A stretch of DNA of 64,000 bases, taken from assembly GCA_021820465.1 (NCBI GenBank), contig JAKADP010000002.1:39301-103300 (forward strand). The letters run 5' to 3'. Source of the DNA: Bacillota bacterium. Its GTDB lineage: Bacteria > Bacillota > Sulfobacillia > Sulfobacillales > JAIMBI01. The notes under the pieces are model-generated. The model was not told the origin of the DNA. It did not search any database and saw only the letters and a list, made by a program, of their open reading frames with translations. Both the position numbers and the translations under genes were made by a program. Below, piece after piece: positions 1 through 64,000 of this stretch (positions are counted from its first letter, which is position 1; each line of letters begins with the position of its first letter).

Positions 1-1
1 G

Positions 2-613
2 GCGGGCCTCGCCGAAGCGGACCCCGAGGCGGACGTGTCCGGGCGGGATACCCAGCGGAAGCTGGCGGTGCTGATGCAGCTGGCTTTCGGGGTGGCGGTG
101 CGTCCGGATGACATCCCCACGCGGGGGATTGGAGCGGTCCACCCGGATCAAGTCCAGGCGTGGGCGCGCCGCGGCTACCGCGTGAAGCTTTTGGCCCAGG
201 CGTGGCGTGGAGCCGATGGCGTGGCGGCAGTGGTGGGGCCGGCCGTCGTGCCCGCGGCGCACCCGCTGGGGCAGCTTTCGGGAGCAGAAAATGCCGTGCT
301 GCTGTCCGGCCCCGACACCGGTGAGGCGCTGTTGATGGGCATGGGCGCGGGCGGCGGCCCCACGGCGTCGGCCGTGCTGGCGGACATCGTGGCGGCCGCC
401 CGGGTGAGGCGCGGCCGCAGTGGGTTGTCTTGGTGCCGCCCGATCCAGGACAATGTGCCGTGGGTGGATCGCCCGCTCGGGGTGGTGTGGGCCGCCGAGA
501 GTCCTCCGCGCCGCGGGCGGGTGTCGCCGCGGGCGATGGACGGCTGGCGGCGGATTACTCCGCAGGCGGCAGAGCCGCTCTGGTGGTGGGATGGGGGCGC
601 CCTCTCCGGCTGA
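2..613 (+). CDS. hom: homoserine dehydrogenase, 3' part (5' end outside window)
   Basis: Frame open from window start: AGLAEADPEADVSGRDTQRKL; also GAENAV and GAGGGPTASAVLADI, hallmark Hom motifs. Confidence 0.9.
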   Translation, partial: AGLAEADPEADVSGRDTQRKLAVLMQLAFGVAVRPDDIPTRGIGAVHPDQVQAWARRGYRVKLLAQAWRGADGVAAVVGPAVVPAAHPLGQLSGAENAVLLSGPDTGEALLMGMGAGGGPTASAVLADIVAAARVRRGRSGLSWCRPIQDNVPWVDRPLGVVWAAESPPRRGRVSPRAMDGWRRITPQAAEPLWWWDGGALSG

Positions 614-643
614 ACGGGTGCCGCGGGATGGCCGAGGTGAGCG

Positions 644-1009
644 ATGGAGGACATCGGGGACACCGGGGACTGGGAGGCTTTTATGGACGCCATGCGGGCG
701 GGCCGCTACTTCGAGGCGCACGACCACCTCGAGCCGCGGTGGCGCGCGACAGCAAGCCCCAAGGTGCAGGCGGCCATCTGGCTGGCGGTGCTGCTGCTGC
801 ATCGGGCCCGCGGGAATGGCGTGGGTGTCGACCGCGTTCAACATAAGCTGGTCCGGCGACTGCGCGACGCCGCGGCGCCGGCGGCGCTGGCGGCCGCGGC
901 GGCCGCCAGCCCCGTGGATGCGGCCGAAGTGTGCCGGGCCCTCGCCCAAGCGGAGGCCTGGGTGCTGGCCGGCGGGCGCGGGGGCCCTCCATCGGGGGGC
1001 CACACGTGA
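644..1009 (+). CDS. DUF309 family protein
   Basis: GRYFEAHDHLEPRW matches the DUF309 FxAHExxE motif; GAGG RBS upstream. Confidence 0.75.
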   Translation: MEDIGDTGDWEAFMDAMRAGRYFEAHDHLEPRWRATASPKVQAAIWLAVLLLHRARGNGVGVDRVQHKLVRRLRDAAAPAALAAAAAASPVDAAEVCRALAQAEAWVLAGGRGGPPSGGHT

Positions 1010-1030
1010 CAGGAGAAGGAGGCCGACCGA

Positions 1031-1828
1031 GTGGTGGATGAGCCGGGACCGCGGGGGCTCCTGGTGGGTCGGCGCGCTCTGGTGATGGGCGTCGCCAACA
1101 AGCGGAGTCTCGCCTGGGGAATTGCCCAGGCCCTTGTGCGTGAAGGGGCCGAAGTGGCCCTGAGCTATCGGCGGGAACGCGTGCGCGAGCATCTGAGCCA
1201 GTGGGTCCGAGACTGGCCCACGCCGCCGTTGCTGGTGCCGTGCGATGTGATGGATGACGGCTCGGTCGCGGAGATGGGTGCCACCCTGGCCCGTGAGTGG
1301 GGCGGGGTGGACGCCGTGGTCCACAGCATTGCCCATGCCCAGCCGGGAGACTTGGCGGGGCGATTCGTGGACACAAGCCGCGCGGGCTGGCAGGTGGCCA
1401 CGGAGACGTCCGCGTATTCGCTGGCCCTAGTGGCGCGAGCCTGCCTGCCGCTGTGGGAGGCGCGGGGCGGGGGCAGCTTGACCGCCATGAGCTACATCGG
1501 GGCGGATCGGGTGGTGCCGAATTACAACGTCATGGGGGTCGCCAAAGCCGCCTTGGAGTCGGCCGTGCGCTATCTGGCCAGCGACCTGGGTCCCAGCCAG
1601 GTGCGGGTGAACGCGATTTCGGCCGGTCCGGTCAAGACGCTGGCCGCCACCGGTGTCCAGGGCTTTTCCGAGCTGCTGCATCAAATTGCGGAGCGCTCGC
1701 CGCTCCAAAGCGGCATTACCATCGAGGACGTGGGCAGCGCTGCCGTGTTTTTGGCCTCGGACTGGGCGCGCCGCATCACGGGGCAAGTGCTGTTTGTCGA
1801 CGCGGGGTACCATGTGACCGGCGTGTGA
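1031..1828 (+). CDS. fabI: enoyl-ACP reductase FabI
   Basis: GVANKRSLAWGIA, catalytic YNVMGVAK, ISAGPVKTLAA. Confidence 0.93.
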   Translation: MVDEPGPRGLLVGRRALVMGVANKRSLAWGIAQALVREGAEVALSYRRERVREHLSQWVRDWPTPPLLVPCDVMDDGSVAEMGATLAREWGGVDAVVHSIAHAQPGDLAGRFVDTSRAGWQVATETSAYSLALVARACLPLWEARGGGSLTAMSYIGADRVVPNYNVMGVAKAALESAVRYLASDLGPSQVRVNAISAGPVKTLAATGVQGFSELLHQIAERSPLQSGITIEDVGSAAVFLASDWARRITGQVLFVDAGYHVTGV

Positions 1829-1910
1829 TCGGTGCCCAATCCGCCCAGCGTCGGCATGGCGCCGTGATGCGGACCGGGGCGTAAGCAGGGTCGTTAGGAG
1901 GGGCGTCAGG

Positions 1911-2750
1911 ATGAAAATTGGGGTGTTGGGTGCGGGGACCATGGGCAGTGGCATTGCCCACACGATTGCGCGAGCGGGGGATGACGTGCTGCTGTATGAC
2001 ACGAACCCCACTCAGGTGGAGCGAGCGCTGGCAGGCATCCGGGCGCGGCTGGACCGGGCCATCGCACAGGAGCGCGAGACCCCCGAGCAGGCCGCCGCCA
2101 CGCTGGGCCGCCTCCACGCCGCGGACTTGGACGCCTTTGCCGATGCCGAGGTGGCCGTCGAAGCCGTGCTGGAAGTCATGGACGTGAAGCGCGCCGCGTT
2201 CGCCGACCTGGATCGGCGGCTGCGGCCCTCGGCCCTGCTGGCCACGAACACGTCCTCGCTGTCCATCACGGAGCTGGCGCAGGCCACGGGCCGGCCGGAC
2301 CGCGTCGTGGGACTGCACTTCTTCAATCCCGCGCCCGTGATGAAGCTGATCGAGGTGGTGCGCGGGCAGGACACCTCGGACGCCACCCTGGAGGAGGCGG
2401 TGGGGCTGGCCCGGCGCTGGGGCAAGGAGCCGGTGGTCGTCCAAAAGGACACCCCCGGGTTTATCGTCAACCGAGTCCTGATGCCGCTGTTCATCGAGGC
2501 GATGCGCATTCTGGAAGAGGGCATCGCATCGCCCGAAGACATCGATCGGGCGGTCAAGCTGGGGCTGAACCATCCCATGGGGCCGCTGGCCCTCGCCGAC
2601 CTCACCGGCTTGGACGTGGACTTAAATGTCATGGACTACTTGTTCTCGGAAACCCACGACGATCGGTTCGCCGCTCCGCTGGTGCTGCGGCGCCTGGTGC
2701 GGGCCCGGCGCCTGGGACGGAAGACCGGCCAGGGCTTCTACCAGTACTAA
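1911..2750 (+). CDS. hbd: 3-hydroxybutyryl/3-hydroxyacyl-CoA dehydrogenase
   Basis: GAGTMG, NTSSLSI, GLHFFNPAPVMKLIE, PGFIVNR, HPMGP; AGGAGG RBS. Confidence 0.9.
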   Translation: MKIGVLGAGTMGSGIAHTIARAGDDVLLYDTNPTQVERALAGIRARLDRAIAQERETPEQAAATLGRLHAADLDAFADAEVAVEAVLEVMDVKRAAFADLDRRLRPSALLATNTSSLSITELAQATGRPDRVVGLHFFNPAPVMKLIEVVRGQDTSDATLEEAVGLARRWGKEPVVVQKDTPGFIVNRVLMPLFIEAMRILEEGIASPEDIDRAVKLGLNHPMGPLALADLTGLDVDLNVMDYLFSETHDDRFAAPLVLRRLVRARRLGRKTGQGFYQY

Positions 2751-4582
2751 GGAGTTCCGGGCGGCGGCGCGACAGAGGCGGCGGTCTGGGGGTGAGGGCC
2801 CAGCCCCCGCTCCCGCCGCTCTTCGTCGGCGGCGGCCGCGGCCCAGGCACCCAGAAAATTGTCTGGGGTCATGAGGCCCGCCAGCGTCCCGTCACTGTGG
2901 ACGACCGCGAGGACCGAACTCATGGTGCGCCCCATGGCGACGGCGGCCTCCCGGGCGCGCCGGTCCCGTCCCAGGGACGGCACCGGGCGCGCGTATCGGG
3001 CCACCGGCTGGCTGGCCGCCTCTGGGTCCTGCAAAAGATCGCGCAGCGCCGCGGCCGTGGTGGAGCCTATGGGCCGTCCCGCCGGGTCCAGCACCACCCC
3101 AAGGGCCGTGGCGTCCCCCAGGTGGGCTGCCGCCTGCCGGACCGTCCAGCCTTGGGGGACGGTAGGCACCCGTTCGCGCGGCGTCATGAGCCGCGCCACC
3201 GGCACCCCTTCCAAGATATCGACGGCGTATTCGCGGGCTACATGGGTGCCGCGCCGCGCCACCTTCTCCGTGAGGATGGAGCGCCGCACCCAGAGCACAG
3301 TGACCAGCATGCCCACCACGGTGGCCAAGAACACGGGCACGACGGCAGTCCAATCGTGCGTCGTTTCCATGGCAAAGATCGTGGCGGTAAACGGGGCGCG
3401 CATGGTGGCGCCCAAGAGGGCCGCCATCCCGACGGTCGCCCACAGGGCCGGCTGGTGACCCGGGAGGACGGGGGACAGCGCGGCGCCCAGCGCACCGCCC
3501 ATCAGCAGCAGGGGAGCCAGCACGCCCCCCGACGTGCCCGAGGACAGGGCCAGCACCCAGATGATAAACTTGACCACCAGCAGCGAGAGGGCAAACGTCA
3601 CCAGCACGGTGCCGGCGTCCAGGGCGCGAATGGTTGGATATCCCACACCCAGAGCCTGGGGCACGACCAGCCCACCCAGTCCCACCGCCAGTCCGCCCAG
3701 CGCGGGCCACCACACCCAGTGAATCGGCAGGCGGCGATACCAATCCTCCACGAGATAGACGGACTTGGTGATGGCGCCCGACGCCACCCCGGCCAGGCCG
3801 CCCAAGAGCGCGGCCGCGACCAGCCACAGCAGGTGGGGCGGCGGCGAGAGGGGGCTCTGGAAGATGGGAGTGCTGCCAATCAAAAGGACCCGCACCGCGT
3901 AGGCAGCCACGCTGGCCACGGTCACGGGAATCAAGCTGCGCGGCTTCCACTCGAACAGCAGCAGCTCGACAGCCAGCAGCACCGAGGAGATGGGGGCGCC
4001 GAAGGTGGCGGACATGCCGCCCGCCGCGCCAGCCACCAGCAGCGTCCGGCGCTCCGCAGCCGTGATGTTCAGGTACTGACCAATCAGGGAGGCCACCGCG
4101 CCCCCCGTCATGATGATGGGCCCCTCGGCACCAAAGGGCCCGCCGGTCCCGATCGTGATGGCGGACGCGATCGGCTTCACCAAAGCCACACGCGGCTCCA
4201 TCCGACTCTTGTTCTCCAAAATGCTCTGGATGGCCTCGGGGATGCCGTGGCCCCGGATTTTCTCGGTGCCGTACTTTGCCAAGAGGCCGACAGCCAAGCC
4301 GCCGGCGACGGGGATGGCCACCATGACCCACCCGTGGCCGGCGGGCGCCACCAGTGCCGTCGACCAGCGGCCGAAGTAGGCGAGATTCGTGATGAGGCCA
4401 ATGAGCCGCAGCAGAACAAAGGCGATCACGCCTGACAAGCCGCCAATCGCCAGCGCCAGGGCAGCCAGGTACGCCAGGCGTCGGGGATCGGCCGTAAAAT
4501 CGCCCAGCGGGCGCAGGCCGCCAGACCGATAATCGGTGGGCGCCTCGCTAGGGCCCTGCGAGCCGGGTGGGCCGTTGTGCAT
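2747..4582 (-). CDS. CLC-family anion channel/transporter with C-terminal CBS pair
   Basis: GHGIPEA, GPFGAEGP, SGTSGGVLAP, MRAPFTA motifs; hydrophobic core followed by CBS-like domain. Confidence 0.9.
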   Translation of the reverse strand: MHNGPPGSQGPSEAPTDYRSGGLRPLGDFTADPRRLAYLAALALAIGGLSGVIAFVLLRLIGLITNLAYFGRWSTALVAPAGHGWVMVAIPVAGGLAVGLLAKYGTEKIRGHGIPEAIQSILENKSRMEPRVALVKPIASAITIGTGGPFGAEGPIIMTGGAVASLIGQYLNITAAERRTLLVAGAAGGMSATFGAPISSVLLAVELLLFEWKPRSLIPVTVASVAAYAVRVLLIGSTPIFQSPLSPPPHLLWLVAAALLGGLAGVASGAITKSVYLVEDWYRRLPIHWVWWPALGGLAVGLGGLVVPQALGVGYPTIRALDAGTVLVTFALSLLVVKFIIWVLALSSGTSGGVLAPLLLMGGALGAALSPVLPGHQPALWATVGMAALLGATMRAPFTATIFAMETTHDWTAVVPVFLATVVGMLVTVLWVRRSILTEKVARRGTHVAREYAVDILEGVPVARLMTPRERVPTVPQGWTVRQAAAHLGDATALGVVLDPAGRPIGSTTAAALRDLLQDPEAASQPVARYARPVPSLGRDRRAREAAVAMGRTMSSVLAVVHSDGTLAGLMTPDNFLGAWAAAAADEERRERGLGPHPQTAASVAPPPGTP

Positions 4583-4608
4583 CCGTGACCTCTTTCCTTG
4601 GCGGCCTT

Positions 4609-4631
4609 ATTATGTCGCGGTACGATATGTG
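4609..4631 (-). promoter_or_regulatory. putative MarR operator overlapping CATAAT -10 of the CLC gene
   Basis: attATGTCG-cggta-CGATATgtg; near-identical to 5099-5121. Confidence 0.65.
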
Positions 4632-4660
4632 AGCGGATGAGAAAGTTAGGAGCAGCCCGG

Positions 4661-5077
4661 TCAGTGCAGTCGCTGCAACGCGGCCAGCGTGGGCCAGAGG
4701 CGCCGCAGCTCGTCCACATGGGACCGGGTCAGCGCCTCCAGGCGCGCCTCGCCGTCGGCGGTGAGCGCCACCTCAATGTAGCGGTGGTCGTCAGCATGGG
4801 CGCGACGCTCGACGATGCCCGCCCGGCATGACCGATCCACGATTCCCACGACGCTGTGATGGCGCAGGGCCAGCGCCTGGCTCAGCTCCGATATCGTGGC
4901 CCACTCGCGGCCGGGATACCCTTTGATGGCCAGCAGCAGCTGGTGCTGCTGCGGCGTCAGACCCACCTGGGCGGCCGCCTGCTCGCTGAAGCGCAGGAAG
5001 GCCCGCAGCTCCCGCCGAAACGCGGCCAGCACCTCGTACTGCTCTTTGGTGACGGCCGCCGATGTATCGCTGGGCAC
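4661..5077 (-). CDS. MarR-family transcriptional regulator
   Basis: GLTPQQHQLLLAI...LRHHSVVGIVDR...DDHRYIEVALTADG; GTG start at 5077 after a purine-rich RBS; the longer track ORF runs into tRNA-Val. Confidence 0.85.
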   Translation of the reverse strand: MPSDTSAAVTKEQYEVLAAFRRELRAFLRFSEQAAAQVGLTPQQHQLLLAIKGYPGREWATISELSQALALRHHSVVGIVDRSCRAGIVERRAHADDHRYIEVALTADGEARLEALTRSHVDELRRLWPTLAALQRLH

Positions 5078-5098
5078 TCCGCTTCCCCCTCGCACGAC

Positions 5099-5128
5099 AT
5101 TATATCGTAGAGCGATATGTGCGCGCAA
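5099..5128 (-). promoter_or_regulatory. sigma-A promoter of marR with palindromic operator
   Basis: TTGCGC(5128-5123)-18 nt-TATAAT(5104-5099); perfect ATATCG-N5-CGATAT at 5102-5118. Confidence 0.7.
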
Positions 5129-5153
5129 AAAGGCCGTCGCCTTCAACAAAAAA

Positions 5154-5230
5154 TGGTGGGCGGTAGAGGACTCGAACCTCTGAACCTCTCGCATGTCAAG
5201 CGAGCGCTCTACCAGCTGAGCTAACCGCCC
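5154..5230 (-). tRNA. tRNA-Val(GAC)
   Basis: GGGCGGTTAGCTCAGCTGGTAGAGC-CTCGC TT GAC AT GCGAG-GGTTCGAGTCC-ACCGCCCACCA. Confidence 0.96.
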
Positions 5231-5263
5231 GTGTGCGGGACTGGTGCTGTCCGCAGGCCACGA

Positions 5264-5338
<75 letters not shown>

Positions 5339-5350
5339 GACAACAAAAAT

Positions 5351-5425
5351 TGGAGCGGAAGACGGGATTTGAACCCGCGACCCTCGCCTTGGCAAGGCGA
5401 TGCTCTACCACTGAGCTACTTCCGC
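5351..5425 (-). tRNA. tRNA-Gly(GCC)
   Basis: GCGGAAGTAGCTCAGTGGTAGAGC-CGCC TT GCC AA GGCG-GGTTCAAATCC-CTTCCGCTCCA. Confidence 0.96.
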
Positions 5426-5436
5426 GACCGGGCGGA

Positions 5437-5465
5437 AGCATAACAGGTTCGCCGCGGCACGTCAA
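5437..5465 (-). promoter_or_regulatory. sigma-A promoter of the tRNA operon
   Basis: TTGACG-17 nt-TATGCT with extended TGn, just upstream of tRNA-Gly. Confidence 0.7.
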
Positions 5466-5658
5466 GTGTGGCAAGCGCTCTGTCAAACTTGTGGGCTCGA
5501 GACGGCGGCCGCCAAGCGCCTGTCCCCGAGAGGCCAGCCACGGGACGCCGTGCCATTCCACCAGAGCTGCCGACGACCTTTGGAGCGGCATGACGGGCGC
5601 GGGCCGGAGCCGCGGCGAGGGCCGCGCATACCTCGTGGCGGCGCCGCAACACTAAGTC

Positions 5659-6195
5659 ATGGGGAGACTGGGAGGTGGACACACGGACGACGCAAGCTGG
5701 CTGGTGGCCACGGATGCCGACACGGACGGCGCACTGGGCATGCGGCTCGCCCAGGCGGTGCCGGGCGAGTGGTATGAGCGGCGACTGGGTCGCTGGCCTG
5801 CCTATGCGAAGCGCCGCGACACCGGTGCGGTGGAGGCCGCCCAGATCGCCCGAGCCCTGGCTCTGTATCTCTGCCGCGATTACTGGCCGCGCGTGCTGAC
5901 CCAGGCGGCCGCCGCCCTGGCGTGCCCCCCCTCCGAGGACTGCCGCGACCGCTCGATGGGGCTGGCGGGCAGCCCCAGGCTGACGGAGGCCATCTACACC
6001 TATGTGATGCGCCACTCGCGCATCGTCATTCCGGGGCTTGTCCATGTCTGGCTGCCCGCCGCCCCCGGCGCCATTTGCGAGCGCCAGCTGTGGGCCGAGT
6101 GGTGCGAGGGTCCAGCCACCAGCGCGGCGGTGGAGCGCGAAGAGGCGTGGCAGCGCGCGCTGCTGGTGGCCCTCCGCGATCGCCGCCGCCGCTGA
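5659..6195 (+). CDS. short, divergent YtxC-like (sporulation-associated) protein
   Basis: GGAGG RBS; RLTEAIYTYVMRHSRIVIPGLVHVWL resembles the YtxC I..YL....I.I.GFV.FRL core; occupies the usual ytxC position before thrS. Confidence 0.45.
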   Translation: MGRLGGGHTDDASWLVATDADTDGALGMRLAQAVPGEWYERRLGRWPAYAKRRDTGAVEAAQIARALALYLCRDYWPRVLTQAAAALACPPSEDCRDRSMGLAGSPRLTEAIYTYVMRHSRIVIPGLVHVWLPAAPGAICERQLWAEWCEGPATSAAVEREEAWQRALLVALRDRRRR

Positions 6196-6281
6196 GGCGA
6201 CCGAAGCCTCGGGCGGCGCCGCGTCCTGCCGGCCCGCCCCCGCCGCAGGATTCACCGTCCTTAGGAGAGTCATGACCCCGG

Positions 6282-6310
6282 TTGCCAATCAGGGCGGGCC
6301 CTGGTAGCAT
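6282..6310 (+). promoter_or_regulatory. sigma-A promoter of thrS leader
   Basis: TTGCCA-17 nt-TAGCAT with extended TG. Confidence 0.65.
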
Positions 6311-6317
6311 GAGTCAT

Positions 6318-6540
6318 CCGACGATGAGCAGGATGCGCGACGGACGAGCAATCGCCAGCGAGGTGGGCCAAGGCTGGAAGCCTGCCGGTTGTGACCGCCG
6401 CCAACCCCCTGGGAGTTGCTGTCGAGGCCGAGCGATGCGGATAAGGCAGCCGGTGCGAGCCGTTAGCGTCGATGCGAGTGGGGCAACCCAAGCAAGGTGG
6501 AACCGCGGGCGCCGCCCGCCCTTGTGGGCGGGCTTTTTTG
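6318..6540 (+). ncRNA. T-box riboswitch (Thr)
   Basis: GA motif GATGA, AGCGA box, ACC specifier at 6404-6406, T-box AAGGTGGAACCGCG 6494-6507, terminator GCCCGCCC-ttgt-GGGCGGGC-T6. Confidence 0.9.
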
Positions 6541-6599
6541 TGTTCGCGGGGGCGTGGCGCATAGGAGAAGACGGGAGAGACCGCAAGGAGGAACCGAAC

Positions 6600-8528
6600 G
6601 TGGCAGAAGCCGTCAAAGTGCTGGTCCAAGACGAGGCCAGCCGTGAGGAAGTGCTGGTGGAGTCCACGGCCCCACTCGCCAGCGTGGTGCCCAGCCAAGA
6701 TGCGTCGGTGCTGGCCGCCAAGGTGGGGAGCCAAGTGGTGGATTTGACGCGGCCGGTGGGGGAGGCGCGGGAAGTGCGCCTGCTGCGCTTTGCCGACGAC
6801 GAGGGGCGCCGAGTGTTTCGGCATTCCAGCGCCCACCTGCTGGCGCAGGCCGTGAAGCGGCTGTGGCCCCAGGCCCAGCTGGGGACGGGTCCGGCGTTGG
6901 AGGACGGATACTACTACGACCTGCGCCTGCCCGAGCCGCTGGCGGAGGCGGACCTAGGCCGCCTGGAGGCGACCATGCGCGAAATTGTGGCCGAGGCGCT
7001 GCCCATCCAGCGAGAAGAGCTGTCGCGCGACGCGGCGCTGCGTCTGTTTCGCGATCGGGGTGAAGTTTTCAAGCAGCAAATCGTGGAGCGCATCCCCGAA
7101 GGCACCCCGATCTCGGTCTATCGGCAGGGGGAATTCGTGGACCTGTGCGCCGGCCCCCACGTGCCCAACACGGGCGTGCTGCAGGCCATCAAGCTCACCA
7201 GCGTGTCCGGGGCGTACTGGCGCGGCGATGAGCACGAGCCCATGATGACTCGGGTGTACGGCACGTCCTTCCCGTCGGCGGCGCAGCTGGAGGAACATCT
7301 CGCGCGGCTCGAGGAGGCTAAGCGCCGGGACCACCGCCAGTTGGGCCCGCAGCTGGGGCTGTTTCAGTTTCGCGACGAGAGCCCGGGCTTCGTATTTTGG
7401 CTGCCCAAGGGCCTGAGGCTGTTTCGGCGGATCGAAGAGGTGTCGCGGCGGCTGCAGGAGGCGCTGGGCTACGAAGAAGTCAGCACGCCCTGGATCTACA
7501 AGGACGCCCTGTGGAAGCGGTCAGGGCACTGGGACCACTACCAGGACAACATGTTTCTCATCGAGCGCGGCGACGAGCACCTGGGCGTCAAGCCCATGAA
7601 CTGTCCAGGACACGCGGTGCTGTTTGGGTCCACCGTGCGCTCGTACCGCGAGTTGCCCGTGAAGTGGGCGGAGTACGGGCCGCTCTCCCGCTTTGAGCGC
7701 AGTGGCACCCTGCACGGACTGCTGCGCGTGCGGGGATTTCACCAGGATGATGCGCACCTGTTCGTGCGGCCGCAGCAGATTCAGGAGCAGATCAGCGAAG
7801 TGTTGGATCTGGTGGATCGGGTGTACGCCCTCTTCGGCATGACCGTCGAAGTGGTCTTCTCCACGCGGCCGGACGACTACTTGGGCGATCTGGAAACGTG
7901 GGAAGACGCCGAGAGCCAACTTCGCGCCGCACTGGCGGCGTGGGGGCGGCCCTATCGCCTAAACCCCGGCGATGGAGCGTTCTACGGGCCCAAATTAGAC
8001 TTCAACGCCATTGACTCCCTGGGGCGGCGCTGGCAGACCTCAACCGTCCAGCTGGACTACCAGATGCCCCAGCAGCTCGACATCTCTTACGTCGAGCAAG
8101 ATGGCAGCCGCCAGCGGCCGGTGATGATCCACCGCGCCGTGTTGGGATCCGTCGAGCGGTTCATCGGGATCCTGACGGAGCACTATGCGGGTGACTTTCC
8201 CCTTTGGCTGGCCCCGGTGCAGGTGCGCGTGGTGCCCGTCACCGATGACGAGGCGGCGCGTGGGCGGGAGCTGGTCGCAGACCTGCGCGCTGCGGGACTG
8301 CGTGCCGAGGTGGATGACCGCTCGGAGAAGCTGGGCAAGAAAATTCGGGAGGGGCAGCTGGACAAGGTACCTGTGCTGCTTGTGATAGGGGCACGCGAGC
8401 GGGAGGCGGGCACCGTGTCCGTGAGAAGCCGGGCTGGTGACAGCGGGGTTTACGATTGGCCTACCTACCTGGACCAGCTGGTGGCGAGTGCTGCCATCCC
8501 GAGCAGCCCCAGCGCGCAGCTGGGGTAG
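6600..8528 (+). CDS. thrS: threonyl-tRNA synthetase
   Basis: RHSSAHLLAQAV, DLCAGPHV, KPMNCPGH, FYGPKLD, MIHRAVLGS; AAGGAGG RBS with GTG start at 6600. Confidence 0.97.
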   Translation: MAEAVKVLVQDEASREEVLVESTAPLASVVPSQDASVLAAKVGSQVVDLTRPVGEAREVRLLRFADDEGRRVFRHSSAHLLAQAVKRLWPQAQLGTGPALEDGYYYDLRLPEPLAEADLGRLEATMREIVAEALPIQREELSRDAALRLFRDRGEVFKQQIVERIPEGTPISVYRQGEFVDLCAGPHVPNTGVLQAIKLTSVSGAYWRGDEHEPMMTRVYGTSFPSAAQLEEHLARLEEAKRRDHRQLGPQLGLFQFRDESPGFVFWLPKGLRLFRRIEEVSRRLQEALGYEEVSTPWIYKDALWKRSGHWDHYQDNMFLIERGDEHLGVKPMNCPGHAVLFGSTVRSYRELPVKWAEYGPLSRFERSGTLHGLLRVRGFHQDDAHLFVRPQQIQEQISEVLDLVDRVYALFGMTVEVVFSTRPDDYLGDLETWEDAESQLRAALAAWGRPYRLNPGDGAFYGPKLDFNAIDSLGRRWQTSTVQLDYQMPQQLDISYVEQDGSRQRPVMIHRAVLGSVERFIGILTEHYAGDFPLWLAPVQVRVVPVTDDEAARGRELVADLRAAGLRAEVDDRSEKLGKKIREGQLDKVPVLLVIGAREREAGTVSVRSRAGDSGVYDWPTYLDQLVASAAIPSSPSAQLG

Positions 8529-8540
8529 GGCAGAAGGCCG

Positions 8541-8605
8541 AGCGACGGGGCTGGGATTCAGCCCCGTCGCTGGCGCCCCCGGGGCTAGGCGCCGACCCGG
8601 GGGGC
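8541..8605 (+). terminator. two tandem GC-rich hairpins after thrS
   Basis: AGCGACGGGGCTG-ggatt-CAGCCCCGTCGCT (13 bp), then CGCCCCCGGG...CCCGGGGGCG; no U-tract. Confidence 0.5.
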
Positions 8606-8677
8606 GGCCGGCTTGTCGGAGTGAGCGCCGCTTGGCCGTTGCGCCCGCGTGGCGCGTATGATATCCTCACGGCGTGA

Positions 8678-8785
8678 TAGTGAAGCAGAAGTTCGCTTCT
8701 CACCTGACGACACAGTTGTTCAGGTTATCCTGCGGAGCGCCGAGGCGTTTCGGTTGGGGCGGGGAAGTGACCCGTCCTGTTTTTG
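8678..8785 (+). ncRNA. ribosomal protein L20 leader
   Basis: AAGCAGAAG..GCTTCTCACCTGACGACAC upstream of infC-rpmI-rplT, ending in GGGGCGGG...CCCGTCCT-GTTTTT; promoter TTGCGC-17-TATCCT at 8639-8667. Confidence 0.8.
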
Positions 8786-8822
8786 TCTGGGTGGCCAGCT
8801 ATTCATCCGGGGAGGGATCGCC

Positions 8823-9341
8823 ATAAAGGACCTCAGGGTCAACGACGAGATTCGTGCGCGGGAAGTGCGGCTGGTGGGCGACGGCGGGGAGCAGCTGGGC
8901 ATTGTGGCGCTGCGGGACGCGCTCCGGATGGCGGTGGAGCGCCGCGTAGACCTCGTCGAGGTGTCACCCACGTCGCGGCCGCCGGTGTGCCGGCTGATGG
9001 ATTACGGCCGCTTTAAGTACGAGCAGCAGAAGCGCGAGCGCGAGTCGCGGAAGAAGCAGCACGTGGTGTCGGTCAAGGAAATCAAGATGCGGCCCACGAT
9101 CGACGACCATGACTACGAGTTCAAGAAGCGAAACGCCGCCCGCTTCTTGGAAGACGGTGACAAAGTCAAGGTGACAGTGACGTTTCGGGGCCGCGAGATT
9201 GTCCACTCGGAGCACGCACGGGTTTTGCTGAACAAAATGGCCCAAGAGGTGGAGGCCCAGGGACTGGTGGAGCGGGCCGCCCGGGTGGAGGGGCGCGCTA
9301 TGATCATGATCCTGGCCCCGAAGAAAGGCGCCAACGCGTGA
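8823..9341 (+). CDS. infC: translation initiation factor IF-3 (probable AUA start)
   Basis: KDLRVNDEIRAREVRLV, PPVCRLMDYGRFKYE, FRGRE; GGAGG at 8811-8815 is 7 nt before in-frame ATA. Confidence 0.95.
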   Translation: MKDLRVNDEIRAREVRLVGDGGEQLGIVALRDALRMAVERRVDLVEVSPTSRPPVCRLMDYGRFKYEQQKRERESRKKQHVVSVKEIKMRPTIDDHDYEFKKRNAARFLEDGDKVKVTVTFRGREIVHSEHARVLLNKMAQEVEAQGLVERAARVEGRAMIMILAPKKGANA

Positions 9342-9385
9342 TGGAGCGGCCCGCCGGTATCTAACGCAGTTAAGGATGTGGAGAA

Positions 9386-9586
9386 GTGCCTAAGATGAAA
9401 TCGCACCGCGGCGCTAAGAAGCGCCTGCGAGTCACCGGCACCGGGAAATTGGTGCACAAGCGCGCTGGCCGCAACCACATGCTGTATGGCAAGAGTGCCA
9501 GTCGCCGCCGTCGGCTCCGGGCGGCAGGCAGCCTCTCCAAGGGAGACACCGCCCGGACGAAGGCGCTCATGCCGTACGACCAGTAG
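9386..9586 (+). CDS. rpmI: 50S ribosomal protein L35
   Basis: PKMKSHRGAKKRLRVTGTGK. Confidence 0.96.
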   Translation: MPKMKSHRGAKKRLRVTGTGKLVHKRAGRNHMLYGKSASRRRRLRAAGSLSKGDTARTKALMPYDQ

Positions 9587-9647
9587 GTGCTGGCACCCGG
9601 TCTTTTGGCAGCACCAGGGTTCAACGGCTCGCTGAGGAGGAAATAGA

Positions 9648-10001
9648 GTGGCTCGGGTAAAGAATGGCATGGTGCGGCATCGGCGGCACAAAAAGATTCT
9701 CAAGTTGGCCCGAGGGTATCGTGGATCGCGCCATCGGCTGTTTCGCCCGGCCAACGAGGCGGTTCTGCATGCCCTGTGGTACGCCTACAAGCACCGCAAG
9801 AAGCGGAAGGGTGACTTTCGCCGCCTGTGGATCATTCGGATCAACGCAGCGGCGCGCATGCATGGGCTCTCCTACAGCACGCTCATGTTCGGCTTGAAGC
9901 GGGCCGGCGTGCAGCTGAACCGCAAGATGCTGGCCGACATGGCGGTGCGCGACCAGGAGAGCTTTGGGCGGCTGGTGGGGATGGCTAAGGGTCAGCTGTA
10001 G
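9648..10001 (+). CDS. rplT: 50S ribosomal protein L20
   Basis: ARVK..RRHKKILKLARGYRG, FRRLWIIRINAA, LNRKMLADMA. Confidence 0.97.
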   Translation: MARVKNGMVRHRRHKKILKLARGYRGSRHRLFRPANEAVLHALWYAYKHRKKRKGDFRRLWIIRINAAARMHGLSYSTLMFGLKRAGVQLNRKMLADMAVRDQESFGRLVGMAKGQL

Positions 10002-10003
10002 CC

Positions 10004-10792
10004 GTGGGTGTGGTGCTGCGTCCGCTGGACGACCCGCAGAACAAAGTGGTCAAGGCCGCCGCGCGCCTCGGCGTGAGTCGCGAGGCGCGCGAGCGGGCGG
10101 GCCAGGCGCTGGTGGAAGGCCCGCACGCCGTCGAAGAGGCGCTGGCCCACGGCGTGGCCGTGCGCACCGTGCTTTACAGCGCGCGCCTCTTGGACCGCCC
10201 CGGCGGGCGGGATCTGCTGGATCGCACCACATGGACGCGTGCGCGCATGATTTATGTCACCGACCGCGTGTTGGACACCGTGACGCAGGTGGAGTCGCAC
10301 CAGGGCATCGCTGCCGTCGTCGCGTGTGACTTGCCCTGCGCCGCCGTGGTGCCGGCGGCCCCCGCCCTCGTGCTGGAAGCGGTCCAGGATCCCGCCAACC
10401 TCGGGGCACTGGTGCGCTCGGCGGTGGCCTTCGGGTTTCGCGTGGGGGTGACGCGCGGGTCGGTGGATCCGTTCAACCCCAAGGCGTTTCGGGCCTCCGC
10501 GGCCACCATGTTTCGCGCAGGCCTGGTGCGGCTGGACTACGCGTGGTCCGTGCCAGCGGGCGTGAGCTTGGTGGTCAGCTCGCCGGCGGGCAACGTGCCG
10601 TATACGGACTGGGACTGGTCCCGCCCCACGGCGCTGGTGGTGGGCAACGAGGGCGCAGGCGTGTCGTCCGAGCTGGCCGACCGCGCGGTGGCCCGCCTCT
10701 GCATTCCGATGACTCCCGGCACTGAGTCGCTGAATGTGGCGGCTGCTGGCGCCGTCATTATGGCCGACGCCTATCACCGCCGCCCCTCCTGA
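10004..10792 (+). CDS. TrmH/SpoU-family RNA 2'-O-methyltransferase
   Basis: QDPANLGALVRSA, VGNEGAGVS, IPM...ESLNVA. Confidence 0.9.
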   Translation: MGVVLRPLDDPQNKVVKAAARLGVSREARERAGQALVEGPHAVEEALAHGVAVRTVLYSARLLDRPGGRDLLDRTTWTRARMIYVTDRVLDTVTQVESHQGIAAVVACDLPCAAVVPAAPALVLEAVQDPANLGALVRSAVAFGFRVGVTRGSVDPFNPKAFRASAATMFRAGLVRLDYAWSVPAGVSLVVSSPAGNVPYTDWDWSRPTALVVGNEGAGVSSELADRAVARLCIPMTPGTESLNVAAAGAVIMADAYHRRPS

Positions 10793-10871
10793 CCCCCGGC
10801 GCGCATGCGCCGGCGCCCGCCGTTGCACAGTAAGACACACGTCAGCTGGCGGCGGCAGGAGGGAGCGGGTC

Positions 10872-12827
10872 ATGGCCCCAAAGAGCAAACCAGCGCTGCA
10901 TCCGCGCAAGGGGGCACACCCGCATCCCCCATCGCCGCCCGGGCTCCAGGCGGCGCTCGCGCTGCGCCGTGAGCCGTGGCCGTGGCGCAAGGCGATCGGC
11001 GCCCCCATCGCCACCGCGATGGCGATGGCGCTGGGGTTGGCGCTGGGCCACTTTTCCTGGGGCACATGGGCGTTTATGGGGGCATTCACATCGATGTATG
11101 TGGATCCCATGCCGTATGGCCCGCGCGCCCGCCGGCTGCTGGCCGTGGGACTGGGCCTCGCGGCGGCCATGGCCGTCGGGTCGCTGGCGGCCGTGAGCTG
11201 GTGGACGATGGCGGTGGGCCTCGCGGTGGTGGCCGGGATGGGGACGTTTCTCACCGGAGCCTACGACGTCCCCTTGCCGGCCGGGTTTATGTTTGTGCTG
11301 GTGGCGTGCATTGCCGCCGCGCTGCCCGTCCATCCCGCGCTGACCCCCCTTCGGGTCGGATGGGCCCTCGCCGGGGCAGCCCTGGCTTGGCTCGTGGGCA
11401 TGGCGGGCTGGGGCTGGCACCCCCGGCGGCCCGAGCAGCAGGCGGTGGCCCACGCATTGGGGGCGCTGGCCCGCTATGCCGTGCATGCGGGGGGGCCCGG
11501 GGGATTTCGCGCGGAAGCTCAGGCGGCGCAGGCCGTGGCGGCGGCGGAGGCGGCTGTGGCTCCGCTGGCGCGCCTGAGGTTCCGGGGGCCGGACGCCACG
11601 CGCCTCGTGCTCTTGGCTCACGAGACCCGCCGGCTGTTTGATGCGCTGGCGCTGGAAGCCCCGCCGGCCCCCGCACGGGCTCAGGTGGGCCGCATCCGGC
11701 GCGCCGCCGACGCGGTGACCGGCGAGGTGTCGCCCCAGCGGGCGCCTGAGGCTGGGGGAGGACGTGTCGGGCGGGCTTTGGCCCGCCTCGAGCGGATACT
11801 GGTGTTTCGCGGCAGCTGGCCTGGCCTCGTCCCGGCCGCGAGCGGTGGGCCACCGACCCCCGGGGAGCGCCTGCGCGCGGCGTGGGGACGCACGTCGCTG
11901 GTCCGGGTGGACGCACTTCGCATGGCCTTGGCCGTCGCGGGGGGCACGGCGCTGGCGGGGGGGCTGGGCGAGGCTCATCCGTATTGGGTGCCGCTCACCA
12001 TCGCCGCTGTCCTGCAGGGGCAGAGCGTTCTAGGGATGCTGGAGCGAGGCATTCAGCGGGTGGCGGGGACAACAGTGGGGCTGGCGCTGGCGGGCGGGCT
12101 TCTGGTGTGGCACCCGGCGCCGTGGGCTACCGTGGCCGTCATGCTGGTGCTGCAGTTCCTGCTTCTGCTGTTCATCCGCGCCAACTATGGCGTGTCCGTG
12201 GTGTTCATCACGGCGCTGGCGCTGATCATCATCGTGACGGAGGTGCATGGGCCGGTTGGGCCTCTGCTGTGGGCCCGGTGGGTGGACACCCTGGGTGGGG
12301 TGCTGCTGGCCAGCCTGGCTCTGTGGCGCCTGTGGCCGCGCGACGCCTCCCGCCGGCTGCCGGCGGCCTTGGCCGAGGTGGTGGAGCAGGCGGGGCGCCT
12401 CTGGCGGCAGCGCCTGGCGGGGCCGGGGCCCGACCCCGCCACCGCGGCGCGGCTTGGGGCCGCCGTCGCGACCCTCGGGACGCTCAGTGCCGACGCCGCA
12501 GCGGAGTGGCAGCGCTCCCCCCGACTCGAGCGCCTCTGGCCGGCGATTGTCGGGGCCCGCCGCCTGGCCTGGGTGGTGCGGGCGGGGGCGTGCCGCCCTG
12601 CAGACACTCGCGCGGAGCAGGACGCCTGGACCCATGCCTTTGACCGCCTCGCCGCGGCCGCCCGGACGGGGTCTCTGCCAGAGTCTGGGCCCCTCAGGCG
12701 GCCAGCGACCGCGCCGGCGGTGCACGCCAGCCTGCTGACGCTGGATCGGGCCCTTGCGCGGGCGGCCAGCGCCGCGGAGGGAGGACGCGGCCCCGCGGCG
12801 CCCGCCGGCCAGCCGACGCCATCTTGA
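10872..12827 (+). CDS. FUSC/ArAE-family efflux membrane protein
   Basis: Two TM blocks; HPYWVPLT, RGIQRVAGT, RWVDTLGG; GGAGGGAG RBS. Confidence 0.85.
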   Translation: MAPKSKPALHPRKGAHPHPPSPPGLQAALALRREPWPWRKAIGAPIATAMAMALGLALGHFSWGTWAFMGAFTSMYVDPMPYGPRARRLLAVGLGLAAAMAVGSLAAVSWWTMAVGLAVVAGMGTFLTGAYDVPLPAGFMFVLVACIAAALPVHPALTPLRVGWALAGAALAWLVGMAGWGWHPRRPEQQAVAHALGALARYAVHAGGPGGFRAEAQAAQAVAAAEAAVAPLARLRFRGPDATRLVLLAHETRRLFDALALEAPPAPARAQVGRIRRAADAVTGEVSPQRAPEAGGGRVGRALARLERILVFRGSWPGLVPAASGGPPTPGERLRAAWGRTSLVRVDALRMALAVAGGTALAGGLGEAHPYWVPLTIAAVLQGQSVLGMLERGIQRVAGTTVGLALAGGLLVWHPAPWATVAVMLVLQFLLLLFIRANYGVSVVFITALALIIIVTEVHGPVGPLLWARWVDTLGGVLLASLALWRLWPRDASRRLPAALAEVVEQAGRLWRQRLAGPGPDPATAARLGAAVATLGTLSADAAAEWQRSPRLERLWPAIVGARRLAWVVRAGACRPADTRAEQDAWTHAFDRLAAAARTGSLPESGPLRRPATAPAVHASLLTLDRALARAASAAEGGRGPAAPAGQPTPS

Positions 12828-12852
12828 CTTTGCGCATCCGCCCCGCTAGCAT
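12824..12852 (+). promoter_or_regulatory. sigma-A promoter of pheST leader
   Basis: TTGACT-17 nt-TAGCAT; the -35 contains the FUSC stop codon. Confidence 0.7.
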
Positions 12853-12867
12853 CAGCAAAAATTGAAC

Positions 12868-13110
12868 TCGATGACCAAGACAAGTAGCTCTCACCCGACG
12901 CCCAGGAAGCGCTTCCGAAGGGATCTCCCGGGATTGGAAGAAGCGTGCGGCGGGCCAGCGAAATTCCCTTGCGAGAGGCGCCCTGAACACCGTGGCTCGG
13001 CACGGAGTAGGGGTGACGGGGGCGCCCGATAGCGCGCGGAGAGCCGGCTTTGGCCGGAAATCAGGTGGTACCGCGAGCAAATCGCCCTGTGGGGGCGATT
13101 TTTTGTTTTG
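12868..13110 (+). ncRNA. T-box riboswitch (Phe)
   Basis: GATGA...AGTA, specifier GAAA-TTC (12964-12966), T-box AGGTGGTACCGCG, terminator ATCGCCC...GGGCGAT-T-tract. Confidence 0.92.
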
Positions 13111-13132
13111 CGGCGTGAAGGGAGGGTGCCCG

Positions 13133-14176
13133 ATGGCGCGCAGGATGGGCAGCGAGGAGTGGGCCACCGCGGCGCTGGCCGAAATCGCGGCGGCCAAGAC
13201 GGTGGCGGACGTCGAGGCGCTCCGGGTCCAGTACCTGGGGCGGCAGGGCCGCGTGACGCGCGAGCTGCGGGCGATGGCGGGTCTGCCGCCCGACGAGCGG
13301 CGAGCGCGGGGCGCGGTGCTGAACGCCTGCAAGGCCGATATCGAGCAGGCGCTGGCCCAGCAGCGGGAAGTGCTGACACGGGCGGAGCAGGCCCAGCGCC
13401 TGGAGGCGGAGCGGCTGGATATGACGCTGCCAGGGGTGCCGCCGGCGTGGGGCACGATGCACCCCATCACCCGGGTGCGGCGGCGTCTGGCCGACGTCAT
13501 GGTGCGGCTGGGCTTCACGATCCGCACCGGGCCTGAGCTGGAAACCGAGTGGTACAACTTTGAGGCCCTGAACATGCCGGCGGAGCACCCGGCCCGGGAG
13601 ATGCACGACACATTTTATCTGGAGGCGCCGTACGTGCTGCGCACGCACACCTCGCCCTTTCAGATTCGTGCCATGCGGGAGGCCGGCGGAGAGCTGCCCC
13701 TGCGGGTGGCCACGCTGGGCTTCACCTACCGCCGCGACGATGATGCCACGCACACGCCGCAGTTCATGCAGATGGAAGGGCTGGTGGTGGATCGTGGCAT
13801 TGGGCTGCCCGACTTGAAGGGCGTGGTGTTGGCGGTCGTGCGGGACGTGTTTGGCCCGACGGAGCGCGTCCGGCTTCGCCCCAGCTTCTTTCCGTTCACC
13901 GAGCCCTCGGCGGAGGTGGACATGAGCTGTCCGCTGTGCCTGGGCGCCGGGTGCCGCGTGTGCCACACGGGCTGGATCGAGGTGTTGGGATCTGGCCTGG
14001 TGCATCCCCGGGTGTTGGAGGCGGGGGGGTATGACCCCCGCGAGGTGTCGGGCTTTGCCTTCGGGTGGGGCGTGGAGCGTGTGGCCATGCTCCTGTACGG
14101 CCTTGACGAGCTGCGTCCGCTCTATCAAAACGATGTGCGCTTCCTGCAGGCGTTTGACGCGTGGGGCGCCTGGTGA
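13133..14176 (+). CDS. pheS: phenylalanyl-tRNA synthetase alpha subunit
   Basis: HPAREMHDTFY, LRTHTSP, FPFTEPS, GFAFGWGVER. Confidence 0.97.
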   Translation: MARRMGSEEWATAALAEIAAAKTVADVEALRVQYLGRQGRVTRELRAMAGLPPDERRARGAVLNACKADIEQALAQQREVLTRAEQAQRLEAERLDMTLPGVPPAWGTMHPITRVRRRLADVMVRLGFTIRTGPELETEWYNFEALNMPAEHPAREMHDTFYLEAPYVLRTHTSPFQIRAMREAGGELPLRVATLGFTYRRDDDATHTPQFMQMEGLVVDRGIGLPDLKGVVLAVVRDVFGPTERVRLRPSFFPFTEPSAEVDMSCPLCLGAGCRVCHTGWIEVLGSGLVHPRVLEAGGYDPREVSGFAFGWGVERVAMLLYGLDELRPLYQNDVRFLQAFDAWGAW

Positions 14177-14225
14177 GCAGGGGCCCTCATTCCGGGGAGA
14201 TGCGACGGGGAACAGGAGGTGTGAT

Positions 14226-16562
14226 GTGGACCTGCCGATGAGTTGGCTCCGGGAGTGGCTGCCGGGTCTGGAGCTGGAGCCCGAGCGCATTGCCGCGCAG
14301 CTGGAGCAGATGGGTTACGAGCGGGATGGGCTCGTGGCCGGCGAGGCGGATCTGGCCGCGGTGCGGCTGGGGCAGGTGCAGGAGCGGCGGGCTCATCCCG
14401 CCGCTGACCGCCTGGCGGTGCTCATCGTGTCCGTGGGGGCGGGCGAGCCGGTGCAGGTGGTCACCGGCGCCCCCAACGGCCACCCGGGCGACCGGGTGTG
14501 GCACGCCCCGCCCGGGACCCGGCTGCCTGACGGGCGCCAGTTGGGTGTGGAGCACTTTCGCGGCGTGCGGTCCGACGGCATGTTGCTGTCGGCCGAGGAG
14601 CTGGGCTATGTGGGCGCGGGCGGCGGCTTGTGGATTTGGGAGGGGCCGGGGCAGGTGGGGGACCGATGGCCAGCGGTCATGGGCACCGAGGCCGTCCTCC
14701 AACTCTCCCTCACCCCGAACTTGGCGCAGTATGCCCACTCCGTGCTGGGCGTGGCGCGCGACTTGGCGGCCTTGGCGCGCCAGCCGCTGCCGCCGCTGCC
14801 TGCAGGCCTTCCCTTGACGGGTGGCGACGCGCTGGTGCAGATTGACGCCCAGGATTTGTGCCCGCGCTACGCGGTGGCTCAGCTGGCGTGCGCGGCCCCG
14901 TCGGCGGGCGTCCCCCCGCTGTGGCAGCGGCGCCTGGCCCTAGCCGGGGCTCGGCTCATCCATCCGATCGTAGACGCCACGAACGCCGTGCGCATCGACA
15001 TGGGCCAGCCGCTGCACGCGTTTGACTTGGACCGAGTGCGGCTGCCGCTGGTGGTGCGGCGCGCCGCGGCCGGCGAGCGGCTCGTGCTGTTGGATGGAAC
15101 CACGGTGACGCTGGGCTCAGAGGACCTTGTCATCGCCGATGCGGATGGGCCGGTCGCGCTGGCGGGTGTGATGGGTGGTCAGCGGTCGGCCGTGACGGCG
15201 GACACCCGCCGCGTGCTGCTGGAGTCGGCCCACTTCGACCGCGCGAGCGTCTACCGCACGGCCCGGCGGCATCATTTGGGGAGCGACGCGGCGGCGCGGT
15301 TTGGGCGCGGAACCGACGTGGAGGCGGTGCTGCCCGCCGTGGCCCGGTTTGTGGACCTCCTGCGCACGTTCGGTGTGGACGTGGCGGTGGAGGCGGTCCA
15401 GGTGGTGGGGCCCCCTCCCCGACCCCGCCATACCGCGTTTCAGCCGGAGCGCCTCCGCACGTGGACCGGCCTGGCCCTGGACGACGCGGAGCTGGCGCGC
15501 CACCTGGAACGCTCCGGTTTCACGCTGGAAGCCGGCCGCATTCGCGTGCCCAGCTGGCGAGTGGACATCGAGGGGCCGCAGGACCTTGCCGAGGAAGTGA
15601 CGCGGCTGGTGGGGATGGATGCTGTGCCGGCGCGGCTGCCGGAGCGGGCCACCCCAGGTGTCGGGGACCCCGATACCCGGCAGGCCGATCAGCTGCGCGA
15701 TTGGCTGGTGGCCGGGGGGTTCGTGGAAGTCGTCTCGCGGAACTTCATTCCGCGCGGTGTGTCGGAGCGCCTAGGCCTCGTCCCACCCATGCATGTGCTG
15801 AAAAACCCGCTCCGCGAGGAAGAAGCCGTGATGCGCACCAGCGTGTGGCCTGGCCTCCTGGAGGCGGCGCGCTACAACCGGGGCCGCGGCGGTGATCGGC
15901 TGGCGCTGTTTGAGGTGGGCCCCGTGTACCAGGGCACGCCCGCAGCTCCCGTGGAAAGCGTGGAAGCCGGCGTCCTGGCCATCCTGGGTGAGTGGCCCGG
16001 CCTGTTTGGGACGTTGCGGCAGTCGGTGTACGACCTCAAGGGCCTCGTGGAGGAAATCTCCCGCCGCCTGGGCTGGGGGTTTGATTGGGCCCCGTGGGCC
16101 GGGCCCGCCGGCGCACTGCACCCCGGGCGCTCGCTGGCCATTGTGCGCGATGGCCAGGTGTGGGGAGCCCTGGGCGAGCTGCACCCAGCGGTGCTGGAGG
16201 AGTGGCGGCTGCCCCGCACGGCGGTCGCCCGCTGGCAGGTGCCGCCCGTGGTGGCGGGGCGGGAGCGCGGGGGCCCGCGGCCCCTGCCACCGCCCCCGTA
16301 CCCCGCCGTGCGGCGCGACGTGTCCCTGCTGGTGCCCGATGGAATGCCCTGGGCCCACATTGCCGCCTTGCTGCGGCGCCACGCAGGACCCGACGTGGAG
16401 TCTATTCGGCCCTTCGACCGGTACGTGGACCCGTCGGGGACCGCGGTGACGGTGGCCATCCGCTACCGGGCGGCGGATCGCACGCTGACCGACGCCGACG
16501 TGGACAGCCGGCAAGCCGCGCTGGTGGCGGCGCTGGCCGAGGCGGGCATTACGCGGCGCTGA
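14226..16562 (+). CDS. pheT: phenylalanyl-tRNA synthetase beta subunit
   Basis: HPAADRL, LTPN, GQPLHAFD, DLAEEV, YPAVRRD; AGGAGG RBS with GTG start. Confidence 0.95.
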   Translation: MDLPMSWLREWLPGLELEPERIAAQLEQMGYERDGLVAGEADLAAVRLGQVQERRAHPAADRLAVLIVSVGAGEPVQVVTGAPNGHPGDRVWHAPPGTRLPDGRQLGVEHFRGVRSDGMLLSAEELGYVGAGGGLWIWEGPGQVGDRWPAVMGTEAVLQLSLTPNLAQYAHSVLGVARDLAALARQPLPPLPAGLPLTGGDALVQIDAQDLCPRYAVAQLACAAPSAGVPPLWQRRLALAGARLIHPIVDATNAVRIDMGQPLHAFDLDRVRLPLVVRRAAAGERLVLLDGTTVTLGSEDLVIADADGPVALAGVMGGQRSAVTADTRRVLLESAHFDRASVYRTARRHHLGSDAAARFGRGTDVEAVLPAVARFVDLLRTFGVDVAVEAVQVVGPPPRPRHTAFQPERLRTWTGLALDDAELARHLERSGFTLEAGRIRVPSWRVDIEGPQDLAEEVTRLVGMDAVPARLPERATPGVGDPDTRQADQLRDWLVAGGFVEVVSRNFIPRGVSERLGLVPPMHVLKNPLREEEAVMRTSVWPGLLEAARYNRGRGGDRLALFEVGPVYQGTPAAPVESVEAGVLAILGEWPGLFGTLRQSVYDLKGLVEEISRRLGWGFDWAPWAGPAGALHPGRSLAIVRDGQVWGALGELHPAVLEEWRLPRTAVARWQVPPVVAGRERGGPRPLPPPPYPAVRRDVSLLVPDGMPWAHIAALLRRHAGPDVESIRPFDRYVDPSGTAVTVAIRYRAADRTLTDADVDSRQAALVAALAEAGITRR

Positions 16563-16600
16563 CCTAAGAGGCGTGTGGTGTCAAAAAAAGTCGAGGTGGG

Positions 16601-16628
16601 GCAGGAAAAGAGGCGCATCGGCGAGAAT
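16601..16628 (+). promoter_or_regulatory. putative sigma-H-type promoter of zapA
   Basis: GCAGGAAAA...GAAT, 18 nt between AGGA and GAAT. Confidence 0.45.
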
Positions 16629-16653
16629 GAGTCGCCAGAAGTAGCGGGGAGGG

Positions 16654-16974
16654 ATGGCAATGGCGGGTTCCGAGGGCGGGACCGTCACCCGCACGGTGGT
16701 GGCGATCTACGGCGAGGAGTATCCCCTGGTGAGCGACCTGCCCCCGGAAGCGGTGCACGCGCTGGGACGCATGGTCGACACGCGGCTCCGCATGCTGGCG
16801 GCCAAGCACCCGCGCGTGCCGTCGACGCGGCTGTCCATTTTGACGGCCCTGACCCTGGCGGAAGAGCTGGCGCGGACCAAGGCGGAGCACGCCGAGGCCG
16901 TGGCGGCCCTGCAGGCCCAGTGGCGGCGCGAATCCAACACCCGCCGCGTGGGCCAGGGCGGCCAAAGCAGCTAG
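16654..16974 (+). CDS. zapA: cell division protein ZapA
   Basis: VAIYGEEYPL...VDTRLR...LSILTALTLAEEL; conserved position after pheT. Confidence 0.88.
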   Translation: MAMAGSEGGTVTRTVVAIYGEEYPLVSDLPPEAVHALGRMVDTRLRMLAAKHPRVPSTRLSILTALTLAEELARTKAEHAEAVAALQAQWRRESNTRRVGQGGQSS

Positions 16975-17020
16975 GCACAGCCAAGCGGGCCGGCGTGGGT
17001 GCGGCCCGCTTTGCTGTGCC
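16974..17020 (+). terminator. hairpin after zapA
   Basis: GGCACAGC-CAAGCGGGCCG ... CGGCCCGCTTT-GCTGTGCC inverted repeat. Confidence 0.55.
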
Positions 17021-17129
17021 TGCCCGGCGCTCGGCGTTGCGCGACCGAGTGCTGCGCGGTGTTCCGCGGGTTATTCTAGAGACGCGAGCTGTGGCAAGGA
17101 TTGAGCCGGTGGACGGAAGGGGGCGGGCC

Positions 17130-17819
17130 GTGGGCGGATCTTTGTGGGTGGTGTCTCAGGGCACCGCCCTGACGGCAGGCGCACAGCGGGGAGACGTCGA
17201 CGTGCGCTTGGGCGCGGCGGACACGCCGCGCAGCACCACGGTCCGTGCGGCCCTGCTGACCGGGCAGAACCCGCTGGCGGCCGCGGGAGCGCCCCAGCGC
17301 GGGCGCCCCACGCCGGCGCTGAGCGCCTTCGTGCGCCAACATGTGCTCTGGGCCGGGCCCCGGGACCTCTGGGCCAACGCCCATCGGCCGGATGCGTTTC
17401 GGGGCGAGCCATCGGTGATGATGGTGGCCGCGGCCGCGGCCGGCGTCACCGTCCGCACCGTGGGCCACCTTCGCCGGGGCGAGGCGGTGGCCGGTGACGT
17501 CACCGGGGCGTCCCTGATTCGCCGCGGGCATTCTGACCTGATGCCAGACACGCCCGAGCGCGTCGTGGAGCGGCTCGCGGGCTGGGCGGCCCTTGGCCAC
17601 CGCGTGTGGTGGGAGCTCGATCCCCACGTGGATGGCGGGGTGGTGGACGCGGTTCTGTCGGCGCTAGGACAGCGGGGCGTGCGGTGGGCGGCCATCGGGC
17701 TGCCGGGGCCGGGGGTCGACGTGTGGCCCGATGCGGTTGCCGTGTGGAGTGGCGTAGACTGGACGCCGCCTGCCGCCATCACGGAGCTGCTGCCCTCGTG
17801 GTGGCGGCAGGCGCCGTGA
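17130..17819 (+). CDS. degenerate metalloenzyme (alkaline phosphatase/iPGM superfamily)-like protein
   Basis: DVRLGAADTPRSTTVRAALLTGQN, WANA, LRRGEAVAGDVTG resemble the LGV.GLPQSATGQTALLTG.N family; stop overlaps mutS2 start (GTGA). Confidence 0.5.
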   Translation: MGGSLWVVSQGTALTAGAQRGDVDVRLGAADTPRSTTVRAALLTGQNPLAAAGAPQRGRPTPALSAFVRQHVLWAGPRDLWANAHRPDAFRGEPSVMMVAAAAAGVTVRTVGHLRRGEAVAGDVTGASLIRRGHSDLMPDTPERVVERLAGWAALGHRVWWELDPHVDGGVVDAVLSALGQRGVRWAAIGLPGPGVDVWPDAVAVWSGVDWTPPAAITELLPSWWRQAP

Positions 17820-20143
17820 ACGCCCACGGCCTTGAGCGGCTGGAGTGGGGGCGCCTAGTAGAGCGCCTGGCCGTCTATGCGGATACCCCCGCCGGCAAGG
17901 CCCGGGTGCTGGCGACCGTTCCCGACCCGCACGCGGATTGGCTGAGTGAGCAGCAGCGCCTGTACGCGGCGGCGGCCGTCCATGCGCCGCTCCAGCAGCT
18001 GTCCCTGGCGGGGGCGGTGGACTTGGAGCCGCTGGTCGCTCGGGCGCGGAAGGGGGGCATGCTGCCTGCCGACGCGCTGTGGTCGGTCATGGCCACGCTG
18101 GAGCGCGGCCAAGCCCTGAAGGCGGCGCTCGCCGGGGCGGACAGCGGCGAGCTCTCGGCCCACCTCGGGCACTTCGAAGTCCCGGGCGGCCTCCGGCAGC
18201 GCATCGGGGCGGCGATCGTGGAGTCGGGAGCGGTGAAGGACAGCGCGAGTCCGGCCCTGGAGCGCATCCGCCGCGACATGGCGCGCCTGGAGGCGGAGAT
18301 TCAGGAGGTGCTTGACCGCCTCTTGCGGTCCCCGGCCTGGTCGGAGTACCTGCGGGAGCCCCTCGTAGCGCTGCGCCGCGGGCGGCGGGTGGTGCCTGTG
18401 AAGCGCTCGTTTGTCCACCAGGTGGGCGGCTTGGTGCATGACCAGTCGGGCAGCGGGCAGACGGTTTTCGTCGAGCCGGCCCCGGTGGTGGAGCGGCAAA
18501 ACCGCATTGCCGAGCTGGCGGCCGCCGAGGGGGCCGAAATTCTCCGCATTCTTCGGCAGCTGACGGCGGAGGTGGCGGCGCAGGAGATGGCGCTGCTGGC
18601 CATGAACGGCGCTCTGCTGGCGGCGGATGTGCTGTTGGCCAAGCTCCGCTGGGCGAGGCAAGCGGGGGCGGCGCTGCCGCAGTTGAGCCAAGACAGGCTG
18701 ACCCTGATAGACGCCCGCCACCCGCTGCTGGAGGAGCCCGTGCCGCTCACGGTCAGCGTGGGCGGCTCGCAGCGGGTGCTGGTGGTGACCGGACCAAACA
18801 CGGGCGGCAAAACCGTAGCGCTGAAGACGGTCGGGCTGCTGGTGGCGCTGGCGCTGTCCGGATGGCCCGTGCCGGCGCACCCCGACAGCGAGGTTCCGCT
18901 GTTTCAGGATATGTTTGCCGATATTGGCGACGAACAAAGCTTGGAGCAAAATCTCTCCACGTTCTCGGGTCACGTGCGCCAGTTGGTGCCCGTGGTGGCG
19001 GGCGCTAAGCCTGGCGTGCTGGTGCTGCTGGACGAAATCGGCGCCGGCACGGATCCGGAGGAGGGCGCGGCGCTGGCTCTAGCCCTCGTCGACCACCTCT
19101 TGGACTCGGGGGCGACGGCCGTGGTGACCACGCATTACGCTCGGGTCAAGTTGCTGGCGTATCGCGATCCGCGCGTGCAGAACGCGCGGATGGACTTCGA
19201 TCGAGAGCGCCTGATGCCAACCTACCGCCTGGTCATGGGGCAGCCGGGATCGTCGCAGGCCCTGTACATAGCCCGGCGCCTCGGACTTGACCCACAGATC
19301 CTGGACCGGGCGGAGCGGCATCTGGGTGAAGAAGGCGTCCGGGTGGACCGAGCCATTGGCGAGCTGGAGCGGGTGGAGCGCGAGCTCGCGCAGGCGCGGG
19401 ACGGGGTGGTGGCGGCCGAGCGGGCTCTGGCGGAGCGAGAAGCCGCCTTGAAGGCGGCTGAGGCGCGGCTGCTCGCCGAGCGAGCGAAGGATCGGGAGCG
19501 GCTGCGCCACGAGGTGCGCCGCCGGCTGGCTGACCTGGAGGCGCGGGCCGCGGCTGCGATCGCCGCGGCCCAAGCCGAGACGCGCGCCGAGCGGGAGCAC
19601 GCGCTGGCGGCCCTGCGGGCGGAGATGAAGAGCTGGGGCCGCTTCGAACAGGAGCTCAGCGACGGGCCGACGCCCGCCCGCTCCGGGGCGCCGCTGGCGG
19701 TGGGGCAGGCGGTGAGCGCCGCCGAGCTTCCCGAGCCGGGCCGCATCCTGTCGATCGAGCGCGGCCAGGCCACCGTCGAGGCGGCGGGGCGGCGCATTGT
19801 GCTGCCGGTGGCCAGCTTGGCTCCGGCCCGCAGCCCCCACCCCGCGCCGCGCCGCCGAGAACCCTCGCCCACGTGGGACGCGACGGGCATCGGCAGCGTG
19901 GGGATGGAGTGCGATCTGCGGGGCATGACCGTGCTGGAGGCGGTGGATGAGGTGGAGATGTATCTGGATCGCGCGGCCCGGGCGGGCCTGCCATTTGCCC
20001 GCCTGATCCACGGCCGAGGCACGGGGTCGCTCCGCCGGGCGGTCCAGGAGCATTTGGTGGGCCACCCGCATGTGGCCGGCTTTCGCTTGGGGCAGGCGGG
20101 CGAAGGCGGCGACGGCGTGACGGTGGTGCAGTTCCACCAGTGA
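17816..20143 (+). CDS. mutS2: MutS2 endonuclease (C-terminal Smr)
   Basis: VTGPNTGGKT, DIGDEQSLEQNLSTFSGH, LLDEIGAGTDP, IHGRGTGSLR, GEGGDGVT. Confidence 0.95.
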   Translation: MNAHGLERLEWGRLVERLAVYADTPAGKARVLATVPDPHADWLSEQQRLYAAAAVHAPLQQLSLAGAVDLEPLVARARKGGMLPADALWSVMATLERGQALKAALAGADSGELSAHLGHFEVPGGLRQRIGAAIVESGAVKDSASPALERIRRDMARLEAEIQEVLDRLLRSPAWSEYLREPLVALRRGRRVVPVKRSFVHQVGGLVHDQSGSGQTVFVEPAPVVERQNRIAELAAAEGAEILRILRQLTAEVAAQEMALLAMNGALLAADVLLAKLRWARQAGAALPQLSQDRLTLIDARHPLLEEPVPLTVSVGGSQRVLVVTGPNTGGKTVALKTVGLLVALALSGWPVPAHPDSEVPLFQDMFADIGDEQSLEQNLSTFSGHVRQLVPVVAGAKPGVLVLLDEIGAGTDPEEGAALALALVDHLLDSGATAVVTTHYARVKLLAYRDPRVQNARMDFDRERLMPTYRLVMGQPGSSQALYIARRLGLDPQILDRAERHLGEEGVRVDRAIGELERVERELAQARDGVVAAERALAEREAALKAAEARLLAERAKDRERLRHEVRRRLADLEARAAAAIAAAQAETRAEREHALAALRAEMKSWGRFEQELSDGPTPARSGAPLAVGQAVSAAELPEPGRILSIERGQATVEAAGRRIVLPVASLAPARSPHPAPRRREPSPTWDATGIGSVGMECDLRGMTVLEAVDEVEMYLDRAARAGLPFARLIHGRGTGSLRRAVQEHLVGHPHVAGFRLGQAGEGGDGVTVVQFHQ

Positions 20144-20198
20144 GGCGGCCCCGACGGCGAGTCGAGCAGGCGGTCAGCCGAGGCGAAGGAGCGATGGC

Positions 20199-20663
20199 AT
20201 GGGATTGGGAGCGGGGTTTGATGCCCAAGGGCGCGTCGGGCCCACATTTGTGGGCACCGTGTATCCGTTTCAGCTGGATCATATGGGGCACATCAACATC
20301 CAATTCTATGTGGGGTTGTTTGACCAAGCCTCGTGGGGCTTCTTTGCATGGATGGGGCTCACCGCTGATCGGATTAGGGCCGAAAACGTCGGCATGGCGG
20401 CGTTGGTGCAGGAGAATCGGTTTCTGGCGGAGCTGCAGCCGGGGGTGAGTTTAGAAGCCTGGACGCGTGTGCTGGCCACTTCGAATAAGACGGTGAGGTA
20501 CCAGCACGACCTCCACCGGCGGGGCGGCGGCGACCCTCTGGTGGGGACGAGCGTCCTCACCGCAGCTTGCCTCGACCTCACCCGCCGCCGCGCCCGGCCG
20601 CTGCCGGACGACATTCGCCGGCGCCTGGACGACGCGGTCCACCGGGGCGGCGGCGGCCAGTGA
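20199..20663 (+). CDS. 4HBT-like acyl-CoA thioesterase
   Basis: LDHMGHINIQFY hotdog-fold motif. Confidence 0.8.
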   Translation: MGLGAGFDAQGRVGPTFVGTVYPFQLDHMGHINIQFYVGLFDQASWGFFAWMGLTADRIRAENVGMAALVQENRFLAELQPGVSLEAWTRVLATSNKTVRYQHDLHRRGGGDPLVGTSVLTAACLDLTRRRARPLPDDIRRRLDDAVHRGGGGQ

Positions 20664-20823
20664 TTCCGCGCAAAGGGAGCCGCAGCAAGATGCGTTGGGG
20701 GGCACCTATGCTATGATCGCGCCAATTGCAAACTGTGCGGTTGATCCAGCGGCGCGCCGGGCCACGGCGCGTGTCGGCGGCGGCCCCCGCAGCGCATCGG
20801 CCGGGAAGGAGTTGGACCCACGC

Positions 20824-22041
20824 GTGAACGAGGTGCCGCCGTCTGTGCAGCGAGAGGCCGAGCGTCAGCTGGAGTGGCTAGTCGCCGGAGCCCTCGAGGT
20901 GCTGCAGCGCGACGAGCTGTTGGCCCGCTTGGCAGAGTCCCTCTGCACCAACCGCCCGCTGACCATTAAATTAGGATTGGACCCGACGGCGCCCGACATC
21001 CATCTGGGCCATGTCTTGGTGCTGGACAAGTTGCGCCAATTCCAGGACCTGGGGCACCGGGTTGTGCTGATTATTGGGGACTTTACCGCCCGCATCGGGG
21101 ACCCGAGCGGGCGTAGCCAGACGCGCCCCGCGCTCTCCGGTGAGGCCATTGCCGCGTTTGGACAGACGTATCTGGAGCAGGCCACGAAGATTCTGGATCC
21201 TGCTCGGCTGGAGTTGCGCCACAACCATGAGTGGCTGGCGCCCTTAGGGCTGGCCGATCTCATGGCGCTGATGTCGCGCATCACGCTGGCCCGCATGCTG
21301 GAGCGCGAGGATTTCCACACGCGCATGGCGGCCCACCAGCCGCTGCACCTGCACGAGTTGCTGTATCCCGTGATGCAGGCTTACGACTCGGTGGCCATTG
21401 AGGCGGATGTGGAGCTGGGCGGGCTGGATCAGAAGTTCAATTTCATGACGGCACGCCAGATCCAGGAGGCATCGGGCCAGGCTCCCGAGGTGGCCCTCCT
21501 GATGCCCATGCTGGTGGGGCTGGATGGCACCAAAAAAATGAGCAAGAGCCTGGGCAACTATGTGGGCATTACGGACGCCCCCGCCGACATGTATGGCAAA
21601 ACCATGTCGGTGCCCGACGCGCTGGTGGCGTCGTGGGGTGAGCGCGTGCTGGGCTGGCAGCCGGGCGACGCGGAGCGCCGCTTGGCTGGTGGTGAGCACC
21701 CGCGCGACCTCAAGGCCTCGCTCGCCGAAGGGGTGGTGGCGCGCTTCCATGGCGCCCAGGCCGCCGAAGAGGCGGCACAGGCCTTTCGGCAGACGTTTCG
21801 GGACGGGGAGGTGCCGGCCGACGCGCCGCAGATACCGCTGCCGGACGGCGCCGGCGCCGTAGCGGCGCTCGATATGGTGGCGGCGCTGCCAGGCGTGGGC
21901 TCGCGGGGGGAGGCCCGTCGCCTCCTGCAGCAAGGTGGGGTGACCGTGGATGGCCAGCGTGTCGACCTGGGAGACGTGGTGGCGGTGGCTCCCGGCAGTT
22001 GGGTGCGCATCGGGCGGCGGCGCTTTTTTCGGTATCAGTAA
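20824..22041 (+). CDS. tyrS: tyrosyl-tRNA synthetase
   Basis: GLDPTAPDIHLGH, LYPVMQAYDS, KKMSKS, C-terminal S4-like domain. Confidence 0.96.
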   Translation: MNEVPPSVQREAERQLEWLVAGALEVLQRDELLARLAESLCTNRPLTIKLGLDPTAPDIHLGHVLVLDKLRQFQDLGHRVVLIIGDFTARIGDPSGRSQTRPALSGEAIAAFGQTYLEQATKILDPARLELRHNHEWLAPLGLADLMALMSRITLARMLEREDFHTRMAAHQPLHLHELLYPVMQAYDSVAIEADVELGGLDQKFNFMTARQIQEASGQAPEVALLMPMLVGLDGTKKMSKSLGNYVGITDAPADMYGKTMSVPDALVASWGERVLGWQPGDAERRLAGGEHPRDLKASLAEGVVARFHGAQAAEEAAQAFRQTFRDGEVPADAPQIPLPDGAGAVAALDMVAALPGVGSRGEARRLLQQGGVTVDGQRVDLGDVVAVAPGSWVRIGRRRFFRYQ

Positions 22042-22059
22042 AGGCGAGGTGACGGCAGG

Positions 22060-22794
22060 GTGGCGGCACGCGAAGAAGAAATGCTTGGATGGAAGCGATT
22101 GGAGCAAGGCCAGCTGGAGCGGGCGGAAGGGCACTTTCGGCGCTGTCTGGAAATGGACCCGGATCGCGTAGAAGCGTTAAATGGCTTGGGCCAGGTGTAT
22201 ATGGCGTGGGATGAGCTGGACGAGGCGGCCGAACTGTTCCAGATGGCGCTGGCCATCGCGGAGCCGCGGCTTCCGCGCGGCAAGCGCCGCACGGGGTGGC
22301 ATGACCCCCATGTGCGGCCCTACCTCAGGAGCCTGCACCTCTTGGCCATGACGCGCATCCGACGGGGGGCGTACGAATCCGCCGCTGAGCCCCTGGAGAC
22401 GATGCTGGCCTGGGATGCTACGGGAGTGGACGGGGAGGCGTACCTGCTGCTGGGCCAGTGCCGCCAGCGCTTGGGTCAGGTGGAAGTGGCGGATGCGTGC
22501 TATGAGAAGGCGCGCCTGAAGCACCCTCATGCCTGGTATCTCTACGGATTGACGCGGCTCTTGCTGGGGCACCGCCCGGAGGCGGCCCACTGCTTTAAGG
22601 CGGCCGTCGATGTCGTGCCGGAGGTGGCGCCGCTTCTGGCGTTTTATCCGCGCGTGGTCGGCATCGGCGGCGAGGGCGTTCCCCGCCACCGCCAGGCCGT
22701 GCAGTTTGTGAATGCCACCGTCGACCTGTTTACCCGCGACAGCCGAGCGCTGCTGCGCTCGCTTCTCACGGGCGAAGTGGCCAGCGCCCAGTGA
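22060..22794 (+). CDS. tetratricopeptide repeat protein
   Basis: AEGHFRRCLEMDPDRVEALNGLG and AYLLLGQC TPR patterns. Confidence 0.75.
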   Translation: MAAREEEMLGWKRLEQGQLERAEGHFRRCLEMDPDRVEALNGLGQVYMAWDELDEAAELFQMALAIAEPRLPRGKRRTGWHDPHVRPYLRSLHLLAMTRIRRGAYESAAEPLETMLAWDATGVDGEAYLLLGQCRQRLGQVEVADACYEKARLKHPHAWYLYGLTRLLLGHRPEAAHCFKAAVDVVPEVAPLLAFYPRVVGIGGEGVPRHRQAVQFVNATVDLFTRDSRALLRSLLTGEVASAQ

Positions 22795-24551
22795 CCGGCC
22801 GCGAGGCGGACCCCATGACGCCCCCAGGCGACAGCCCGGCGCGCGTGCTGCGCGTGGGGCTGGCGCAGATTAACACCCTGGTCGGCGATCCCGCCGGCAA
22901 TGGGCGGCGGGTGGCGGCGGCTGTGGATGAGGCCGCGTCGCAGGGCGTGGGCGTGCTGGTATTTCCGGAGCTGACGCTCTCAGGCTATCCCCCAGAGGAT
23001 TTGCTCTTGCGCGCGGACTTTTTGGCCGCATGTGAGCAGGAGCTGGCCCGGGTGGCCGTGGCGAGTCGGGCGGTGCCGCTGGTGTTAGTGGGATTGCCGC
23101 GCGTCGGCCCCGGGGGATTGGAAAACAGTGCAGCGGCGCTGGCCGGCGGCAGGGTGGTGGCTTGCTATGCCAAGCAGCACCTGCCCAACTATGGCGTGTT
23201 TGACGAGGTCCGCTACTTTACCGCAGGCCAGGCTCCCTTGGTCCTGGCGCTCGCGGGCTGGCGCATTGGGGTCACCATCTGCGAGGATCTGTGGGTGTCG
23301 GACGGCCCGTGGCTCGAGGAGGCGCGCGCCGGCGCTGAGCTGTTGGTCAACCTGTCCGCTTCCCCCTACCAGCGGGGCCGACCCCGGCTGCGGGACCAAA
23401 TGTTGGGGGTCCGCGCCCTGGACGGCGAGGCGTACGTGGCCTCGTGCAATTTGGTGGGGGGCCAGGATGAGCTGGTCTTTGATGGGACATCGGGGATTTA
23501 CGACCCCGATGGCACCGCCCGGGCCCGGGCGGCCAGCTTCCAGGAGGTGTTGGTGGTCGCGGATCTTGACCCCACCCGGGTCGGGCATCGCCGCCGGCTG
23601 GATCGCCGCTGGCGCACCGGGGAGGCGGTCCCGGTGGTGGAAGTCCGCGGCGCCCCGGAGCCGCGGCCGGCGGCGCCCGCCGAGCCGAATGTGGTGCCCT
23701 GGCTGGACTCGGTGTCCGAGCTGCGCCAGGCTCTCGTTCTGGGCCTGCGCGACTATGTGGCCAAGAATGGGTTTCCTGGCGTGGTGCTGGGGCTGTCGGG
23801 CGGCATCGACTCGTCCGTGGCGGCGGTGCTGGCGGCGGATGCACTGGGCGCCGCCCGCGTCCACGGGGTGTTTCTCCCCTCGGCCATCACGTCGGCCGAA
23901 AGCCGGGAGGATGCCCAGCAGCTGGCGTCCGCACTGGGCATCGACTACCGGGAAATTGCCATTGCGGCGTCGTTTGAGGCGGTGCGGGCGGCGTTGGCCC
24001 CGTCGTTCGGCGACCGGCCGTGGGACGTGGCTGAGGAAAACTTGCAGGCTCGGCTGCGCGGCTTGCTGTGGATGGGCTTGTCCAACAAGTTTGGGTGGCT
24101 GGTGCTGGTGACCGGCAACAAGAGCGAAATGGCCACGGGCTATGCGACTCTATACGGGGATATGGCCGGGGGGCTGGCGGTTCTCAAGGATGTCTATAAG
24201 GAAGACGTGTATGCGCTGGCCCGCCACATGAACGCCGAGCAGATGGTGGTGCCGGCGCGGGTGCTGGAAAAGCCGCCGTCCGCCGAGCTGTCCCCCAATC
24301 AGCAGGATCAGGACAGCCTGCCTCCCTACCCGGTCCTCGACCCCATCCTGCGCGCTTACGTCGAAGAGGACTTATCCCCGGAGGCGCTGGCGGCGCGCGG
24401 GATGGATCCCGCCGCGGTCGACTTGGCGGTGCGCCTGGTGAACCGGTCCGAGTACAAGCGCCGCCAGGCGCCGATCGGGATTCGGGTGAGCGGGCGGGCC
24501 TTTGGCCGCGACCGCCGCATGCCTGTGACCGGGCACTTTCCCCGCCGCTGA
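22791..24551 (+). CDS. nadE: glutamine-dependent NAD+ synthetase
   Basis: Nitrilase domain (FPEL, LPNYGVFDE, ICED) plus SGGIDS, NLQAR, GNKSE, YGD. Confidence 0.95.
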   Translation: MTGREADPMTPPGDSPARVLRVGLAQINTLVGDPAGNGRRVAAAVDEAASQGVGVLVFPELTLSGYPPEDLLLRADFLAACEQELARVAVASRAVPLVLVGLPRVGPGGLENSAAALAGGRVVACYAKQHLPNYGVFDEVRYFTAGQAPLVLALAGWRIGVTICEDLWVSDGPWLEEARAGAELLVNLSASPYQRGRPRLRDQMLGVRALDGEAYVASCNLVGGQDELVFDGTSGIYDPDGTARARAASFQEVLVVADLDPTRVGHRRRLDRRWRTGEAVPVVEVRGAPEPRPAAPAEPNVVPWLDSVSELRQALVLGLRDYVAKNGFPGVVLGLSGGIDSSVAAVLAADALGAARVHGVFLPSAITSAESREDAQQLASALGIDYREIAIAASFEAVRAALAPSFGDRPWDVAEENLQARLRGLLWMGLSNKFGWLVLVTGNKSEMATGYATLYGDMAGGLAVLKDVYKEDVYALARHMNAEQMVVPARVLEKPPSAELSPNQQDQDSLPPYPVLDPILRAYVEEDLSPEALAARGMDPAAVDLAVRLVNRSEYKRRQAPIGIRVSGRAFGRDRRMPVTGHFPRR

Positions 24552-24641
24552 CCCTCCAGCGCGGGTCGTCCGATACAATAGGGCAGAAGTCATGCGCGGA
24601 GGGCCCAGGAGCGCGGTGCCGCGCAGGGAAGGGAGGTACCC

Positions 24642-25385
24642 ATGTCCGGTCATTCCAAGTGGGCCAACATCAAGCGCAAGAAAGCGAAAGTGGACGAAGC
24701 CAAGGGAGCGACGTTTTCTCGCCTGACGAAGGACGTGGCCTCGGCCGCCCGCCAAGGCGGCGGCAACCCGGACACCAACTTCAAGCTGCGGCTGGCGATT
24801 GCTAAGGCCAAGGAGCAAAACGTCCCGACCGCCAACATCGAGCGGGCGATCCTGCGAGCCACTGGCCAGATGCAGGGGGTCACGTACGAAGAAGGCATTT
24901 ATGAGGGGTATGGTCCAGGCGGGGCGGCCCTGCTTTTGGAAATCCTGACGGACAACCGCAACCGGACGGCCGGGGAGGTGCGCCATCTGTTCAGCCGCCA
25001 TGGCGGCACCCTGTCGGAGAGCGGGTCGGTGCTGTGGATGTTTGAGCAGAAAGGCCGGCTGTCCGTTCCCAAAAGCGCGGCCCTTAGCGAAGAGGCGCTG
25101 TTGGAAGCCGTGCTGGAGGCGGGGGGCGAGGATCTGGGCGGCGACGACGAAGAGTGGGAGGTTATCACGGCGGCCGACACGCTGGATGTGGTCCATCGTG
25201 CGCTGGAAGACGCCGGCATCACCATTGACGCCGCCAGCCTGGTGCGGGTGCCCAGCACCACCGTGGAGGTGCTGGGGCCGGACCAGGACCGCCTGCTGCG
25301 CCTCATGGAGCTATTGGAGGAGCACGACGACGTGCAGCGCGTCTACACGAATGCGCTGTTTGCCGATGACGACGGCGACGCGTGA
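24642..25385 (+). CDS. yebC: YebC/PmpR family protein
   Basis: MSGHSKWANIK, YEGYGPGG, TDNRNRT. Confidence 0.95.
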   Translation: MSGHSKWANIKRKKAKVDEAKGATFSRLTKDVASAARQGGGNPDTNFKLRLAIAKAKEQNVPTANIERAILRATGQMQGVTYEEGIYEGYGPGGAALLLEILTDNRNRTAGEVRHLFSRHGGTLSESGSVLWMFEQKGRLSVPKSAALSEEALLEAVLEAGGEDLGGDDEEWEVITAADTLDVVHRALEDAGITIDAASLVRVPSTTVEVLGPDQDRLLRLMELLEEHDDVQRVYTNALFADDDGDA

Positions 25386-25864
25386 GCCGGGTTTTCGGGA
25401 TTGACCCGGGAGTGGCCCGCCTGGGCTACGGGGTGCTGGACGAGGGGCCCGGCGGGCGCGTTTCCGTGGTGGGGTTTGGGGTGATTGCCACGGAGCCGGG
25501 CGAGGTGGGCCCGCGGCTGGTGCGGGTGTTTTCCGAGCTGGAAGCGCTCTTGGCCGAGACGCGCCCGGATGTGTCGGCCGTGGAGCAGCTGTTCTTTGGG
25601 CAGAACACCACCACCGCGCTGCTGGTCAGCCAGGCGCGCGGGGTGGCGCTCCTGGCGCTGGCGCGCGCGGGGGTGCCGGTGCGCGAGGTGACGCCCTCCC
25701 AGGTCAAGCAGGCGGTGACGGGCTGGGGCCGGGCGGACAAGCGCCAGGTGCAGGCGATGGTGGCGCGGCTGTTGAGCCTGTCGGCGGTCCCCGAGCCCGA
25801 TGATGCGGCCGACGCGCTGGCGGTGGCCTGGAGTGCCTTGGGCACTCGGGATCGGATGCGATGA
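25382..25864 (+). CDS. ruvC: Holliday junction resolvase RuvC
   Basis: GIDPG, VEQLFF, KQAVTG.G.ADK.QV, DDAADALA. Confidence 0.95.
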   Translation: MSRVFGIDPGVARLGYGVLDEGPGGRVSVVGFGVIATEPGEVGPRLVRVFSELEALLAETRPDVSAVEQLFFGQNTTTALLVSQARGVALLALARAGVPVREVTPSQVKQAVTGWGRADKRQVQAMVARLLSLSAVPEPDDAADALAVAWSALGTRDRMR

Positions 25865-26484
25865 TCGACTACGTGAAGGGAACCGTGGCGGCGCGGGCCG
25901 CGGGCCGCGTGGTGGTGGAGACCAGCGGGGGCTTGGGGCTGGAGCTTTTGGTGCCGTCGTCCACCGGCGTGCGCCTGCCCGAGCCGGGGCACCCCGTGAA
26001 GCTGTACACCCACCTGGCCATTCGCGAGGACAGTTGGCAGATGGCGGGCTTCCTGACGGCTGAGGAGCGCGAGGTGTTCCTGGCGCTCTTGGCCGTCAGT
26101 GGCGTGGGCATGAAGGTGGCGCTGGCGGTGCTGGGGCACGTCAAGCCAGCTGGCCTCAGGACCGCCGTGGCCGATGGCGACTGGAAGGCGCTCACCGCCG
26201 TCACGGGCGTCGGCACTAAGCTGGCGCAGCGCCTCGTGGTTGAGCTGCGGGGCGTGTTGGCGGCCGGGCCCCAAGAGGTGCCCGCCGCGGCGCGGCCGCC
26301 GGTGGCCACGGACGAAGTGGTCGAAGGACTCATGGCGCTCGGCTATACTGGGGCAGAGGCGGCCGCGGCCGTGGCCGGCACGGAGGGCCCGGCGCCGGAG
26401 CGGCTGCGCGAGGCTTTGCGTCGGTTGGATTCGGGGAGGGGAGTGGGCGTGGCGGATGCCGACAGGCGCGAGGGAAATGCCTGA
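25861..26484 (+). CDS. ruvA: Holliday junction branch migration protein RuvA
   Basis: [32 protein letters not shown]. Confidence 0.93.
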
Positions 26485-27514
26485 GCGGACGGTGTCGGGC
26501 GGACCACTGTCGGGGGATTTGCCGATGGATCCGACCCTCCGGCCGACGCGGCTCGGAGAGTACGTGGGTCAGCGGCAAGTCACCGAGCGTCTCGGCGTGT
26601 TCGTGGAAGCTGCGCTGGCGCGCGGCGAGGCGCTGGACCACGTCTTGCTGTACGGCCCGCCCGGCTTGGGAAAAACCACGCTGGCGCACATCATCGCCAA
26701 CGAGCTGGGATCGGGCATTCGCGTCACCAGCGGTCCTGCCATCGAGCGGGCTGGCGATCTGGCCGCGATTCTCACGAATCTGGATGAGCGGGACGTCCTG
26801 TTTATTGACGAGATCCACCGCCTAAACCGCGCTGTCGAAGAAGTGCTGTACCCGGCCATGGAGGATTATGCGCTGGATCTGGTCCTGGGCAAGGGCCCCA
26901 GTGCCCGGTCGGTGCGCCTGGACCTGCCTCGCTTTACGCTGGTGGGAGCCACCACGCGCGCGGGCATGCTCACCTCCCCCCTGCGCGATCGGTTTGGCGT
27001 CATCCTGCACCTGGACTTTTATCCGGTGGACGAGCTGGCGGAGATTGTGGCGCGGACGAGCCGCGTGCTGGGCATCGAGCTGGCCCCGCCCCTGACCCAG
27101 GAGGTGGCGCGGCGGAGCCGCGGCACCCCGCGGGTGGCCAACCGCCTCCTGCGCCGCCTGCGCGACTACGCGGATGTGCGCGCAGGCGGTGTGCTGACGT
27201 CGGCGGTGCTGGAGGAGGGCCTGGCTCTTTTGGAAGTGGACCAGTACGGCCTGGACCTCGTGGACCGGCGCGTGCTGTGGGCGGTCGCCGATCGCTATGG
27301 CGGCGGCCCGGTCGGCCTGGAGACGCTGGCCGCCTCGGTGGGGGAAGAGCCTTCGACCCTGGAAGATGTGGTGGAGCCCTATCTGCTGCAGATGGGCCTG
27401 CTGGAGCGCACGCCCCGTGGCCGGCAGCTGACGGCCACGGGACTCAAGTATTTGGGCCAAGACCCCCGGGGGCGCGCTCAGCTCGCGCTGCCGGATCCAG
27501 ACGTCCGCTCGTGA
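26477..27514 (+). CDS. ruvB: Holliday junction DNA helicase RuvB
   Basis: [30 protein letters not shown]. Confidence 0.97.
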
Positions 27515-27518
27515 CTGG

Positions 27519-27546
27519 GCGCAAATTGCCCCAGGGCGGCGAATCT
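27519..27546 (+). promoter_or_regulatory. putative sigma-I autoregulatory promoter
   Basis: AAA(27523-25)-14 nt-CGAA(27540-43) immediately upstream of sigI. Confidence 0.5.
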
Positions 27547-27573
27547 TCTGATGAGACGGTGAGGTGAACCAGT

Positions 27574-28326
27574 GTGGGCCTTCACTTCGGCGGCCAGTCG
27601 CTGGGCGACGAGATGCTGAGGCGAGCCCGGCAGGGAGACCGCGAGGCGCGGGATGCGCTGCTTCGGGACTTTATGCCGTTCATCTTGCGGGTGGCGAGCC
27701 AGGTGGGTGGCCGCTACATCCGGACCGGCGAGGATGAGGAGGTCAGCGTGGGCCTCTTGGCGTTTAACGAAGCGATTGATGCGTACGTCCCTGGGCGCGG
27801 GGCGTTCTTGAGCTTTGCCCAAACCGTCATCACCCGCCGCTTGATTGACCACTACCGCCGCCGCCGCAAGGAGCCGGCGGTGCCGCTCTCCGAACTTGAG
27901 CGCGAGGAGGGCGCTGAGCACGCGGGCCCCACGGTGCTGGACCTGGCGGCCAGCGCCGCCTGGCGGGTGCGTGAGCAGGATGAGGAGCGGCGCGGGGAGA
28001 TTGAGGAATTGTCCCGCGCGCTGGCGGCCTGCGGCATCCGGTTTGACGAGTTGCCCAAGCACTGCCCGCGGCATCGTGATGCGCGGGCGCGCGCGATCAA
28101 GTTGGCGGAGGCGCTGGCCCAAGACCCGGAGATGGCGCGCCAGCTCCTCACGACCGGGGTGCTGCCGCTGGGGGCCCTGGCGAAAGCCACGGGAGCCACC
28201 AAGAAAACGTTGGAGCGCCATCGGCGGTACATCATCGCGGTCGCGCTAATTTTTATCCATGAGTGGCCGGAGCTCCAAAGCTATCTGCGGCCCGCAGCGG
28301 GCGAAGAACGGGGGAATGAGCCATGA
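27574..28326 (+). CDS. sigI: RNA polymerase sigma-I factor
   Basis: PFIL..AS, DEEVSVGLLAFNEAID, RRLIDHYR, PRHRDAR, KTLERHRRYIIA. Confidence 0.92.
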   Translation: MGLHFGGQSLGDEMLRRARQGDREARDALLRDFMPFILRVASQVGGRYIRTGEDEEVSVGLLAFNEAIDAYVPGRGAFLSFAQTVITRRLIDHYRRRRKEPAVPLSELEREEGAEHAGPTVLDLAASAAWRVREQDEERRGEIEELSRALAACGIRFDELPKHCPRHRDARARAIKLAEALAQDPEMARQLLTTGVLPLGALAKATGATKKTLERHRRYIIAVALIFIHEWPELQSYLRPAAGEERGNEP

Positions 28327-29474
28327 CGCGGCGCGGCGTCGTCTTGTCGGTGCAGGGGCGGGAGCTTACGGTGCTGTGCCCCGGGGGAGCCGTCAAGACG
28401 GTCCCGTGGAGAGGCCGGATGCCGTCGGTGGGCCAGGAGGTTTTCATCGGGGCGGCCCGGACGGAGCAGTGGGCGGGATGGGCGGCGGCGGCCGCGGTGT
28501 TGCTGTTGGCGGCCGGCGGCATAGGGCGCGCCTTGGGCGCGGGGCCCGCGGCCCCCGCCGTGTCGGCCACCGCGGTGGGGGTGGTGAGCGTGGACATCAA
28601 CCCCAGCGTCGAGCTTATGGTGAGCCGCACCGGCCAGGTGGTTGGGGCGCGGGCCTATGATGCGGCGGGCAGGCGTTTGCTGCAGGAGGATCCCCGCCTC
28701 CGCGGGGAGCCGCTGGTGGCGGCGGTGGAGGGGATCGAGGCGTGGGCCCGTCAGCACGGCTACCTGACGGCGGCCCACCCGGTCGTGATGCTGGCGGGCT
28801 GGGCGGGGAGCCCCCGCAGCGAAGGCACAGTGGCGGGCGACCTGCGCCGGCTCATGGTGGCCCTGCAGCGGCGTGCCGTTCCCGGCTCGGTCCTGGAGCT
28901 TCCGCTGGCCACAGGCACCGCGCTCCATGCGTCGGAGCACGCGGGGCTGTCGATCGGCCGCTATCTGCTGGCGGGGATGTTGGGCAAGCCCCCGGCGGCC
29001 GTGGCGCACGTGCCGCTGGGCCAGCTGCTGCAGGCGTGGCCGCCCAAAGCCGCCCAGCCGTCTGACGAGAAAACCGCTCCGGCGGCCCACAGCGATCACA
29101 CCGGGGTCCCCCGCCACTCCGCGTCGGGGGGCGCTGGCCATGCGGCGGGGGCCGTGCCCGGCACCACGGCCCCGCCAAAGCAGGGCACGACGGCGAAAAC
29201 CTCCGTGGAGCCACCCGCCCAGGCGCCGCGCACAGTTACGGGCGCCCTCATGGGGGTGGGCCCCGACGATGTGGTGGTGAGCGGCCACGCGTATCCCTTG
29301 GCGCCGTCCGTGTCCATCACGGTGGGCGGGGCCGCTGTCCGGTTTTCGCTGGGCCGCGTGCTGGGCAACCTGGAGGCGTCGGTGGTGCTCACCCTGAATA
29401 GTGCCGGCCAAGTGGTGTCCATCGCCGTGAAGGGAGGCCCGGTGGCCGGGCCGTCGGCGCCGGGGCTCCCGTAG
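28323..29474 (+). CDS. rsgI: anti-sigma-I factor RsgI-like membrane protein
   Basis: RsgI N-domain (GVVLSV...VLCPGG...VGQEV), TM helix, VSVDINPSVEL domain, Pro/Ala/Thr linker, C-terminal beta-rich domain; coupled to sigI. Confidence 0.85.
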   Translation: MTRRGVVLSVQGRELTVLCPGGAVKTVPWRGRMPSVGQEVFIGAARTEQWAGWAAAAAVLLLAAGGIGRALGAGPAAPAVSATAVGVVSVDINPSVELMVSRTGQVVGARAYDAAGRRLLQEDPRLRGEPLVAAVEGIEAWARQHGYLTAAHPVVMLAGWAGSPRSEGTVAGDLRRLMVALQRRAVPGSVLELPLATGTALHASEHAGLSIGRYLLAGMLGKPPAAVAHVPLGQLLQAWPPKAAQPSDEKTAPAAHSDHTGVPRHSASGGAGHAAGAVPGTTAPPKQGTTAKTSVEPPAQAPRTVTGALMGVGPDDVVVSGHAYPLAPSVSITVGGAAVRFSLGRVLGNLEASVVLTLNSAGQVVSIAVKGGPVAGPSAPGLP

Positions 29475-29570
29475 CGCAATTGTCGCCTGAGCTTGGACTT
29501 GCGGGCGCGGCAGCCCTAAACTCCTTCTTGCCGGGGACCCGGGCCTCCGGCCAGAGCAAGAAGGGGGAGA

Positions 29571-29846
29571 ATGGCGACGAGCACATCATCGGGCCAACTC
29601 TTGTACGTCCTGCTGATTCTCATCGTGGGCGGCATGATGGCGTTTACCCTGATGCAGCGGCGCCAGGCGCAGCGGCAGCGCCAGATGCTCCAGCAGAGCG
29701 TCCAGCGGGGCGACCGTGTGGTGACGCTGGGCGGCATCGTGGGGCGCGTGTCCGCGGTGGACGGCGACCGGGTGCGGCTGGCGGTGGCCGAGGGGGTCGA
29801 AGTGGAGCTGCTGCGATGGGGAATCGGCCAGCGCCTGGAGCCCTAG
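29571..29846 (+). CDS. yajC: preprotein translocase subunit YajC
   Basis: N-terminal TM, GDRVVTLGGIVG; promoter-like TGGACT-17-TAAACT at 29494-29522. Confidence 0.9.
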   Translation: MATSTSSGQLLYVLLILIVGGMMAFTLMQRRQAQRQRQMLQQSVQRGDRVVTLGGIVGRVSAVDGDRVRLAVAEGVEVELLRWGIGQRLEP

Positions 29847-29865
29847 GCGAGCGGCGCCGGCGCTG

Positions 29866-29874
29866 TGCTATAAT
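29866..29874 (+). promoter_or_regulatory. extended -10 promoter of the gdh operon
   Basis: TGcTATAAT about 50 nt before the start; no clear -35. Confidence 0.55.
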
Positions 29875-29922
29875 GGCGCCGCTTTCCGGTCCCGGTCCTT
29901 AACGTGAAGGAGGACTCAGTGC

Positions 29923-31176
29923 GTGGCGGATGCCAGTCTCAACCCCTACTTGCGTGCGCAGCAGGCGTTCAAAGAAGCGGTCGATACCCTCGGGTTGGAA
30001 CCCGGCGTATACGAGTTGCTGAAGCAACCCCTCCGGTTTTATGAAGTGGCGGTGCCCTTCATTCGCGACGATGGCACCCTGCAGGTGTTTCCCGGCTACC
30101 GCTCGCATCACAACGATGCCCTGGGACCCACCAAAGGCGGCTTGCGCTTTCATCCCGACGTCAATGCGGACGAGGTGAAGGCGCTTTCTATGTGGATGAC
30201 CGTGAAGTGCGCGCTGCTGGGCCTTCCGTACGGCGGCGGCAAGGGGGGCATTGCCTGCGACCCCGAGCAGCTGTCTGAGCGCGAGCTGGAGCGCCTGTCG
30301 CGCGAATACATCCGCGGCATTGCCCTGGTGATTGGGCCGGACAAGGACATCCCGGCACCGGATGTGTCCACCAACCCGCAGATCATGGCATGGATGGTGG
30401 ACGAGTACAGCCGCATCCGCGGGGAAAACAGCTTTGGCATGATCACCGGCAAGCCGCTGGTGATCGGAGGGTCCCAGGGGCGCCTGGAGGCAACGGGCCG
30501 CGGGCTGGTATCGGCGGTGCGGGAGATGGCCCGCCAGGTGAATCTCGACTTTGCCAAGAGCCGCGTGGCGATTCAGGGCTTTGGCAACGTGGGGTCGGTG
30601 GCCGCCGCGACGGCGCACGACATGGGCGCCCGGGTGGTGGCCGTGTCGGACAAAGAGGGCGGCATCTACAATCCCGACGGGCTCGATGTGCCGGGCGTGC
30701 TGGCGTACAAGCAGGTGCACCGCAATGTGGTGGGATTCCCGGGAGCGGAGCCCGTGTCCAATCATGACCTGCTGGAGCTGCCGTGCGATATCCTGCTGCC
30801 CGCCGCCTTAGAGAATGTCATCACGGCGGACAACGCGGAGCGGATTCAGGCCCGCATCGTGGGAGAGGGGGCCAACGGGCCGACCACCCCGGAGGCGGAC
30901 CAAATTTTGTTTGAGAAGGGCGTCTTGGTGGTGCCGGACATCCTGGCCAACGCCGGCGGCGTCACGGTGTCGTACTTCGAGTGGGTGCAGAACCAGAGCC
31001 GATGGTACTGGACTGAGGCCGAGGTGGACGAGCGGCTGCACCAGATGATGGGCTCGGCCATTGAGGCGATGCACGAGATGCATGAGCGCTACGGCGTGAG
31101 CCATCGGCGGGCCGCGTACCTGGTGGCGGTGGATCGGATTGCGTCAGCCATGCGCGTGCGCGGCTGGCTGAAGTGA
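29923..31176 (+). CDS. gdh: glutamate dehydrogenase (GudB/RocG type)
   Basis: [35 protein letters not shown]; Glu-specificity Lys and Ser present. Confidence 0.92.
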
Positions 31177-32777
31177 GCGCGCCCGGGCCCGCGGGGGAGG
31201 CCGGCCGCCTGAGCCCCCCGCCGGAAACGCTGTCGGGCATCCCGGTGGAGCCCGTGTATCGGCAGGCGGGGGAGGGGCCGCTGGGGGACCCTGGCCGCTT
31301 CCCGTTTACGCGGGGCATCTATCCGACGATGTACCGCGGCCGCCTGTGGACCATGCGGCAGTATGCGGGCTTTGGCACGCCGGCCGAATCCAACCGGCGG
31401 TATCGCTATCTGCTGGAGCAGGGGCAGACGGGCCTGTCGGTCGCGTTTGACCTGCCGACGCAGATGGGGTTTGACTCCGACGACCCGGCCGTGGCGGGCG
31501 AAGTGGGCAAGGTGGGTGTGGCCATCGACTCGCTGGCGGATATGGAGATACTGCTGGATGGACTGCCGCTCGACCGAGTGACGGTGTCGATGACCATCAA
31601 TGCGCCGGCAGCGATTCTCCTCCTGATGGTCTTGGCGGTGGCGGAGCAGCAGGGGGTCCCTTGGGACCGGGTGTCGGGCACCATCCAGAATGACATCTTG
31701 AAGGAATATGCCGCCCGTGGCACATATATTTTTCCGCCGCGCCCCTCCATGCGCCTCATCACCGACACCTTTGGGTGGTGTGCCGGCCATGTGCCGTCGT
31801 GGAACACCATATCCATTTCCGGGTACCACATCCGCGAAGCGGGCTCCACCGCCGCGCAGGAATTGGCCTTTACCCTGGCGAACGGCATCGCGTACGTGGA
31901 GGCCGCGCTGGCCGCTGGGCTGGGGGTGGACCAGGTGGGGCCGCGCCTGTCGTTCTTCTTCAATGCCCAGATTGACCTGTTCGAGGAAGTGGCCAAGTTT
32001 CGGGCGGCCCGGCGCATGTGGGCGCGCATCATGCGCGACCGCTTCGGTGCCGCCGATCCCCGATCCCAGATGCTGCGCTTTCACACCCAGACGGCCGGAT
32101 CGTCGCTCACCGCGCAGCAGGTGGACAACAACGTCGTGCGGGTCGCCATCGAAGCGCTGGCGGCCGTCTTGGGCGGCACGCAGTCGCTGCACACCAATGC
32201 GCGCGACGAGGCGCTGGGGCTGCCGACTGAGGCCTCCGCCCGGCTGGCGCTGCGCACGCAGCAGGTGCTGGCGTACGAGACGGGTGTGGTCAACACCGTG
32301 GATCCGCTGGGGGGGGCGTACTTCGTGGAAGCGCTGACGGATCGGCTGGAGCAGGAAGCGCAGCGCTACTTGGACGAGGTGGACCGCCGAGGCGGTGCGG
32401 TGGCCGCCATCGAGTCGGGATACGTGCAGAAGGAGATTCAGGATGCGGCGTGGCGCTACCAGCAGCAGGTGGAGCGCGGCGAAAAAATCCAGGTGGGGGT
32501 CAATCGGTTCCAGTCTGACGATCCGGAACCGGTGCCGGTCGCGGTGGTGGACGCCCAGGCGGAGCAGGTGCAGCGGCAGAGCTTGGCCCGGGTGCGCGAC
32601 CGGCGCGACGGGGCGCGGGTCGCCGCGGCGCTGGCCAAGCTGGCCGAGGTGGCGGCGGGCGATGGCAACCTGCTGCCGCCGCTGCTGGAGGCCGTGCGCG
32701 CATACGCCACACTGGGGGAGATGGTGGGGACGTTGAAGCAGCAGTTTGGGCAGTACCGCCCACCGGTGGTGCTGTGA
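31173..32777 (+). CDS. methylmalonyl-CoA mutase, substrate-binding (large) subunit
   Basis: [18 protein letters not shown] (Tyr), QNDILKEY..R (Arg), GGTQSLHTN; no B12-binding domain. Confidence 0.92.
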
Positions 32778-33211
32778 GCGGCGGCCAAGGGCTGGCGGCG
32801 GCTCGCGGCTGGCCGCTGGACCACATCGGGATGGCCGTGGCGGACTTGGACGCTGCGCTGGCGGCTTGGGCACGCTTGGGATTCCAGCCGCACCGGATGG
32901 AAGACGTGCCGCAGGACGGGATTCGGGTCGCCTTTTTGGCGTGGGAGGCGGGAGAGCTGGAACTTATGGCCCCAGTGGGGCCGGATGGGGCGGTGGCGCG
33001 CTTTCTGGCCAAGCGTGGGCCGGGACTGCACCACCTGGCCTTTCGGGTGGACGATGTGGCCAGCGTGCTGCGCGAGTTGGCACACGATGGCGTGCGCCTC
33101 GTGGACCGGGTGCCGCGTCCGGGATCCCGGGGCACTCGGGTGGCGTTCCTGCACCCGAGTGCCTGCGAGGGCGTCTTGACAGAATTGGTGGAGGCAGCCC
33201 ATGGGCAATAG
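32774..33211 (+). CDS. mce: methylmalonyl-CoA epimerase
   Basis: [24 protein letters not shown]...GVLTELVE. Confidence 0.9.
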
Positions 33212-34724
33212 CGACACACTGCAGGAGCTGGCCCGCCGCGAGGCCCAGATCCGGGCGATGGGGGGACCTGAGCGCGTGGCCCGGCAGCATCAGCTGGGCA
33301 AGTGGACGGCGCGCGAGCGGCTGGACGCCCTGCTGGACGCCGGGACCTTTCAGGAGTTGGGCGCCCACGTGGTGGCGCGCGTCGGCGAACCTGCGCCCGC
33401 GGACGGTGTGGTGACTGGCGTCGGCCGAGTCGATGGGCGGCCCGTGTACGTCTACGCGCAGGACTTCACGGTGGCGGGGGGCTCCCTGGGGGAGATGCAT
33501 GCGGCGAAGATTCAAGCCATGCAGGATTTGGCGCTGAAGTCGGGCTGCCCGGTCGTGGGGCTGAACGACTCCGGTGGGGCGCGGATTCAGGAGGGCGTGG
33601 ATGCCTTATCGGGCTATGGCGCCATCTTTCGCCGCAACACCCACGCATCGGGCGTCATTCCGCAGATTACCGTCATCATGGGGCCCAGCGCGGGCGGCGC
33701 CGTGTATTCGCCGGCGCTGACGGATCTGGTGGTGATGGTGCGCGGCACAGCGCAGATGTTTATCACCGGACCGCAGGTGATTCGAGCGGTGACCGGGGAG
33801 CAGGTGACCGCCGAAGAGCTTGGGGGGGCGGAGGCTCAGCTGACCAAGTCCGGGGTAGCCCACTTCGCCGCGGACGACGACGCCGCGGCCCTGGCTCTCA
33901 CCCGGGAGCTGTTGGCTCGGTTCCCCGCCAACAACGTGGAGGATCCGCCGCGGCGGCCCGGGCGGCCTCCCGCGGCGGTGGACCTAAACCATTTGGTGCC
34001 GAGCGACCCCAACAAGCCGTATGATGTCCGCCGGGTGATCGCGGGCTTGGTGGACGACGAAAGTTTCTTGGAGTGTCAGGCGGGGTATGCGGACAATGTG
34101 GTGGTGGGGTGGGCCTATCTGGAGGGACAGCCCATCGCGGTGATTGCCAACCAGCCCCGGGTGCTGGCGGGCACGCTGGACATCGACGGCTCGGACAAGC
34201 TGGCCCGCTTCGTCCGGCTGTCGGACGCCTTCAACTTTCCGCTGCTGACGCTGGTGGACACCCCTGGCTATCTGCCTGGCACCGCCCAGGAATACGGGGG
34301 CATCATCCGCCACGGTGCTAAAGTCCTGTACGCGTATGCGGAGGCGACGGTGCCGAAGATCACCGTGATTCTGCGCAAGGCATACGGCGGCGCCTACCTG
34401 GCCATGTGCAGTCGCTCGCTGGGGGCGGATTTGGCTCTGGCGTGGCCCAGTGCCGAGATTGCCGTCATGGGCCCGGAGCCGGCGGCCAACATCATTTATC
34501 GCCGGGAGCTGGAGTCGGCCGAGGATCCGGCCGCCGCCCGCCGGGAGAAGGTGGCCGAGTATCGCGCGCGGTTTGCCAACCCGTACGTGGCTGCGGCCCG
34601 CGGCTATGTGGATGCGGTGGTAGAGCCGGCGGAGACGCGCGCAGCCGTGGTTCGGCTCTTGTCGGCCCTGCTGCCCAAGCGGGAGGCGCGGCCCAGCCGG
34701 AAGCACGGAAACGTGCCCCTGTGA
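33201..34724 (+). CDS. acyl-CoA carboxylase/decarboxylase carboxyltransferase subunit (PccB/MmdA type)
   Basis: DSGGARIQEG, AGGAVYSPA, VDTPGYLPG, RKAYGGAY, KHGNVPL. Confidence 0.93.
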   Translation: MGNSDTLQELARREAQIRAMGGPERVARQHQLGKWTARERLDALLDAGTFQELGAHVVARVGEPAPADGVVTGVGRVDGRPVYVYAQDFTVAGGSLGEMHAAKIQAMQDLALKSGCPVVGLNDSGGARIQEGVDALSGYGAIFRRNTHASGVIPQITVIMGPSAGGAVYSPALTDLVVMVRGTAQMFITGPQVIRAVTGEQVTAEELGGAEAQLTKSGVAHFAADDDAAALALTRELLARFPANNVEDPPRRPGRPPAAVDLNHLVPSDPNKPYDVRRVIAGLVDDESFLECQAGYADNVVVGWAYLEGQPIAVIANQPRVLAGTLDIDGSDKLARFVRLSDAFNFPLLTLVDTPGYLPGTAQEYGGIIRHGAKVLYAYAEATVPKITVILRKAYGGAYLAMCSRSLGADLALAWPSAEIAVMGPEPAANIIYRRELESAEDPAAARREKVAEYRARFANPYVAAARGYVDAVVEPAETRAAVVRLLSALLPKREARPSRKHGNVPL

Positions 34725-34900
34725 GCGCCCGGGTGGAGCCGACCCCCGAGGCGCTGCGGCGGGTCGCTGCGATCGTCGCCGCGCTGGTTGCCTGCGAAGG
34801 CGGCGCGGCGGCGGTGCGCGTGCGCCCAATGTGGCCTGAGCCGGGACCATGGACGTGGTTGGGGCGTCGTGACGGAATGCAGGGAGGGGGACGGTGGTGA
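34721..34900 (+). CDS. small accessory subunit (MmdD/OadG C-terminus or epsilon-like)
   Basis: GTGA overlap with CT gene; VAAIVAAL...W..LGR pattern between CT and biotin carrier; not called separately in the track. Confidence 0.65.
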   Translation: MSARVEPTPEALRRVAAIVAALVACEGGAAAVRVRPMWPEPGPWTWLGRRDGMQGGGRW

Positions 34901-35352
34901 TGCCGAGGCGCTTTCAGGTCACGGTGGATGGACACACGTACGAGGTCGAGGTGTCGGAGCTGACGGACGCCAGCGCCCCGGCCCTGAAGCCGGCGTCGGG
35001 GCCCGTGGCCGAGAAGGAGAAGGCGTCCGGGGCGACGCCCCTGGTGGACAAGGAGAGGGCGCCCGGAGCGCGGCCCCTCGTGGAGAAGGAGAGGGCGCAG
35101 CCGCCGGCACGGACGGAGGCCCAGCCGGCGGCGGCTGCGGCCGGCACCGTGACTGCCCCGCTGCCGGGAGTGGCCCTGGAGGTGAAGGTGGCGGTGGGGG
35201 ACCGCGTGTCGGCCGGCGACGTGCTGGTCATTCTGGAAGCCATGAAGATGGAAAACGAAGTGGTCGCGCGGGAAGCTGGCGTGGTGCAGTCCGTGCACGT
35301 GGTGCCGGGGGCGAGCGTGGCGTCGGGGGATCCCCTGGTGACCATCGGCTGA
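34894..35352 (+). CDS. biotin carboxyl carrier protein (MmdC-like)
   Basis: FQVTVDGHTYEVEVSE N-terminus and EAMKMENEV biotinylation motif. Confidence 0.93.
   Translation: MVMPRRFQVTVDGHTYEVEVSELTDASAPALKPASGPVAEKEKASGATPLVDKERAPGARPLVEKERAQPPARTEAQPAAAAAGTVTAPLPGVALEVKVAVGDRVSAGDVLVILEAMKMENEVVAREAGVVQSVHVVPGASVASGDPLVTIG
35002..35109 (+). repeat. 3 imperfect in-frame 36-nt tandem repeats in the BCCP linker
   Basis: PVAEKEKASGAT / PLVDKERAPGAR / PLVEKERAQPPA. Confidence 0.8.
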
Positions 35353-35484
35353 CCGGCGGGGTGGGGAGCCCAAGTCTCCCCGGGCAGGCGCTGGCATCAC
35401 GGAGGACCGCGGCCATTCGCGCCAGCTGCACGAAAAAGTGCCCGGCGCGCAGCAGTCTGGCGCCGGGTTCGGTTGGGTCGGCGG

Positions 35485-36147
35485 CTACTTGGGGTCGGTG
35501 AGACGGAGGTACCACTCGCGGTAGTCCAAGCCATGCGCCTTGGCTTCGTCTGCGGTTTCCACCTTGTCGAGGGACGCCGGGGCGGGGACCACCACCGGCT
35601 GGCCGCGATGCCAGTCCACCGGAGTCGCATAGTTGGTGCGGGCCTTGACCTGGAGGCTGTCAAACACGCGCAGCAGCTCGTCGACCGAGCGGCCGGTGGA
35701 CAGAGGGTAGTACAGCAGCGCCCGCACGATGCCGCCGTCGTCAATGAAAAAGACGGCGCGAACCGTTTCGGTGAGCGCATCGCCCGGATGGATCATGCCG
35801 TATTTCTTGGAGACGGCCATGTCGACATCGGCGATGATGGGAAAGGGAATCGGGCGCCCGAGCATCTCCCCCATGCTTTTCATCCAGGCGATGTGCGCGG
35901 GGACGCCATCGACGGACAGGCCCAACAAGTCAATGCCCCGCTGCTGGAATTCATCGTAGCGGCGGGCAAACTCCATGATTTCCGTGGAGCACACGGGGGT
36001 GAAGTCATTGGGATGCGAAAACAGCATCAGCCAACGGCCACGGTACTGCGAGAGGGTCACGGGGCCGTGGCTGGTCTTGGCTTCGAAATCCGGGGCCGGC
36101 TCCCCGATGCGTGGCAGGCGGGTGGCCACTTCTTGCACAGGCTCCAT
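35485..36147 (-). CDS. 1-Cys peroxiredoxin (Prx6 type)
   Basis: FSHPNDFTPVCSTE, single Cys, YYPLSTGRSVDE; GGAGGGAG RBS and TATAAT near 36190. Confidence 0.92.
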   Translation of the reverse strand: MEPVQEVATRLPRIGEPAPDFEAKTSHGPVTLSQYRGRWLMLFSHPNDFTPVCSTEIMEFARRYDEFQQRGIDLLGLSVDGVPAHIAWMKSMGEMLGRPIPFPIIADVDMAVSKKYGMIHPGDALTETVRAVFFIDDGGIVRALLYYPLSTGRSVDELLRVFDSLQVKARTNYATPVDWHRGQPVVVPAPASLDKVETADEAKAHGLDYREWYLRLTDPK

Positions 36148-36404
36148 AGGTCACACTCCCTCCGCGCCGCTTGCGCGGTCGCTTGTCCATTATAAGGATC
36201 GCGGTCGGCCTTGGGCACCCCATGCCAATCGCGCATGTGCGGGGACGAGCGGCTGGAGGCCGCGGCCGCCTGCCGAGCCCACGGTGCCTCGCCTAGAAAT
36301 AATGTGGGCCCAGACAGGAATTGGGCCCTGGGCTGGAGAACTCTTGCGGCCGAATAGCGGGCCACCGCGTGGGGCGTGGTGCGCCGAGCAAGGGGGCGAG
36401 ATCG

Positions 36405-38090
36405 GTGGCCGTTTCCGACGCGGGTGCTGTGCGCGAGGATGAATTTCCCGGTCTCATGATGGACGACCTTCCGCTCACCACCACCTGGATTCTTCGCCGC
36501 GCCGCGACGGTGTTTGCCGACCGGCCGGTGGTGACGCGCACCCCCGGTGGCGGGCGGCACCGCTATACCTACCGCGCCATGGCGGGGCGAGCACGCCGGC
36601 TGGGCGTGGGGCTGGCCAGCCTGGGCATCGGTCCGGGGGACCGCGTGGCGACGCTGGCGATGAACCACTATCAGCACCTCGAAGCGTACTTTGGCGTTCC
36701 GGCTCTAGGCGCGGTCCTGCATACGGTCAACCCACGGCTTCACCCCCAGGACCTGGCTCACATCGTCACCCAGGCCGCCGACCGAGTCATGATCGTGGAT
36801 CAGGCGCTGTGGCCCGTCTGGTCGGCCATTGTCGGCCAGGTGCCGGTGGCGCACACGGTCGTGGTCGCGGATGGCACCGGACCCCTGCCCCCTGGGACGC
36901 TGGCGTACGAAGACCTGGTGGTGGAGGGGCCGGACCAGGTGCCGGACGATGCGGTGGCGAACGACCGCCAAGCCGCGATGATGTGCTACACGTCGGGCAC
37001 CACGGGCCGGCCCAAGGGCGTGGTGTATTCCCACCGGAGCTTGGTGCTCCACGCCTTGGCCACGGGTGGTGTGGACTCCGTCGGGCTCTCCGCGCGGGAC
37101 ATGGTGCTGCCGGTGGTGCCCATGTTCCACGTCAACGCCTGGGGGCTTCCGTACGGCGCGGCGCTGCATGGCAGTGGGCTGGTGCTGCCTGGGCATGATC
37201 TGTCGCCGGAGGGCCTTCTCACGCTGCTGGATGAGACCGGCGCCACCGTGACGGCGGGCGTGCCCACTATCTGGATGGCGATTTTGGCTGCGCTGGATGC
37301 GCACCCGAGTCGGTGGAACCTGTCGCAGCTCCGCACGATGCTGGTGGGCGGCGCCGCGGTGCCGGCCGCCGTCCTGCAAGGGTTTCGCGACCGCCATGGC
37401 CTCGGGGTGCTGCACGCGTGGGGCATGACGGAGACTACCCCGCTGGGCTCGGTGGCTCACGTGCCGGCTGGGGTGGACGAGGGGCCTGGGCCAGCCGGAG
37501 ACCACTATCGACTGTCCCAGGGCCGCCCGGCCGCCCTGGTTGAGGTGCGAGCGCGCGGAGAGGCCGGCCTAGTGCCCTGGGATGGGAAGACCCCGGGGGA
37601 GCTGGAAGTGCGGGGCCCCTGGGTGGCCAGGCACTACTATGGCGGTGACGACGACGGCAAGTTTACCCCCGATGGATGGTTCAAGACCGGGGATGTGGTG
37701 ACCATTGACCCCCAGGGGTATCTGGTCATCACCGACCGCACGAAGGATTTGGTCAAGTCCGGCGGGGAGTGGATCAGCTCCGTCGCGCTGGAGAACGCGC
37801 TGATGAGTCATCCGGGCGTGGCGGAGGCCGCGGTCATCGCGGTGCCTCACCCCCGCTGGCAGGAGCGGCCAGTGGCGGTGCTGGTGGCCCGGGGGGCCGA
37901 GCGCCCGTCGGATCAGGAACTGGCGGCTTTTCTCGCCCCCCAGTTTGCGGATTGGTGGCTGCCGGACGCGTACCGCTGGGTGGAAGCCATCCCGCGGACC
38001 GCCACCGGAAAATTTCTCAAGGCGGCTCTTCGGGAGCAGTTTCGCGATGCGCTGGGGGGCGGGGCCCAGAGAACGAGGGAGGTGCCGTAG
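36405..38090 (+). CDS. medium/long-chain acyl-CoA ligase (AlkK/DmdB-like)
   Basis: [35 protein letters not shown]; start uncertain. Confidence 0.9.
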
Positions 38091-38893
38091 TGGCAGAGGG
38101 GTTGGCCCCAGAACCGTTGGACGGGCTCCCGTGGGCCGACGCGGCGGTGATGGTGTTTGGGGGCGGGTCCGGGCTGGGAGAGGCCAGCGTGGCGCGGCTG
38201 GCGCGCCTAGGCGCGCGTGTGGCGGTCGTCGATGTCAATGCGGCGGCTGCCGAGCGGGTGGCCGCGCCGCTTGGGGCACGCGGCCTGGCGCTGGTGGCGG
38301 ATGTGGCGGCGGCCGAGCCTGTCGAGGCGGCGGTGGCCGCCGTGGTGGACCGCTGGGGAGCGGTCCGGGGCGTGGTGCACACCGCCGGCATTGCGATTGC
38401 CGAGCGCATTCTGGGCCGAGGCGGCCCGCACGACCTGGAGCGGTTTGCCCGTGTCGTGTCCGTGAACCTGGTCGGCACGTTCAACGTGCTGCGGCTGACC
38501 GCCCGCGCCATGGCGGCCAATCCGCCGGATGGCGAGGGCCAGCGTGGGGTCGTGGTCGTCACGGCTTCGGTGGCCGCGTTCGAGGGACAGGTGGGGCAGG
38601 CGGCCTACGCGGCGTCCAAGGGCGGCGTGGCGGCCTTGGTGCTCCCGGCGGCGCGCGAGCTGGCTCGCGACGGCATTCGGGTGGTGGGCATTGCGCCGGG
38701 AATTTTCGAGACCCCGATGATGGCGGGGCTGCCCGAGGCGGCGCGCCAGTCCCTGGGTCAGCAGGTGCCGTTCCCGCCCCGGCTGGGCCGGCCGGCCGAG
38801 TACGCCGACTTGGTGAGTCACATCTTCTTGAACCCGATGCTGAACGGCACGGTGATCCGCTTGGATGGCGCTATCCGCATGGCCCCTCGGTAG
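38090..38893 (+). CDS. SDR, 3-hydroxyacyl-CoA dehydrogenase type II (HSD10-like)
   Basis: [37 protein letters not shown]. Confidence 0.9.
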
Positions 38894-38916
38894 CGCGGAC
38901 AGGAGGGAGATGCGCG

Positions 38917-39963
38917 ATGGCCAACGCCGAGGCGGTCCTGCGGGTATTCCTGACCAGCTATCGGGACATTGTGGAGGCGGACCCGCTGGAGAAGAAGCTC
39001 GCGGCCATTGCCGCGGTCCTGGTGCGAGCGGGCCTGTTCCAGCGCGCGGCCGTGCAGGTGTATGCGTCGCTCTACGGCGAGAAGCTGTTTGGCCTGGCGG
39101 GACTGACGCCGCAAGAAGAGGAGTGGATTCGCACCCACGACATCCTGCCGGAGGAGGAGTATGCCCGGGTGCAGCAGCATGGGGTGCGCATCGAAGAGGT
39201 GTACTTTGTGCCGCACGAGCACCTGCGATCGGTGCTGCCCAACGTGGACGACGTGCTCCTCATGGATGCCTCGCGTGACCCGGACGACTGGCAGGAGGGG
39301 CAGTGGCACCCCGACGATATGCTGTACATGCCGCTGCTGGCGTCCAACGGACTGGCGCTGGGCAATATCACGGCTGACGCCCCCTTCGACAACCGCGTGC
39401 CTGACGAGGAGACCGCCGCCCTGCTGGCTCCGTTCGTGGCCATGGCCGCGTGCACCATCGAGCAGGAACTCAACCGGCGGCGCGACTACCTGACCCAGTG
39501 CTTCAATGGACAGTTTTTTCGCGATGAGGTGAGCCGCCGCCTCAGCATGCGGGGCCGGCCGCTGGGACTGGCTTTTGTGGACATGAACGGGTTGAAGGCC
39601 GTCAACGATGACCTAGGGCATGAGGCGGGCGACCGCGCCATCCAAGCCACGGCTGACGCCCTGCGTGCGCTGGGGGCGAAGCTGGCCGGCCACCTGTTCT
39701 ACGATCCCGTGGTATGCCGGCTTTACGGCGACGAATTTGGCCTGCTGTTCCGCCCGGACGCGGCCGTGGCCCCCGATGAGGTGGCCGCCGCCATGCTGGC
39801 CCACTGGCCCGAAGACGTCCCCCCGGCCGCGGTTGGCGTGGCGGGGGCTGAGCCCGAGGACGACCCGCGCACGCTCGTGCGGCGCGCCGAGGAGCGCATG
39901 TACGCGGCCAAGCGGGCCATGCGCCCACCCGGCGCCGGCCGGGAGCGTCGCGCCTCGGAGTAG
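38917..39963 (+). CDS. GAF-like sensor + GGDEF domain protein (YGDEF variant)
   Basis: FVDMNGLKAVND..GH.AGD, RLYGDEF, AEERMYAAK; N-terminal WHPDDMLYMPL region. Confidence 0.85.
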   Translation: MANAEAVLRVFLTSYRDIVEADPLEKKLAAIAAVLVRAGLFQRAAVQVYASLYGEKLFGLAGLTPQEEEWIRTHDILPEEEYARVQQHGVRIEEVYFVPHEHLRSVLPNVDDVLLMDASRDPDDWQEGQWHPDDMLYMPLLASNGLALGNITADAPFDNRVPDEETAALLAPFVAMAACTIEQELNRRRDYLTQCFNGQFFRDEVSRRLSMRGRPLGLAFVDMNGLKAVNDDLGHEAGDRAIQATADALRALGAKLAGHLFYDPVVCRLYGDEFGLLFRPDAAVAPDEVAAAMLAHWPEDVPPAAVGVAGAEPEDDPRTLVRRAEERMYAAKRAMRPPGAGRERRASE

Positions 39964-40049
39964 GGGAACCGCACGTTTTGTCGTATCCTCAGCATGCGGG
40001 GATGGCGGGGGCGCGCGGAAGACGGCTCCGAAGGCGAGGCGGGTTCCTG

Positions 40050-40973
40050 ATGTCTTTGTTCAGCGGCGGGGTGTCGAACGGCAGCAACTTTGTCGGAGGC
40101 CCGCTCGAAATTTACCTAGAGGACGTCACGGTGCAGGTGGGCGGCTTGGGGCGGCCTGCCCTGGATCGGGTGTCACTGCGGCAGGGCGCGGGGTGCCTGA
40201 CGGTGCTGGGGCCGCGGGGGTGTGGCAAGTCCACCTTGCTGAGCGTGGTGGCGTCCCGTCTGGCTCCATCCACAGGGACAGCGCGCGTCGGTCGGGCGGA
40301 CGTGGCCCAAGATCCGCTGGCGGTGCGCCGGCTCGTGGGGTACGTGCCCGAGGCGGTGACGGTGCCGGAGGATCTCACGCTGTCGGAGTATTTGCTGGAG
40401 CTGGCACGGCTGGACGGGCTCGGCCGAGAATCCCGCGATCGGGTCGAGGCGGCGCTGGCCGCTGTGCACCTGGCGGCGTCCGCCCACCGCCGCTTGAAGG
40501 CGTTTTCCGGCGGCATGAAGCGGCGCGCACTGGTGGCTCAGGCCCTCATGAAGGATCCGGCTTGTCTGGTGGTGGAGACACCGACCGCCGGGCTTGATCC
40601 CTATGAGCAGCTTATGACGCTGGAACTGCTGCGCTCGCTGGGCGAGGATCGGCCGGTGCTGCTGTCCACCACGGTGGTGGACGACGTTCAGGACTTGGGC
40701 GGGCATGTGGCGGTGCTGGACCGTGGCCGGCTCATCCGGCGCCTGCCGGCGCGGGAGTTGGCGCTGATGGCGCGGGGACTGGTGTGGGAGCTGCCGTGGA
40801 GCTTCCGCGCTCGCGTGCATGAGGGTCTGGTGTTTCCCGGGCCCCGGCCCGACACGGTGGCGGTGCTGGCGCAGAGCTCCCCCCACCAAGTGGCCCGCCC
40901 CGTGGACCCCACACCCGAATATGGCTATCTGGTGCTGCTGTGGAACAGCCGACGGGAGTCTCAGAGCGCGTGA
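40050..40973 (+). CDS. ABC ATP-binding protein 1 (degenerate Walker B and H-loop)
   Basis: GPRGCGKST, FSGGMKRR, LVVETPTAGLDP, LLSTT. Confidence 0.88.
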   Translation: MSLFSGGVSNGSNFVGGPLEIYLEDVTVQVGGLGRPALDRVSLRQGAGCLTVLGPRGCGKSTLLSVVASRLAPSTGTARVGRADVAQDPLAVRRLVGYVPEAVTVPEDLTLSEYLLELARLDGLGRESRDRVEAALAAVHLAASAHRRLKAFSGGMKRRALVAQALMKDPACLVVETPTAGLDPYEQLMTLELLRSLGEDRPVLLSTTVVDDVQDLGGHVAVLDRGRLIRRLPARELALMARGLVWELPWSFRARVHEGLVFPGPRPDTVAVLAQSSPHQVARPVDPTPEYGYLVLLWNSRRESQSA

Positions 40974-41890
40974 GTGACGTGGCAATGAAAGTGCGCGGCT
41001 TGGTGCAGTACGGCCACGGGGTGGAAGCCCCAGAGATTTTGCACGAGGTCACCCTCGATCTGCGCACCGGGCTCACGGCGCTGGTGGGCCCGAACGGCGC
41101 TGGCAAGACGACGCTGCTCCGGTCGTTGGCCGGGATCGTCCCTTTGGAAGAAGGCCATATCGAGGTGGGCGACGTGGCGATGCAGGACCGCCCCGCCGCC
41201 GTGCGTCGCCGCGTGGGCTACCTGCCCCAGTTTCCCGGAGTCTACCGCCGGCTCACCGTCTGGGAGCATGTTTGGCGGCAGCAGGCCTGGATGCTGGGCC
41301 ATCCGCCGGAGGAGGAGGACGTGCGGACCGCACTCCGGCACTTTGGCCTCCTGCACCGCGCCGACGGCAGTGCGGCGAGGCTGTCGGCGTCGGAGCGCCG
41401 CTGGCTGGCCTTGGCCATGCTGTGGGCCCGCCGCGTGCAGGTCATGCTGCTGGATGAACCCACCGCCGGGCTGGACCTAGAGGAGCGCCTCGCGCTGTGG
41501 GACGTGCTGGCGGCCCTGCTGCACGAGCCGGATGGCCCCCGCGCCATCTTGGTCACCACGCATCTGCTGGACGAGGTGGCCCGATTTTGCAGCGATGCGA
41601 TGATGCTGGTGCAGGGCCGGATGGTGTATCAGGGCGCTGTGGCCGGCCTGGCCGGGCGCGCTCAGGGCCGCACCTGGTATGTACCGCGGGGCGTGCCGGT
41701 CCCGGACGCGGTGGAGGTGGGCGTCGACCTGGCGCAAGACCGGCGGCTGGTCGTGTCGGTGGGCGAGAGGGCCGAAGGGCCGCCGGGGTTCACGCCCCGC
41801 CCGCCCCGCCTGCTGGATGGGTATTTGGTGGTGGAGCGCCAGTGGCTGGAAGGGAGGTGGGCCGATGGCCGGCGGGCTCCCCGCCGCTAG
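40970..41890 (+). CDS. ABC ATP-binding protein 2 (degenerate signature)
   Basis: GPNGAGKTT, GYLPQ, LSASERR, LLDEPTAGLD, VTTH. Confidence 0.9.
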   Translation: MSDVAMKVRGLVQYGHGVEAPEILHEVTLDLRTGLTALVGPNGAGKTTLLRSLAGIVPLEEGHIEVGDVAMQDRPAAVRRRVGYLPQFPGVYRRLTVWEHVWRQQAWMLGHPPEEEDVRTALRHFGLLHRADGSAARLSASERRWLALAMLWARRVQVMLLDEPTAGLDLEERLALWDVLAALLHEPDGPRAILVTTHLLDEVARFCSDAMMLVQGRMVYQGAVAGLAGRAQGRTWYVPRGVPVPDAVEVGVDLAQDRRLVVSVGERAEGPPGFTPRPPRLLDGYLVVERQWLEGRWADGRRAPRR

Positions 41891-44027
41891 GGCGCCTGCC
41901 GCGGGCCCCTCGCGGGCCACGGCGATCTGGGTGCTGGCGGGCGACACGTGGCGCCAGAGCTGGCGGGAAGTGGTGGTGCGCACCGAACTGGTGGCCCTGT
42001 TGCTCCTGTCCCTGATTGCCGGCGTGGCGGCGGTGGGGTCCCCGACTGCGGGGGCCGGTGCCATCCAGATGCTGGCGCTGTGCCTCATGCTGGTGCCGTT
42101 TGCGGTGGTGTTGGCGGCGGGCCAGGTGTGGCGCAGTCCGGCTGCCGAAGTGGCGGTGTTCGCCCGACCCGTCACGGCCGCGGGCTATGTGCTGGGCCGA
42201 GCCCTCGGGCTGGTGGCGGTGGGGGCGGCCATGCTGGCGGCGGTTGACGCGCTGGGCACGCTGGCCCTGTTTGGCATTGCCCGGCTGCCGCTGGTGTCGT
42301 CGCTCGCGTGGAACACCGCTTGGTGCCTCCTCGCGGTGGCCCCGAGCCTGGTGCTGACGGCTGCCGCGGCCGTGTGGCTGGTCGGGCGGACCGGGGGTGG
42401 GGCGCGCTACTTCACGCTGGGCATCCTGGGGAGCCTCGTCGTGGCGTTTGTCGAGTACAAGTGGACGGCGTTGGCGGCGGCGCTGGACCCGCACCTCGTG
42501 CTGTGGAGCCCATTTCCGGGGATGCTGACGCTGGGGCTTGCGCTGCCCCCCGAGCTGTTGGGCCCGACGCCCGGCTGGCTGTGGGCCAACCGCGCCGTCT
42601 GGCTGGTGGTGGCCGCGGTCCTGCTGTTGGCGGCGGTGCGGGAGCGAGACCGGGGCCGCACCACGCCGTCGGCGAGCCCCGCGCGCGACCAAGCGCTGAT
42701 CCGCGGCGCCGTGGGGGCGCTGGTGGTGGCGATGGTGTGGCTGGAGTCCGCGGCGCTGTCGCTGTCGCCGGGGGTGCTGCCGGCCGCAGCGGCGGCGGGC
42801 AGCCTGGGCGTGGCGGCGGCGGGGCCCTTGGCCCTGTCGCTGGCAGTCAATCCGGCCAGTGGAGTGGTGGCCGGGCGGGCCAGCGTGCACGTGGTGACAG
42901 GGCACGCCTCCTCACAGCCGCTCGGGTTTTGGCTGAATCGGGGCCTCGGAGTCCAGCAGGCCACGTGGAACGGCCAGCCCGTGCCCATCATCCATGCGGG
43001 CGGACGGGTGCTGGCGGGCAGTGCTGCCCGACTGGTGGCGGTCCGTGTGCCCGGAGGATCCGGGACGCTGGTGGTGACCTACGGCGGCCGGCTGCTGCCG
43101 CTGGCCACGTGGTTGCCGACGCCGCCGTTTGCCCCGGGCAGCGGGGCCGGTGCGGCGTACGCGGGCGGCGGGCGGGTGTACTGGTCCGGGGCCGGAGCCT
43201 GGTACCCGCGACTGCTCGCGGCCAGCGGGGCGGGCAGGCCGATCTTCGTGCCCACGTCGCTGTCTTGGCACTTCACAGGACCCCGTTCCGCCTTCCCGGC
43301 CTGGAGCGGCCTGCCCGGCCCAGGCGCCACCGGGGTGCTGCCGTCCGTCCTATGGCTTCAAGGCCCATATCGCGCGACGGAAGTGGACGGCGTGAGCGTA
43401 TACACGCGCCGTGCGGTGGGCGCGGTGCAGCAGGCGTCGCTCTCGGCGTATGCGGCGGCCTTAAAGGTGCTGAGCCCCTGGCTGCCGGGGGCCGCCGCCC
43501 GCGTGCCGGTGATGGTCGTGGACCCCTTGCTCACGCACGCCGCCATGACGCCGGCGTTTGTGGCGCTGCCGGGCAACCAGCCGTACTGCGTCCCCGCCGA
43601 CCCCGTGGTGGGGACGTGCACGGCGCCGGAGCCGACGGGGGCCGCACCGTGGCTGCGCCTGGCGGCGTTGGGGTGGGAAAACGCGCTGGGCATTGTGCCC
43701 GGGGGAACGCGCGCCACGACGCCGGAATGGCCCGCCGGCGACCAGCGCCAGCAGCTGCTGGGGGTGCTGGCCGCCGCTACCGTGATTCGGGCCGATGCCG
43801 GCGGCCCCGTGGCCCGGGCCGTTGCGCTGGCCGGGTATCAGCGGCGGGGTCGGCTCCCCATCGTGGGGCGCCTGTCGGCCGTGCGGGCCGGTGAGTTGAA
43901 GCAGCTGGCCGCTTGGGCGGCTACGGCGAGTGCGAGCCAGTGGGAGGGCATGGTGGCCCACGTGGCCGGTGCGGCGGCTCGTGGGCCCGTGACCTGGGCC
44001 GATGTCTTGGCCGGTGAGTCGTTCTAA
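41865..44027 (+). CDS. ABC-2-type permease fused to a large extracellular M1-aminopeptidase-like domain
   Basis: Multi-TM N-terminal part (FARPV...YVLGR), then beta-rich LALSLAVNP...FWLNRGLGV...LVVTYGG...AWYP region; GGAGG RBS. Confidence 0.65.
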   Translation: MAGGLPAARAPAAGPSRATAIWVLAGDTWRQSWREVVVRTELVALLLLSLIAGVAAVGSPTAGAGAIQMLALCLMLVPFAVVLAAGQVWRSPAAEVAVFARPVTAAGYVLGRALGLVAVGAAMLAAVDALGTLALFGIARLPLVSSLAWNTAWCLLAVAPSLVLTAAAAVWLVGRTGGGARYFTLGILGSLVVAFVEYKWTALAAALDPHLVLWSPFPGMLTLGLALPPELLGPTPGWLWANRAVWLVVAAVLLLAAVRERDRGRTTPSASPARDQALIRGAVGALVVAMVWLESAALSLSPGVLPAAAAAGSLGVAAAGPLALSLAVNPASGVVAGRASVHVVTGHASSQPLGFWLNRGLGVQQATWNGQPVPIIHAGGRVLAGSAARLVAVRVPGGSGTLVVTYGGRLLPLATWLPTPPFAPGSGAGAAYAGGGRVYWSGAGAWYPRLLAASGAGRPIFVPTSLSWHFTGPRSAFPAWSGLPGPGATGVLPSVLWLQGPYRATEVDGVSVYTRRAVGAVQQASLSAYAAALKVLSPWLPGAAARVPVMVVDPLLTHAAMTPAFVALPGNQPYCVPADPVVGTCTAPEPTGAAPWLRLAALGWENALGIVPGGTRATTPEWPAGDQRQQLLGVLAAATVIRADAGGPVARAVALAGYQRRGRLPIVGRLSAVRAGELKQLAAWAATASASQWEGMVAHVAGAAARGPVTWADVLAGESF

Positions 44028-44042
44028 TCGCGAGGGGGGGCA

Positions 44043-44762
44043 ATGATGGCACAGAGCGGCGGCCGGCGGCTCGGCGTCGGGTGGCCGCGGGCTGTGAGGG
44101 TCCAGCGCCTAGTGCTGGAGCTCAAGCTCGCGGGGGGCGCTCCCTGGATTTTGGTGCCGCTGGGCCTGTTGGTGCTGACACTTATGCACACCGGCCTCGG
44201 GGGCGGCGCGGCCGAGTGGGCGCCTCACTGGGCCGAAAACTGTGAGGCGTTCCTCCCGCTCGGCTTTGGCATTGGCTCCGCCTCGCTGCTGCTGGTGGAG
44301 CACGATGAAGGCATGCTGGAGATGGCGTCGGCCCTGCCGCTGCCGAGGCTGGCGCGGACACGGACGCTGGCGCTTGTGGGAGGCGCCTGGCTCCTGGTGC
44401 TGGTATGGCTTGTCGGGCTGCGGGTCCTGTTTGGCCCGGTGCCGTTTTGGACCGGCGTGGGGGCGGCCCTGGGCCCTGGCCTGTTCCTTGGGGGGGGATC
44501 GGCGCTGGTGGCCAGCCGGTCTGGGCGCGTCGCGCTGGGCTACCTGGTGGCCATCGGCGTGCCGGTGATGGACTTGGTGCTGCAGCTGCTGGGGGTGTTT
44601 TACCGGCTTTGGCCGCTGCAGTTGGTGAACGTGTTTGCGTACCGGTGGGCCACGCCAGAGCCGGGGTGGGTGGTGGTCAAGGTGGTGATGGGCCTGGTGG
44701 GCTTGTGGCTGTATCGACGTGCCATCCGGGGATGGCGGGATGCGGGCGCGAACCTGCTGTAG
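44043..44762 (+). CDS. second ABC permease-like membrane protein
   Basis: About 6 hydrophobic segments, E..EGMLE motif typical of ABC-2 permeases; follows the ABC genes. Confidence 0.65.
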   Translation: MMAQSGGRRLGVGWPRAVRVQRLVLELKLAGGAPWILVPLGLLVLTLMHTGLGGGAAEWAPHWAENCEAFLPLGFGIGSASLLLVEHDEGMLEMASALPLPRLARTRTLALVGGAWLLVLVWLVGLRVLFGPVPFWTGVGAALGPGLFLGGGSALVASRSGRVALGYLVAIGVPVMDLVLQLLGVFYRLWPLQLVNVFAYRWATPEPGWVVVKVVMGLVGLWLYRRAIRGWRDAGANLL

Positions 44763-44803
44763 CGGGAGCCCGTGGCCAGAGGAAAGGAGGCGAGCTTACG
44801 AGC

Positions 44804-45949
44804 GTGCAGCGAGGGCCGTGGGGCGGATCCGAGGCCGAGGCAGCCGGCGGCCGCGATGTTGGCCGGCTGGACACGCCAGCGGTGGTGGTGGATCGCGGAA
44901 TCGCGGCGGCCAATCTCGAGCGCATGGCCGCCCGGGTCAGTGCGCGGCGCCAGGCGCTGTGGCCCCATGTCAAAACCCACAAGAGCCTAGCCTGGGCCCA
45001 GCGGCAGCTGGACTTGGGGGCCGGGGGTCTCATGGTGGCGAAGTTGGAGGAGGCGGTGCCGCTCGCCCGGCATGGGGTGCCTGCCGTGTATGTCGGCTAC
45101 CCACTGGTGGGCCCCGGACCGGCCCGTCGGCTCACCCAGCTGGTGGCCGCCGGCCTCCAGGTGCGCGTGGCCGTGGATTCGCTGGCGGGGGTAGCCTGCC
45201 TCGCGGACGTGGCGCGCGCTACCAGTGCTCCGCTGGCCGCGCTGGTGGAGGTGGACACCGGGTTTCAGCGGTGCGGCGTTGCGAGCGTCGACGACGCGGT
45301 CCAGCTTGCGGAGGCGCTCGCGGCCGCCGGGGTGCGGTACCAGGGGATCACCTGCTTTGGGGGGCACATTACTTGGCGCCTCTCCGACGACGAGCGGCGG
45401 GCGGCGGTGGTGGCGCAAAACCTGCTGCTGGCCCAGTGGTCCGAGGACCTCAGGGCGCGTGGGTGGGCCCCGGAGGTGGTGTCGGTGGGGGGGACCGTGC
45501 CGACCGGGCACCTGGATCTGCTGTCGTCCGCGACTGAGCTTCGGCCTGGGACCTATATCTACAACGACGTGGCCACCGTCTTGGCCGGCGCCGCCCAGTG
45601 GGCCGACTGTGCCGCGTGGGTGTGGACCACGGTGGTCAGCACCCCGACCGCTGACCGGGCCGTGGTGGACGCCGGCAGCAAGACCCTCTCGAGCGATGGC
45701 CCTGTGGCGGGCTCGTTTGGGCACGTGCGCGAACGGCCAGATGTGTTTGTCTCGTCGCTCTCAGAGGAGCACGGGGTGATTCGGGCGCGGGACGGCGGGG
45801 CCACGGGCCTCGAGGTGGGCGACCGCCTCTCCATCGTGCCCAATCACGTGTGCACGATGATTAACCTGCACGACAACGTGCACTTGGTGGAGGGGCGGCG
45901 GGTCGTAGGGTCGCTCGCGGTCGACCTGCGGGGCATGATTCACTCATGA
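44804..45949 (+). CDS. fold-type III PLP enzyme, D-threonine aldolase/D-serine dehydratase (DSD1) family
   Basis: PHVKTHK, ELRPGTYIYND, DAGSKTLS, SEEHG, PNHVC; start uncertain. Confidence 0.88.
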   Translation: MQRGPWGGSEAEAAGGRDVGRLDTPAVVVDRGIAAANLERMAARVSARRQALWPHVKTHKSLAWAQRQLDLGAGGLMVAKLEEAVPLARHGVPAVYVGYPLVGPGPARRLTQLVAAGLQVRVAVDSLAGVACLADVARATSAPLAALVEVDTGFQRCGVASVDDAVQLAEALAAAGVRYQGITCFGGHITWRLSDDERRAAVVAQNLLLAQWSEDLRARGWAPEVVSVGGTVPTGHLDLLSSATELRPGTYIYNDVATVLAGAAQWADCAAWVWTTVVSTPTADRAVVDAGSKTLSSDGPVAGSFGHVRERPDVFVSSLSEEHGVIRARDGGATGLEVGDRLSIVPNHVCTMINLHDNVHLVEGRRVVGSLAVDLRGMIHS

Positions 45950-45988
45950 CCCGGCGAGCGACGCCAAGGCAACGCCCCACCCTGCCTC

Positions 45989-46630
45989 CTACAGGGTGAG
46001 ATGCTCGAAGGCGGTGCGGAGCTGCTCGTTTAACACGCGGATGTGGGTGCCCTTCATGCCAAGCGATCGCGTCTGGATGACCCCCGCGCTCTCCAGCTTG
46101 CGGAGCGCGTTGACGATGACCGACCGGGTAATGCCCATCTCATCCGCCACGTGAGACGTCACGACCAACCCTTGATTGTCGTCGATTTCGGAAAACAGCC
46201 GCTGTGCGGCCATCAGCTCCGAGTAGGATAGAGCCTCGATCGCCGCCGATACCTGGGTCCGCTCGCGATCGCGGTTGGCGGAGCGCACCTCCCGCGCCCG
46301 GCCCATCACCAGGGCGATGATGGTGGAGCCGTATTCCGCCAGCAGCCAATCGTCGGGGGTGAGGCCCGACTCGGGCCGATGCAGGGTCAGGATGCCGGCG
46401 GGGCCGGATGGCCCCTGCAGGACCATCTTGGTGTTGGGCGTCGCGGTGCGTCCGGCGGCCGTTCCCGAGCCCCCGGCGCTGAGGGGCGTTTCGCCCAGCG
46501 GGGCCGTCACCTCCACGGCGCACCCCAGCGCTCGAGCCAACTCCTCCATGAAGGGCCGCAGGTCGTAGCTGTCGGGCACCCCGCGCCACAGTGCATCGGT
46601 CAGTTGCCGGAAGTCATCAAGCACAGCCAT
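45989..46630 (-). CDS. codY: CodY-family regulator with shortened GAF domain (213 aa)
   Basis: LSYSEL, GITRSVIVNALRKLESAGVI..RSLGMKGT, DD.LLAEYG.T; GGAGGAGG RBS before ATG at 46630. Confidence 0.88.
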   Translation of the reverse strand: MAVLDDFRQLTDALWRGVPDSYDLRPFMEELARALGCAVEVTAPLGETPLSAGGSGTAAGRTATPNTKMVLQGPSGPAGILTLHRPESGLTPDDWLLAEYGSTIIALVMGRAREVRSANRDRERTQVSAAIEALSYSELMAAQRLFSEIDDNQGLVVTSHVADEMGITRSVIVNALRKLESAGVIQTRSLGMKGTHIRVLNEQLRTAFEHLTL

Positions 46631-46905
46631 CTGTCGTCCTCCTCCAATTTGTCGCGGCGCGCTCGGGTCTGCTGCCGCCCGATGCCCGCTTGCCAGGGCT
46701 CGCCGACGGGATGCCACGGCGGCCACCGGCTCACTTCGGGCTTGCCTCCACACTGATTCGCAATATCACGGCATTTTGAGGTATTGCTCCCGATCCACTG
46801 TGCCTGAGCACTTACCGGTCGTAGTCACGGCACGTGGTCCTACCAGATCACATGTTACCATGAAGTAGTGGACCGGCAAGCCGCCGGCGGGAAATTGGCG
46901 AGTAT

Positions 46906-46925
46906 TCGGTTGAGGTCGGTTGAGG
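46906..46925. repeat. tandem direct repeat TCGGTTGAGG x2 in codY-pxpB intergenic region
   Basis: Exact 10-bp duplication. Confidence 0.7.
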
Positions 46926-47052
46926 ATTGGGCGCTCTGACGTGATCGGTGTGGGGTCGGGACCCGAGCGGGCGGGAGGGGGCGGTGGGCGTGGCAGCTGG
47001 CGAAGAAGCGGGGTCGGCAAGCTCGAGCACCCTGCACGGCGGCTGGCCGCCG

Positions 47053-47754
47053 GTGCCCGCAGATGGATGGCACGCGGTGGTTCCCATGGGGGAGGGAGCC
47101 CTGCTGCTGCAGTGGGGTGGCGGGCTGGACCGCTCGCAGAACCAGAGAATCCATCGGCTGGCGAGGGCGCTCCGGCGGCCGGCCCCCCGGGGTGAGGCCG
47201 CATTGGGGGCCGTCGCGGGGTTTGATACGCTGCTGGTGGAATTTGACCCCGAACGACTGACCGCCGACGCTGTGCTGTCGCGCGTTCGGTGGGCGGCGTG
47301 GGCCACCGAGCCGCCGGCGGCCCCGCGCCGCGTGGAGGTTCCGGTCTGCTACGGCGGAGCCTTAGGGCCCGACCTCGACGCCCTAGCCCACCACGTGGGC
47401 CTTCGCCCCGACACCGTGGTGCGCCTGCACGCCAACCGACCTTACCAGGTGTATTGCCTGGGGTTTCAAGCGGGGTTTCCGTACGCCGGTCCGCTCCCGG
47501 ATGTGCTGGTCATGCCGCGGCGCGATCGGCCGGTGGCCCGCGTGCCCGCGGGTTCGGTGGCGGTCGCCGGGCGGCAGACCGGCGTGTACACGCGGCCCGG
47601 GCCGGGCGGATGGCACGTGGTGGGCACCACGCCCGTGAATTTGTTTGACCCCACCGCAAACCCGCCCACGCCGTATCGCCCAGGCGATGAGCTGTGGTTT
47701 CGGCCCGTGCCGCCCGAGGAGTTTGCCGCCTTGGCGCATGGTGGGAGGGAGTAG
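47053..47754 (+). CDS. pxpB: 5-oxoprolinase subunit B (KipI-like)
   Basis: VPVCYGG..GPDL, LGFQAGFPY, VPAGSVA, PGGW; start uncertain. Confidence 0.88.
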   Translation: MPADGWHAVVPMGEGALLLQWGGGLDRSQNQRIHRLARALRRPAPRGEAALGAVAGFDTLLVEFDPERLTADAVLSRVRWAAWATEPPAAPRRVEVPVCYGGALGPDLDALAHHVGLRPDTVVRLHANRPYQVYCLGFQAGFPYAGPLPDVLVMPRRDRPVARVPAGSVAVAGRQTGVYTRPGPGGWHVVGTTPVNLFDPTANPPTPYRPGDELWFRPVPPEEFAALAHGGRE

Positions 47755-48714
47755 GTGGGCCGGGTCGTCGAGGTGCTGGACGGGGGGCTGGCCACCACCA
47801 TTCAGGACCAGGGCCGTCCGGCCGGCCCGGCCGTGGGGGTGGCGCCGGGCGGCGTCATGGACGCCTGGGCCGCGGGGTGGGCGAATGCGCTAGTCGGCAA
47901 TCCCTTAGAGGCGGCTGTGCTGGAAGCCACGCTGCTGGGGCCGGCCCTTCGGTTTCCAGACGGGGCCGTCGTGGCGACGGCCGGGGCTGACATGGGAGTG
48001 CACGTGGACGGAGTGGCGGTTCCCCCGGGCCACGCGGTGCGGGTTCCTCCTGGCGGCGAACTGGCGGCGGGTGCGGCCCGGGTGGGCGCGCGCCTCTACT
48101 TAGCCGTGGACGGCGGCATTGCCAGCGCGTCCTGGATGGGCAGCCGGTCGGTGGATCCCGCGGCGGGCTTCGGGCGGGCTCTGCGGCGCGGCGACCGGCT
48201 GCCACTGGGCGCGGCCGGGGGCCCCGCGGTCTGGGCGGACGCGGCAGGGACGACCTGCCTGGTGCGCGACGTGGTGCGCGTCACCGAGGGCCCGTCTGCA
48301 GGCGGTGGCTTGGTGGAGTGGCTGGCGGCCGGCCGGTACCACGTGTCCGTGCGGTCGGACCGGGTGGGGGTCCGTCTCGATCCCGAAGAGGTGGACCGCC
48401 AGACCCTCCCCCGCGTGTGGCCGGCGGACTGGGACCGCCACCTGTCCATGCCGATGGTGACGGGGGCGGTGCAGCTGACACCGGACGGCACTTGCCTGGT
48501 TCTGATGGCGGCGCGGGGGGTGTTGGGAGGGTATCCCGTCCCGGCCGTGGTGGCCGCGGCAGATCGGCCGGTGCTGGCGCAGGCGGTGCCGGGCGCCCCC
48601 CTGCGGATGGTGGTGGTATCTCAGGAGGAGGCGCGGGAGGCGTGGGCGCGTCTGCAGGCCGGGGCGCCGTGGCGATCGAGGGAAGGTGGAGGAGGGTCGA
48701 GGGGATGGAAATGA
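47755..48714 (+). CDS. pxpC: 5-oxoprolinase subunit C (KipA-like)
   Basis: TIQDQGR, GGVMD, ANALVGN, SDRVGVRL, GAVQ, GGYP. Confidence 0.88.
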   Translation: MGRVVEVLDGGLATTIQDQGRPAGPAVGVAPGGVMDAWAAGWANALVGNPLEAAVLEATLLGPALRFPDGAVVATAGADMGVHVDGVAVPPGHAVRVPPGGELAAGAARVGARLYLAVDGGIASASWMGSRSVDPAAGFGRALRRGDRLPLGAAGGPAVWADAAGTTCLVRDVVRVTEGPSAGGGLVEWLAAGRYHVSVRSDRVGVRLDPEEVDRQTLPRVWPADWDRHLSMPMVTGAVQLTPDGTCLVLMAARGVLGGYPVPAVVAAADRPVLAQAVPGAPLRMVVVSQEEAREAWARLQAGAPWRSREGGGGSRGWK

Positions 48715-49475
48715 GCCTGACGGCGGACTTAGGGGAAAGCTTTGGCCGGTGGCGGATGGGCGATGACGAGGTGCTGCTCGGCGTCGTGACGTCGGCCAGC
48801 GTGGCCTGCGGGTTTCATGCCGGCGATCCGATGGTCATGGACCGCACCGTGCGCCTGGCGGGCGCCCGCGGCGTGGGCGTCGGGGCGCACCCGGGCTACC
48901 GGGACCTGGAGGGGTTCGGGCGGCGGAATCTGGAGCTGTCGCGCGACGAGATTCGCACGGCCGTGGTGTATCAGGTCGGCGCGCTCTCGGCGTTCTGCCG
49001 GGCGGCGGGCATCCGCCTGGAGCACGTCAAGCCGCACGGCCAGCTGTACAACCGGGCGCTGGTCGACCAGGCGGTGGCGGAGGCCATCGTGGCCGGGGTG
49101 GCGGAGGCCGGAGGCCGCCTGCCGGTGGTGGCGGCAGGAGGAGCGCTGGCCGGCGCCGCGCGGGCCGCGGGCTTGCCGGTGGCGGTGGAAGCTTATGTGG
49201 ACCGGCGCTATGCGCCCGACGGCACCTTGGTGCCGCGGACAGAACCCGGCGCCGTGCTGACCGATCCGGCGGAGGTGGTGGCTCAAGCGCGAGCACTGGC
49301 CTGCGAAGGACGCGTGCGGGCGATGGGCGGCCAGTGGATCTCGGTGGCGCCGCATACGCTGGTGGTGCACGGCGACACCCCCGACGCGCCGCGCCTGGCC
49401 CGGCTGGTGAAAGATGCGCTGGCGGGGCTGGGCGTCCGCTGGGCTCCCCTGGCGGACGTTCTGGCGGCACGGTGA
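48705..49475 (+). CDS. pxpA: 5-oxoprolinase subunit A (LamB/YcsF)
   Basis: DLGESFG, ACGFHAGDP, GAHPGY.D..GFGRR, HVKPHG, VHGD. Confidence 0.92.
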   Translation: MEMSLTADLGESFGRWRMGDDEVLLGVVTSASVACGFHAGDPMVMDRTVRLAGARGVGVGAHPGYRDLEGFGRRNLELSRDEIRTAVVYQVGALSAFCRAAGIRLEHVKPHGQLYNRALVDQAVAEAIVAGVAEAGGRLPVVAAGGALAGAARAAGLPVAVEAYVDRRYAPDGTLVPRTEPGAVLTDPAEVVAQARALACEGRVRAMGGQWISVAPHTLVVHGDTPDAPRLARLVKDALAGLGVRWAPLADVLAAR

Positions 49476-49530
49476 ATCCCAAGCCGCCCTAGAGGCGTTT
49501 AAGGAGCAAGGCGAGCGGCAGGCAGGAGGG

Positions 49531-51303
49531 GTGTCGGTGGGGGGCCGGGCGCGGTGGATCGTGGGAGCCGTGATGCTGGCCGCGGTGGCCACTGGGGCGG
49601 GGGGCTGCCGCTGGGCGGCCCTCGGGCCGCCCCCGCCGGTTCCTCCCTTCCATCCGGGGGTGCTGCGGGCCGAGCAGCTGCCGACGATTTGGCCGGGGCC
49701 CGCGCCCGGGCCCCTGGTGCTGCGGCGCATCGTGGTGATGAGCCGCAGCACGTGGTGGGGTGTGACGCAGGGACCGGGCGGGGGCAGTGGCCTCTTGGAA
49801 ACCCAGGACGCCGGCCGGACCTGGCGGGAGCATTACCGGACGGGCCTGCCCGTGACCGCGCTGCAGTTTCTCAGCGCACGCGAGGGATACGCGGTGGAAA
49901 ATGGGTGCGGCGTCGGGCAGTGCCAAACCTCAGCCCTGCTGCGCACCCGCGATGGCGGGCGGCGGTGGTCCACCACGTATGCCACCCATCGCCGCGAACT
50001 GGCCAGCCTGTCGTTCGTGTCGGCGGAGTGGGGGTACCGCGTGGCCAAGAGCGGGCGCCAGCCGTGGGTGCTCGGGTTTAGTGCGGACGGGGGGGCCACC
50101 TGGGTCTCGCGGTCGTTCCCCTGCCCGGGATCCCCCACCTCCGTCGCGGTGAGCTTTGTGACGCGCGGCGGCGGCTATCTGGCGTGTGGCCCTCCGGCAT
50201 CCGACCCCACCGGGGCGACGGCTGTGTGGGTCACCCACGACGGGGGCCTCCGGTGGGCGCTGGCGGGCACGGCGGCCTCCGGGGAGGTGACGGGCCTCAC
50301 GTTCGTGAGCGGATCCGTGGGGTACTTGGGGACGCGTGCCGGGCTCTGGGTGACGCGGGACGGGGGCCGTGCGTGGGCGGTGGCCCGCCGCCCACAGATA
50401 GCGGCCGGCCAGGGCGTCGCCTCGCTGGGGCGCATGGGGCGCCAGGTCTACCTGCTGTCGGCGGGCCGGGCGTGGGCCGTGAGCGCCCGGGGCGCATGGT
50501 CCTCCCTGTATCCGCTGCCCAACCCGCATACCGCGGTCGTGTGGCCCACGGCTCAGCAGGGCTACGGGGTGGGCGAGGCCGGCGCGCCCACGGCGGTTAT
50601 GGCGGGCACGCCCGGGCGGCGGGGGTGGACCACGGTGGGCTACCTACCCGGGCCCGCCCGCACTCTGGTGTCCGCGTCCTCCCGCACGCTCTGGGCGGTG
50701 GATCCCCGCTGGTACGTCAGTCGAGACGGCGGCCGAACCTGGCAGACGCCAGCCCTGCCCGGAGCCGCCGTAGCTACCGATGCGTCGGCTTGTGGCCGCT
50801 ATGGCTTTGTGCTCATGGGCCGGCGCACGGTGCGCGTGACCACCAATGGCGGGAGGAGCGTGGGACCCGCGGAGCACTTGCCGTTCGCGGCCACCAGCGT
50901 GGCGTGTCAGGCGCCCAGGGTGGGCTTCGCTCTGGGGCGGCCCGCGGGCGCCACCGTGCGGGGCCCGGGGGGCAAGCGCGTGCACGTGGCTCCCGGCGCC
51001 GTGTACCTGTGGCGCACGACGGATGGGGGAGCCACCTGGATGCCGTCTCAGCTGCCGCCGGTCCTGAACATGGCCGCGCCCACCATGGTGCGGTTCCTCG
51101 GGCCGCGATTGGGGTGGATGTGGTCCGCCAACGGATACTGGCTCACGCGCAACGGCGGCCAAAGCTGGGTCGCACGCGCCATGCCCGCCGGCGTGCTGAT
51201 CCGGTCGCTCGCGTTTGACAGTCCGACCGCCGCCGTGGTGGTGGTGAATACCGGCGTCTATACCACCTCCGACGGGGGTCGAACCTGGGTGCCGGTGTCG
51301 TGA
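49531..51303 (+). CDS. secreted/lipoprotein BNR (Asp-box) beta-propeller protein
   Basis: Signal peptide ending AGGC; about ten (S/T)x(D/N)xGxxW Asp-box-type repeats. Confidence 0.8.
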   Translation: MSVGGRARWIVGAVMLAAVATGAGGCRWAALGPPPPVPPFHPGVLRAEQLPTIWPGPAPGPLVLRRIVVMSRSTWWGVTQGPGGGSGLLETQDAGRTWREHYRTGLPVTALQFLSAREGYAVENGCGVGQCQTSALLRTRDGGRRWSTTYATHRRELASLSFVSAEWGYRVAKSGRQPWVLGFSADGGATWVSRSFPCPGSPTSVAVSFVTRGGGYLACGPPASDPTGATAVWVTHDGGLRWALAGTAASGEVTGLTFVSGSVGYLGTRAGLWVTRDGGRAWAVARRPQIAAGQGVASLGRMGRQVYLLSAGRAWAVSARGAWSSLYPLPNPHTAVVWPTAQQGYGVGEAGAPTAVMAGTPGRRGWTTVGYLPGPARTLVSASSRTLWAVDPRWYVSRDGGRTWQTPALPGAAVATDASACGRYGFVLMGRRTVRVTTNGGRSVGPAEHLPFAATSVACQAPRVGFALGRPAGATVRGPGGKRVHVAPGAVYLWRTTDGGATWMPSQLPPVLNMAAPTMVRFLGPRLGWMWSANGYWLTRNGGQSWVARAMPAGVLIRSLAFDSPTAAVVVVNTGVYTTSDGGRTWVPVS

Positions 51304-52172
51304 AGACGGCGTGGGGCTACCTGAAGCAGCTGGCGCAGCGGGTGGCGCGGGACGACGTCGGCGCCTATGCCGCCGCGCTGTCGTATAACTTTTCCTTCGC
51401 CCTCCTGCCGCTCTTGCTGTTTGCCACGGCGCTCCTCGCCTTCCTGCGCTTCAGCGACCCGGTGGGCGTCCTGACCGCGCCCCTGGCGGGCGTGGTGCCG
51501 AAGAACGTGCTGGGGCTCGTGTCCGCCGCACTGGCGGGGGTCGTGCGCCACAAGAGCCCGACCGTGCTGTCGCTAGGCTTTGTGGGCTTCGTGTGGGGCA
51601 TGTCGGGCGCGTTTCGGCAAGTCATCGACGCGGTGAACCACGCGTACGAATTTCGCTTCCCGTTCCGCCGGCGATCCTGGGAACTTTACGGCTTGTCCGT
51701 CCTGTTGGGCATGACCGTCGGGTCGCTGTTGGTGGCGGGGCTGGCCCTGTCGGTGCTGGGCCCCCAAGCCATCAGCGGGCTGGCCACGGCAGTGGTGGAC
51801 CGCCCGCCGCCGCGGCTGGCACTGGCGGTGCTGCACTGGGGCGTGCTGGCCGCGATGTTGTGGGTGGCACTGTCCGTGCTGTACGCCGTCGCGCCGGACC
51901 GGCCGCAGCGCTTTCGCTGGTATACGCCGGGCACGTTGGTGGCGCTCATCGCGTGGGCTGTCCTGTCGATTGCCTTCCGGCAGTACACCACCCGGGTCAA
52001 CACGTTTGGGGTGTACGGCACGCTGGGCGCGATGATTCTTCTGCTGCTGTATCTCTATCTCTTTGGCTTTCTGCTGTTGGTGGGTGCGGAAGTCAATGCG
52101 CTGGCCGCAGCGCCCGCCGGCCCCGAAGGGCCGGCGGGAGAGCCGCGCCCCCGCGATCCCCTCACGCGCTAG
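51300..52172 (+). CDS. YihY/BrkB family membrane protein
   Basis: AAALSY..FALLP, AVN.AY, YGTLGAMI.LL.LY, GAEVNA. Confidence 0.9.
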   Translation: MKTAWGYLKQLAQRVARDDVGAYAAALSYNFSFALLPLLLFATALLAFLRFSDPVGVLTAPLAGVVPKNVLGLVSAALAGVVRHKSPTVLSLGFVGFVWGMSGAFRQVIDAVNHAYEFRFPFRRRSWELYGLSVLLGMTVGSLLVAGLALSVLGPQAISGLATAVVDRPPPRLALAVLHWGVLAAMLWVALSVLYAVAPDRPQRFRWYTPGTLVALIAWAVLSIAFRQYTTRVNTFGVYGTLGAMILLLLYLYLFGFLLLVGAEVNALAAAPAGPEGPAGEPRPRDPLTR

Positions 52173-52956
52173 CCGTGGGCTCCGGATCCGGGGCTGGCGC
52201 CATGTCCCGCGCATCGGTCGAGGCAATGCCGCGCAGCATGTCGGTCAGCTCGGTGGGAATGAACAGCAGCGTGTTCTGCTCGGACTTCACGGCTTCCAGC
52301 AGCACATTCAAGCCCCGAAGCCGGAAGGCGGTCGTCGAATGCTCATAAAGGCGCGCCGCCTTCACGAACTCCTCGGCCGCAATGACCTCGGCCTCCCCGT
52401 AAATGCGCCGCGCTTCTTTTTCGGCCTGCGCCTGCGCCTTGCGGGACAGGACGTCCTGCAGGGAGGCGGGAATCTCGATGTCGCGGATCTCCACGTTTTG
52501 CACCGCAATGCCCCACGACTCCGCCCGCTCCCGAATCTGCTCGGCAATGCGCTCGTCCAGCTGCCGCTGGTCCGACAGCAGCTGCTCGAGGTCGCTGCGG
52601 CTCACGATGTCGCGCAGCGTGGTCTGGGCGGCCAGATCGATGGTCGCTTGGTAGTTCTTGACCTCAAGCGCCGCGCGCGTGACGTCCGCCACCCGCCAAA
52701 ACAGCACGGCCAGCAGCGTGACCGGCACCTTGTCCTTGGAGAGCGTGCCCTCGGTGCGAAACTCCGTCGTGGTGATGCGCTTGTCGATGATCATGGCGCG
52801 CTGAAAGCCGAACAGCACAAACCGGATGCCTGGGCCGCGATTGCCGACATAGCGGCCCAGGGTAAACACCAGCATCTCGTCCCACTGCTTGATAATTTTC
52901 AGCGACAGCAGTCCCCAGAGAACCACAATGGCCAAGACAATGTACAGCCCGCTCAT
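52162..52956 (-). CDS. SPFH/band-7 (slipin-like) protein
   Basis: LVFTLGR, LSKDKVPV, AQTTLR, WGIAVQNVEIRDI, AQAEKEAR. Confidence 0.88.
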   Translation of the reverse strand: MSGLYIVLAIVVLWGLLSLKIIKQWDEMLVFTLGRYVGNRGPGIRFVLFGFQRAMIIDKRITTTEFRTEGTLSKDKVPVTLLAVLFWRVADVTRAALEVKNYQATIDLAAQTTLRDIVSRSDLEQLLSDQRQLDERIAEQIRERAESWGIAVQNVEIRDIEIPASLQDVLSRKAQAQAEKEARRIYGEAEVIAAEEFVKAARLYEHSTTAFRLRGLNVLLEAVKSEQNTLLFIPTELTDMLRGIASTDARDMAPAPDPEPTASA

Positions 52957-53034
52957 GTCCGGTGCTCCTTTGCGGATGGTGCGGCGGCCGGTTCGGATGC
53001 CGTCGCCTCAGCATAGCACCGGCAGGCGTGGGCG

Positions 53035-54966
53035 TCAGTTCATCGGCTTGCCGGTCCAGCTGAAGGGCCAGGGATAGTTGGCGCCATACACCGTGTCGAA
53101 CCAGGTTTTGGCGTACGGGTCCTTCAAGTGAAAGTACTGGTCGTAAATGGCCCGCGCGACGAAGCCGGAGTAGGCGCCAAACACGCCGTCGTGGATGTAG
53201 ACGAGAATTTCCAGCTTGGGCGTGGGCAGGGGTCCGCTGGCGGCGTACGAGGCCGCGGGCGCGAACGTCTCGAAGAACGCGTTGTTGACGGGGCTGTTGA
53301 CGCGCTGGGCCGTCCCGGTTTTGGTGCCGACGTACATGGGAATGCCCTTCATCGCGCCGTACCCGGTGCCCAGAGGGCGCTGAGCCGAGCGCTCCATGCC
53401 CACGTGAATCACGTGGTAGTCCGCGCGGCTGATGGGGAGCTTCTGCTGCACCACGGGCTGGAACCGCTCGATGACCTTGCCGCTGGGCGACGTGACATAC
53501 GACAGGAAGTGCGGCTGGTACAGGGTGCCGCCGTTGACCACGGCCGCTTCCGCCCGGGCCAGGCCAATCAGGGTGTAGTCGGAGATGCCCTGCCCAATGG
53601 CGGTGTTGAGGTTCTGGCCCCACGTCCAAGGCTGGCCCTCGAGCTGCTGGTAGCGCTGCGGGGTGGGCATCTGACTGGCCACCTCGCCAGGAATGTCCAA
53701 TCCCGTGGTGGAGTTCAAGCCGTACAGCGACAGGTAGTGGTCCATGCGCTGGATGCCCATCCAGTAGCCCACCCAGTAAAAATAGGTGTCGTCCGACACC
53801 TCGATGGCCCGCTCCAAGTTGACCGGGCCAAACCCCGGGGCGTACCAGTTCTTAAACGTGGGGTCCAGCGGGAAGTACCCGTGGTCCACGACGATGGTGT
53901 TGGGCGTGATGACGCCCGATGCCAGCGCCCCGCCCGCGATGATGGGCTTGAACACCGAGCCCGGGGCGTACTGGCCCTGGTACACCCGGTTCACCCAGCC
54001 GCCGGTTTTGTTGAGCTGGCTCACGTAGGCGTTGGAGGCGGGGGGCTCTAGCAAGGCCGGGTTGTAGGTTGGGAGGCTCACGGCCGCCAAGACCGCGCCG
54101 GTTTCGGGGTTGAGCACAATCACAGCGCCTTTGGTGGCTCGGGGCGAGTGCGGCGAGCCTGGGCTCGTCTGCATGGCGTGCATCACAAACTGCAGCGCCT
54201 GCGTGGCCACTTTTTCCATCTGCCCATTGATGGTGAGATGAATCGTATCCCCCGGGACCGGGGGCTTGGACCCATAAATCTTCAGGAACTGGCCCGCGGA
54301 GTTGACCTGAACCAGCTGCTGGCCGGGCTGGCCGCGCAGCAGACTCTGATATTCGGCTTCTAGGCCCTGCTGGCCAAACAGCGAGGCCGCTGTGTATCCC
54401 TGGCTGGGGTGGGCCTTCATCTCCGGCCCATTGATTTGGCTCACGTAGCCCACGAAGTTCCCGAAGAGACTGCCCTGCGGGTACGAGCGCTTCGCCGTGA
54501 CCAGCAGGTGAATGTCGGGATACTGGCCGCGGTTCTCCTGATAATGGGTGATGGCCGTCGGGGAGAGTCCCTGGCCCGGGTCCAGCACCACCGGCCAAAA
54601 CGGGGGATTGTTCTTTTCCTGATAGGTCACGGTGGCATCGAGCTGCTTGGGGCTTTCGCCCAACAGCGCGGCGAGCCGCACGGCTTCGCCGTGCGGCAGT
54701 GCCCCTTGGGAGGGATTCATCCACTCGATTTCCCAGGCGGGCTGATTGCTGGCCAGCACCATGCCGTCGCTGGTGACGATTTGGCCGCGGGGGGCGGACA
54801 CGGGAATGGTCCGCAGGTAGTCTTGCTGGCCGAGCGACCGATAGTAGGCCGCGTGGGCTACTTGGAGAGTTTCCAGTCGTGCCGCGATGGCGCCCAGCGC
54901 CAGCAATAGCACCCCCCCCATCACCCAGGCCCGCCGAACCGCCCGCTTCTGCTCCCGTTCAATCAT
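53035..54966 (-). CDS. class B penicillin-binding protein (PBP2/MrdA-like)
   Basis: N-terminal TM, APRGQI, RSYP, GSVFK (SxxK), SDD, KTGTAQ; TATAAT near 55060. Confidence 0.92.
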   Translation of the reverse strand: MIEREQKRAVRRAWVMGGVLLLALGAIAARLETLQVAHAAYYRSLGQQDYLRTIPVSAPRGQIVTSDGMVLASNQPAWEIEWMNPSQGALPHGEAVRLAALLGESPKQLDATVTYQEKNNPPFWPVVLDPGQGLSPTAITHYQENRGQYPDIHLLVTAKRSYPQGSLFGNFVGYVSQINGPEMKAHPSQGYTAASLFGQQGLEAEYQSLLRGQPGQQLVQVNSAGQFLKIYGSKPPVPGDTIHLTINGQMEKVATQALQFVMHAMQTSPGSPHSPRATKGAVIVLNPETGAVLAAVSLPTYNPALLEPPASNAYVSQLNKTGGWVNRVYQGQYAPGSVFKPIIAGGALASGVITPNTIVVDHGYFPLDPTFKNWYAPGFGPVNLERAIEVSDDTYFYWVGYWMGIQRMDHYLSLYGLNSTTGLDIPGEVASQMPTPQRYQQLEGQPWTWGQNLNTAIGQGISDYTLIGLARAEAAVVNGGTLYQPHFLSYVTSPSGKVIERFQPVVQQKLPISRADYHVIHVGMERSAQRPLGTGYGAMKGIPMYVGTKTGTAQRVNSPVNNAFFETFAPAASYAASGPLPTPKLEILVYIHDGVFGAYSGFVARAIYDQYFHLKDPYAKTWFDTVYGANYPWPFSWTGKPMN

Positions 54967-55251
54967 GATGTGCCCCCCACCGTTAAACGCCGCCCGGGTG
55001 CCTGGCGTTTGCCCGGCTGCCCGTCGATTGGCGAAACCCCCTCAAACATTGCGGCCATTATAGTGCGCGCGGCGCGCTGGGCGCCAGCGTGCGGGGGACG
55101 CCGGAGCCGTGGACCCGAGGGCGAAGGCCGGCGATTGCTGTCGGAAAAAAGGATGGACCAGCTCCTACCATTCGCCACAACCGCGGGCCGATCCATGGCA
55201 CAGTCGCTCGAAAGTGGGGGCGGCAGACGCGCGGGAGGGTGGTGAACTTCG

Positions 55252-57018
55252 GTGAGGCGGACGTGGGTAATCGGTGCAGCGCTGCTGGCGCTCACGGTGT
55301 GGCCGGGGACGCCCCTAGCCGTGCTGGCGTGGTCGCTGCACAGCGCGGCGGGCTCCACCGCCCGTCTCATGCAGGAGCGGAGCGCCGCCGAGGCCGCACT
55401 CGTGGCCCCCGCGCCGCCTGCGCCGCTGGTGCGTGCGGTCAGCACCAACCTGGCTCGCGTGAGCGGCGACCTCCTCACCGCCGCTTGGGCCCTGGACTGG
55501 CTGGGAAACGAAGGGGAGTGGCCCGCCGTCGGCGCGGCGGACCGGACCCTCCGGGACGGGATCCAGGGGTCTCTCGAGGTGGCCCGCGCGGCTGCAACGG
55601 TGTGGCGCGCGGCGATAGGTCGGAGAGCGGGGATCTCCCAGGCCGTGCGCGTGGCGCTGGCACAACTCCCCGAGAGCGCCCTCGGCCTCCGGGACCTGAG
55701 TCAAGCCGCCCGCCACCTCCCGGTGCCTGCCCAGTGGAGGCGCGCGGTGACGCGCGCGGCGCCCCTGCTGAGCCGACTGGCGGCGGTGCGCCGTCCCCTC
55801 GCGGAGGCGTTGGGGTTTCCCCACCCCGCCCGCTACCTGGTGCTTTTGCAGGATGCGGCCGAACTGCGCGCCACCGGCGGCTTGGTGGTGGCCTACGGCT
55901 GGCTGACCTTGAGGCAGGGCCGCCCGGCCCTGCGCTTTGGCGGGGGAATCCAAGCGCTGTCGCGCCGGGTGCGGGTCCGTGTGCCCGCAGGCTCCCTGCT
56001 GCATCGGTTCTTCGGGGAGTCCCGCTTGAGCCTCTTGAACGCCAATGACCGGTTGGGGGGGCCGGCCAGCACCGCGGCCATCCTGCGGCTGTACCGGTCG
56101 GTGCCGGGCGCGCCTCCGGTTGTGGGCGCCGTCCTGGTGAATTCCTGGTGGATTGCGACGCTTTTTGGGCTGTCCGGGCCGGTCGCGGTACCCTCGCCCG
56201 CGGGACGCGTCGTCCTGACGGCGGCCACCGCGCCGCGGCAGCTGGAGCAGCTGGCGGAGCGCGATCAGGTGCCCGGCGTGCCCCGCATGGCCTTCTTGGG
56301 TCCCGTCATGCGGGAGCTGGCTGCCCGCCTGATGCCGCGCGGCGTGCCCAGCCTGCCCCTCGTGGCCGCCTTGGGGGCCGGGGTGCGGTCAGGGGGCGTG
56401 CTGTGGGAGCCCGGCGGCAGGGCGCTGGCACGCCTGGCGGGAGCGCTCGGGTGGAGCGGGGCGCTGTGGCCCACGCCCGCCGGGGGCAATTATCTGATGT
56501 TGGTGAATCAAAATTTTGGCGGATTGAAGGACAACCTGTACCTCGGGCAGCGGGCAGCCGTCACGGTGGTGGGCCGTCGTGAGCAGGTGCGCCTGGTGCT
56601 CACATTGCGCCGCCGCGTCACGGCCCAGAATGCGTGGCTGCTGGGGTCGTATGAAGGCTGGGTGTCGGTGGTGGTGCCGCGCGGCACGCGGGTGGTCCGC
56701 GCCACAGGCTTCGTGTCGCCGGTCACGGTCACCTCAGGCGCCTCGCCCGCCCGCACGGTGGTGGGGGGCGCGGTGACCGTACCCGTGCGCCTTAGGGCGC
56801 CGTCGAGTGCCGCCGCCATCAGCCTCATCCTTCAGCTGCCGCGGGACGTCGCACCGGATGCGCCGCTCCTGGTGCAAGCCCAGCCGGGATGGCGGCCCGG
56901 GTCCACCCGCTTCACCATCACCCTGGGGGGCCGGACCGCTGAGTGGGACCCCGGCGCCGGCGTTTTGGTGCGGCGGCGGGGCAGGGGCCTGGCGGCGGCG
57001 GCCCGATGGGGACCGTGA
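55252..57018 (+). CDS. DUF4012-domain membrane-anchored protein
   Basis: YLVLLQDAAELRATGG motif; heads a polysaccharide cluster. Confidence 0.75.
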   Translation: MRRTWVIGAALLALTVWPGTPLAVLAWSLHSAAGSTARLMQERSAAEAALVAPAPPAPLVRAVSTNLARVSGDLLTAAWALDWLGNEGEWPAVGAADRTLRDGIQGSLEVARAAATVWRAAIGRRAGISQAVRVALAQLPESALGLRDLSQAARHLPVPAQWRRAVTRAAPLLSRLAAVRRPLAEALGFPHPARYLVLLQDAAELRATGGLVVAYGWLTLRQGRPALRFGGGIQALSRRVRVRVPAGSLLHRFFGESRLSLLNANDRLGGPASTAAILRLYRSVPGAPPVVGAVLVNSWWIATLFGLSGPVAVPSPAGRVVLTAATAPRQLEQLAERDQVPGVPRMAFLGPVMRELAARLMPRGVPSLPLVAALGAGVRSGGVLWEPGGRALARLAGALGWSGALWPTPAGGNYLMLVNQNFGGLKDNLYLGQRAAVTVVGRREQVRLVLTLRRRVTAQNAWLLGSYEGWVSVVVPRGTRVVRATGFVSPVTVTSGASPARTVVGGAVTVPVRLRAPSSAAAISLILQLPRDVAPDAPLLVQAQPGWRPGSTRFTITLGGRTAEWDPGAGVLVRRRGRGLAAAARWGP

Positions 57019-58589
57019 GCCAGCCTGGGCGTTCCGCCGCTCCGGGGCCGGGCGTGGCGCGCCTGCCGCGGGATGTGCTCCGCTACCTGCCGGCCTCCGT
57101 GGTGCCTGCGCTGTGCGCGGTGGTCGGCACCGTGCTGTTTACTCGGCTGTTTTCGCCCGCGGCCTACGGGCTCTTTAGTCTAGTGGTGTCCGTCACGGGC
57201 CCGATGAGCACGGTGCTGGGGCAGCCCAGTGGGCAAGCGGCCAGCCGGTTCGCGTCGGAGTACCGCGCTGGCGGGCAGGAGTTGCTTTACCGAACCGTCA
57301 TGACGGTGCTGGTGGCCGCGGCCGCAGGGGGGGCCCTCGGGATCCTCGTGGTCGGGCTCGCCGTCTCGGCGCTGATGGGAGGAGGCCCGGAGGGCCGCCT
57401 GGCGCTGTGGGGCGCCGCCGGCCTCCTGGTGGCAGGGTCCGCCGTGAGCACGGCGCTCCTGCCGATGCTCGCCGCGAACTTCCGCCCACGCGCGTACACG
57501 GCGGCGGTCATCGGCTTGGCCGTGCTGTCGGTAGGGGTGTCGGGCGGCCTTGTGCTCTGGGCGGGGCCGCACGTCGTATACCTGGTGCTGGGGCAGGTGG
57601 CGGCGTCGCTGTTGGTGCTGCCGCTGGTGGTGCGCCGCGTGGGCCTCGTGGGTCCCCGCCCGCTCCGCCTGGTGATGGATGGACCTGCCGCACGCCAGGT
57701 GCTGGGCCGATTTCTGCGGTACGGCGTGCCGCTGGCCCCCTGGTTTCTGGCGATGTCGCTCCTGAGCAGCGGGGACCGCTACATTCTGGCGTGGCTTGCG
57801 GGGACGCGGGCGGTGGGCGTCTACAGTGTCAACTACAACCTCGCCAGTCAATCCGTGGGCCTGTTGAACATGCCCATGGTCACGGCGGCGTGGCCGGTGC
57901 TGGCCCGGCAGTGGGCGGGAGAGCGGCGAGCCGCCATGGCCAGGAGCCTGACCGCCGTCTCAACATTTTATCTGAGGCTTTCGCTGGGGGCGGCCGCGGT
58001 TGTCTGGGCGGCCAGCCGCCCTCTAACCACGCTGCTGCTGGGTGCCGCCTTTCGGGGCGGGGTCGGGGTCTTTGGCCCTATCCTGGCGGCCATGGTCCTG
58101 TGGGGGCTTGCCCGGGTGGGCCAAAAGAGCCTGGAGCTTCATGAGCGCACCGCATGGATGGTCAAGGACGCGGCCGTGGCCGCAGGCGTCGGGCTCCTGC
58201 TCACGGTCCTCTTGGTGCCCCGATGGCCGTACATGGGAGCGGCCTGGGCGACGCTGGCCGGCTATTCCGTATATGCGGTCCTCATTTGGCGCGACGCGCG
58301 GCGGTGCGTGCCGTGGACCTTGGACGGGCGGGTGGGGCTATCCACGATGGCCATCGCGAGCGCGGCCGCCATCGTGGTGGCCTATGGCCTGCCTGCGCCC
58401 GCGTCGGCGGCCTGGGGGCTCCCGCTTGACGCGGCCGCGACGGCGGTCCTGTACGTGGCAGGCTTGGCCGTCTGCGAGCGCCTGCGCGGGGGTCGGCGGG
58501 CTCCCGGCGTCCGAGTGTGGAGGAACATCCTCGACGGACTATTATCGGTGCAGGAACAGGCGTATACTGGGACTAAAGGGGGATTATAG
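57015..58589 (+). CDS. Wzx-type polysaccharide flippase (MOP superfamily)
   Basis: FTRLFSPAAYG, DRYIL, VGVYS..Y, GAAWAT; many TM segments. Confidence 0.88.
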   Translation: MSQPGRSAAPGPGVARLPRDVLRYLPASVVPALCAVVGTVLFTRLFSPAAYGLFSLVVSVTGPMSTVLGQPSGQAASRFASEYRAGGQELLYRTVMTVLVAAAAGGALGILVVGLAVSALMGGGPEGRLALWGAAGLLVAGSAVSTALLPMLAANFRPRAYTAAVIGLAVLSVGVSGGLVLWAGPHVVYLVLGQVAASLLVLPLVVRRVGLVGPRPLRLVMDGPAARQVLGRFLRYGVPLAPWFLAMSLLSSGDRYILAWLAGTRAVGVYSVNYNLASQSVGLLNMPMVTAAWPVLARQWAGERRAAMARSLTAVSTFYLRLSLGAAAVVWAASRPLTTLLLGAAFRGGVGVFGPILAAMVLWGLARVGQKSLELHERTAWMVKDAAVAAGVGLLLTVLLVPRWPYMGAAWATLAGYSVYAVLIWRDARRCVPWTLDGRVGLSTMAIASAAAIVVAYGLPAPASAAWGLPLDAAATAVLYVAGLAVCERLRGGRRAPGVRVWRNILDGLLSVQEQAYTGTKGGL

Positions 58590-58594
58590 AAATT

Positions 58595-59287
58595 ATGGAC
58601 GCTGTGGTGCTGGCAGGAGGACAGGGCCTTCGGATCCGCAGGGTGACGGACGGCCCGAAGTGCCTGCTGCCGGTCGGGGGGACGGCCGTATTGGATCATG
58701 TGATTCGGTGGCTGCTGACCGGTGGGCTCATTGACCGGGTGTGGGTGGCGGCGGGGTACCAGGGTGACCGCGTGCGCCACCACGTCGCGGCGCGCTATCC
58801 CCATTCGCAGGTGCGGGTGCAGGTGGAGCCGGAGCCGTTGGGGACCGGGGGCGCGCTCGCCCACCTGCGCCGCGGGGTGGGGGCGGCCTTGAGTGACCCG
58901 CTGGTGGTGGCGAACGGCGACACGCTGCTGGTTGGGGACCTGGAGGGGCTGCTGCGGTGCCATCGCTCGTCGCGGGCTTGGGTGACGACGGCCGCGATTC
59001 CGGCCATGCGCCGGGACGCCGACGGCCTCCTTGCCCCCACGCTGCCGGGGCCGGTGCGGCGCATGGGCCGCGGCCTGTCCGAGCCCGGGACCTTGGGCAG
59101 TGCTGGGCTGTCGGTCATGGCCGGCGCGGCCCTGGACCGCGCAACCTGCCCGGGGTCGCTGGACACCGTGCTGGCCGGCCTCGTGGCGGAGTGTCGGGGG
59201 CGGGTGTGGGCCTACCCCTGGCACGCCGCGGTCGACGTGGGAACGCCTCGGCGCTACCGGGCCGTCGCGGTGCTCCATGGCTGCTGA
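58595..59287 (+). CDS. hddC: sugar-1-phosphate nucleotidyltransferase, probable heptose-1-P guanylyltransferase
   Basis: LAGGQG.R...PK, EPLGTGGAL, NGD, DVGTP; adjacent to hddA/gmhA/gmhB. Confidence 0.75.
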   Translation: MDAVVLAGGQGLRIRRVTDGPKCLLPVGGTAVLDHVIRWLLTGGLIDRVWVAAGYQGDRVRHHVAARYPHSQVRVQVEPEPLGTGGALAHLRRGVGAALSDPLVVANGDTLLVGDLEGLLRCHRSSRAWVTTAAIPAMRRDADGLLAPTLPGPVRRMGRGLSEPGTLGSAGLSVMAGAALDRATCPGSLDTVLAGLVAECRGRVWAYPWHAAVDVGTPRRYRAVAVLHGC

Positions 59288-60371
59288 CGGGCCGGGCGCG
59301 CCGGGCGGGCCGGCCGGCATGGTTCGGAGCCGCGTGCCCCTCCGCGTCAGCTTCGGCGGCGGGGGGACGGACGTCGCGCCGTACTCAGAGCAGGCGGGCG
59401 GAGTGGCCCTCTCGGCAACGATCGCGCGGTATGTCGTGGCCACCGTCGCCCCCCAGGGAACGTCGGAGGTGGCCGTGCACTCGGTGGACTGCCGCACGAA
59501 CACCACGTTCAGCATCCATGGGGATCCGCTGTACGACGGGAACCTGGATTTGGTGAAGGCGGTCGTACACCGCGTAGACCCCTCGTGGCGGTGTGGGCTG
59601 TCCGTGCAGCTGGAGTCCGACGCCATTGCCGGCTCCGGACTGGGCGCCTCGTCAGCAGTGGTCGTGGCGACGATCCTGGCAGTGGCGCGGGTGCTGGGGG
59701 TGCACGTCGAGTGGGAGCAAGCGGCCCGCCTGGCGTATCGCGTCGAGCGGGAGGATCTGGGAATTGCCGGGGGGTATCAGGACCAGTACGCCGCCGCCTT
59801 GGGGGGGCTCAACTGGATGGAGTTTGGGCCGGGACAGGCGGTCCGCGTCGAGCCGGTGGCCGTGGCCCGCGATGTACTGGAAGAGTTGGAGTGCCGCCTC
59901 GTGCTGTGGTATGTGGGCAAGACGCATGTGTCGGGCGGCATTCTCGAGCGGCAGATTCACAACGTGCGCACCGGGCAGGGCGAGACACGAGCCGCCTTGG
60001 ACCGCGCCAAGTGCGTCGCCCTCGACCTCCGACGCGCCCTGGTGCGGGGACGGCTCGATGACTTTGGCGCCCTGCTCCACGAAGGATGGGCCGCCAAGCG
60101 GCAATTCGCCGTGGGGGTGACCGATCCGCAGATTGATGCGCTGTACGCGGCCGCCCGGGGTGCAGGTGCGCTGGGCGGGAAAATTTTGGGTGCCGGGGGA
60201 GGGGGATTTCTCCTGGTGTACGTCCCCGACCGCCAGCGGTCCCGTGTCCTCGGCGCCCTGGAAGCGGTGGGCGGGGCCCGGGCGCCGGGCGTGCTGTTTG
60301 ACCCGCGGGGGCCTAGGACTTGGTGGGCTGGGCCGGCGGCGGGGGCCCGACTGCGCGGCTTCATGGCCTAG
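59277..60371 (+). CDS. hddA: D-glycero-alpha-D-manno-heptose-7-phosphate kinase (GHMP)
   Basis: PLRVSFGGGGTD, GSGLGASS, GYQDQYAAA, KILGAGGGGF. Confidence 0.88.
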   Translation: MAADGPGAPGGPAGMVRSRVPLRVSFGGGGTDVAPYSEQAGGVALSATIARYVVATVAPQGTSEVAVHSVDCRTNTTFSIHGDPLYDGNLDLVKAVVHRVDPSWRCGLSVQLESDAIAGSGLGASSAVVVATILAVARVLGVHVEWEQAARLAYRVEREDLGIAGGYQDQYAAALGGLNWMEFGPGQAVRVEPVAVARDVLEELECRLVLWYVGKTHVSGGILERQIHNVRTGQGETRAALDRAKCVALDLRRALVRGRLDDFGALLHEGWAAKRQFAVGVTDPQIDALYAAARGAGALGGKILGAGGGGFLLVYVPDRQRSRVLGALEAVGGARAPGVLFDPRGPRTWWAGPAAGARLRGFMA

Positions 60372-60430
60372 CGGCCGGTGAGGGACTTTGAGGACAGGCA
60401 GGCGACCGGAGTCGGAAGGAGGCGTGAACC

Positions 60431-61048
60431 ATGCTCAGGGGGGAATTCGCCCTCGCGGAAGGGGGGCCGTGGGCTATCCTGGCTCGTCAGAGGGTGGCTG
60501 AGAGCGTCGCGGTGAAACAGCGCCTGCTGGGCGATGCCCGGTGGGACGGCGCGGTGGAGCAGGCGCTCTCGCTGGTGGCGGGCGCGGTGCGGGCCGGGCA
60601 CAAGCTCCTCGTGTGCGGCAACGGCGGCAGTGCGTGCGATGCGCAGCACATTGCCGAAGAACTGCTAGGGCGCTTCCGCCGCGAGCGCGACGCTTGGCCG
60701 GCGCTGTGCCTCGGCGCCAACATGGGGGCGCTGACGGCCATCGCGAACGACTACGGGTACGACTGGGTGTTCAGCCGGGAGCTTCAGGCGTTTGGGCAGC
60801 GCGGCGACGTCCTGCTGGCGCTGTCCACGTCAGGCCGGTCGCCCAGCATCCTCAGGGCAGCCGAGTCCGCGCGGACCCTGGGCGTCAGCGTGGTGGCGCT
60901 CACCGGGGAGGCCGGCGGCCCCCTAGCCGCCATGGCCGACGTGACGCTGGCGGTGCCGTCGCAGGACACGGCGCACATCCAAGAGGCGCACATCACGCTG
61001 GGCCACATCTTGGCCGAAGTGGTCGAGCGGACGCTGGCCGGCGCATGA
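60431..61048 (+). CDS. gmhA: sedoheptulose-7-phosphate isomerase
   Basis: CGNGGSACDAQH, TAIANDYGY, STSG.S, IQEAH. Confidence 0.93.
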   Translation: MLRGEFALAEGGPWAILARQRVAESVAVKQRLLGDARWDGAVEQALSLVAGAVRAGHKLLVCGNGGSACDAQHIAEELLGRFRRERDAWPALCLGANMGALTAIANDYGYDWVFSRELQAFGQRGDVLLALSTSGRSPSILRAAESARTLGVSVVALTGEAGGPLAAMADVTLAVPSQDTAHIQEAHITLGHILAEVVERTLAGA

Positions 61049-61689
61049 GCCGCGCCGCCGTCTTTTTGGACCGCGACGGCACGCTGGTGGACGAGCGGGG
61101 ACCCGTCGCCGCGTTTTCAGCCGATTGGCTCTATCCCTACAGCATCCCCACCTTGGCGCGGCTTCGGGCCATGGGCTTTCTGCTCTTTGTGGTCAGCAAC
61201 CAAGCCGCGGTGGCCCGGGGCCTCGTCACGGTGGATCAGGTGGACGCGGTTCACCGCGCGCTGACGAACCAGTTGGCCGCTCGGGGGGTGCACCTGCAGG
61301 GCATTCGCTACTGTCCGCATCATCCTCGGGGCAGTGTGCCCGAATACCGCCGAGACTGCGCCGGGCGAAAGCCCGGGGCGGGCCTCCTGCGCGAGCTGGC
61401 CGAGCAGTTCGACGTAGACCTGCGTCGGTCCTGGATGGTGGGAGACCATGCCACCGACGTGCTGGCGGGGCGGGCGGCCGGAACCCGCACGTGTCTCGTG
61501 GGGACCGGGCATGGATCGGAGTGGGCCGCGTGGGCCCAGCGCAGGCCCTGGCTCGCCCGCGCCTCGACGCTGGCCGACCTGCCCCGCTTGATCGCGCAAA
61601 AAACTTCGCCATCCCCGATTAGATGGCAGGATATGGGATGCAAGGGGTCGAATGGATGTCAGCGAGACGGGAGTAAACGTGGGATGTGA
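61045..61689 (+). CDS. gmhB: heptose-1,7-bisphosphate phosphatase (HAD IIIA)
   Basis: FLDRDGTL, VSNQ, YCPHHP, RKP, MVGD..TD; ATGA overlap with gmhA. Confidence 0.9.
   Translation: MSRAAVFLDRDGTLVDERGPVAAFSADWLYPYSIPTLARLRAMGFLLFVVSNQAAVARGLVTVDQVDAVHRALTNQLAARGVHLQGIRYCPHHPRGSVPEYRRDCAGRKPGAGLLRELAEQFDVDLRRSWMVGDHATDVLAGRAAGTRTCLVGTGHGSEWAAWAQRRPWLARASTLADLPRLIAQKTSPSPIRWQDMGCKGSNGCQRDGSKRGM
61626..61653 (+). promoter_or_regulatory. sigma-H-type promoter inside the gmhB 3' tail
   Basis: GCAGGATAT-12 nt-GTCGAAT, a full match to RNAGGAWWW-N11/12-RNNGAAT. Confidence 0.55.
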
Positions 61690-62717
61690 TGGATGTGGGA
61701 GAGGGAGCGGGCGCCGCCGATCGTGTCCAGATCGCTGCCGACGGCACTTCGGCGTGGCCCGGCGTGAACTGGGCAGCCCCCCCAGCGCGGGGCTCTGTGG
61801 TGGTGGTCATCCCGGCGCACAACGAGGAGCGCTTCATCGGGAGCGTGGTGCTGGCGAGTCGGCATTATGCCGACGTCGTGGTGGTCGTGGACGACGGGTC
61901 GACGGATGGGACCGCACGGCTGGCGGAGGACGCCGGTGCGGTGGTGGTGCGGCAGGGCGAGCAGAGCGGCAAGGCCCGCGCTCTCACCGTGGGGTTCCAG
62001 GAGGCGCACCGCCGAGCCGCGGATGTGGTGGTGATGCTGGACGGCGATGCGCAGCACGACCCGGAGGATATCCCGCGTCTGGCAGCGCCGATCCTGTCCG
62101 GGGAGGCCGAGGTGGTTATTGGATCGCGCTTTCTGGATAGGACCAGTGAGGCGCCAGGGTGGCGCCGCGCCGGGCAGCGCGCGCTCACGGTCGCCACCAA
62201 CGCGGCCAGCGGGATCGCCGTCACCGATTCGCAGTCGGGCTACCGCGCGCTGGCGGGGCGGCTGGCGGCCAACATGCGGCTCACCAGCCGGGGGCTGGGC
62301 GCCGAGTCCGAAATGCAGTGGTGGCTGGCGCAGGTGGCTCCAGACGCCCGGGTGGTGGAAGTGGCCATCACGGTGCGGTATCGCGATGCGATGAAGAGAA
62401 ATCCGGTGCGGCATGGCCTCCTCGTGGTGGACACGCTGCTGCGGATAGTGGAGCGGCGCCATCCGCTGCTGCTGCTCACGCTGCCAGGAGTGCTGGTGGG
62501 CTTTCTGGGCACCTGGATGGGGATGGGGCTCCTGCACGCGACTCTCGCGGGGCGCGGCGCGTCGCCGATTTATGCTGCAGCAGCGTTTCTGCTGTTCATG
62601 GCGGGCCTGATGCTGGCCATCACGGGTGCGCTGATGCACCGCCTAGAGGACTTTCAAACGGCTATCCGCGAGCTTGTCACGCGCGCGGCGGCCCCCAGGT
62701 CCGGAGAGCCGACGTGA
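61686..62717 (+). CDS. GT2 glycosyltransferase, DPM/polyprenol-phosphate sugar synthase-like with two C-terminal TMs
   Basis: IPAHNEE, VDDGSTD, LDGDAQHDP, VIGSRF, DSQSGYRA. Confidence 0.88.
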   Translation: MMDVGEGAGAADRVQIAADGTSAWPGVNWAAPPARGSVVVVIPAHNEERFIGSVVLASRHYADVVVVVDDGSTDGTARLAEDAGAVVVRQGEQSGKARALTVGFQEAHRRAADVVVMLDGDAQHDPEDIPRLAAPILSGEAEVVIGSRFLDRTSEAPGWRRAGQRALTVATNAASGIAVTDSQSGYRALAGRLAANMRLTSRGLGAESEMQWWLAQVAPDARVVEVAITVRYRDAMKRNPVRHGLLVVDTLLRIVERRHPLLLLTLPGVLVGFLGTWMGMGLLHATLAGRGASPIYAAAAFLLFMAGLMLAITGALMHRLEDFQTAIRELVTRAAAPRSGEPT

Positions 62718-63733
62718 CGCCGCCCACCGTGAGCGTGGTGATTGTCGTCTATCGTCAGCGGCGCGATTTGGAGCGTCTCTTGCCCACGCTGGCCCACGCG
62801 ACGGACGACCCGCTGGAGGTTTTGGTGATTGACAACGGCGTGCCCAGAGAACCCGGCGACGACACCCAGGCCTGGCTGGCCGCGACCCACCCCGCAGTGC
62901 GCCTCCTCGCGCTGGATGCGAACGTGGGCTACGGCGCCGCCAATAATGTCGGCGTGCTGGAAGCCCGCGGCGAGTTCGTCCTGGTGCTGAACCCCGACAC
63001 GGAGGTAGAGCCCGGCGCCATCGACCAGCTGCGGGCGGCGCTCCAGCCCGGATGGTTCGCCAACCCGTGCCTGCTGCTGCCCGACGGCCGCGTCAACGCC
63101 GTGGGTCTGGCCGTCAGCCTCGGAGGCATTGCCACCTGCGACGGCCTGTACGGGCCCGTCCCCCCGGACAGCACCCCGCGGGCGGTCGCGGCCCTGTCGG
63201 GTGCCGCCATCTTTGGGCGGCGTCAAGATTGGCTGAAGGTGGGGGGGTTCGTGCCGGAGTACTTCCTGTACGGGGAAGACGTGGAGTGGTCCCTCCGGGC
63301 GCGCGCGCGCGGGTTTTCTCTGTTCTGTGTGCCCCAAGCCCGGGTGGTGCATCACTACCGCGCCACGATGCCGCCGCAGAAGTGGTTTTATCTGGCGCGC
63401 AATCGGCGGCTGACATTTCATCTGGCACTGGAACGGCACACCCAGCGCCGCCTGCGGGCCGTGTGGACCGTGACGAGCATGGCGCTGTGGCTGTATGCGG
63501 TCGGGCGCGGCCCCCGCTATGTGTGGGCCGACCTCGCGGCCATGCTGTGGGTTTGGCGCCGCCGGCGCTGGGTGGCGCGCCTCGCGGCGCGCCTCGCAGC
63601 GCGCCGGGAGGTCCCCGACCGCGACGTGATCCCACTGTGGGGGCAGGGCGGCTCGCCAATCCCGCCGGGCGTCGGGTGGGGCGGGCGGCTCTATGATGGC
63701 CTCGTGCGGCGACTGGCCGCCGGCGCGTCGTGA
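62714..63733 (+). CDS. GT2 glycosyltransferase (rhamnosyltransferase-like)
   Basis: VIDN, NVGYGAANN, LNPD, FLYGEDVEWSLR. Confidence 0.88.
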   Translation: MTPPTVSVVIVVYRQRRDLERLLPTLAHATDDPLEVLVIDNGVPREPGDDTQAWLAATHPAVRLLALDANVGYGAANNVGVLEARGEFVLVLNPDTEVEPGAIDQLRAALQPGWFANPCLLLPDGRVNAVGLAVSLGGIATCDGLYGPVPPDSTPRAVAALSGAAIFGRRQDWLKVGGFVPEYFLYGEDVEWSLRARARGFSLFCVPQARVVHHYRATMPPQKWFYLARNRRLTFHLALERHTQRRLRAVWTVTSMALWLYAVGRGPRYVWADLAAMLWVWRRRRWVARLAARLAARREVPDRDVIPLWGQGGSPIPPGVGWGGRLYDGLVRRLAAGAS

Positions 63734-64000
63734 ACATTGGGGTGGTGACCGCCACCTTTCCGCCGTATCGCGGCGGCACCGGGCACGTGGCGTTCCACAA
63801 CGCTCGGGTCTTGGCGGAGCGGGGCCACCAGGTAACCGTGTGGACGCGGGCCATGGCCGGGGAGGCGGATGGGCCGGGCGCCAGGGAGGAACTGCCATTC
63901 CGCGTCCAGCGGCTTCCGCCCATCGCGGCCGTGGGCAACGCGGCGTGGCTGCCGCGGCTGGCGGCGCGGCTGGCAGGCCATGAGGTGGTGCACGTCCACT
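63730..64000 (+). CDS. GT4 glycosyltransferase, 5' part (runs off window)
   Basis: GTGA overlap; NIGVVTATFPPYRGGTG...LAERGHQVTVWT GT4 N-terminal motif. Confidence 0.8.
   Translation, partial: MNIGVVTATFPPYRGGTGHVAFHNARVLAERGHQVTVWTRAMAGEADGPGAREELPFRVQRLPPIAAVGNAAWLPRLAARLAGHEVVHVH

Follow-up and report, generated by a model that had tools for sequence, protein, structure and literature searches.

We found that four adjacent genes, A1, A2, M1, and M2, in a 64,000-nucleotide stretch of DNA from a Bacillota bacterium (hereafter, the window) are best read as encoding an obligate A1·A2·M1·M2 type V ABC machine with one catalytic ATP site, and we put the probability of this reading at roughly 0.77. 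A1 and A2 are separate ABC ATPases with complementary defects: A1 keeps its signature motif and is degenerate on the catalytic side, and A2 is intact on the catalytic side and has a degenerate signature.

Gene organization and motifs of the two ATPases

All four genes are located on the forward strand, co-directional and mostly overlapping. A1 (40050..40973) is open from the ATG at 40050 and encodes 307 aa; an identical 307-aa protein was present in the database (P0001). The open frame of A2 (40970..41890) extends upstream to 40940, and two starts were considered: GTG at 40970, which yields 306 aa and a GTGA overlap with the A1 stop codon, and ATG at 40985, which yields 301 aa and is consistent with the 301-aa database gene calls. 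M1 (41865..44027) starts at the ATG at 41865, overlaps the end of A2 by 26 nt, is preceded by the ribosome-binding-site-like sequence GGGAGGTG, and encodes 720 aa that were assigned to a membrane subunit from a predicted model. M2 (44043..44762) encodes a 239-aa protein that is polytopic by hydropathy and is presumed to be the second transmembrane subunit. No promoter-like site was returned by a scan of 39400–45200. Three terminator-like sites were returned by the same scan, all at 44131–44146 inside M2, and were taken as chance matches (shuffle mean, 1.8).

Both ATPases matched PF00005 (A1, 69.7 bits, E 4.9e-19; A2, 92.7 bits, E 4e-26; cut-off 25) with the motifs in order, and were thus assigned an ABC ATPase domain. 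In A1, Walker A (GPRGCGKST, 40209–40235) and the signature (FSGGM, 40503–40517) were intact. Its Walker B reads CLVVET, in which GAG ACA at 40575–40580 encodes Glu176-Thr177 where Asp-Glu was expected, and its H-loop reads LLSTT, with Thr208 (40671–40673) in the position of His. The Gln of the Q-loop was also replaced, by Glu101 (40350–40352), which adds to the changes listed in a preliminary description of this DNA. Furthermore, the strand before Walker A carries Val where the residue of orthologues is aromatic (F, W, H, or Y), at a position that we take to be the A-loop. In A2, Walker A (GPNGAGKTT, 41087–41113), the Q-loop Gln87 (41228–41230), the Walker B Asp162-Glu163 (41453–41458), and the H-loop His198 (41561–41563) were all present. 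The signature LSASE (41381–41395) retained its Ser and lost both Gly, and these Gly-to-Ala/Ser changes may leave some activity. The preliminary description had named FSGGM as intact and ET for DE and STT for STH as the defects of A1, and LSASE as the degenerate signature of A2 beside an intact Walker A, Walker B, and His; each of these was read at its place in the sequence and the translation.

A1 and A2 were approximately 30% identical to each other. Their nearest NCBIfam and PDB relatives were DrrA, GldA, and ABCA ATPase domains, and the best PDB sequence matches were ABCA domains. A1 scored far below the NCBIfam equivalog cut-offs of GldA (TIGR03522, 138.3 vs 402.6) and drrA (TIGR01188, 135.1 vs 312.45), as did A2 for drrA (120.2 vs 312.45). 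Judged by sequence, A1 and A2 are related to the DrrA/GldA/NodI branch and are not members of those named families.

Predicted folds of the membrane subunits

M1 was modelled with an alignment (pLDDT 86.4, pTM 0.83); the single-sequence fold had a mean pLDDT of 41.4 and was unusable. The predicted model contained a type V (ABC-2 fold) transmembrane domain at approximately residues 19–264 (41919–42656), an extra helix at residues 272–300, and an aminopeptidase-like domain at approximately residues 310–720 (42792–44024). With about seven helices in all, M1 would provide one membrane half plus the extra helix. Residues 19–264 of the model aligned with NosY (7o0y_D; Z 19.4, rmsd 3.4, 238/267 aligned), and PmtD (6xjh_A, Z 14.6), ABCG2, ABCA4, CcmB, Wzm, and KpsM were further structural matches, pointing to a type V fold of the membrane domain. 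The ABC-2-type setting proposed in the preliminary description holds, as judged from the DrrA/GldA/ABCA kinship of the ATPases and from this modelled fold.

The C-terminal domain of the model (residues 310–720) matched the M1-family peptidase 6a8z (Foldseek E 1.1e-9, TM by target 0.46) and 1z1w_A (Z 17.1, 336 aligned, rmsd 6.8), suggesting that this part of the subunit adopts an M1 peptidase fold. We take HExxH and GxMEN to be the zinc-binding and exopeptidase motifs of M1 aminopeptidases, respectively; both were absent from 31/31 members of the family to which the subunit belongs. PF01433 (Peptidase_M1) matched neither the subunit nor its 31 relatives. For M1 and M2, no family was found in NCBIfam, nor, at E 0.01 or better, in Pfam, ABC2_membrane included. 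Among the 31 relatives of M1, only a few sub-threshold matches to ABC2_membrane were seen (E 0.1–0.66), and the relatives of M2 gave none. Structural neighbours of M2 in the Atlas were ABC-2 permease clusters (TM 0.56–0.67), which we regard as a lead only. When the profiles of M1 and M2 were aligned by hhalign, they were collinear over the membrane domain at a probability of 1% and E 0.047; since this alignment is not significant, homology of the two subunits is unproven by sequence.

Homologues of M1 were detected in 25/210 genomes of the class and, by alignment search, in 1/401 genomes of the phylum, indicating a small clade. At E 0.001 or better, the family comprised 161 representatives among 1.84 billion. 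Distant relatives of M1, of 1100 aa, carried a Golvesin_C domain and no Peptidase_M1.

Conservation of the asymmetry in orthologous operons

Twenty operons with A1, A2, M1, and M2 were compared at the key positions of the two composite sites that an A1–A2 dimer would have. In the degenerate site (Walker A, Gln, Walker B, and His of A1 with the signature of A2), 87/160 positions deviated, compared with 5/160 in the reciprocal consensus site, in agreement with the earlier claim that the defects are complementary; because the compared genomes are relatives, these counts overstate independence and are descriptive tallies rather than independent trials. The degenerate site had at least two deviations in each of the 20 operons (range, 2 to 6), and the consensus site had none in 17/20.

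In A1, the Walker A Lys and the D-loop GLDP were retained in 20/20 operons and the SGG of the signature in 17/20. The H-loop His was missing at the aligned position in 19/20 and the catalytic Glu in 9/20. Among database orthologues of A1, the catalytic Glu was missing in 15/15 and the His in 14/15; both were present in four outgroup ABC-2 ATPases. In A2, Asp-Glu and His were retained in 21/21 loci, and signature Ser2 and Gly4 were retained together in 0/21. The 37 database orthologues of A2 all had Asp-Glu and His and none had the SGG core; Ser2 and Gly4 were both retained in two of them (LSPGR and LSMGE). In the same list, SGG was present in 42 of the 48 other matches shorter than 360 aa. Co-conservation of the two degeneracies, which the preliminary description had put forward as a check, was therefore supported, and A2 never had a consensus signature.

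The degree of degeneracy varied. Changes in A1 were most numerous in the genus of the window, where 6/8 scored positions of the degenerate site deviated. In the loci L026 and L027, only the His of A1 was missing, and in L039 the K, Q, D, E, and H of A1 were all present and the A2 signature was LGAAE. The asymmetry may thus be weak in these lineages with a near- or fully canonical A1.

Estimated dN/dS values were 0.09–0.20 for A1 and 0.04–0.18 for A2, showing similar purifying selection on both genes, and the reading frames were uninterrupted in all loci. The order A1-A2-M1-M2 was found in 19/19 fetched loci with both ATPases, and all four genes were together in every complete locus. A1 adjoined A2 in 20/20 operons and, with starts set by a script rule, overlapped it in 18/20, by 4 nt in 11/20. 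M2 followed M1 in 20/22 fetched loci, and the two exceptions, L025 and L041, end at a contig edge. In a quick tree, A1 and A2 each formed one clade (support 85 and 99, respectively) with similar inner branching, and grouped with different sets of canonical ABC-2 ATPases among 32 hand-picked outgroup proteins. Support for these groupings was only 84, so that the tree neither shows nor excludes a recent tandem duplication.

Other ABC ATPases of the same genome served as a control. In four adjacent pairs of long open reading frames, which we take to be fused half-transporters, one partner has Asp or Ser for the catalytic Glu; the signature of the other partner was changed in three pairs (ISAGQ once and LSLGQ twice) and was LSGGE in the fourth. 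The only other clearly free-standing adjacent ATPase pair of the genome (C85) had two canonical partners. Ser2 and Gly4 were both retained in single-gene ABC ATPases whose signatures are of the S-x-G type (for example, YSLGM and FSKGM).

Predicted complex of A1 and A2

When A1 and A2 were modelled together with ATP and Mg, a head-to-tail dimer was predicted with a score of 0.85, against 0.01 for the best control; any two ABC ATPases would be expected to pass, and the result does not discriminate heterodimers from homodimers. The mark that this score reached was also reached by 116/157 solved complexes and 2/215 mismatched pairs. At least 96% of the contacts were shared among the runs, and the partner pLDDT was at least 84. 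The A2 signature (residue 141) was placed against Walker A of A1 (residues 54–56), and the A1 signature (residues 153 and 155–156) against Walker A of A2 (residues 39–44). Contacts across the dimer were also predicted near the C-termini, between residues 290–297 of A1 and 282–289 of A2. The resemblance of A1 and A2 to solved ABC dimers may account for the pass. The multimer prediction that the preliminary description had suggested thus returned the head-to-tail arrangement with the signatures facing Walker A, but left the heterodimer and the homodimers unseparated.

Discussion

Here, we propose that A1 and A2 would form a head-to-tail ATPase dimer with two unlike composite ATP sites. The consensus site, composed of Walker A, Gln, Asp-Glu, and His of A2 and FSGGM of A1, would be complete and the sole site of hydrolysis. 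At the degenerate site, composed of Walker A and the altered Q-loop, Walker B, and H-loop of A1 and LSASE of A2, hydrolysis would be slow or absent; ATP is probably still bound there, because the Walker A Lys is retained in every orthologue. By analogy with TM287/288, TAP, and ABCG5/G8, this site may serve as a durable contact or a hinge. A single ATP would be spent per cycle, and the movement would be transmitted to the unequal pair of M1 and M2 in a complex with a presumable 1:1:1:1 stoichiometry of A1, A2, M1, and M2. Homodimers of A1 or A2 would be impaired. The aminopeptidase-like domain of M1 appears to be catalytically dead and is probably extracellular.

A different division of labour is known from Staphylococcus aureus pmtABCD. 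This ABC-2 operon also has four genes, two for free-standing ATPases and two for permeases, and is reported to specify two distinct transporters, PmtAB and PmtCD (PMC9974410); its ATPase and permease genes alternate. If the present operon worked likewise, an A1 dimer would serve one membrane protein and an A2 dimer the other. The modelled M1 membrane domain has PmtD as one of its structural matches, and M1 and M2 have no significant sequence similarity, which fits two transporters. However, both sites of an A1 homodimer would lack His (19/20 operons) and, in the genus of the window, the catalytic Glu as well, and such a dimer would hardly be a motor; in an A2 homodimer, the signature would be degenerate at both sites. 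The complementarity and conservation of the defects, the order ATPase-ATPase-permease-permease with the frequent A1/A2 overlap, and the co-occurrence of the four genes in every complete locus also argue against two transporters, and we consider this arrangement quite improbable.

It is also conceivable, albeit unlikely, that an A2 homodimer powers the transporter and that A1, outside the canonical dimer, binds ATP without catalysis as an accessory protein or regulator. Conserved Walker A with lost catalytic residues would suit a sensor-like A1, and A2 has every catalytic residue and, in the window, the signature Ser; moreover, S-x-G signatures occur in single-gene ATPases of this genome. Retention of SGG and GLDP in A1 counts against an accessory role, because both matter only when completing the ATP site of a partner, and the predicted model sets the A1 signature on Walker A of A2. 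The A2 loci, furthermore, never retained Ser2 and Gly4 together. As for the possibility that two redundant or dying genes are decaying at random, the large number of A1 changes in the genus of the window might be read in its favour. The preliminary description had named canonical motifs in orthologues as the sign of such decay; we saw no reversion, and the frames are intact, dN/dS of A1 is low, and the same site is hit in 20/20 operons while the other site is intact and Walker A and the signature of A1 are conserved. We therefore regard decay as extremely improbable.

The proposed A1·A2·M1·M2 machine shares its design with fused type IV exporters, as the preliminary description had stated for TM287/288 and TAP. 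In TM287/288, TmrAB, BmrCD, and TAP1/2, the catalytic Glu, often together with His, is lost in one domain and the signature deviates in the other, so that one composite site is affected and one consensus site is left, as described in PMC3971661 and PMC7756269. A1 and A2 are likewise unlike ATPase domains with complementary changes in one site. In the TM287/288-type exporters, however, every ATPase domain shares a polypeptide with a type IV membrane domain of its own, whereas A1 and A2 are free-standing, DrrA/ABCA-like, and combined with a predicted type V fold. ABCG5/ABCG8 and some ABCA proteins are type V transporters with one degenerate and one consensus site and with touching C-terminal ends of the ATPases (PMC7756269), and resemble the present system in fold, site asymmetry, and modelled C-terminal contacts. 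They are eukaryotic and have ATPases fused to the membrane domain, unlike the separate bacterial proteins A1 and A2. The degenerate site of ABCG5/G8 carries signature changes and a Walker A Lys-to-Arg change, according to PMC7756269; A1 keeps the Lys and lacks Glu, His, and Gln. Among bacteria, RbsA and NupO of Bacillus subtilis also have one degenerate site of two unlike sites, but their tandem ATPase domains are fused and they belong to importers (PMC11466899). In the portion of the type V exporter table of PMC11466899 that was covered, every row lists one ATPase twice, e.g., YtrB2CD.

For M1, the closest described arrangement was Q1D520 of Myxococcus xanthus (TCDB 3.A.1.145), an ABC-2 permease fused to a C-terminal M1 peptidase domain. 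In both proteins, a membrane domain is followed by a peptidase-type domain, in M1 as modelled. Q1D520 is a single polypeptide of 1200 aa for which 13 membrane segments are predicted, and its peptidase domain is described as that of a zinc aminopeptidase (PMC3924187), whereas M1 has about seven helices, a separate partner M2, and no zinc motifs. TCDB 3.A.1.145 is defined by two ABC-2 halves and an M1 peptidase in one polypeptide, a combination that M1 lacks.

A literature search, conducted without most subscription journals, returned no account of two free-standing ATPases that form a degenerate site in ABC-2 or type V systems, in line with the preliminary description, whose author knew of none. 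The mechanism is known from fused exporters and is left unchanged by the present operon, and type V degenerate sites are known in fused eukaryotic forms; only the form with free-standing subunits is apparently unreported in print. A more far-reaching reading, which we consider doubtful, is that the operon represents a clade-restricted, undescribed machine that builds a live and a dead site from free-standing subunits, records a readable order of site death, and matches an asymmetric motor to an unequal membrane pair, and that it would then be no ordinary exporter but a mechanotransducer, spending one ATP, with which a peptide-like ligand is gripped or sensed. The order of loss in that reading may have been the A2 signature (as in L039), the H-loop His, the catalytic Glu, and finally, in the genus of the window, the Q-loop Gln and the Walker B Asp.

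To our knowledge, work on degenerate ATP sites has been confined almost entirely to fused exporters, in which the halves are not separable. With live and dead ATPases encoded separately, the subunits could be purified, mixed, and mutated singly, homodimers could be compared with the heterodimer, and the contribution of a dead site could be tested in a type V transporter. M1 adds an unannotated family with a predicted pseudo-peptidase domain. The graded series among the relatives, with two to six deviant residues in the same site, provides natural intermediates for the evolution of such sites.

Gene organization and motifs of the ATPase pair

Two neighbouring ABC ATPase genes on the forward strand, termed A1 (40050–40973) and A2 (40970 or 40985 to 41890), are followed on the same strand by two membrane-protein genes, M1 (41865–44027), encoding a 720-aa membrane subunit, and M2 (44043–44762). 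The stop codon of A1 overlaps a GTG in the A2 frame as GTGA, and the ATG start of M1 at 41865 lies within the end of A2, preceded by GGGAGGTG. Because the G+C content of the window is about 70%, long spurious ORFs cover both strands. Upstream of A1, also on the forward strand, are an acyl-CoA-synthetase-like gene (36321–38090), a short-chain dehydrogenase gene (approximately 38144–38893), and a gene for a GGDEF-domain (diguanylate-cyclase) protein (37945–39963, with the real start probably near 38980). The latter ends 86 nt upstream of A1, and the N-terminal part of its product had no Pfam match. Directly 3′ of the operon is a forward-strand D-serine-dehydratase-like gene (approximately 44846–45949; Ala_racemase_N and D-ser_dehydrat domains), and a CodY-like regulator gene with a good HTH_CodY match and only a weak CodY GAF match lies on the reverse strand (45989–46753).

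The preliminary description had assigned complementary defects to A1 and A2, and all ATPase motifs were found at the positions claimed for them in the sequence and its translations. In A1, Walker A (GPRGCGKST) and the signature are intact; the latter, FSGGM, is normal for this branch, where canonical relatives carry either LSGGM or FSGGM. The A1 Walker B sequence is VVET, with Asp replaced by Glu and the catalytic Glu by Thr (40575–40580), and Thr208 occupies the His position of the H-loop; in addition to these reported changes, the Q-loop Gln is replaced by Glu101. The catalytic side of A2 is intact (Walker A GPNGAGKTT, Asp162-Glu163, and His198, with Gln87 in the Q-loop), and its signature is degenerate (LSASE). 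Both proteins matched the Pfam ABC ATPase domain (E values of 4.9e-19 for A1 and 4e-26 for A2). Their best NCBIfam matches, GldA, DrrA, and NodI, were all far under the curated cut-offs, and the closest solved relatives in a profile search were the ATPase domains of ABCA4, ABCA7, ABCA3, and ABCA1 (E values of 8e-82 and 9e-70).

Distribution of the operon and conservation of the degeneracy

M1 was used as the marker of the system since it is free of the paralogue problem. It occurred in 20 of 41 related genomes and, across the class, in 25 of 210, and at E ≤ 1e-10 its profile matched one of 401 genomes sampled evenly across the phylum, namely that of the window itself. Among 1.84 billion representative proteins, 161 matched at E ≤ 0.001 and 26 at E ≤ 1e-30. 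These counts indicate that M1 is a small, clade-restricted family; an 82%-identical homologue is named 'hypothetical protein [Thermaerobacter sp.]' in its source record. Twenty-two loci were retrieved, 19 of which held both ATPases and gave, together with the window, 20 operons with an invariant A1-A2-M1-M2 order. The upstream part is missing from L041 and L042, and in locus L032, where the contig ends inside A1, only A2 was counted. Overlapping A1 and A2 genes were seen in 18 of the 20 operons, and in 11 of these operons the overlap was exactly 4 nt, although the starts were chosen by rule and single values may be off. Such an overlap fits coupled, equimolar synthesis.

Motif columns were read from alignments anchored on the proteins of the window (21 loci for A2 and 20 for A1). 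The Asp-Glu pair and His of A2 were kept in all 21 loci, its Walker A was canonical in 20 (GPSAAGKTT in L030), and the Q-loop Gln was found in 19. No A2 signature combined Ser at position 2 with the second Gly at position 4 (0/21); variants included LSASE, LSPAR, LDGGQ, LHPSE, LNDTE, LDAAQ, LGQTE, and LGAAE. A1 kept the Walker A Lys in 20/20 and an SGG signature in 17/20 (SFG in L030, SEG in L034, and SCA in L037). Its H-loop His was at the aligned position only in L039, with a His one residue downstream in L030, and the catalytic Glu, Q-loop Gln, and Walker B Asp were retained in 11, 13, and 16 of the 20 loci, respectively.

Each composite site was then scored at eight key positions, that is, Lys, Gln, Asp, Glu, and His of one subunit and Ser, Gly, and Gly of the partner signature. 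The site formed by A1 residues and the A2 signature showed 87 deviations in 160 positions, with at least two in every operon, whereas the reciprocal site showed 5 in 160 and none in 17 of the 20 operons; as the genomes are kin, these counts represent a conserved state rather than independent events. The expected co-conservation of both degeneracies in homologous operons was thus borne out. Among 15 database orthologues of A1 (46–100% identity), the catalytic Glu was absent from all and the His from 14, while both residues were present in 4/4 canonical outgroups. For A2, we took the 85 proteins shorter than 360 aa from the best 120 matches and regarded the 37 sharing its QFP Q-loop as orthologues. 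All 37 had Asp-Glu and His and none had the SGG core, with Ser2 and Gly4 kept together in two (LSPGR and LSMGE); the remaining 48 had SGG in 42 cases and Ser2 with Gly4 in 47.

Random decay, by which the unusual motifs would merely reflect eroding genes, was rejected because the reading frames of the operon genes are all intact and dN/dS was 0.09–0.20 for A1 and 0.04–0.18 for A2 in eight close locus pairs. The corresponding values were 0.13–0.25 for M1 in the same number of pairs and 0.09–0.18 for M2 in seven.

The number of deviations at the degenerate site ranged from two to six. L026 and L027 had two (A1 His to Ser and A2 Ser to Asp), and L040 had three. L039 (G142:C272:8800-14700), from another family of the class, also had three, all in the A2 signature (LGAAE), its A1 being fully canonical including the signature. 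Many loci of the neighbouring family had four (His to Gln plus signature changes), the sister genus and one species of the window's genus four to five, and the window, like its two closest relatives, six. L039 may represent an early stage of site loss, and its state suggests that the A2 signature was lost first and the A1 catalytic residues afterwards, an order we offer as a hypothesis because a quick tree placed L039 at a basal fork that it did not resolve. This tree recovered A1 and A2 as single clades (support 85 and 99, respectively) whose inner branching was similar. The two clades were not sisters, a placement with weak support (84).

Other ABC pairs of the genome

When all ORFs of the window's genome were scanned with a profile, 43 had an ABC ATPase domain, and there were seven adjacent same-strand pairs, including A1/A2. 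Four pairs of long ORFs on contigs outside the window (C57:3043-6689, C92:22876-26435, C106:26957-30737, and C122:1-3380) are likely fused half-transporters, as judged from ORF length alone. In each, the catalytic Glu of one partner is replaced by Asp or Ser, and the partner signature is changed in three (ISAGQ once and LSLGQ twice; LSGGE in C92), indicating that the same design is used in the fused exporters of this organism. Both members of a short-ORF pair on C85 with Opp/Dpp-like motifs are canonical, so that of the two readable free-standing pairs only A1/A2 shows complementary degeneracy. The last pair, two overlapping ORFs with pieces of an ABC domain and the signatures LSPGE and LSTGE (C3:8223-9703), may represent a gene that is frameshifted or has tandem domains. 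S-x-G-M signatures (YSLGM, FSKGM, and YSRGM) were frequent in single ABC-2-type ATPases of the genome, which shows that replacing only the first Gly is tolerated; A2 is distinguished by the loss of Ser or the second Gly.

Model of the A1-A2 dimer

A1 and A2, each given as an alignment, were modelled with two ATP and two Mg alongside three controls. The model scored 0.85 against 0.01 for the best control. Solved complexes reached that mark in 116 of 157 cases and mismatched pairs in 2 of 215; because ABC dimers are abundantly solved, this score expresses likeness to such dimers rather than proof of A1-A2 binding. Contact agreement between runs was at least 96%, and partner pLDDT was at least 84. 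The contacts were those of a canonical head-to-tail dimer: the A1 D-loop (181–188) touched the A2 Walker A (39–44) and H-loop (198–201), the A2 Walker A faced the A1 signature (153 and 155–156), the A1 Walker A (54–56) faced the A2 signature (141), and the C-terminal domains met at A1 290–297 and A2 282–289. The multimer prediction envisaged earlier reproduced the geometry; it covered the heterodimer alone and gives no ranking against homodimers.

Membrane partners

Neither M1 nor M2 matched any Pfam or NCBIfam family. The M1 model, built with good confidence from a 31-row alignment (pLDDT 86.4 and pTM 0.83), resembled type V membrane domains over residues 19–264, best NosY (7o0y_D; Z 19.4, rmsd 3.4, 238 aligned), then PmtD (Z 14.6), ABCG2 and a mycobacterial pump (14.2), and also ABCA4, CcmB, Wzm, and KpsM. 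An extra helix (272–300) follows this domain. Type V domains have a cytoplasmic end, so the helix would put the residues beyond it outside the cell; the C-terminal domain is thus probably displayed there. This part (residues about 310–720, 42792–44024), described as the C-terminal two thirds of the protein, resembled the fold of the M1 aminopeptidase family, a name unrelated to our gene label (two-domain Deinococcus protein 6a8z, Foldseek E 1.1e-9; Tricorn factor F3 1z1w, Z 17.1; ERAP1, Z 16.2). HExxH and GxMEN were absent from all 31 members of the family, which marks the domain as a pseudo-peptidase, peptidase-like in fold only. One in-frame TGA was reported in the M1 match of G142, the genome of L039. 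Distant M1 relatives of about 1100 aa (P0283, P0288, P0292, and P0298) carry a C-terminal Golvesin_C and had no peptidase domain in Pfam; their membrane core is thus related, but the ectodomain is another one. About six hydrophobic segments are present in M2, whose structural neighbours in the Atlas were ABC-2 permease clusters (TM 0.56–0.67), a lead rather than a test. The M2 profile gave no significant match to the M1 membrane domain (probability 1%).

Discussion

Within the reach of sequence, conservation, and modelling, the heterodimer interpretation of the preliminary description was supported, and we consider it probable, at roughly three in four, that A1 and A2 form an obligate heterodimer with one active site. 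The pairing of a catalytic with a non-catalytic ATP site in a heterodimer is established biology: reviews describe a consensus plus a degenerate site as frequent among ABC exporters whose ATPase domains are not identical (PMC3971661), H-loop changes are reported to accompany many losses of the Walker B Glu, ABCA members included, and the type V heterodimer ABCG5/G8 carries a degenerate site (PMC7756269). Among the rows examined from the table of type V exporters in a survey of Bacillus subtilis, each lists the same ATPase twice, and the passages of this survey on degenerate sites note them solely for RbsA and NupO, in which the tandem ATPases are fused (PMC11466899). The S. aureus pmtABCD genes, which encode two permeases as well as two ATPases, are treated as two transporters in the relevant account (PMC9974410). 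In the literature covered, which was incomplete, no free-standing ATPase pair with a degenerate site was found for ABC-2 or type V systems. TCDB family 3.A.1.145, described as a 13-segment ABC-2 permease fused to an M1 peptidase (PMC3924187), is similarly built from an ABC-2 membrane part and an M1-peptidase-type domain; unlike in that family, this build would here be divided between M1 and M2, with no zinc site.

What is new is the packaging of this design in a type V system whose two ATPases are free-standing, its company of an unannotated membrane pair with what the model predicts to be a dead aminopeptidase-like ectodomain, and a natural series of intermediates in site degeneracy.

Follow-up and report, generated by a model that had tools for sequence, protein, structure and literature searches.

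The window, the whole stretch of 64,000 nucleotides that was analysed, carries four genes on its forward strand between positions 40,050 and 44,762; they encode two nucleotide-binding domains (NBD1 and NBD2), a permease of 720 aa and a second permease of 239 aa (Table 1). Adjacent genes overlap or are separated by gaps of at most 15 nt, and ATG 40985 is an alternative start of NBD2. A first interpretation made from the letters alone (the sequence-only reading) had described four tightly linked genes for two NBDs and two dissimilar permeases. The genes were recovered as described, and hhalign gave a non-significant probability of 3% when the small-permease profile was compared with the membrane domain of the large permease. 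The original observation on this segment was thus confirmed overall. A promoter and terminator scan returned 0 promoter-like sites, and the terminator-like sites were uninformative. None of the listed sequencing runs was of RNA.

Table 1. Positions in the window of the cassette genes, their domains and motifs, and the two flanking genes
Feature	Position	Strand	Size, residues or basis
YGDEF protein (neighbour only)	38917..39963	+	348 aa; PF00990, E 9.6e-18
NBD1, ABC ATPase with degenerate catalytic side	40050..40973	+	307 aa; PF00005
NBD1 Walker A, GPRGCGKST	40209-40235	+	motif reading
NBD1 signature, FSGGM, canonical	40503-40517	+	motif reading
NBD1 Walker B, LVVETP (Asp to Glu, catalytic Glu to Thr)	40566-40583	+	motif reading
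NBD1 H-loop, STTVV (His to Thr)	40665-40679	+	motif reading
NBD2, catalytic side competent, signature degenerate	40940..41890	+	316 aa from GTG 40940; PF00005
NBD2 Walker A, GPNGAGKTT	41087-41113	+	motif reading
NBD2 signature, LSASE (consensus LSGGQ)	41381-41395	+	motif reading
NBD2 Walker B, MLLDEP	41444-41461	+	motif reading
NBD2 H-loop, TTHLL	41555-41569	+	motif reading
Large permease	41865-44027	+	720 aa; GGGAGG ahead of ATG
N-terminal amphipathic helix and predicted six-helix ABC-2 (type V) membrane domain	41865..42674	+	residues 1-270; AF2 model
Most conserved large-permease motif, SPFPGMLTLGLALPPELL, TM5-TM6 loop	42507..42560	+	alignment
Seventh membrane helix	42678..42764	+	residues 272-300; model helix and hydropathy
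Extracytoplasmic pseudo-M1 domain, beta and thermolysin-like domains	42765..44024	+	residues 301-720; AF2, Foldseek, hhalign
GxMEN remnant, HAAMT	43536..43550	+	residues 558-562; hhalign
Cys-bracketed loop, CVPADPVVGTC, just before the dead helix	43587..43619	+	residues 575-585; alignment
Dead zinc-binding helix, LRLAA replacing HExxH	43653..43667	+	residues 597-601; hhalign column mapping, column census
Small partner permease	44043..44762	+	239 aa; six hydrophobic segments (hydropathy)
Fold-type III PLP enzyme, DSD1 / D-threo-3-hydroxyaspartate type (neighbour only)	44804..45949	+	PF14031, PF01168

Both ATPases matched PF00005 above its cut-off of 25 bits (NBD1, E 4.9e-19, 69.7 bits; NBD2, E 4.3e-26, 92.6 bits), and their Q-loops read VPE and LPQ, respectively. 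When 12 cassettes were compared, the degenerate NBD2 signature was present in all 12 sequences, the H-loop His was gone from NBD1 in 11 of 12, and the catalytic Glu was gone from NBD1 in 7 of 12 (ET in the window clade, DG or DA in the middle clade). The tree separated NBD1 from NBD2 at 100/100 support and the subclades on the two sides mirrored each other, indicating that the NBD pair is old and co-inherited. Motif decay in NBD1 is complementary to that in NBD2, which points to one consensus ATP site. The two ATPases therefore appear to be old paralogues that would yield one consensus and one degenerate site, an arrangement that is new here. An asymmetric ABC complex had been proposed from the genes; that proposal was borne out, and the differences in ATP-site motifs add to the asymmetry.

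The large permease matched 0 families in Pfam (E up to 10) and NCBIfam (E up to 1), and profiles A1 and A3 of the permeases found no PDB sequence at E up to 10. PF12730 was touched by only 2 of 45 family members, with a best E of 3e-4. Its membrane domain was modelled by AF2 with a pLDDT of 87.7 and a pTM of 0.86, and the model has the six-helix ABC-2 (type V) fold. The best structural match was NosY (7o0y_D; Z 19.4, rmsd 3.5, 239 aligned; Foldseek E 4.1e-3, TMt 0.68), and PmtCD (Z 14.6), ABCG2 (14.3), ABCG1 (14.3), ABCA4 (12.6) and Wzm (10.4) came after it. The motif SPFPGMLTLGLALPPELL, which also served as the pattern in the locus search, sits between model helices 209-214 and 237-263, and P216, P218 and L221-A226 are invariant in the A1 alignment; judged by helix order, this loop would face outward. 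An Arg-rich stretch (RERDRGR...PAR) stands directly ahead of the seventh helix, which returns the chain to the outside. The small permease lies 3' of the large one in all 12 loci with downstream sequence. It found no match in Pfam (E up to 10), NCBIfam (E up to 1) or PDB sequences (E up to 10); in the Atlas it reached TM 0.56-0.67 to ABC2_membrane_4 / ABC-2 clusters with a model pLDDT of 0.67, which we treat as a lead only.

An outer region of roughly 400 aa in the large permease had been likened to the N-terminal beta domain of M1 aminopeptidases, with structure prediction and a fold search against M1 peptidases set as the check. The M1 fold was recovered, and the likeness proved real and wider than proposed, covering domains I and II instead of the N-terminal beta domain alone. 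The AF2 model of residues 300-720 had a pLDDT of 92.3 and a pTM of 0.92. The top 50 Foldseek rows were all M1, the best among these being 6a8z_B (E 1.7e-11, prob 1.00); residues 5-421 of the model were matched to ERAP1 46-484. In the VIA comparison with residues 1-397 of 1z1w, 337 positions were aligned at Z 17.0 and rmsd 6.8, and hhalign against an M1 profile gave 98.5% and E 1.6e-14 over 334 columns. PF17900 was matched by only one of 45 family members (E 0.016). The Arg-rich TM6-TM7 link and the invariant Cys pair are consistent with an ectodomain on the outside. In unsaturated sequence pairs (window with L002, window with L004, and L005 with L008), dN/dS was 0.14-0.23 in the halves of the ectodomain and 0.13-0.15 in the membrane domain; by this measure the ectodomain is under purifying selection despite its dead site.

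As had been stated, the large permease lacks HExxH, and the motif is also missing from all 45 aligned family members and all 54 relatives. The helix LAALGWENALG had been correctly singled out as its equivalent: hhalign aligns HExxH with L597 R598 L A A601, and the Trp that follows HExxH in M1 enzymes aligns with W604 (W in 42 of 44 rows). The third zinc-ligand Glu aligns with G633 (43755-43769 region), and the catalytic Tyr region of the M1 profile is opposite a gap. The GxMEN Glu falls on M561, in a column of 44 rows that holds no Glu (L17, V7, M6, W6 and others). With all four elements lost, the description of the domain as a catalytically dead M1 homologue stands. The former catalytic positions vary across the family in the 44-row census, so no conserved ligand pocket is evident at the old active site; the ectodomain may nevertheless be a peptide-binding receptor, as the sequence-only reading had proposed. 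All 12 members of the narrower alignment have C575 and C585, as do 18 of the 44 rows in the wider one, and the two residues probably form a disulphide. They are the only invariant candidates in the ectodomain of the 12 members, with no invariant His, Glu or Asp beside them, in agreement with the absence of any alternative metal site. An alternative catalytic zinc site was rejected for want of conserved ligands.

Sixteen loci were compared, with identities down to 33%, and the order NBD1, NBD2, large permease, small permease was intact wherever the sequence extended far enough: in all 13 that have upstream sequence and in all 12 that have downstream sequence. When 401 genomes of the phylum were sampled, the window's own genome was the only one with the family. 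A separate sample of 101 genomes gave an M1 match in 31 genomes and no permease-M1 fusion, and all 30 M1 open reading frames extracted from it had at most two hydrophobic segments. No substrate, partner or regulator gene is conserved beside the cassette across the compared loci, and the transported species is for that reason a guess. At locus L006, a BacA/UppP gene lies upstream of NBD1 on the same strand, together with an OmpR-type response regulator. At locus L009, a PAP2 gene lies downstream of the small permease, also on the same strand. These two genes of undecaprenyl-pyrophosphate (UPP) phosphatase type belong to unrelated families and stand on opposite sides of the cassette. tblastn with the two proteins found no copy beside other cassettes or in the window; with 2 of 16 loci, they are a lead only.

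The best explanation, which we hold tentatively at a little under an even chance, is an ATP-driven asymmetric exporter or extractor in which the dead peptidase serves as a receiving module without catalysis. The machine would be a heterotetramer of the type V (ABC-2, NosY-like) class, presumably of 1:1:1:1 stoichiometry, with NBD1 and NBD2 inside and the large and small permeases in the membrane. One extracytoplasmic pseudo-M1 domain per complex would be tethered through the seventh helix of the large permease. In a head-to-tail NBD dimer, the live site would be built from the Walker A, Walker B and H-loop of NBD2 and the FSGGM signature of NBD1. The second site, with a Walker B of NBD1 that has no Glu, an H-loop without His and the degenerate NBD2 signature, would bind ATP without turning it over. 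Hydrolysis at the live site may then move a membrane-embedded or cytoplasmic substrate outward through the permease pair, and the dead peptidase fold above the exit would receive or hold it. The substrate is most likely peptide-like or a lipid-linked envelope compound, which is a guess. We counted in favour of export that NosY is trailed among the fold matches by the exporters PmtCD, ABCG and ABCA. Counted against it was the fact that the machine of NosY is thought to act as a mechanical coupler and not as a transporter.

The same match leads to a second possibility, to which we give roughly one chance in four: that nothing is transported and that ATP binding and hydrolysis at the single live site move the permease pair so as to open, close or reposition the dead M1 clamp outside. 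The clamp would act on a partner outside the cell, gripping, releasing or activating it; a surface protein, an enzyme in maturation or a hydrolase of the wall are examples. NosDFY and FtsEX-type systems have been proposed to work as mechanotransducers, and the membrane domain is closest to NosY of NosDFY by 5 Z units over the next fold relative. A dedicated seventh helix also links ectodomain and permease covalently, and the top-conserved motif in the outward TM5-TM6 loop could contact the ectodomain. However, likeness to the NosY fold is uninformative about function, and the neighbourhood holds no conserved gene for an extracellular partner. In M1 enzymes, movement of domain IV gives the open and closed states; the two-domain M1 fold found here has no domain IV.

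We think it improbable that the cassette senses peptide antibiotics or confers resistance to them in the manner of BcrAB or BceAB. The dead peptidase would then bind a cell-wall-active, bacitracin-like peptide, with undecaprenyl pyrophosphate or lipid II as the target, and the ABC engine would serve either to release the lipid carrier or to pump the drug out. BcrAB is known to be paired with BcrC (PAP2) or BcrD (UppP), and the UPP-phosphatase-type genes adjoin the cassette in two distant loci. M1 folds bind peptides, and the lanthipeptide-processing M1 enzyme EryP (7v9p_B) matches the ectodomain at Z 14.4. However, the phosphatase neighbours are confined to those two loci, to which tblastn added none, and neither a histidine kinase nor a regulator is conserved. 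In M1 enzymes the peptide is held by the GxMEN and zinc positions, which here are lost and variable. A further idea, also with a small chance of being right, is a single-stroke ATP-driven clamp: nucleotide cycling in an ABC-2 engine that has one live ATP site and a single ectodomain would open and close the fossil aminopeptidase outside a Gram-positive-type cell, nothing would be transported, and a peptide stem or a wall precursor bound to the lipid carrier would be gripped and released by the dead M1 cleft. If true, this would add a new structural class to mechanotransducers of the NosDFY/FtsEX kind, and it would account for the unrelated UPP phosphatases that adjoin the cassette in two lineages.

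The cassette is flanked co-directionally by a YGDEF protein and a D-amino-acid PLP enzyme, as the sequence-only reading had noted. The former carries YGDEF at residue 270 in place of the GG(D/E)EF active-site motif, and the latter, with AAGGAGG ahead of its GTG start at 44804, matched PF14031 (D-ser_dehydrat, E 1.6e-25) and PF01168 (Ala_racemase_N, E 1.6e-24). A peptide or envelope sensor coupled to these two proteins is very unlikely. In the window and in L002-L004 these genes run in one direction with little space between them, but the link that had been suggested did not hold beyond them: the neighbours recur in 3 of 13 upstream and 3 of 12 downstream loci, only in L002-L004 at identities of at least 68%, and are missing from the other 10 and 9. 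L002-L004 also share acyl-CoA ligase, SDR and CodY genes, indicating that the linkage of GGDEF and DSD1 genes among these relatives is general synteny, and the altered YGDEF motif likewise speaks against coupling. A functional link with the GGDEF and DSD1 genes was rejected because the neighbours are not conserved, an outcome that the sequence-only reading had itself named as refuting. That the ectodomain is still a peptidase using a different metal or catalytic site is scarcely credible: one loop (C-x-P-x-D-P-V-x-G-x-C) does hold both invariant Cys and an Asp that is nearly so, but the 12 aligned ectodomains offer no invariant His, Glu or Asp, the Cys pair is restricted to those 18 rows of the wider family, the M1 catalytic positions now read L, R, A, G and M with the Tyr region gapped, and a disulphide is the simpler explanation for an external Cys pair.

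The catalogued ABC-2/M1 transporter type is represented here by a rare Gram-positive variant, and no functional study of ABC-2/M1 fusions was found in the literature searched. No smaller or cleaner version has been seen so far: the cassette has four genes, one ectodomain and one apparent live ATP site, with neither a tail domain nor pump partners, which recommends it for structural and biochemical work. It shows that a peptidase fold can outlast the loss of its metal site by a long time while purifying selection maintains it. If the ectodomain binds peptides or lipid-linked wall intermediates, it would be a new type of substrate-handling module for bacterial ABC machines.

The claim of a new system did not survive comparison with the catalogue: the TCDB family description already lists ABC-2 permease/Peptidase M1 fusions as family 3.A.1.145 (PMC3924187). 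That description gives an ABC-2 permease with a C-terminal Peptidase M1, for example in a Myxococcus xanthus protein, with function unknown (PMC3924187). As in the family described there, an N-terminal ABC-2 domain and a C-terminal hydrophilic M1-type domain share one chain in the window protein (PMC3924187); the predicted folds of both halves and the family description place it within this architecture. The member described has 1200 aa, 13 putative TMS and a zinc peptidase domain recognisable by Pfam (PMC3924187), whereas the window protein has 720 aa, 6+1 helices, a domain invisible to Pfam and NCBIfam, and none of the catalytic residues. The window system also adds a separate second permease and two different ATPase genes. 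Atlas neighbours of the large permease include clusters with PF01433 and ABC2_membrane families, a lead only. Its family had distant profile matches to P0042 (E 4.5e-7) and P0044 (E 1.4e-6), proteins of 1114 and 1167 aa that end in a PF25275 Golvesin_C domain of sugar-binding type; the window protein, from Bacillota, is compact, has no tail domain and belongs to a four-gene cassette with two NBD paralogues and a small permease.

NosDFY(L) (PDB 7o0y, 7o0z, 7znq), which serves nitrous oxide reductase maturation, likewise combines an ABC-2 permease with a large outside module. However, NosY is a homodimer, NosF is the one kind of ATPase and NosD is a separate beta-helix protein, while the window cassette has no nos genes; sequence identity is 13%. 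The same beta plus thermolysin-like layout, with no domains III and IV, is found in the two-domain M1 enzyme of Deinococcus radiodurans (6a8z) and in single-anchor M1 enzymes of 450-520 aa from Bacillota. Those enzymes keep HExxH-X18-E (30 of 30 open reading frames); the window domain retains no part of this motif and is joined to a permease. TAF2, a non-catalytic M1 homologue of TFIID (5fur_I, 6hqa_A), has the M1 domain I+II fold and was reached at Z 9.0 in the wide fold search; unlike the window ectodomain, it is a eukaryotic nuclear scaffold with no membrane context. Heterodimeric ABC proteins with one degenerate ATP site include TM287/288, TmrAB, TAP1/2 and CFTR. In the TM287/288 type, as in the window, one NBD has no catalytic Glu and no H-loop His and the other has no signature, and the motifs place the presumed NBD1-NBD2 pair in this class. 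The TM287/288 type consists of type IV half-transporters with fused TMD and NBD, whereas the window cassette spreads a type V (ABC-2) system over four separate genes; the degenerate-site design of type IV heterodimers thus seems to have arisen in a type V system as well.

Open reading frame and Pfam analysis found the four cassette genes (two ATPases, NBD1 and NBD2, then a large and a small permease) with the coordinates and gene count that the sequence-only reading had given them, in a stretch of ~70 % G+C. Neither permease matched any Pfam family, even at E up to 10, or any NCBIfam model.

Features of the cassette, its surroundings and loci of cassette relatives (window positions unless a locus is named)
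Feature	Position	Strand	Remark
Acyl-CoA ligase + SDR	first of the gene row, before YGDEF protein	+	
YGDEF protein, 348 aa	38917-39963	+	GGDEF domain by Pfam
N-terminal region of YGDEF protein, ~160 aa	38917-39400	+	no Pfam family
NBD1	40050-40973	+	PF00005 E 4.9e-19
NBD1 C-terminal extension, ~80 aa	40700-40973	+	
NBD2	GTG 40940 or ATG 40985 to 41890	+	PF00005 E 4.3e-26
NBD2 C-terminal extension, ~80 aa	41600-41890	+	
Large permease, 720 aa	41865-44027	+	GGGAGG ahead of ATG
Small permease, 239 aa	44043-44762	+	
Fold-type III PLP enzyme	GTG 44804 to 45949	+	AAGGAGG ahead of start; Pfam match
CodY-like regulator	45989-46753	-	HTH_CodY E 1.4e-25; GAF-like match weak, E 9.1e-5
PLP-enzyme homologue, L003	10942-11855	+	match split between frames into overlapping pieces (query 30-103 and 108-391)
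BacA/UppP, L006	1894-2970	+	directly upstream of cassette
Beside BacA/UppP, L006	1209-1898	-	
PAP2 phosphatase, L009	10935-11549	+	directly downstream of cassette
IS200/IS605 pair, L011	11800-13020 and 13086-13418	- and +	~1.2 kb downstream of cassette

Hydropathy, together with an AF2 model covering residues 1-330 of the large permease (44-row alignment, pLDDT 87.7, pTM 0.86), revealed six membrane helices preceded by an amphipathic helix at the N-terminus; an Arg-rich link (RERDRGR...PAR) then leads to a seventh helix at 272-300. When this membrane domain was searched against 48,161 PDB representatives, independently of Foldseek, the top match was NosY of NosDFY (Z 19.4, rmsd 3.5, 239 aligned), followed by PmtCD (14.6), a mycobacterial efflux pump (14.6), ABCG2 and ABCG1 (14.3), ABCA4, a CcmB-type protein, KpsM and Wzm. 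The Foldseek E-value against NosY was weak (4.1e-3), with a TM of 0.68-0.71 on the NosY side. By its modelled fold, the large permease belongs to type V (ABC-2). If its N-terminus is inside, the seventh helix puts the remaining 420 residues outside, which fits the two invariant cysteines located there.

Structure prediction and fold search of this ectodomain against M1 peptidases, as the sequence-only reading had proposed, placed M1 enzymes at the top of both searches. Modelled by AF2 from a 45-row alignment, residues 300-720 gave a confident structure (pLDDT 92.3, pTM 0.92). The best 50 Foldseek rows against the PDB were all M1 peptidases, with the Deinococcus radiodurans two-domain enzyme in first place (6a8z_B, E 1.7e-11, prob 1.00, TM 0.47), and VIA-align gave Z 17.0 against tricorn factor F3 residues 1-397 (rmsd 6.8, 337 aligned) and Z 15-16 against ERAP1 46-484, IRAP and LTA4H 11-431. 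In an independent wide fold search the first 11 rows were all M1 (Z 17.0 to 10.8); below them came M61 peptidases, TAF2 (Z 9.0) and thermolysin (5.9, second half only). These matches indicate that the ectodomain is equivalent to both M1 domains, I and II; the proposed M1 likeness was real and was not confined to the N-terminal beta domain. Homology beyond likeness of fold was supported by hhalign, in which the family ectodomain profile aligned over 334 columns with one built from M1 enzymes of the genome that holds the window and of sampled Bacillota genomes (probability 98.5 %, E 1.6e-14). The window's own genome encodes two canonical M1 aminopeptidases of ~850-860 aa (L014, G000:C132; L015, G000:C66), both with HExxH-X18-E and GxMEN intact, showing that the dead ectodomain is not the cell's sole M1 fold.

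The hhalign columns set the first zinc His of M1 on L597 and the second on A601, so the helix picked out earlier as the equivalent one (LAALGWENALG) was correct. The catalytic Glu fell on R598, the third ligand Glu on G633, the GxMEN Glu on M561 (HAAMT) and the catalytic Tyr region in a gap; the conserved Trp after the motif was W604. Across the 44-row ectodomain alignment the first His column held L21, G8, E5, Q4 and others, the catalytic Glu column R14, E7, T7 and others, and the Trp column W in 42/44. HExxH, said from the start to be missing, occurred in 0/45 aligned family members and 0/54 stored relatives. A closer alignment of 12 members had no invariant His, Glu or Asp in the ectodomain; invariance was confined to C575 and C585, in a loop (C-x-P-x-D-P-V-x-G-x-C) directly ahead of the dead helix, and this pair was present in only 18/44 rows of the wider alignment. 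These residue patterns make an alternative catalytic metal site unlikely, and the ectodomain would almost certainly have no residual peptidase activity. Despite the lost residues, the ectodomain is under purifying selection; dN/dS by Nei-Gojobori, a rough method here applied to G+C-rich codon usage with more distant pairs saturated, came to 0.14-0.23 for its halves, compared with 0.13-0.15 for the membrane domain, in the three pairs that were not saturated (window-L002, window-L004 and L005-L008).

NBD1 and NBD2 were aligned from 12 cassettes (the window and 11 loci). NBD1 had a canonical Walker A and signature (FSGGM), while its H-loop His was gone in 11/12 sequences (T or Q instead) and its catalytic Glu after Walker B in 7/12. 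In the window clade the Walker B Asp had become Glu as well, giving ETP; the middle clade had DG/DA there, and the five most distant sequences retained DE. All NBD2 sequences retained Walker A, Q-loop, Walker B (DEP) and H-loop (TTH), and their signature was degenerate in 12/12 (LSASE, LHFGQ, LSPAR, LGAAE and others). Were the two ATPases to pair head to tail, the defects would share one composite site, leaving a single consensus ATP site formed by the NBD2 catalytic side and the NBD1 signature. In a maximum-likelihood tree NBD1 and NBD2 formed separate groups (100/100 support) whose subclades mirrored each other, indicating that the pair is older than the family's spread. In every cassette the C-terminal extensions of both ATPases end in a common P-T/D-x-E/L-D-G-Y-L motif, and they may form a regulatory or dimerising domain.

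The small permease had six hydrophobic segments by hydropathy and several invariant polar residues (H49, E65, N66, E93, R107, R162, D177 and R201), and followed the large permease in 12/12 loci with downstream sequence. Its profile had no hhalign match to the large permease profile. Atlas structure rows (TM 0.56-0.67 to ABC2_membrane_4 and ABC-2 clusters, model pLDDT 0.67), the one source for this assignment, make it a candidate ABC-2 fold.

The large permease family is rare, with 12 clusters among 5.8 billion proteins, 45 representatives at E <=1e-3 in 1.84 billion (25 at <=1e-30) and, in the phylum sample, 1/401 genomes, namely the window's own. Twelve loci were recovered from 185,579 species genomes; one carried the label Spirochaetales and the others were Bacillota-type MAGs. 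Another 4 short loci came from metagenomes. Among these 16 loci, NBD1 preceded NBD2 in 13/13 having upstream sequence. The IS200/IS605 pair in one locus consists of a Y1 transposase and a TnpB whose TNB domain is Cas12f1-like.

In the favoured reading, the cassette products may assemble as a heterotetrameric type V ABC machine in which each complex has a single live ATP site and a single dead-peptidase ectodomain. Its most probable task would be to transport outward an envelope compound, peptide-like or lipid-linked, that is then passed to the ectodomain. The analyses above show the architecture, the folds, the lost catalysis, the purifying selection and the asymmetry of the ATP sites; we infer the stoichiometry, transport direction and ectodomain ligand, and put this reading forward tentatively as one that may well hold. 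The main rival, a NosDFY/FtsEX-style mechanotransducer in which the ectodomain and not a substrate is moved, is rather unlikely. Weaker still, and improbable, is a BcrAB-like peptide-antibiotic module. UppP-type and PAP2 phosphatases are kinds of gene that accompany BcrAB, and BacA/UppP in L006 and PAP2 in L009 adjoin the cassette on its own strand; however, such neighbours occurred in only 2/16 loci and tblastn found none beyond these. The presence of two unrelated undecaprenyl-pyrophosphate-phosphatase-type genes, one in each of two distant loci, is a lead worth keeping. An OmpR-type response regulator also lies upstream of the cassette in L006.

The sequence-only observation was confirmed as a whole, and its interpretation was supported in part, as to the dead M1 homologue, the lost catalysis and the asymmetry. 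The proposed link to neighbouring GGDEF and DSD1 genes was largely refuted by neighbourhood comparison. GGDEF, PLP-enzyme and CodY genes recurred only in L002-L004 (68-82 % identity), which also share the ligase and SDR with the window, indicating plain synteny; more distant loci had unrelated neighbours (SDR, ArgR, DUF4012, formate dehydrogenase-like, glycerate kinase, MaoC, HD domain, MFS). Coupling of the cassette to the GGDEF and PLP genes is thus very unlikely. The GGDEF-domain neighbour carries YGDEF, not GG(D/E)EF, and may be non-catalytic. Among NCBIfam models the PLP enzyme matched 3-hydroxy-D-aspartate aldolase BhcC best (E 8.5e-51), at 173 bits far below the cut-off of 690 bits. The split homologue of this enzyme in L003 may reflect a frameshift or assembly error. 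The CodY-like regulator of the window, in a genome of ~70 % G+C, adjoins the gene cluster in L002-L004 as well.

A literature search on ABC-2 permease/M1 fusions and related systems found no functional study. The founder of TC 3.A.1.145 is a Myxococcus protein of 1200 aa and 13 TMS that fuses ABC-2 and Peptidase M1 (PMC3924187). Atlas neighbours of the large permease included clusters with PF01433, some with and some without ABC2_membrane families. P0042 (1114 aa) and P0044 (1167 aa), among the weakest profile matches of the family, have a Golvesin_C tail and likewise lack HExxH. A design with one consensus site is known from type IV heterodimers; the cassette resembles them in this respect, but its scaffold is type V. 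With a gene set that differs, the cassette forms a compact branch, found in Bacillota, of a permease/M1 kind that is known yet unstudied.
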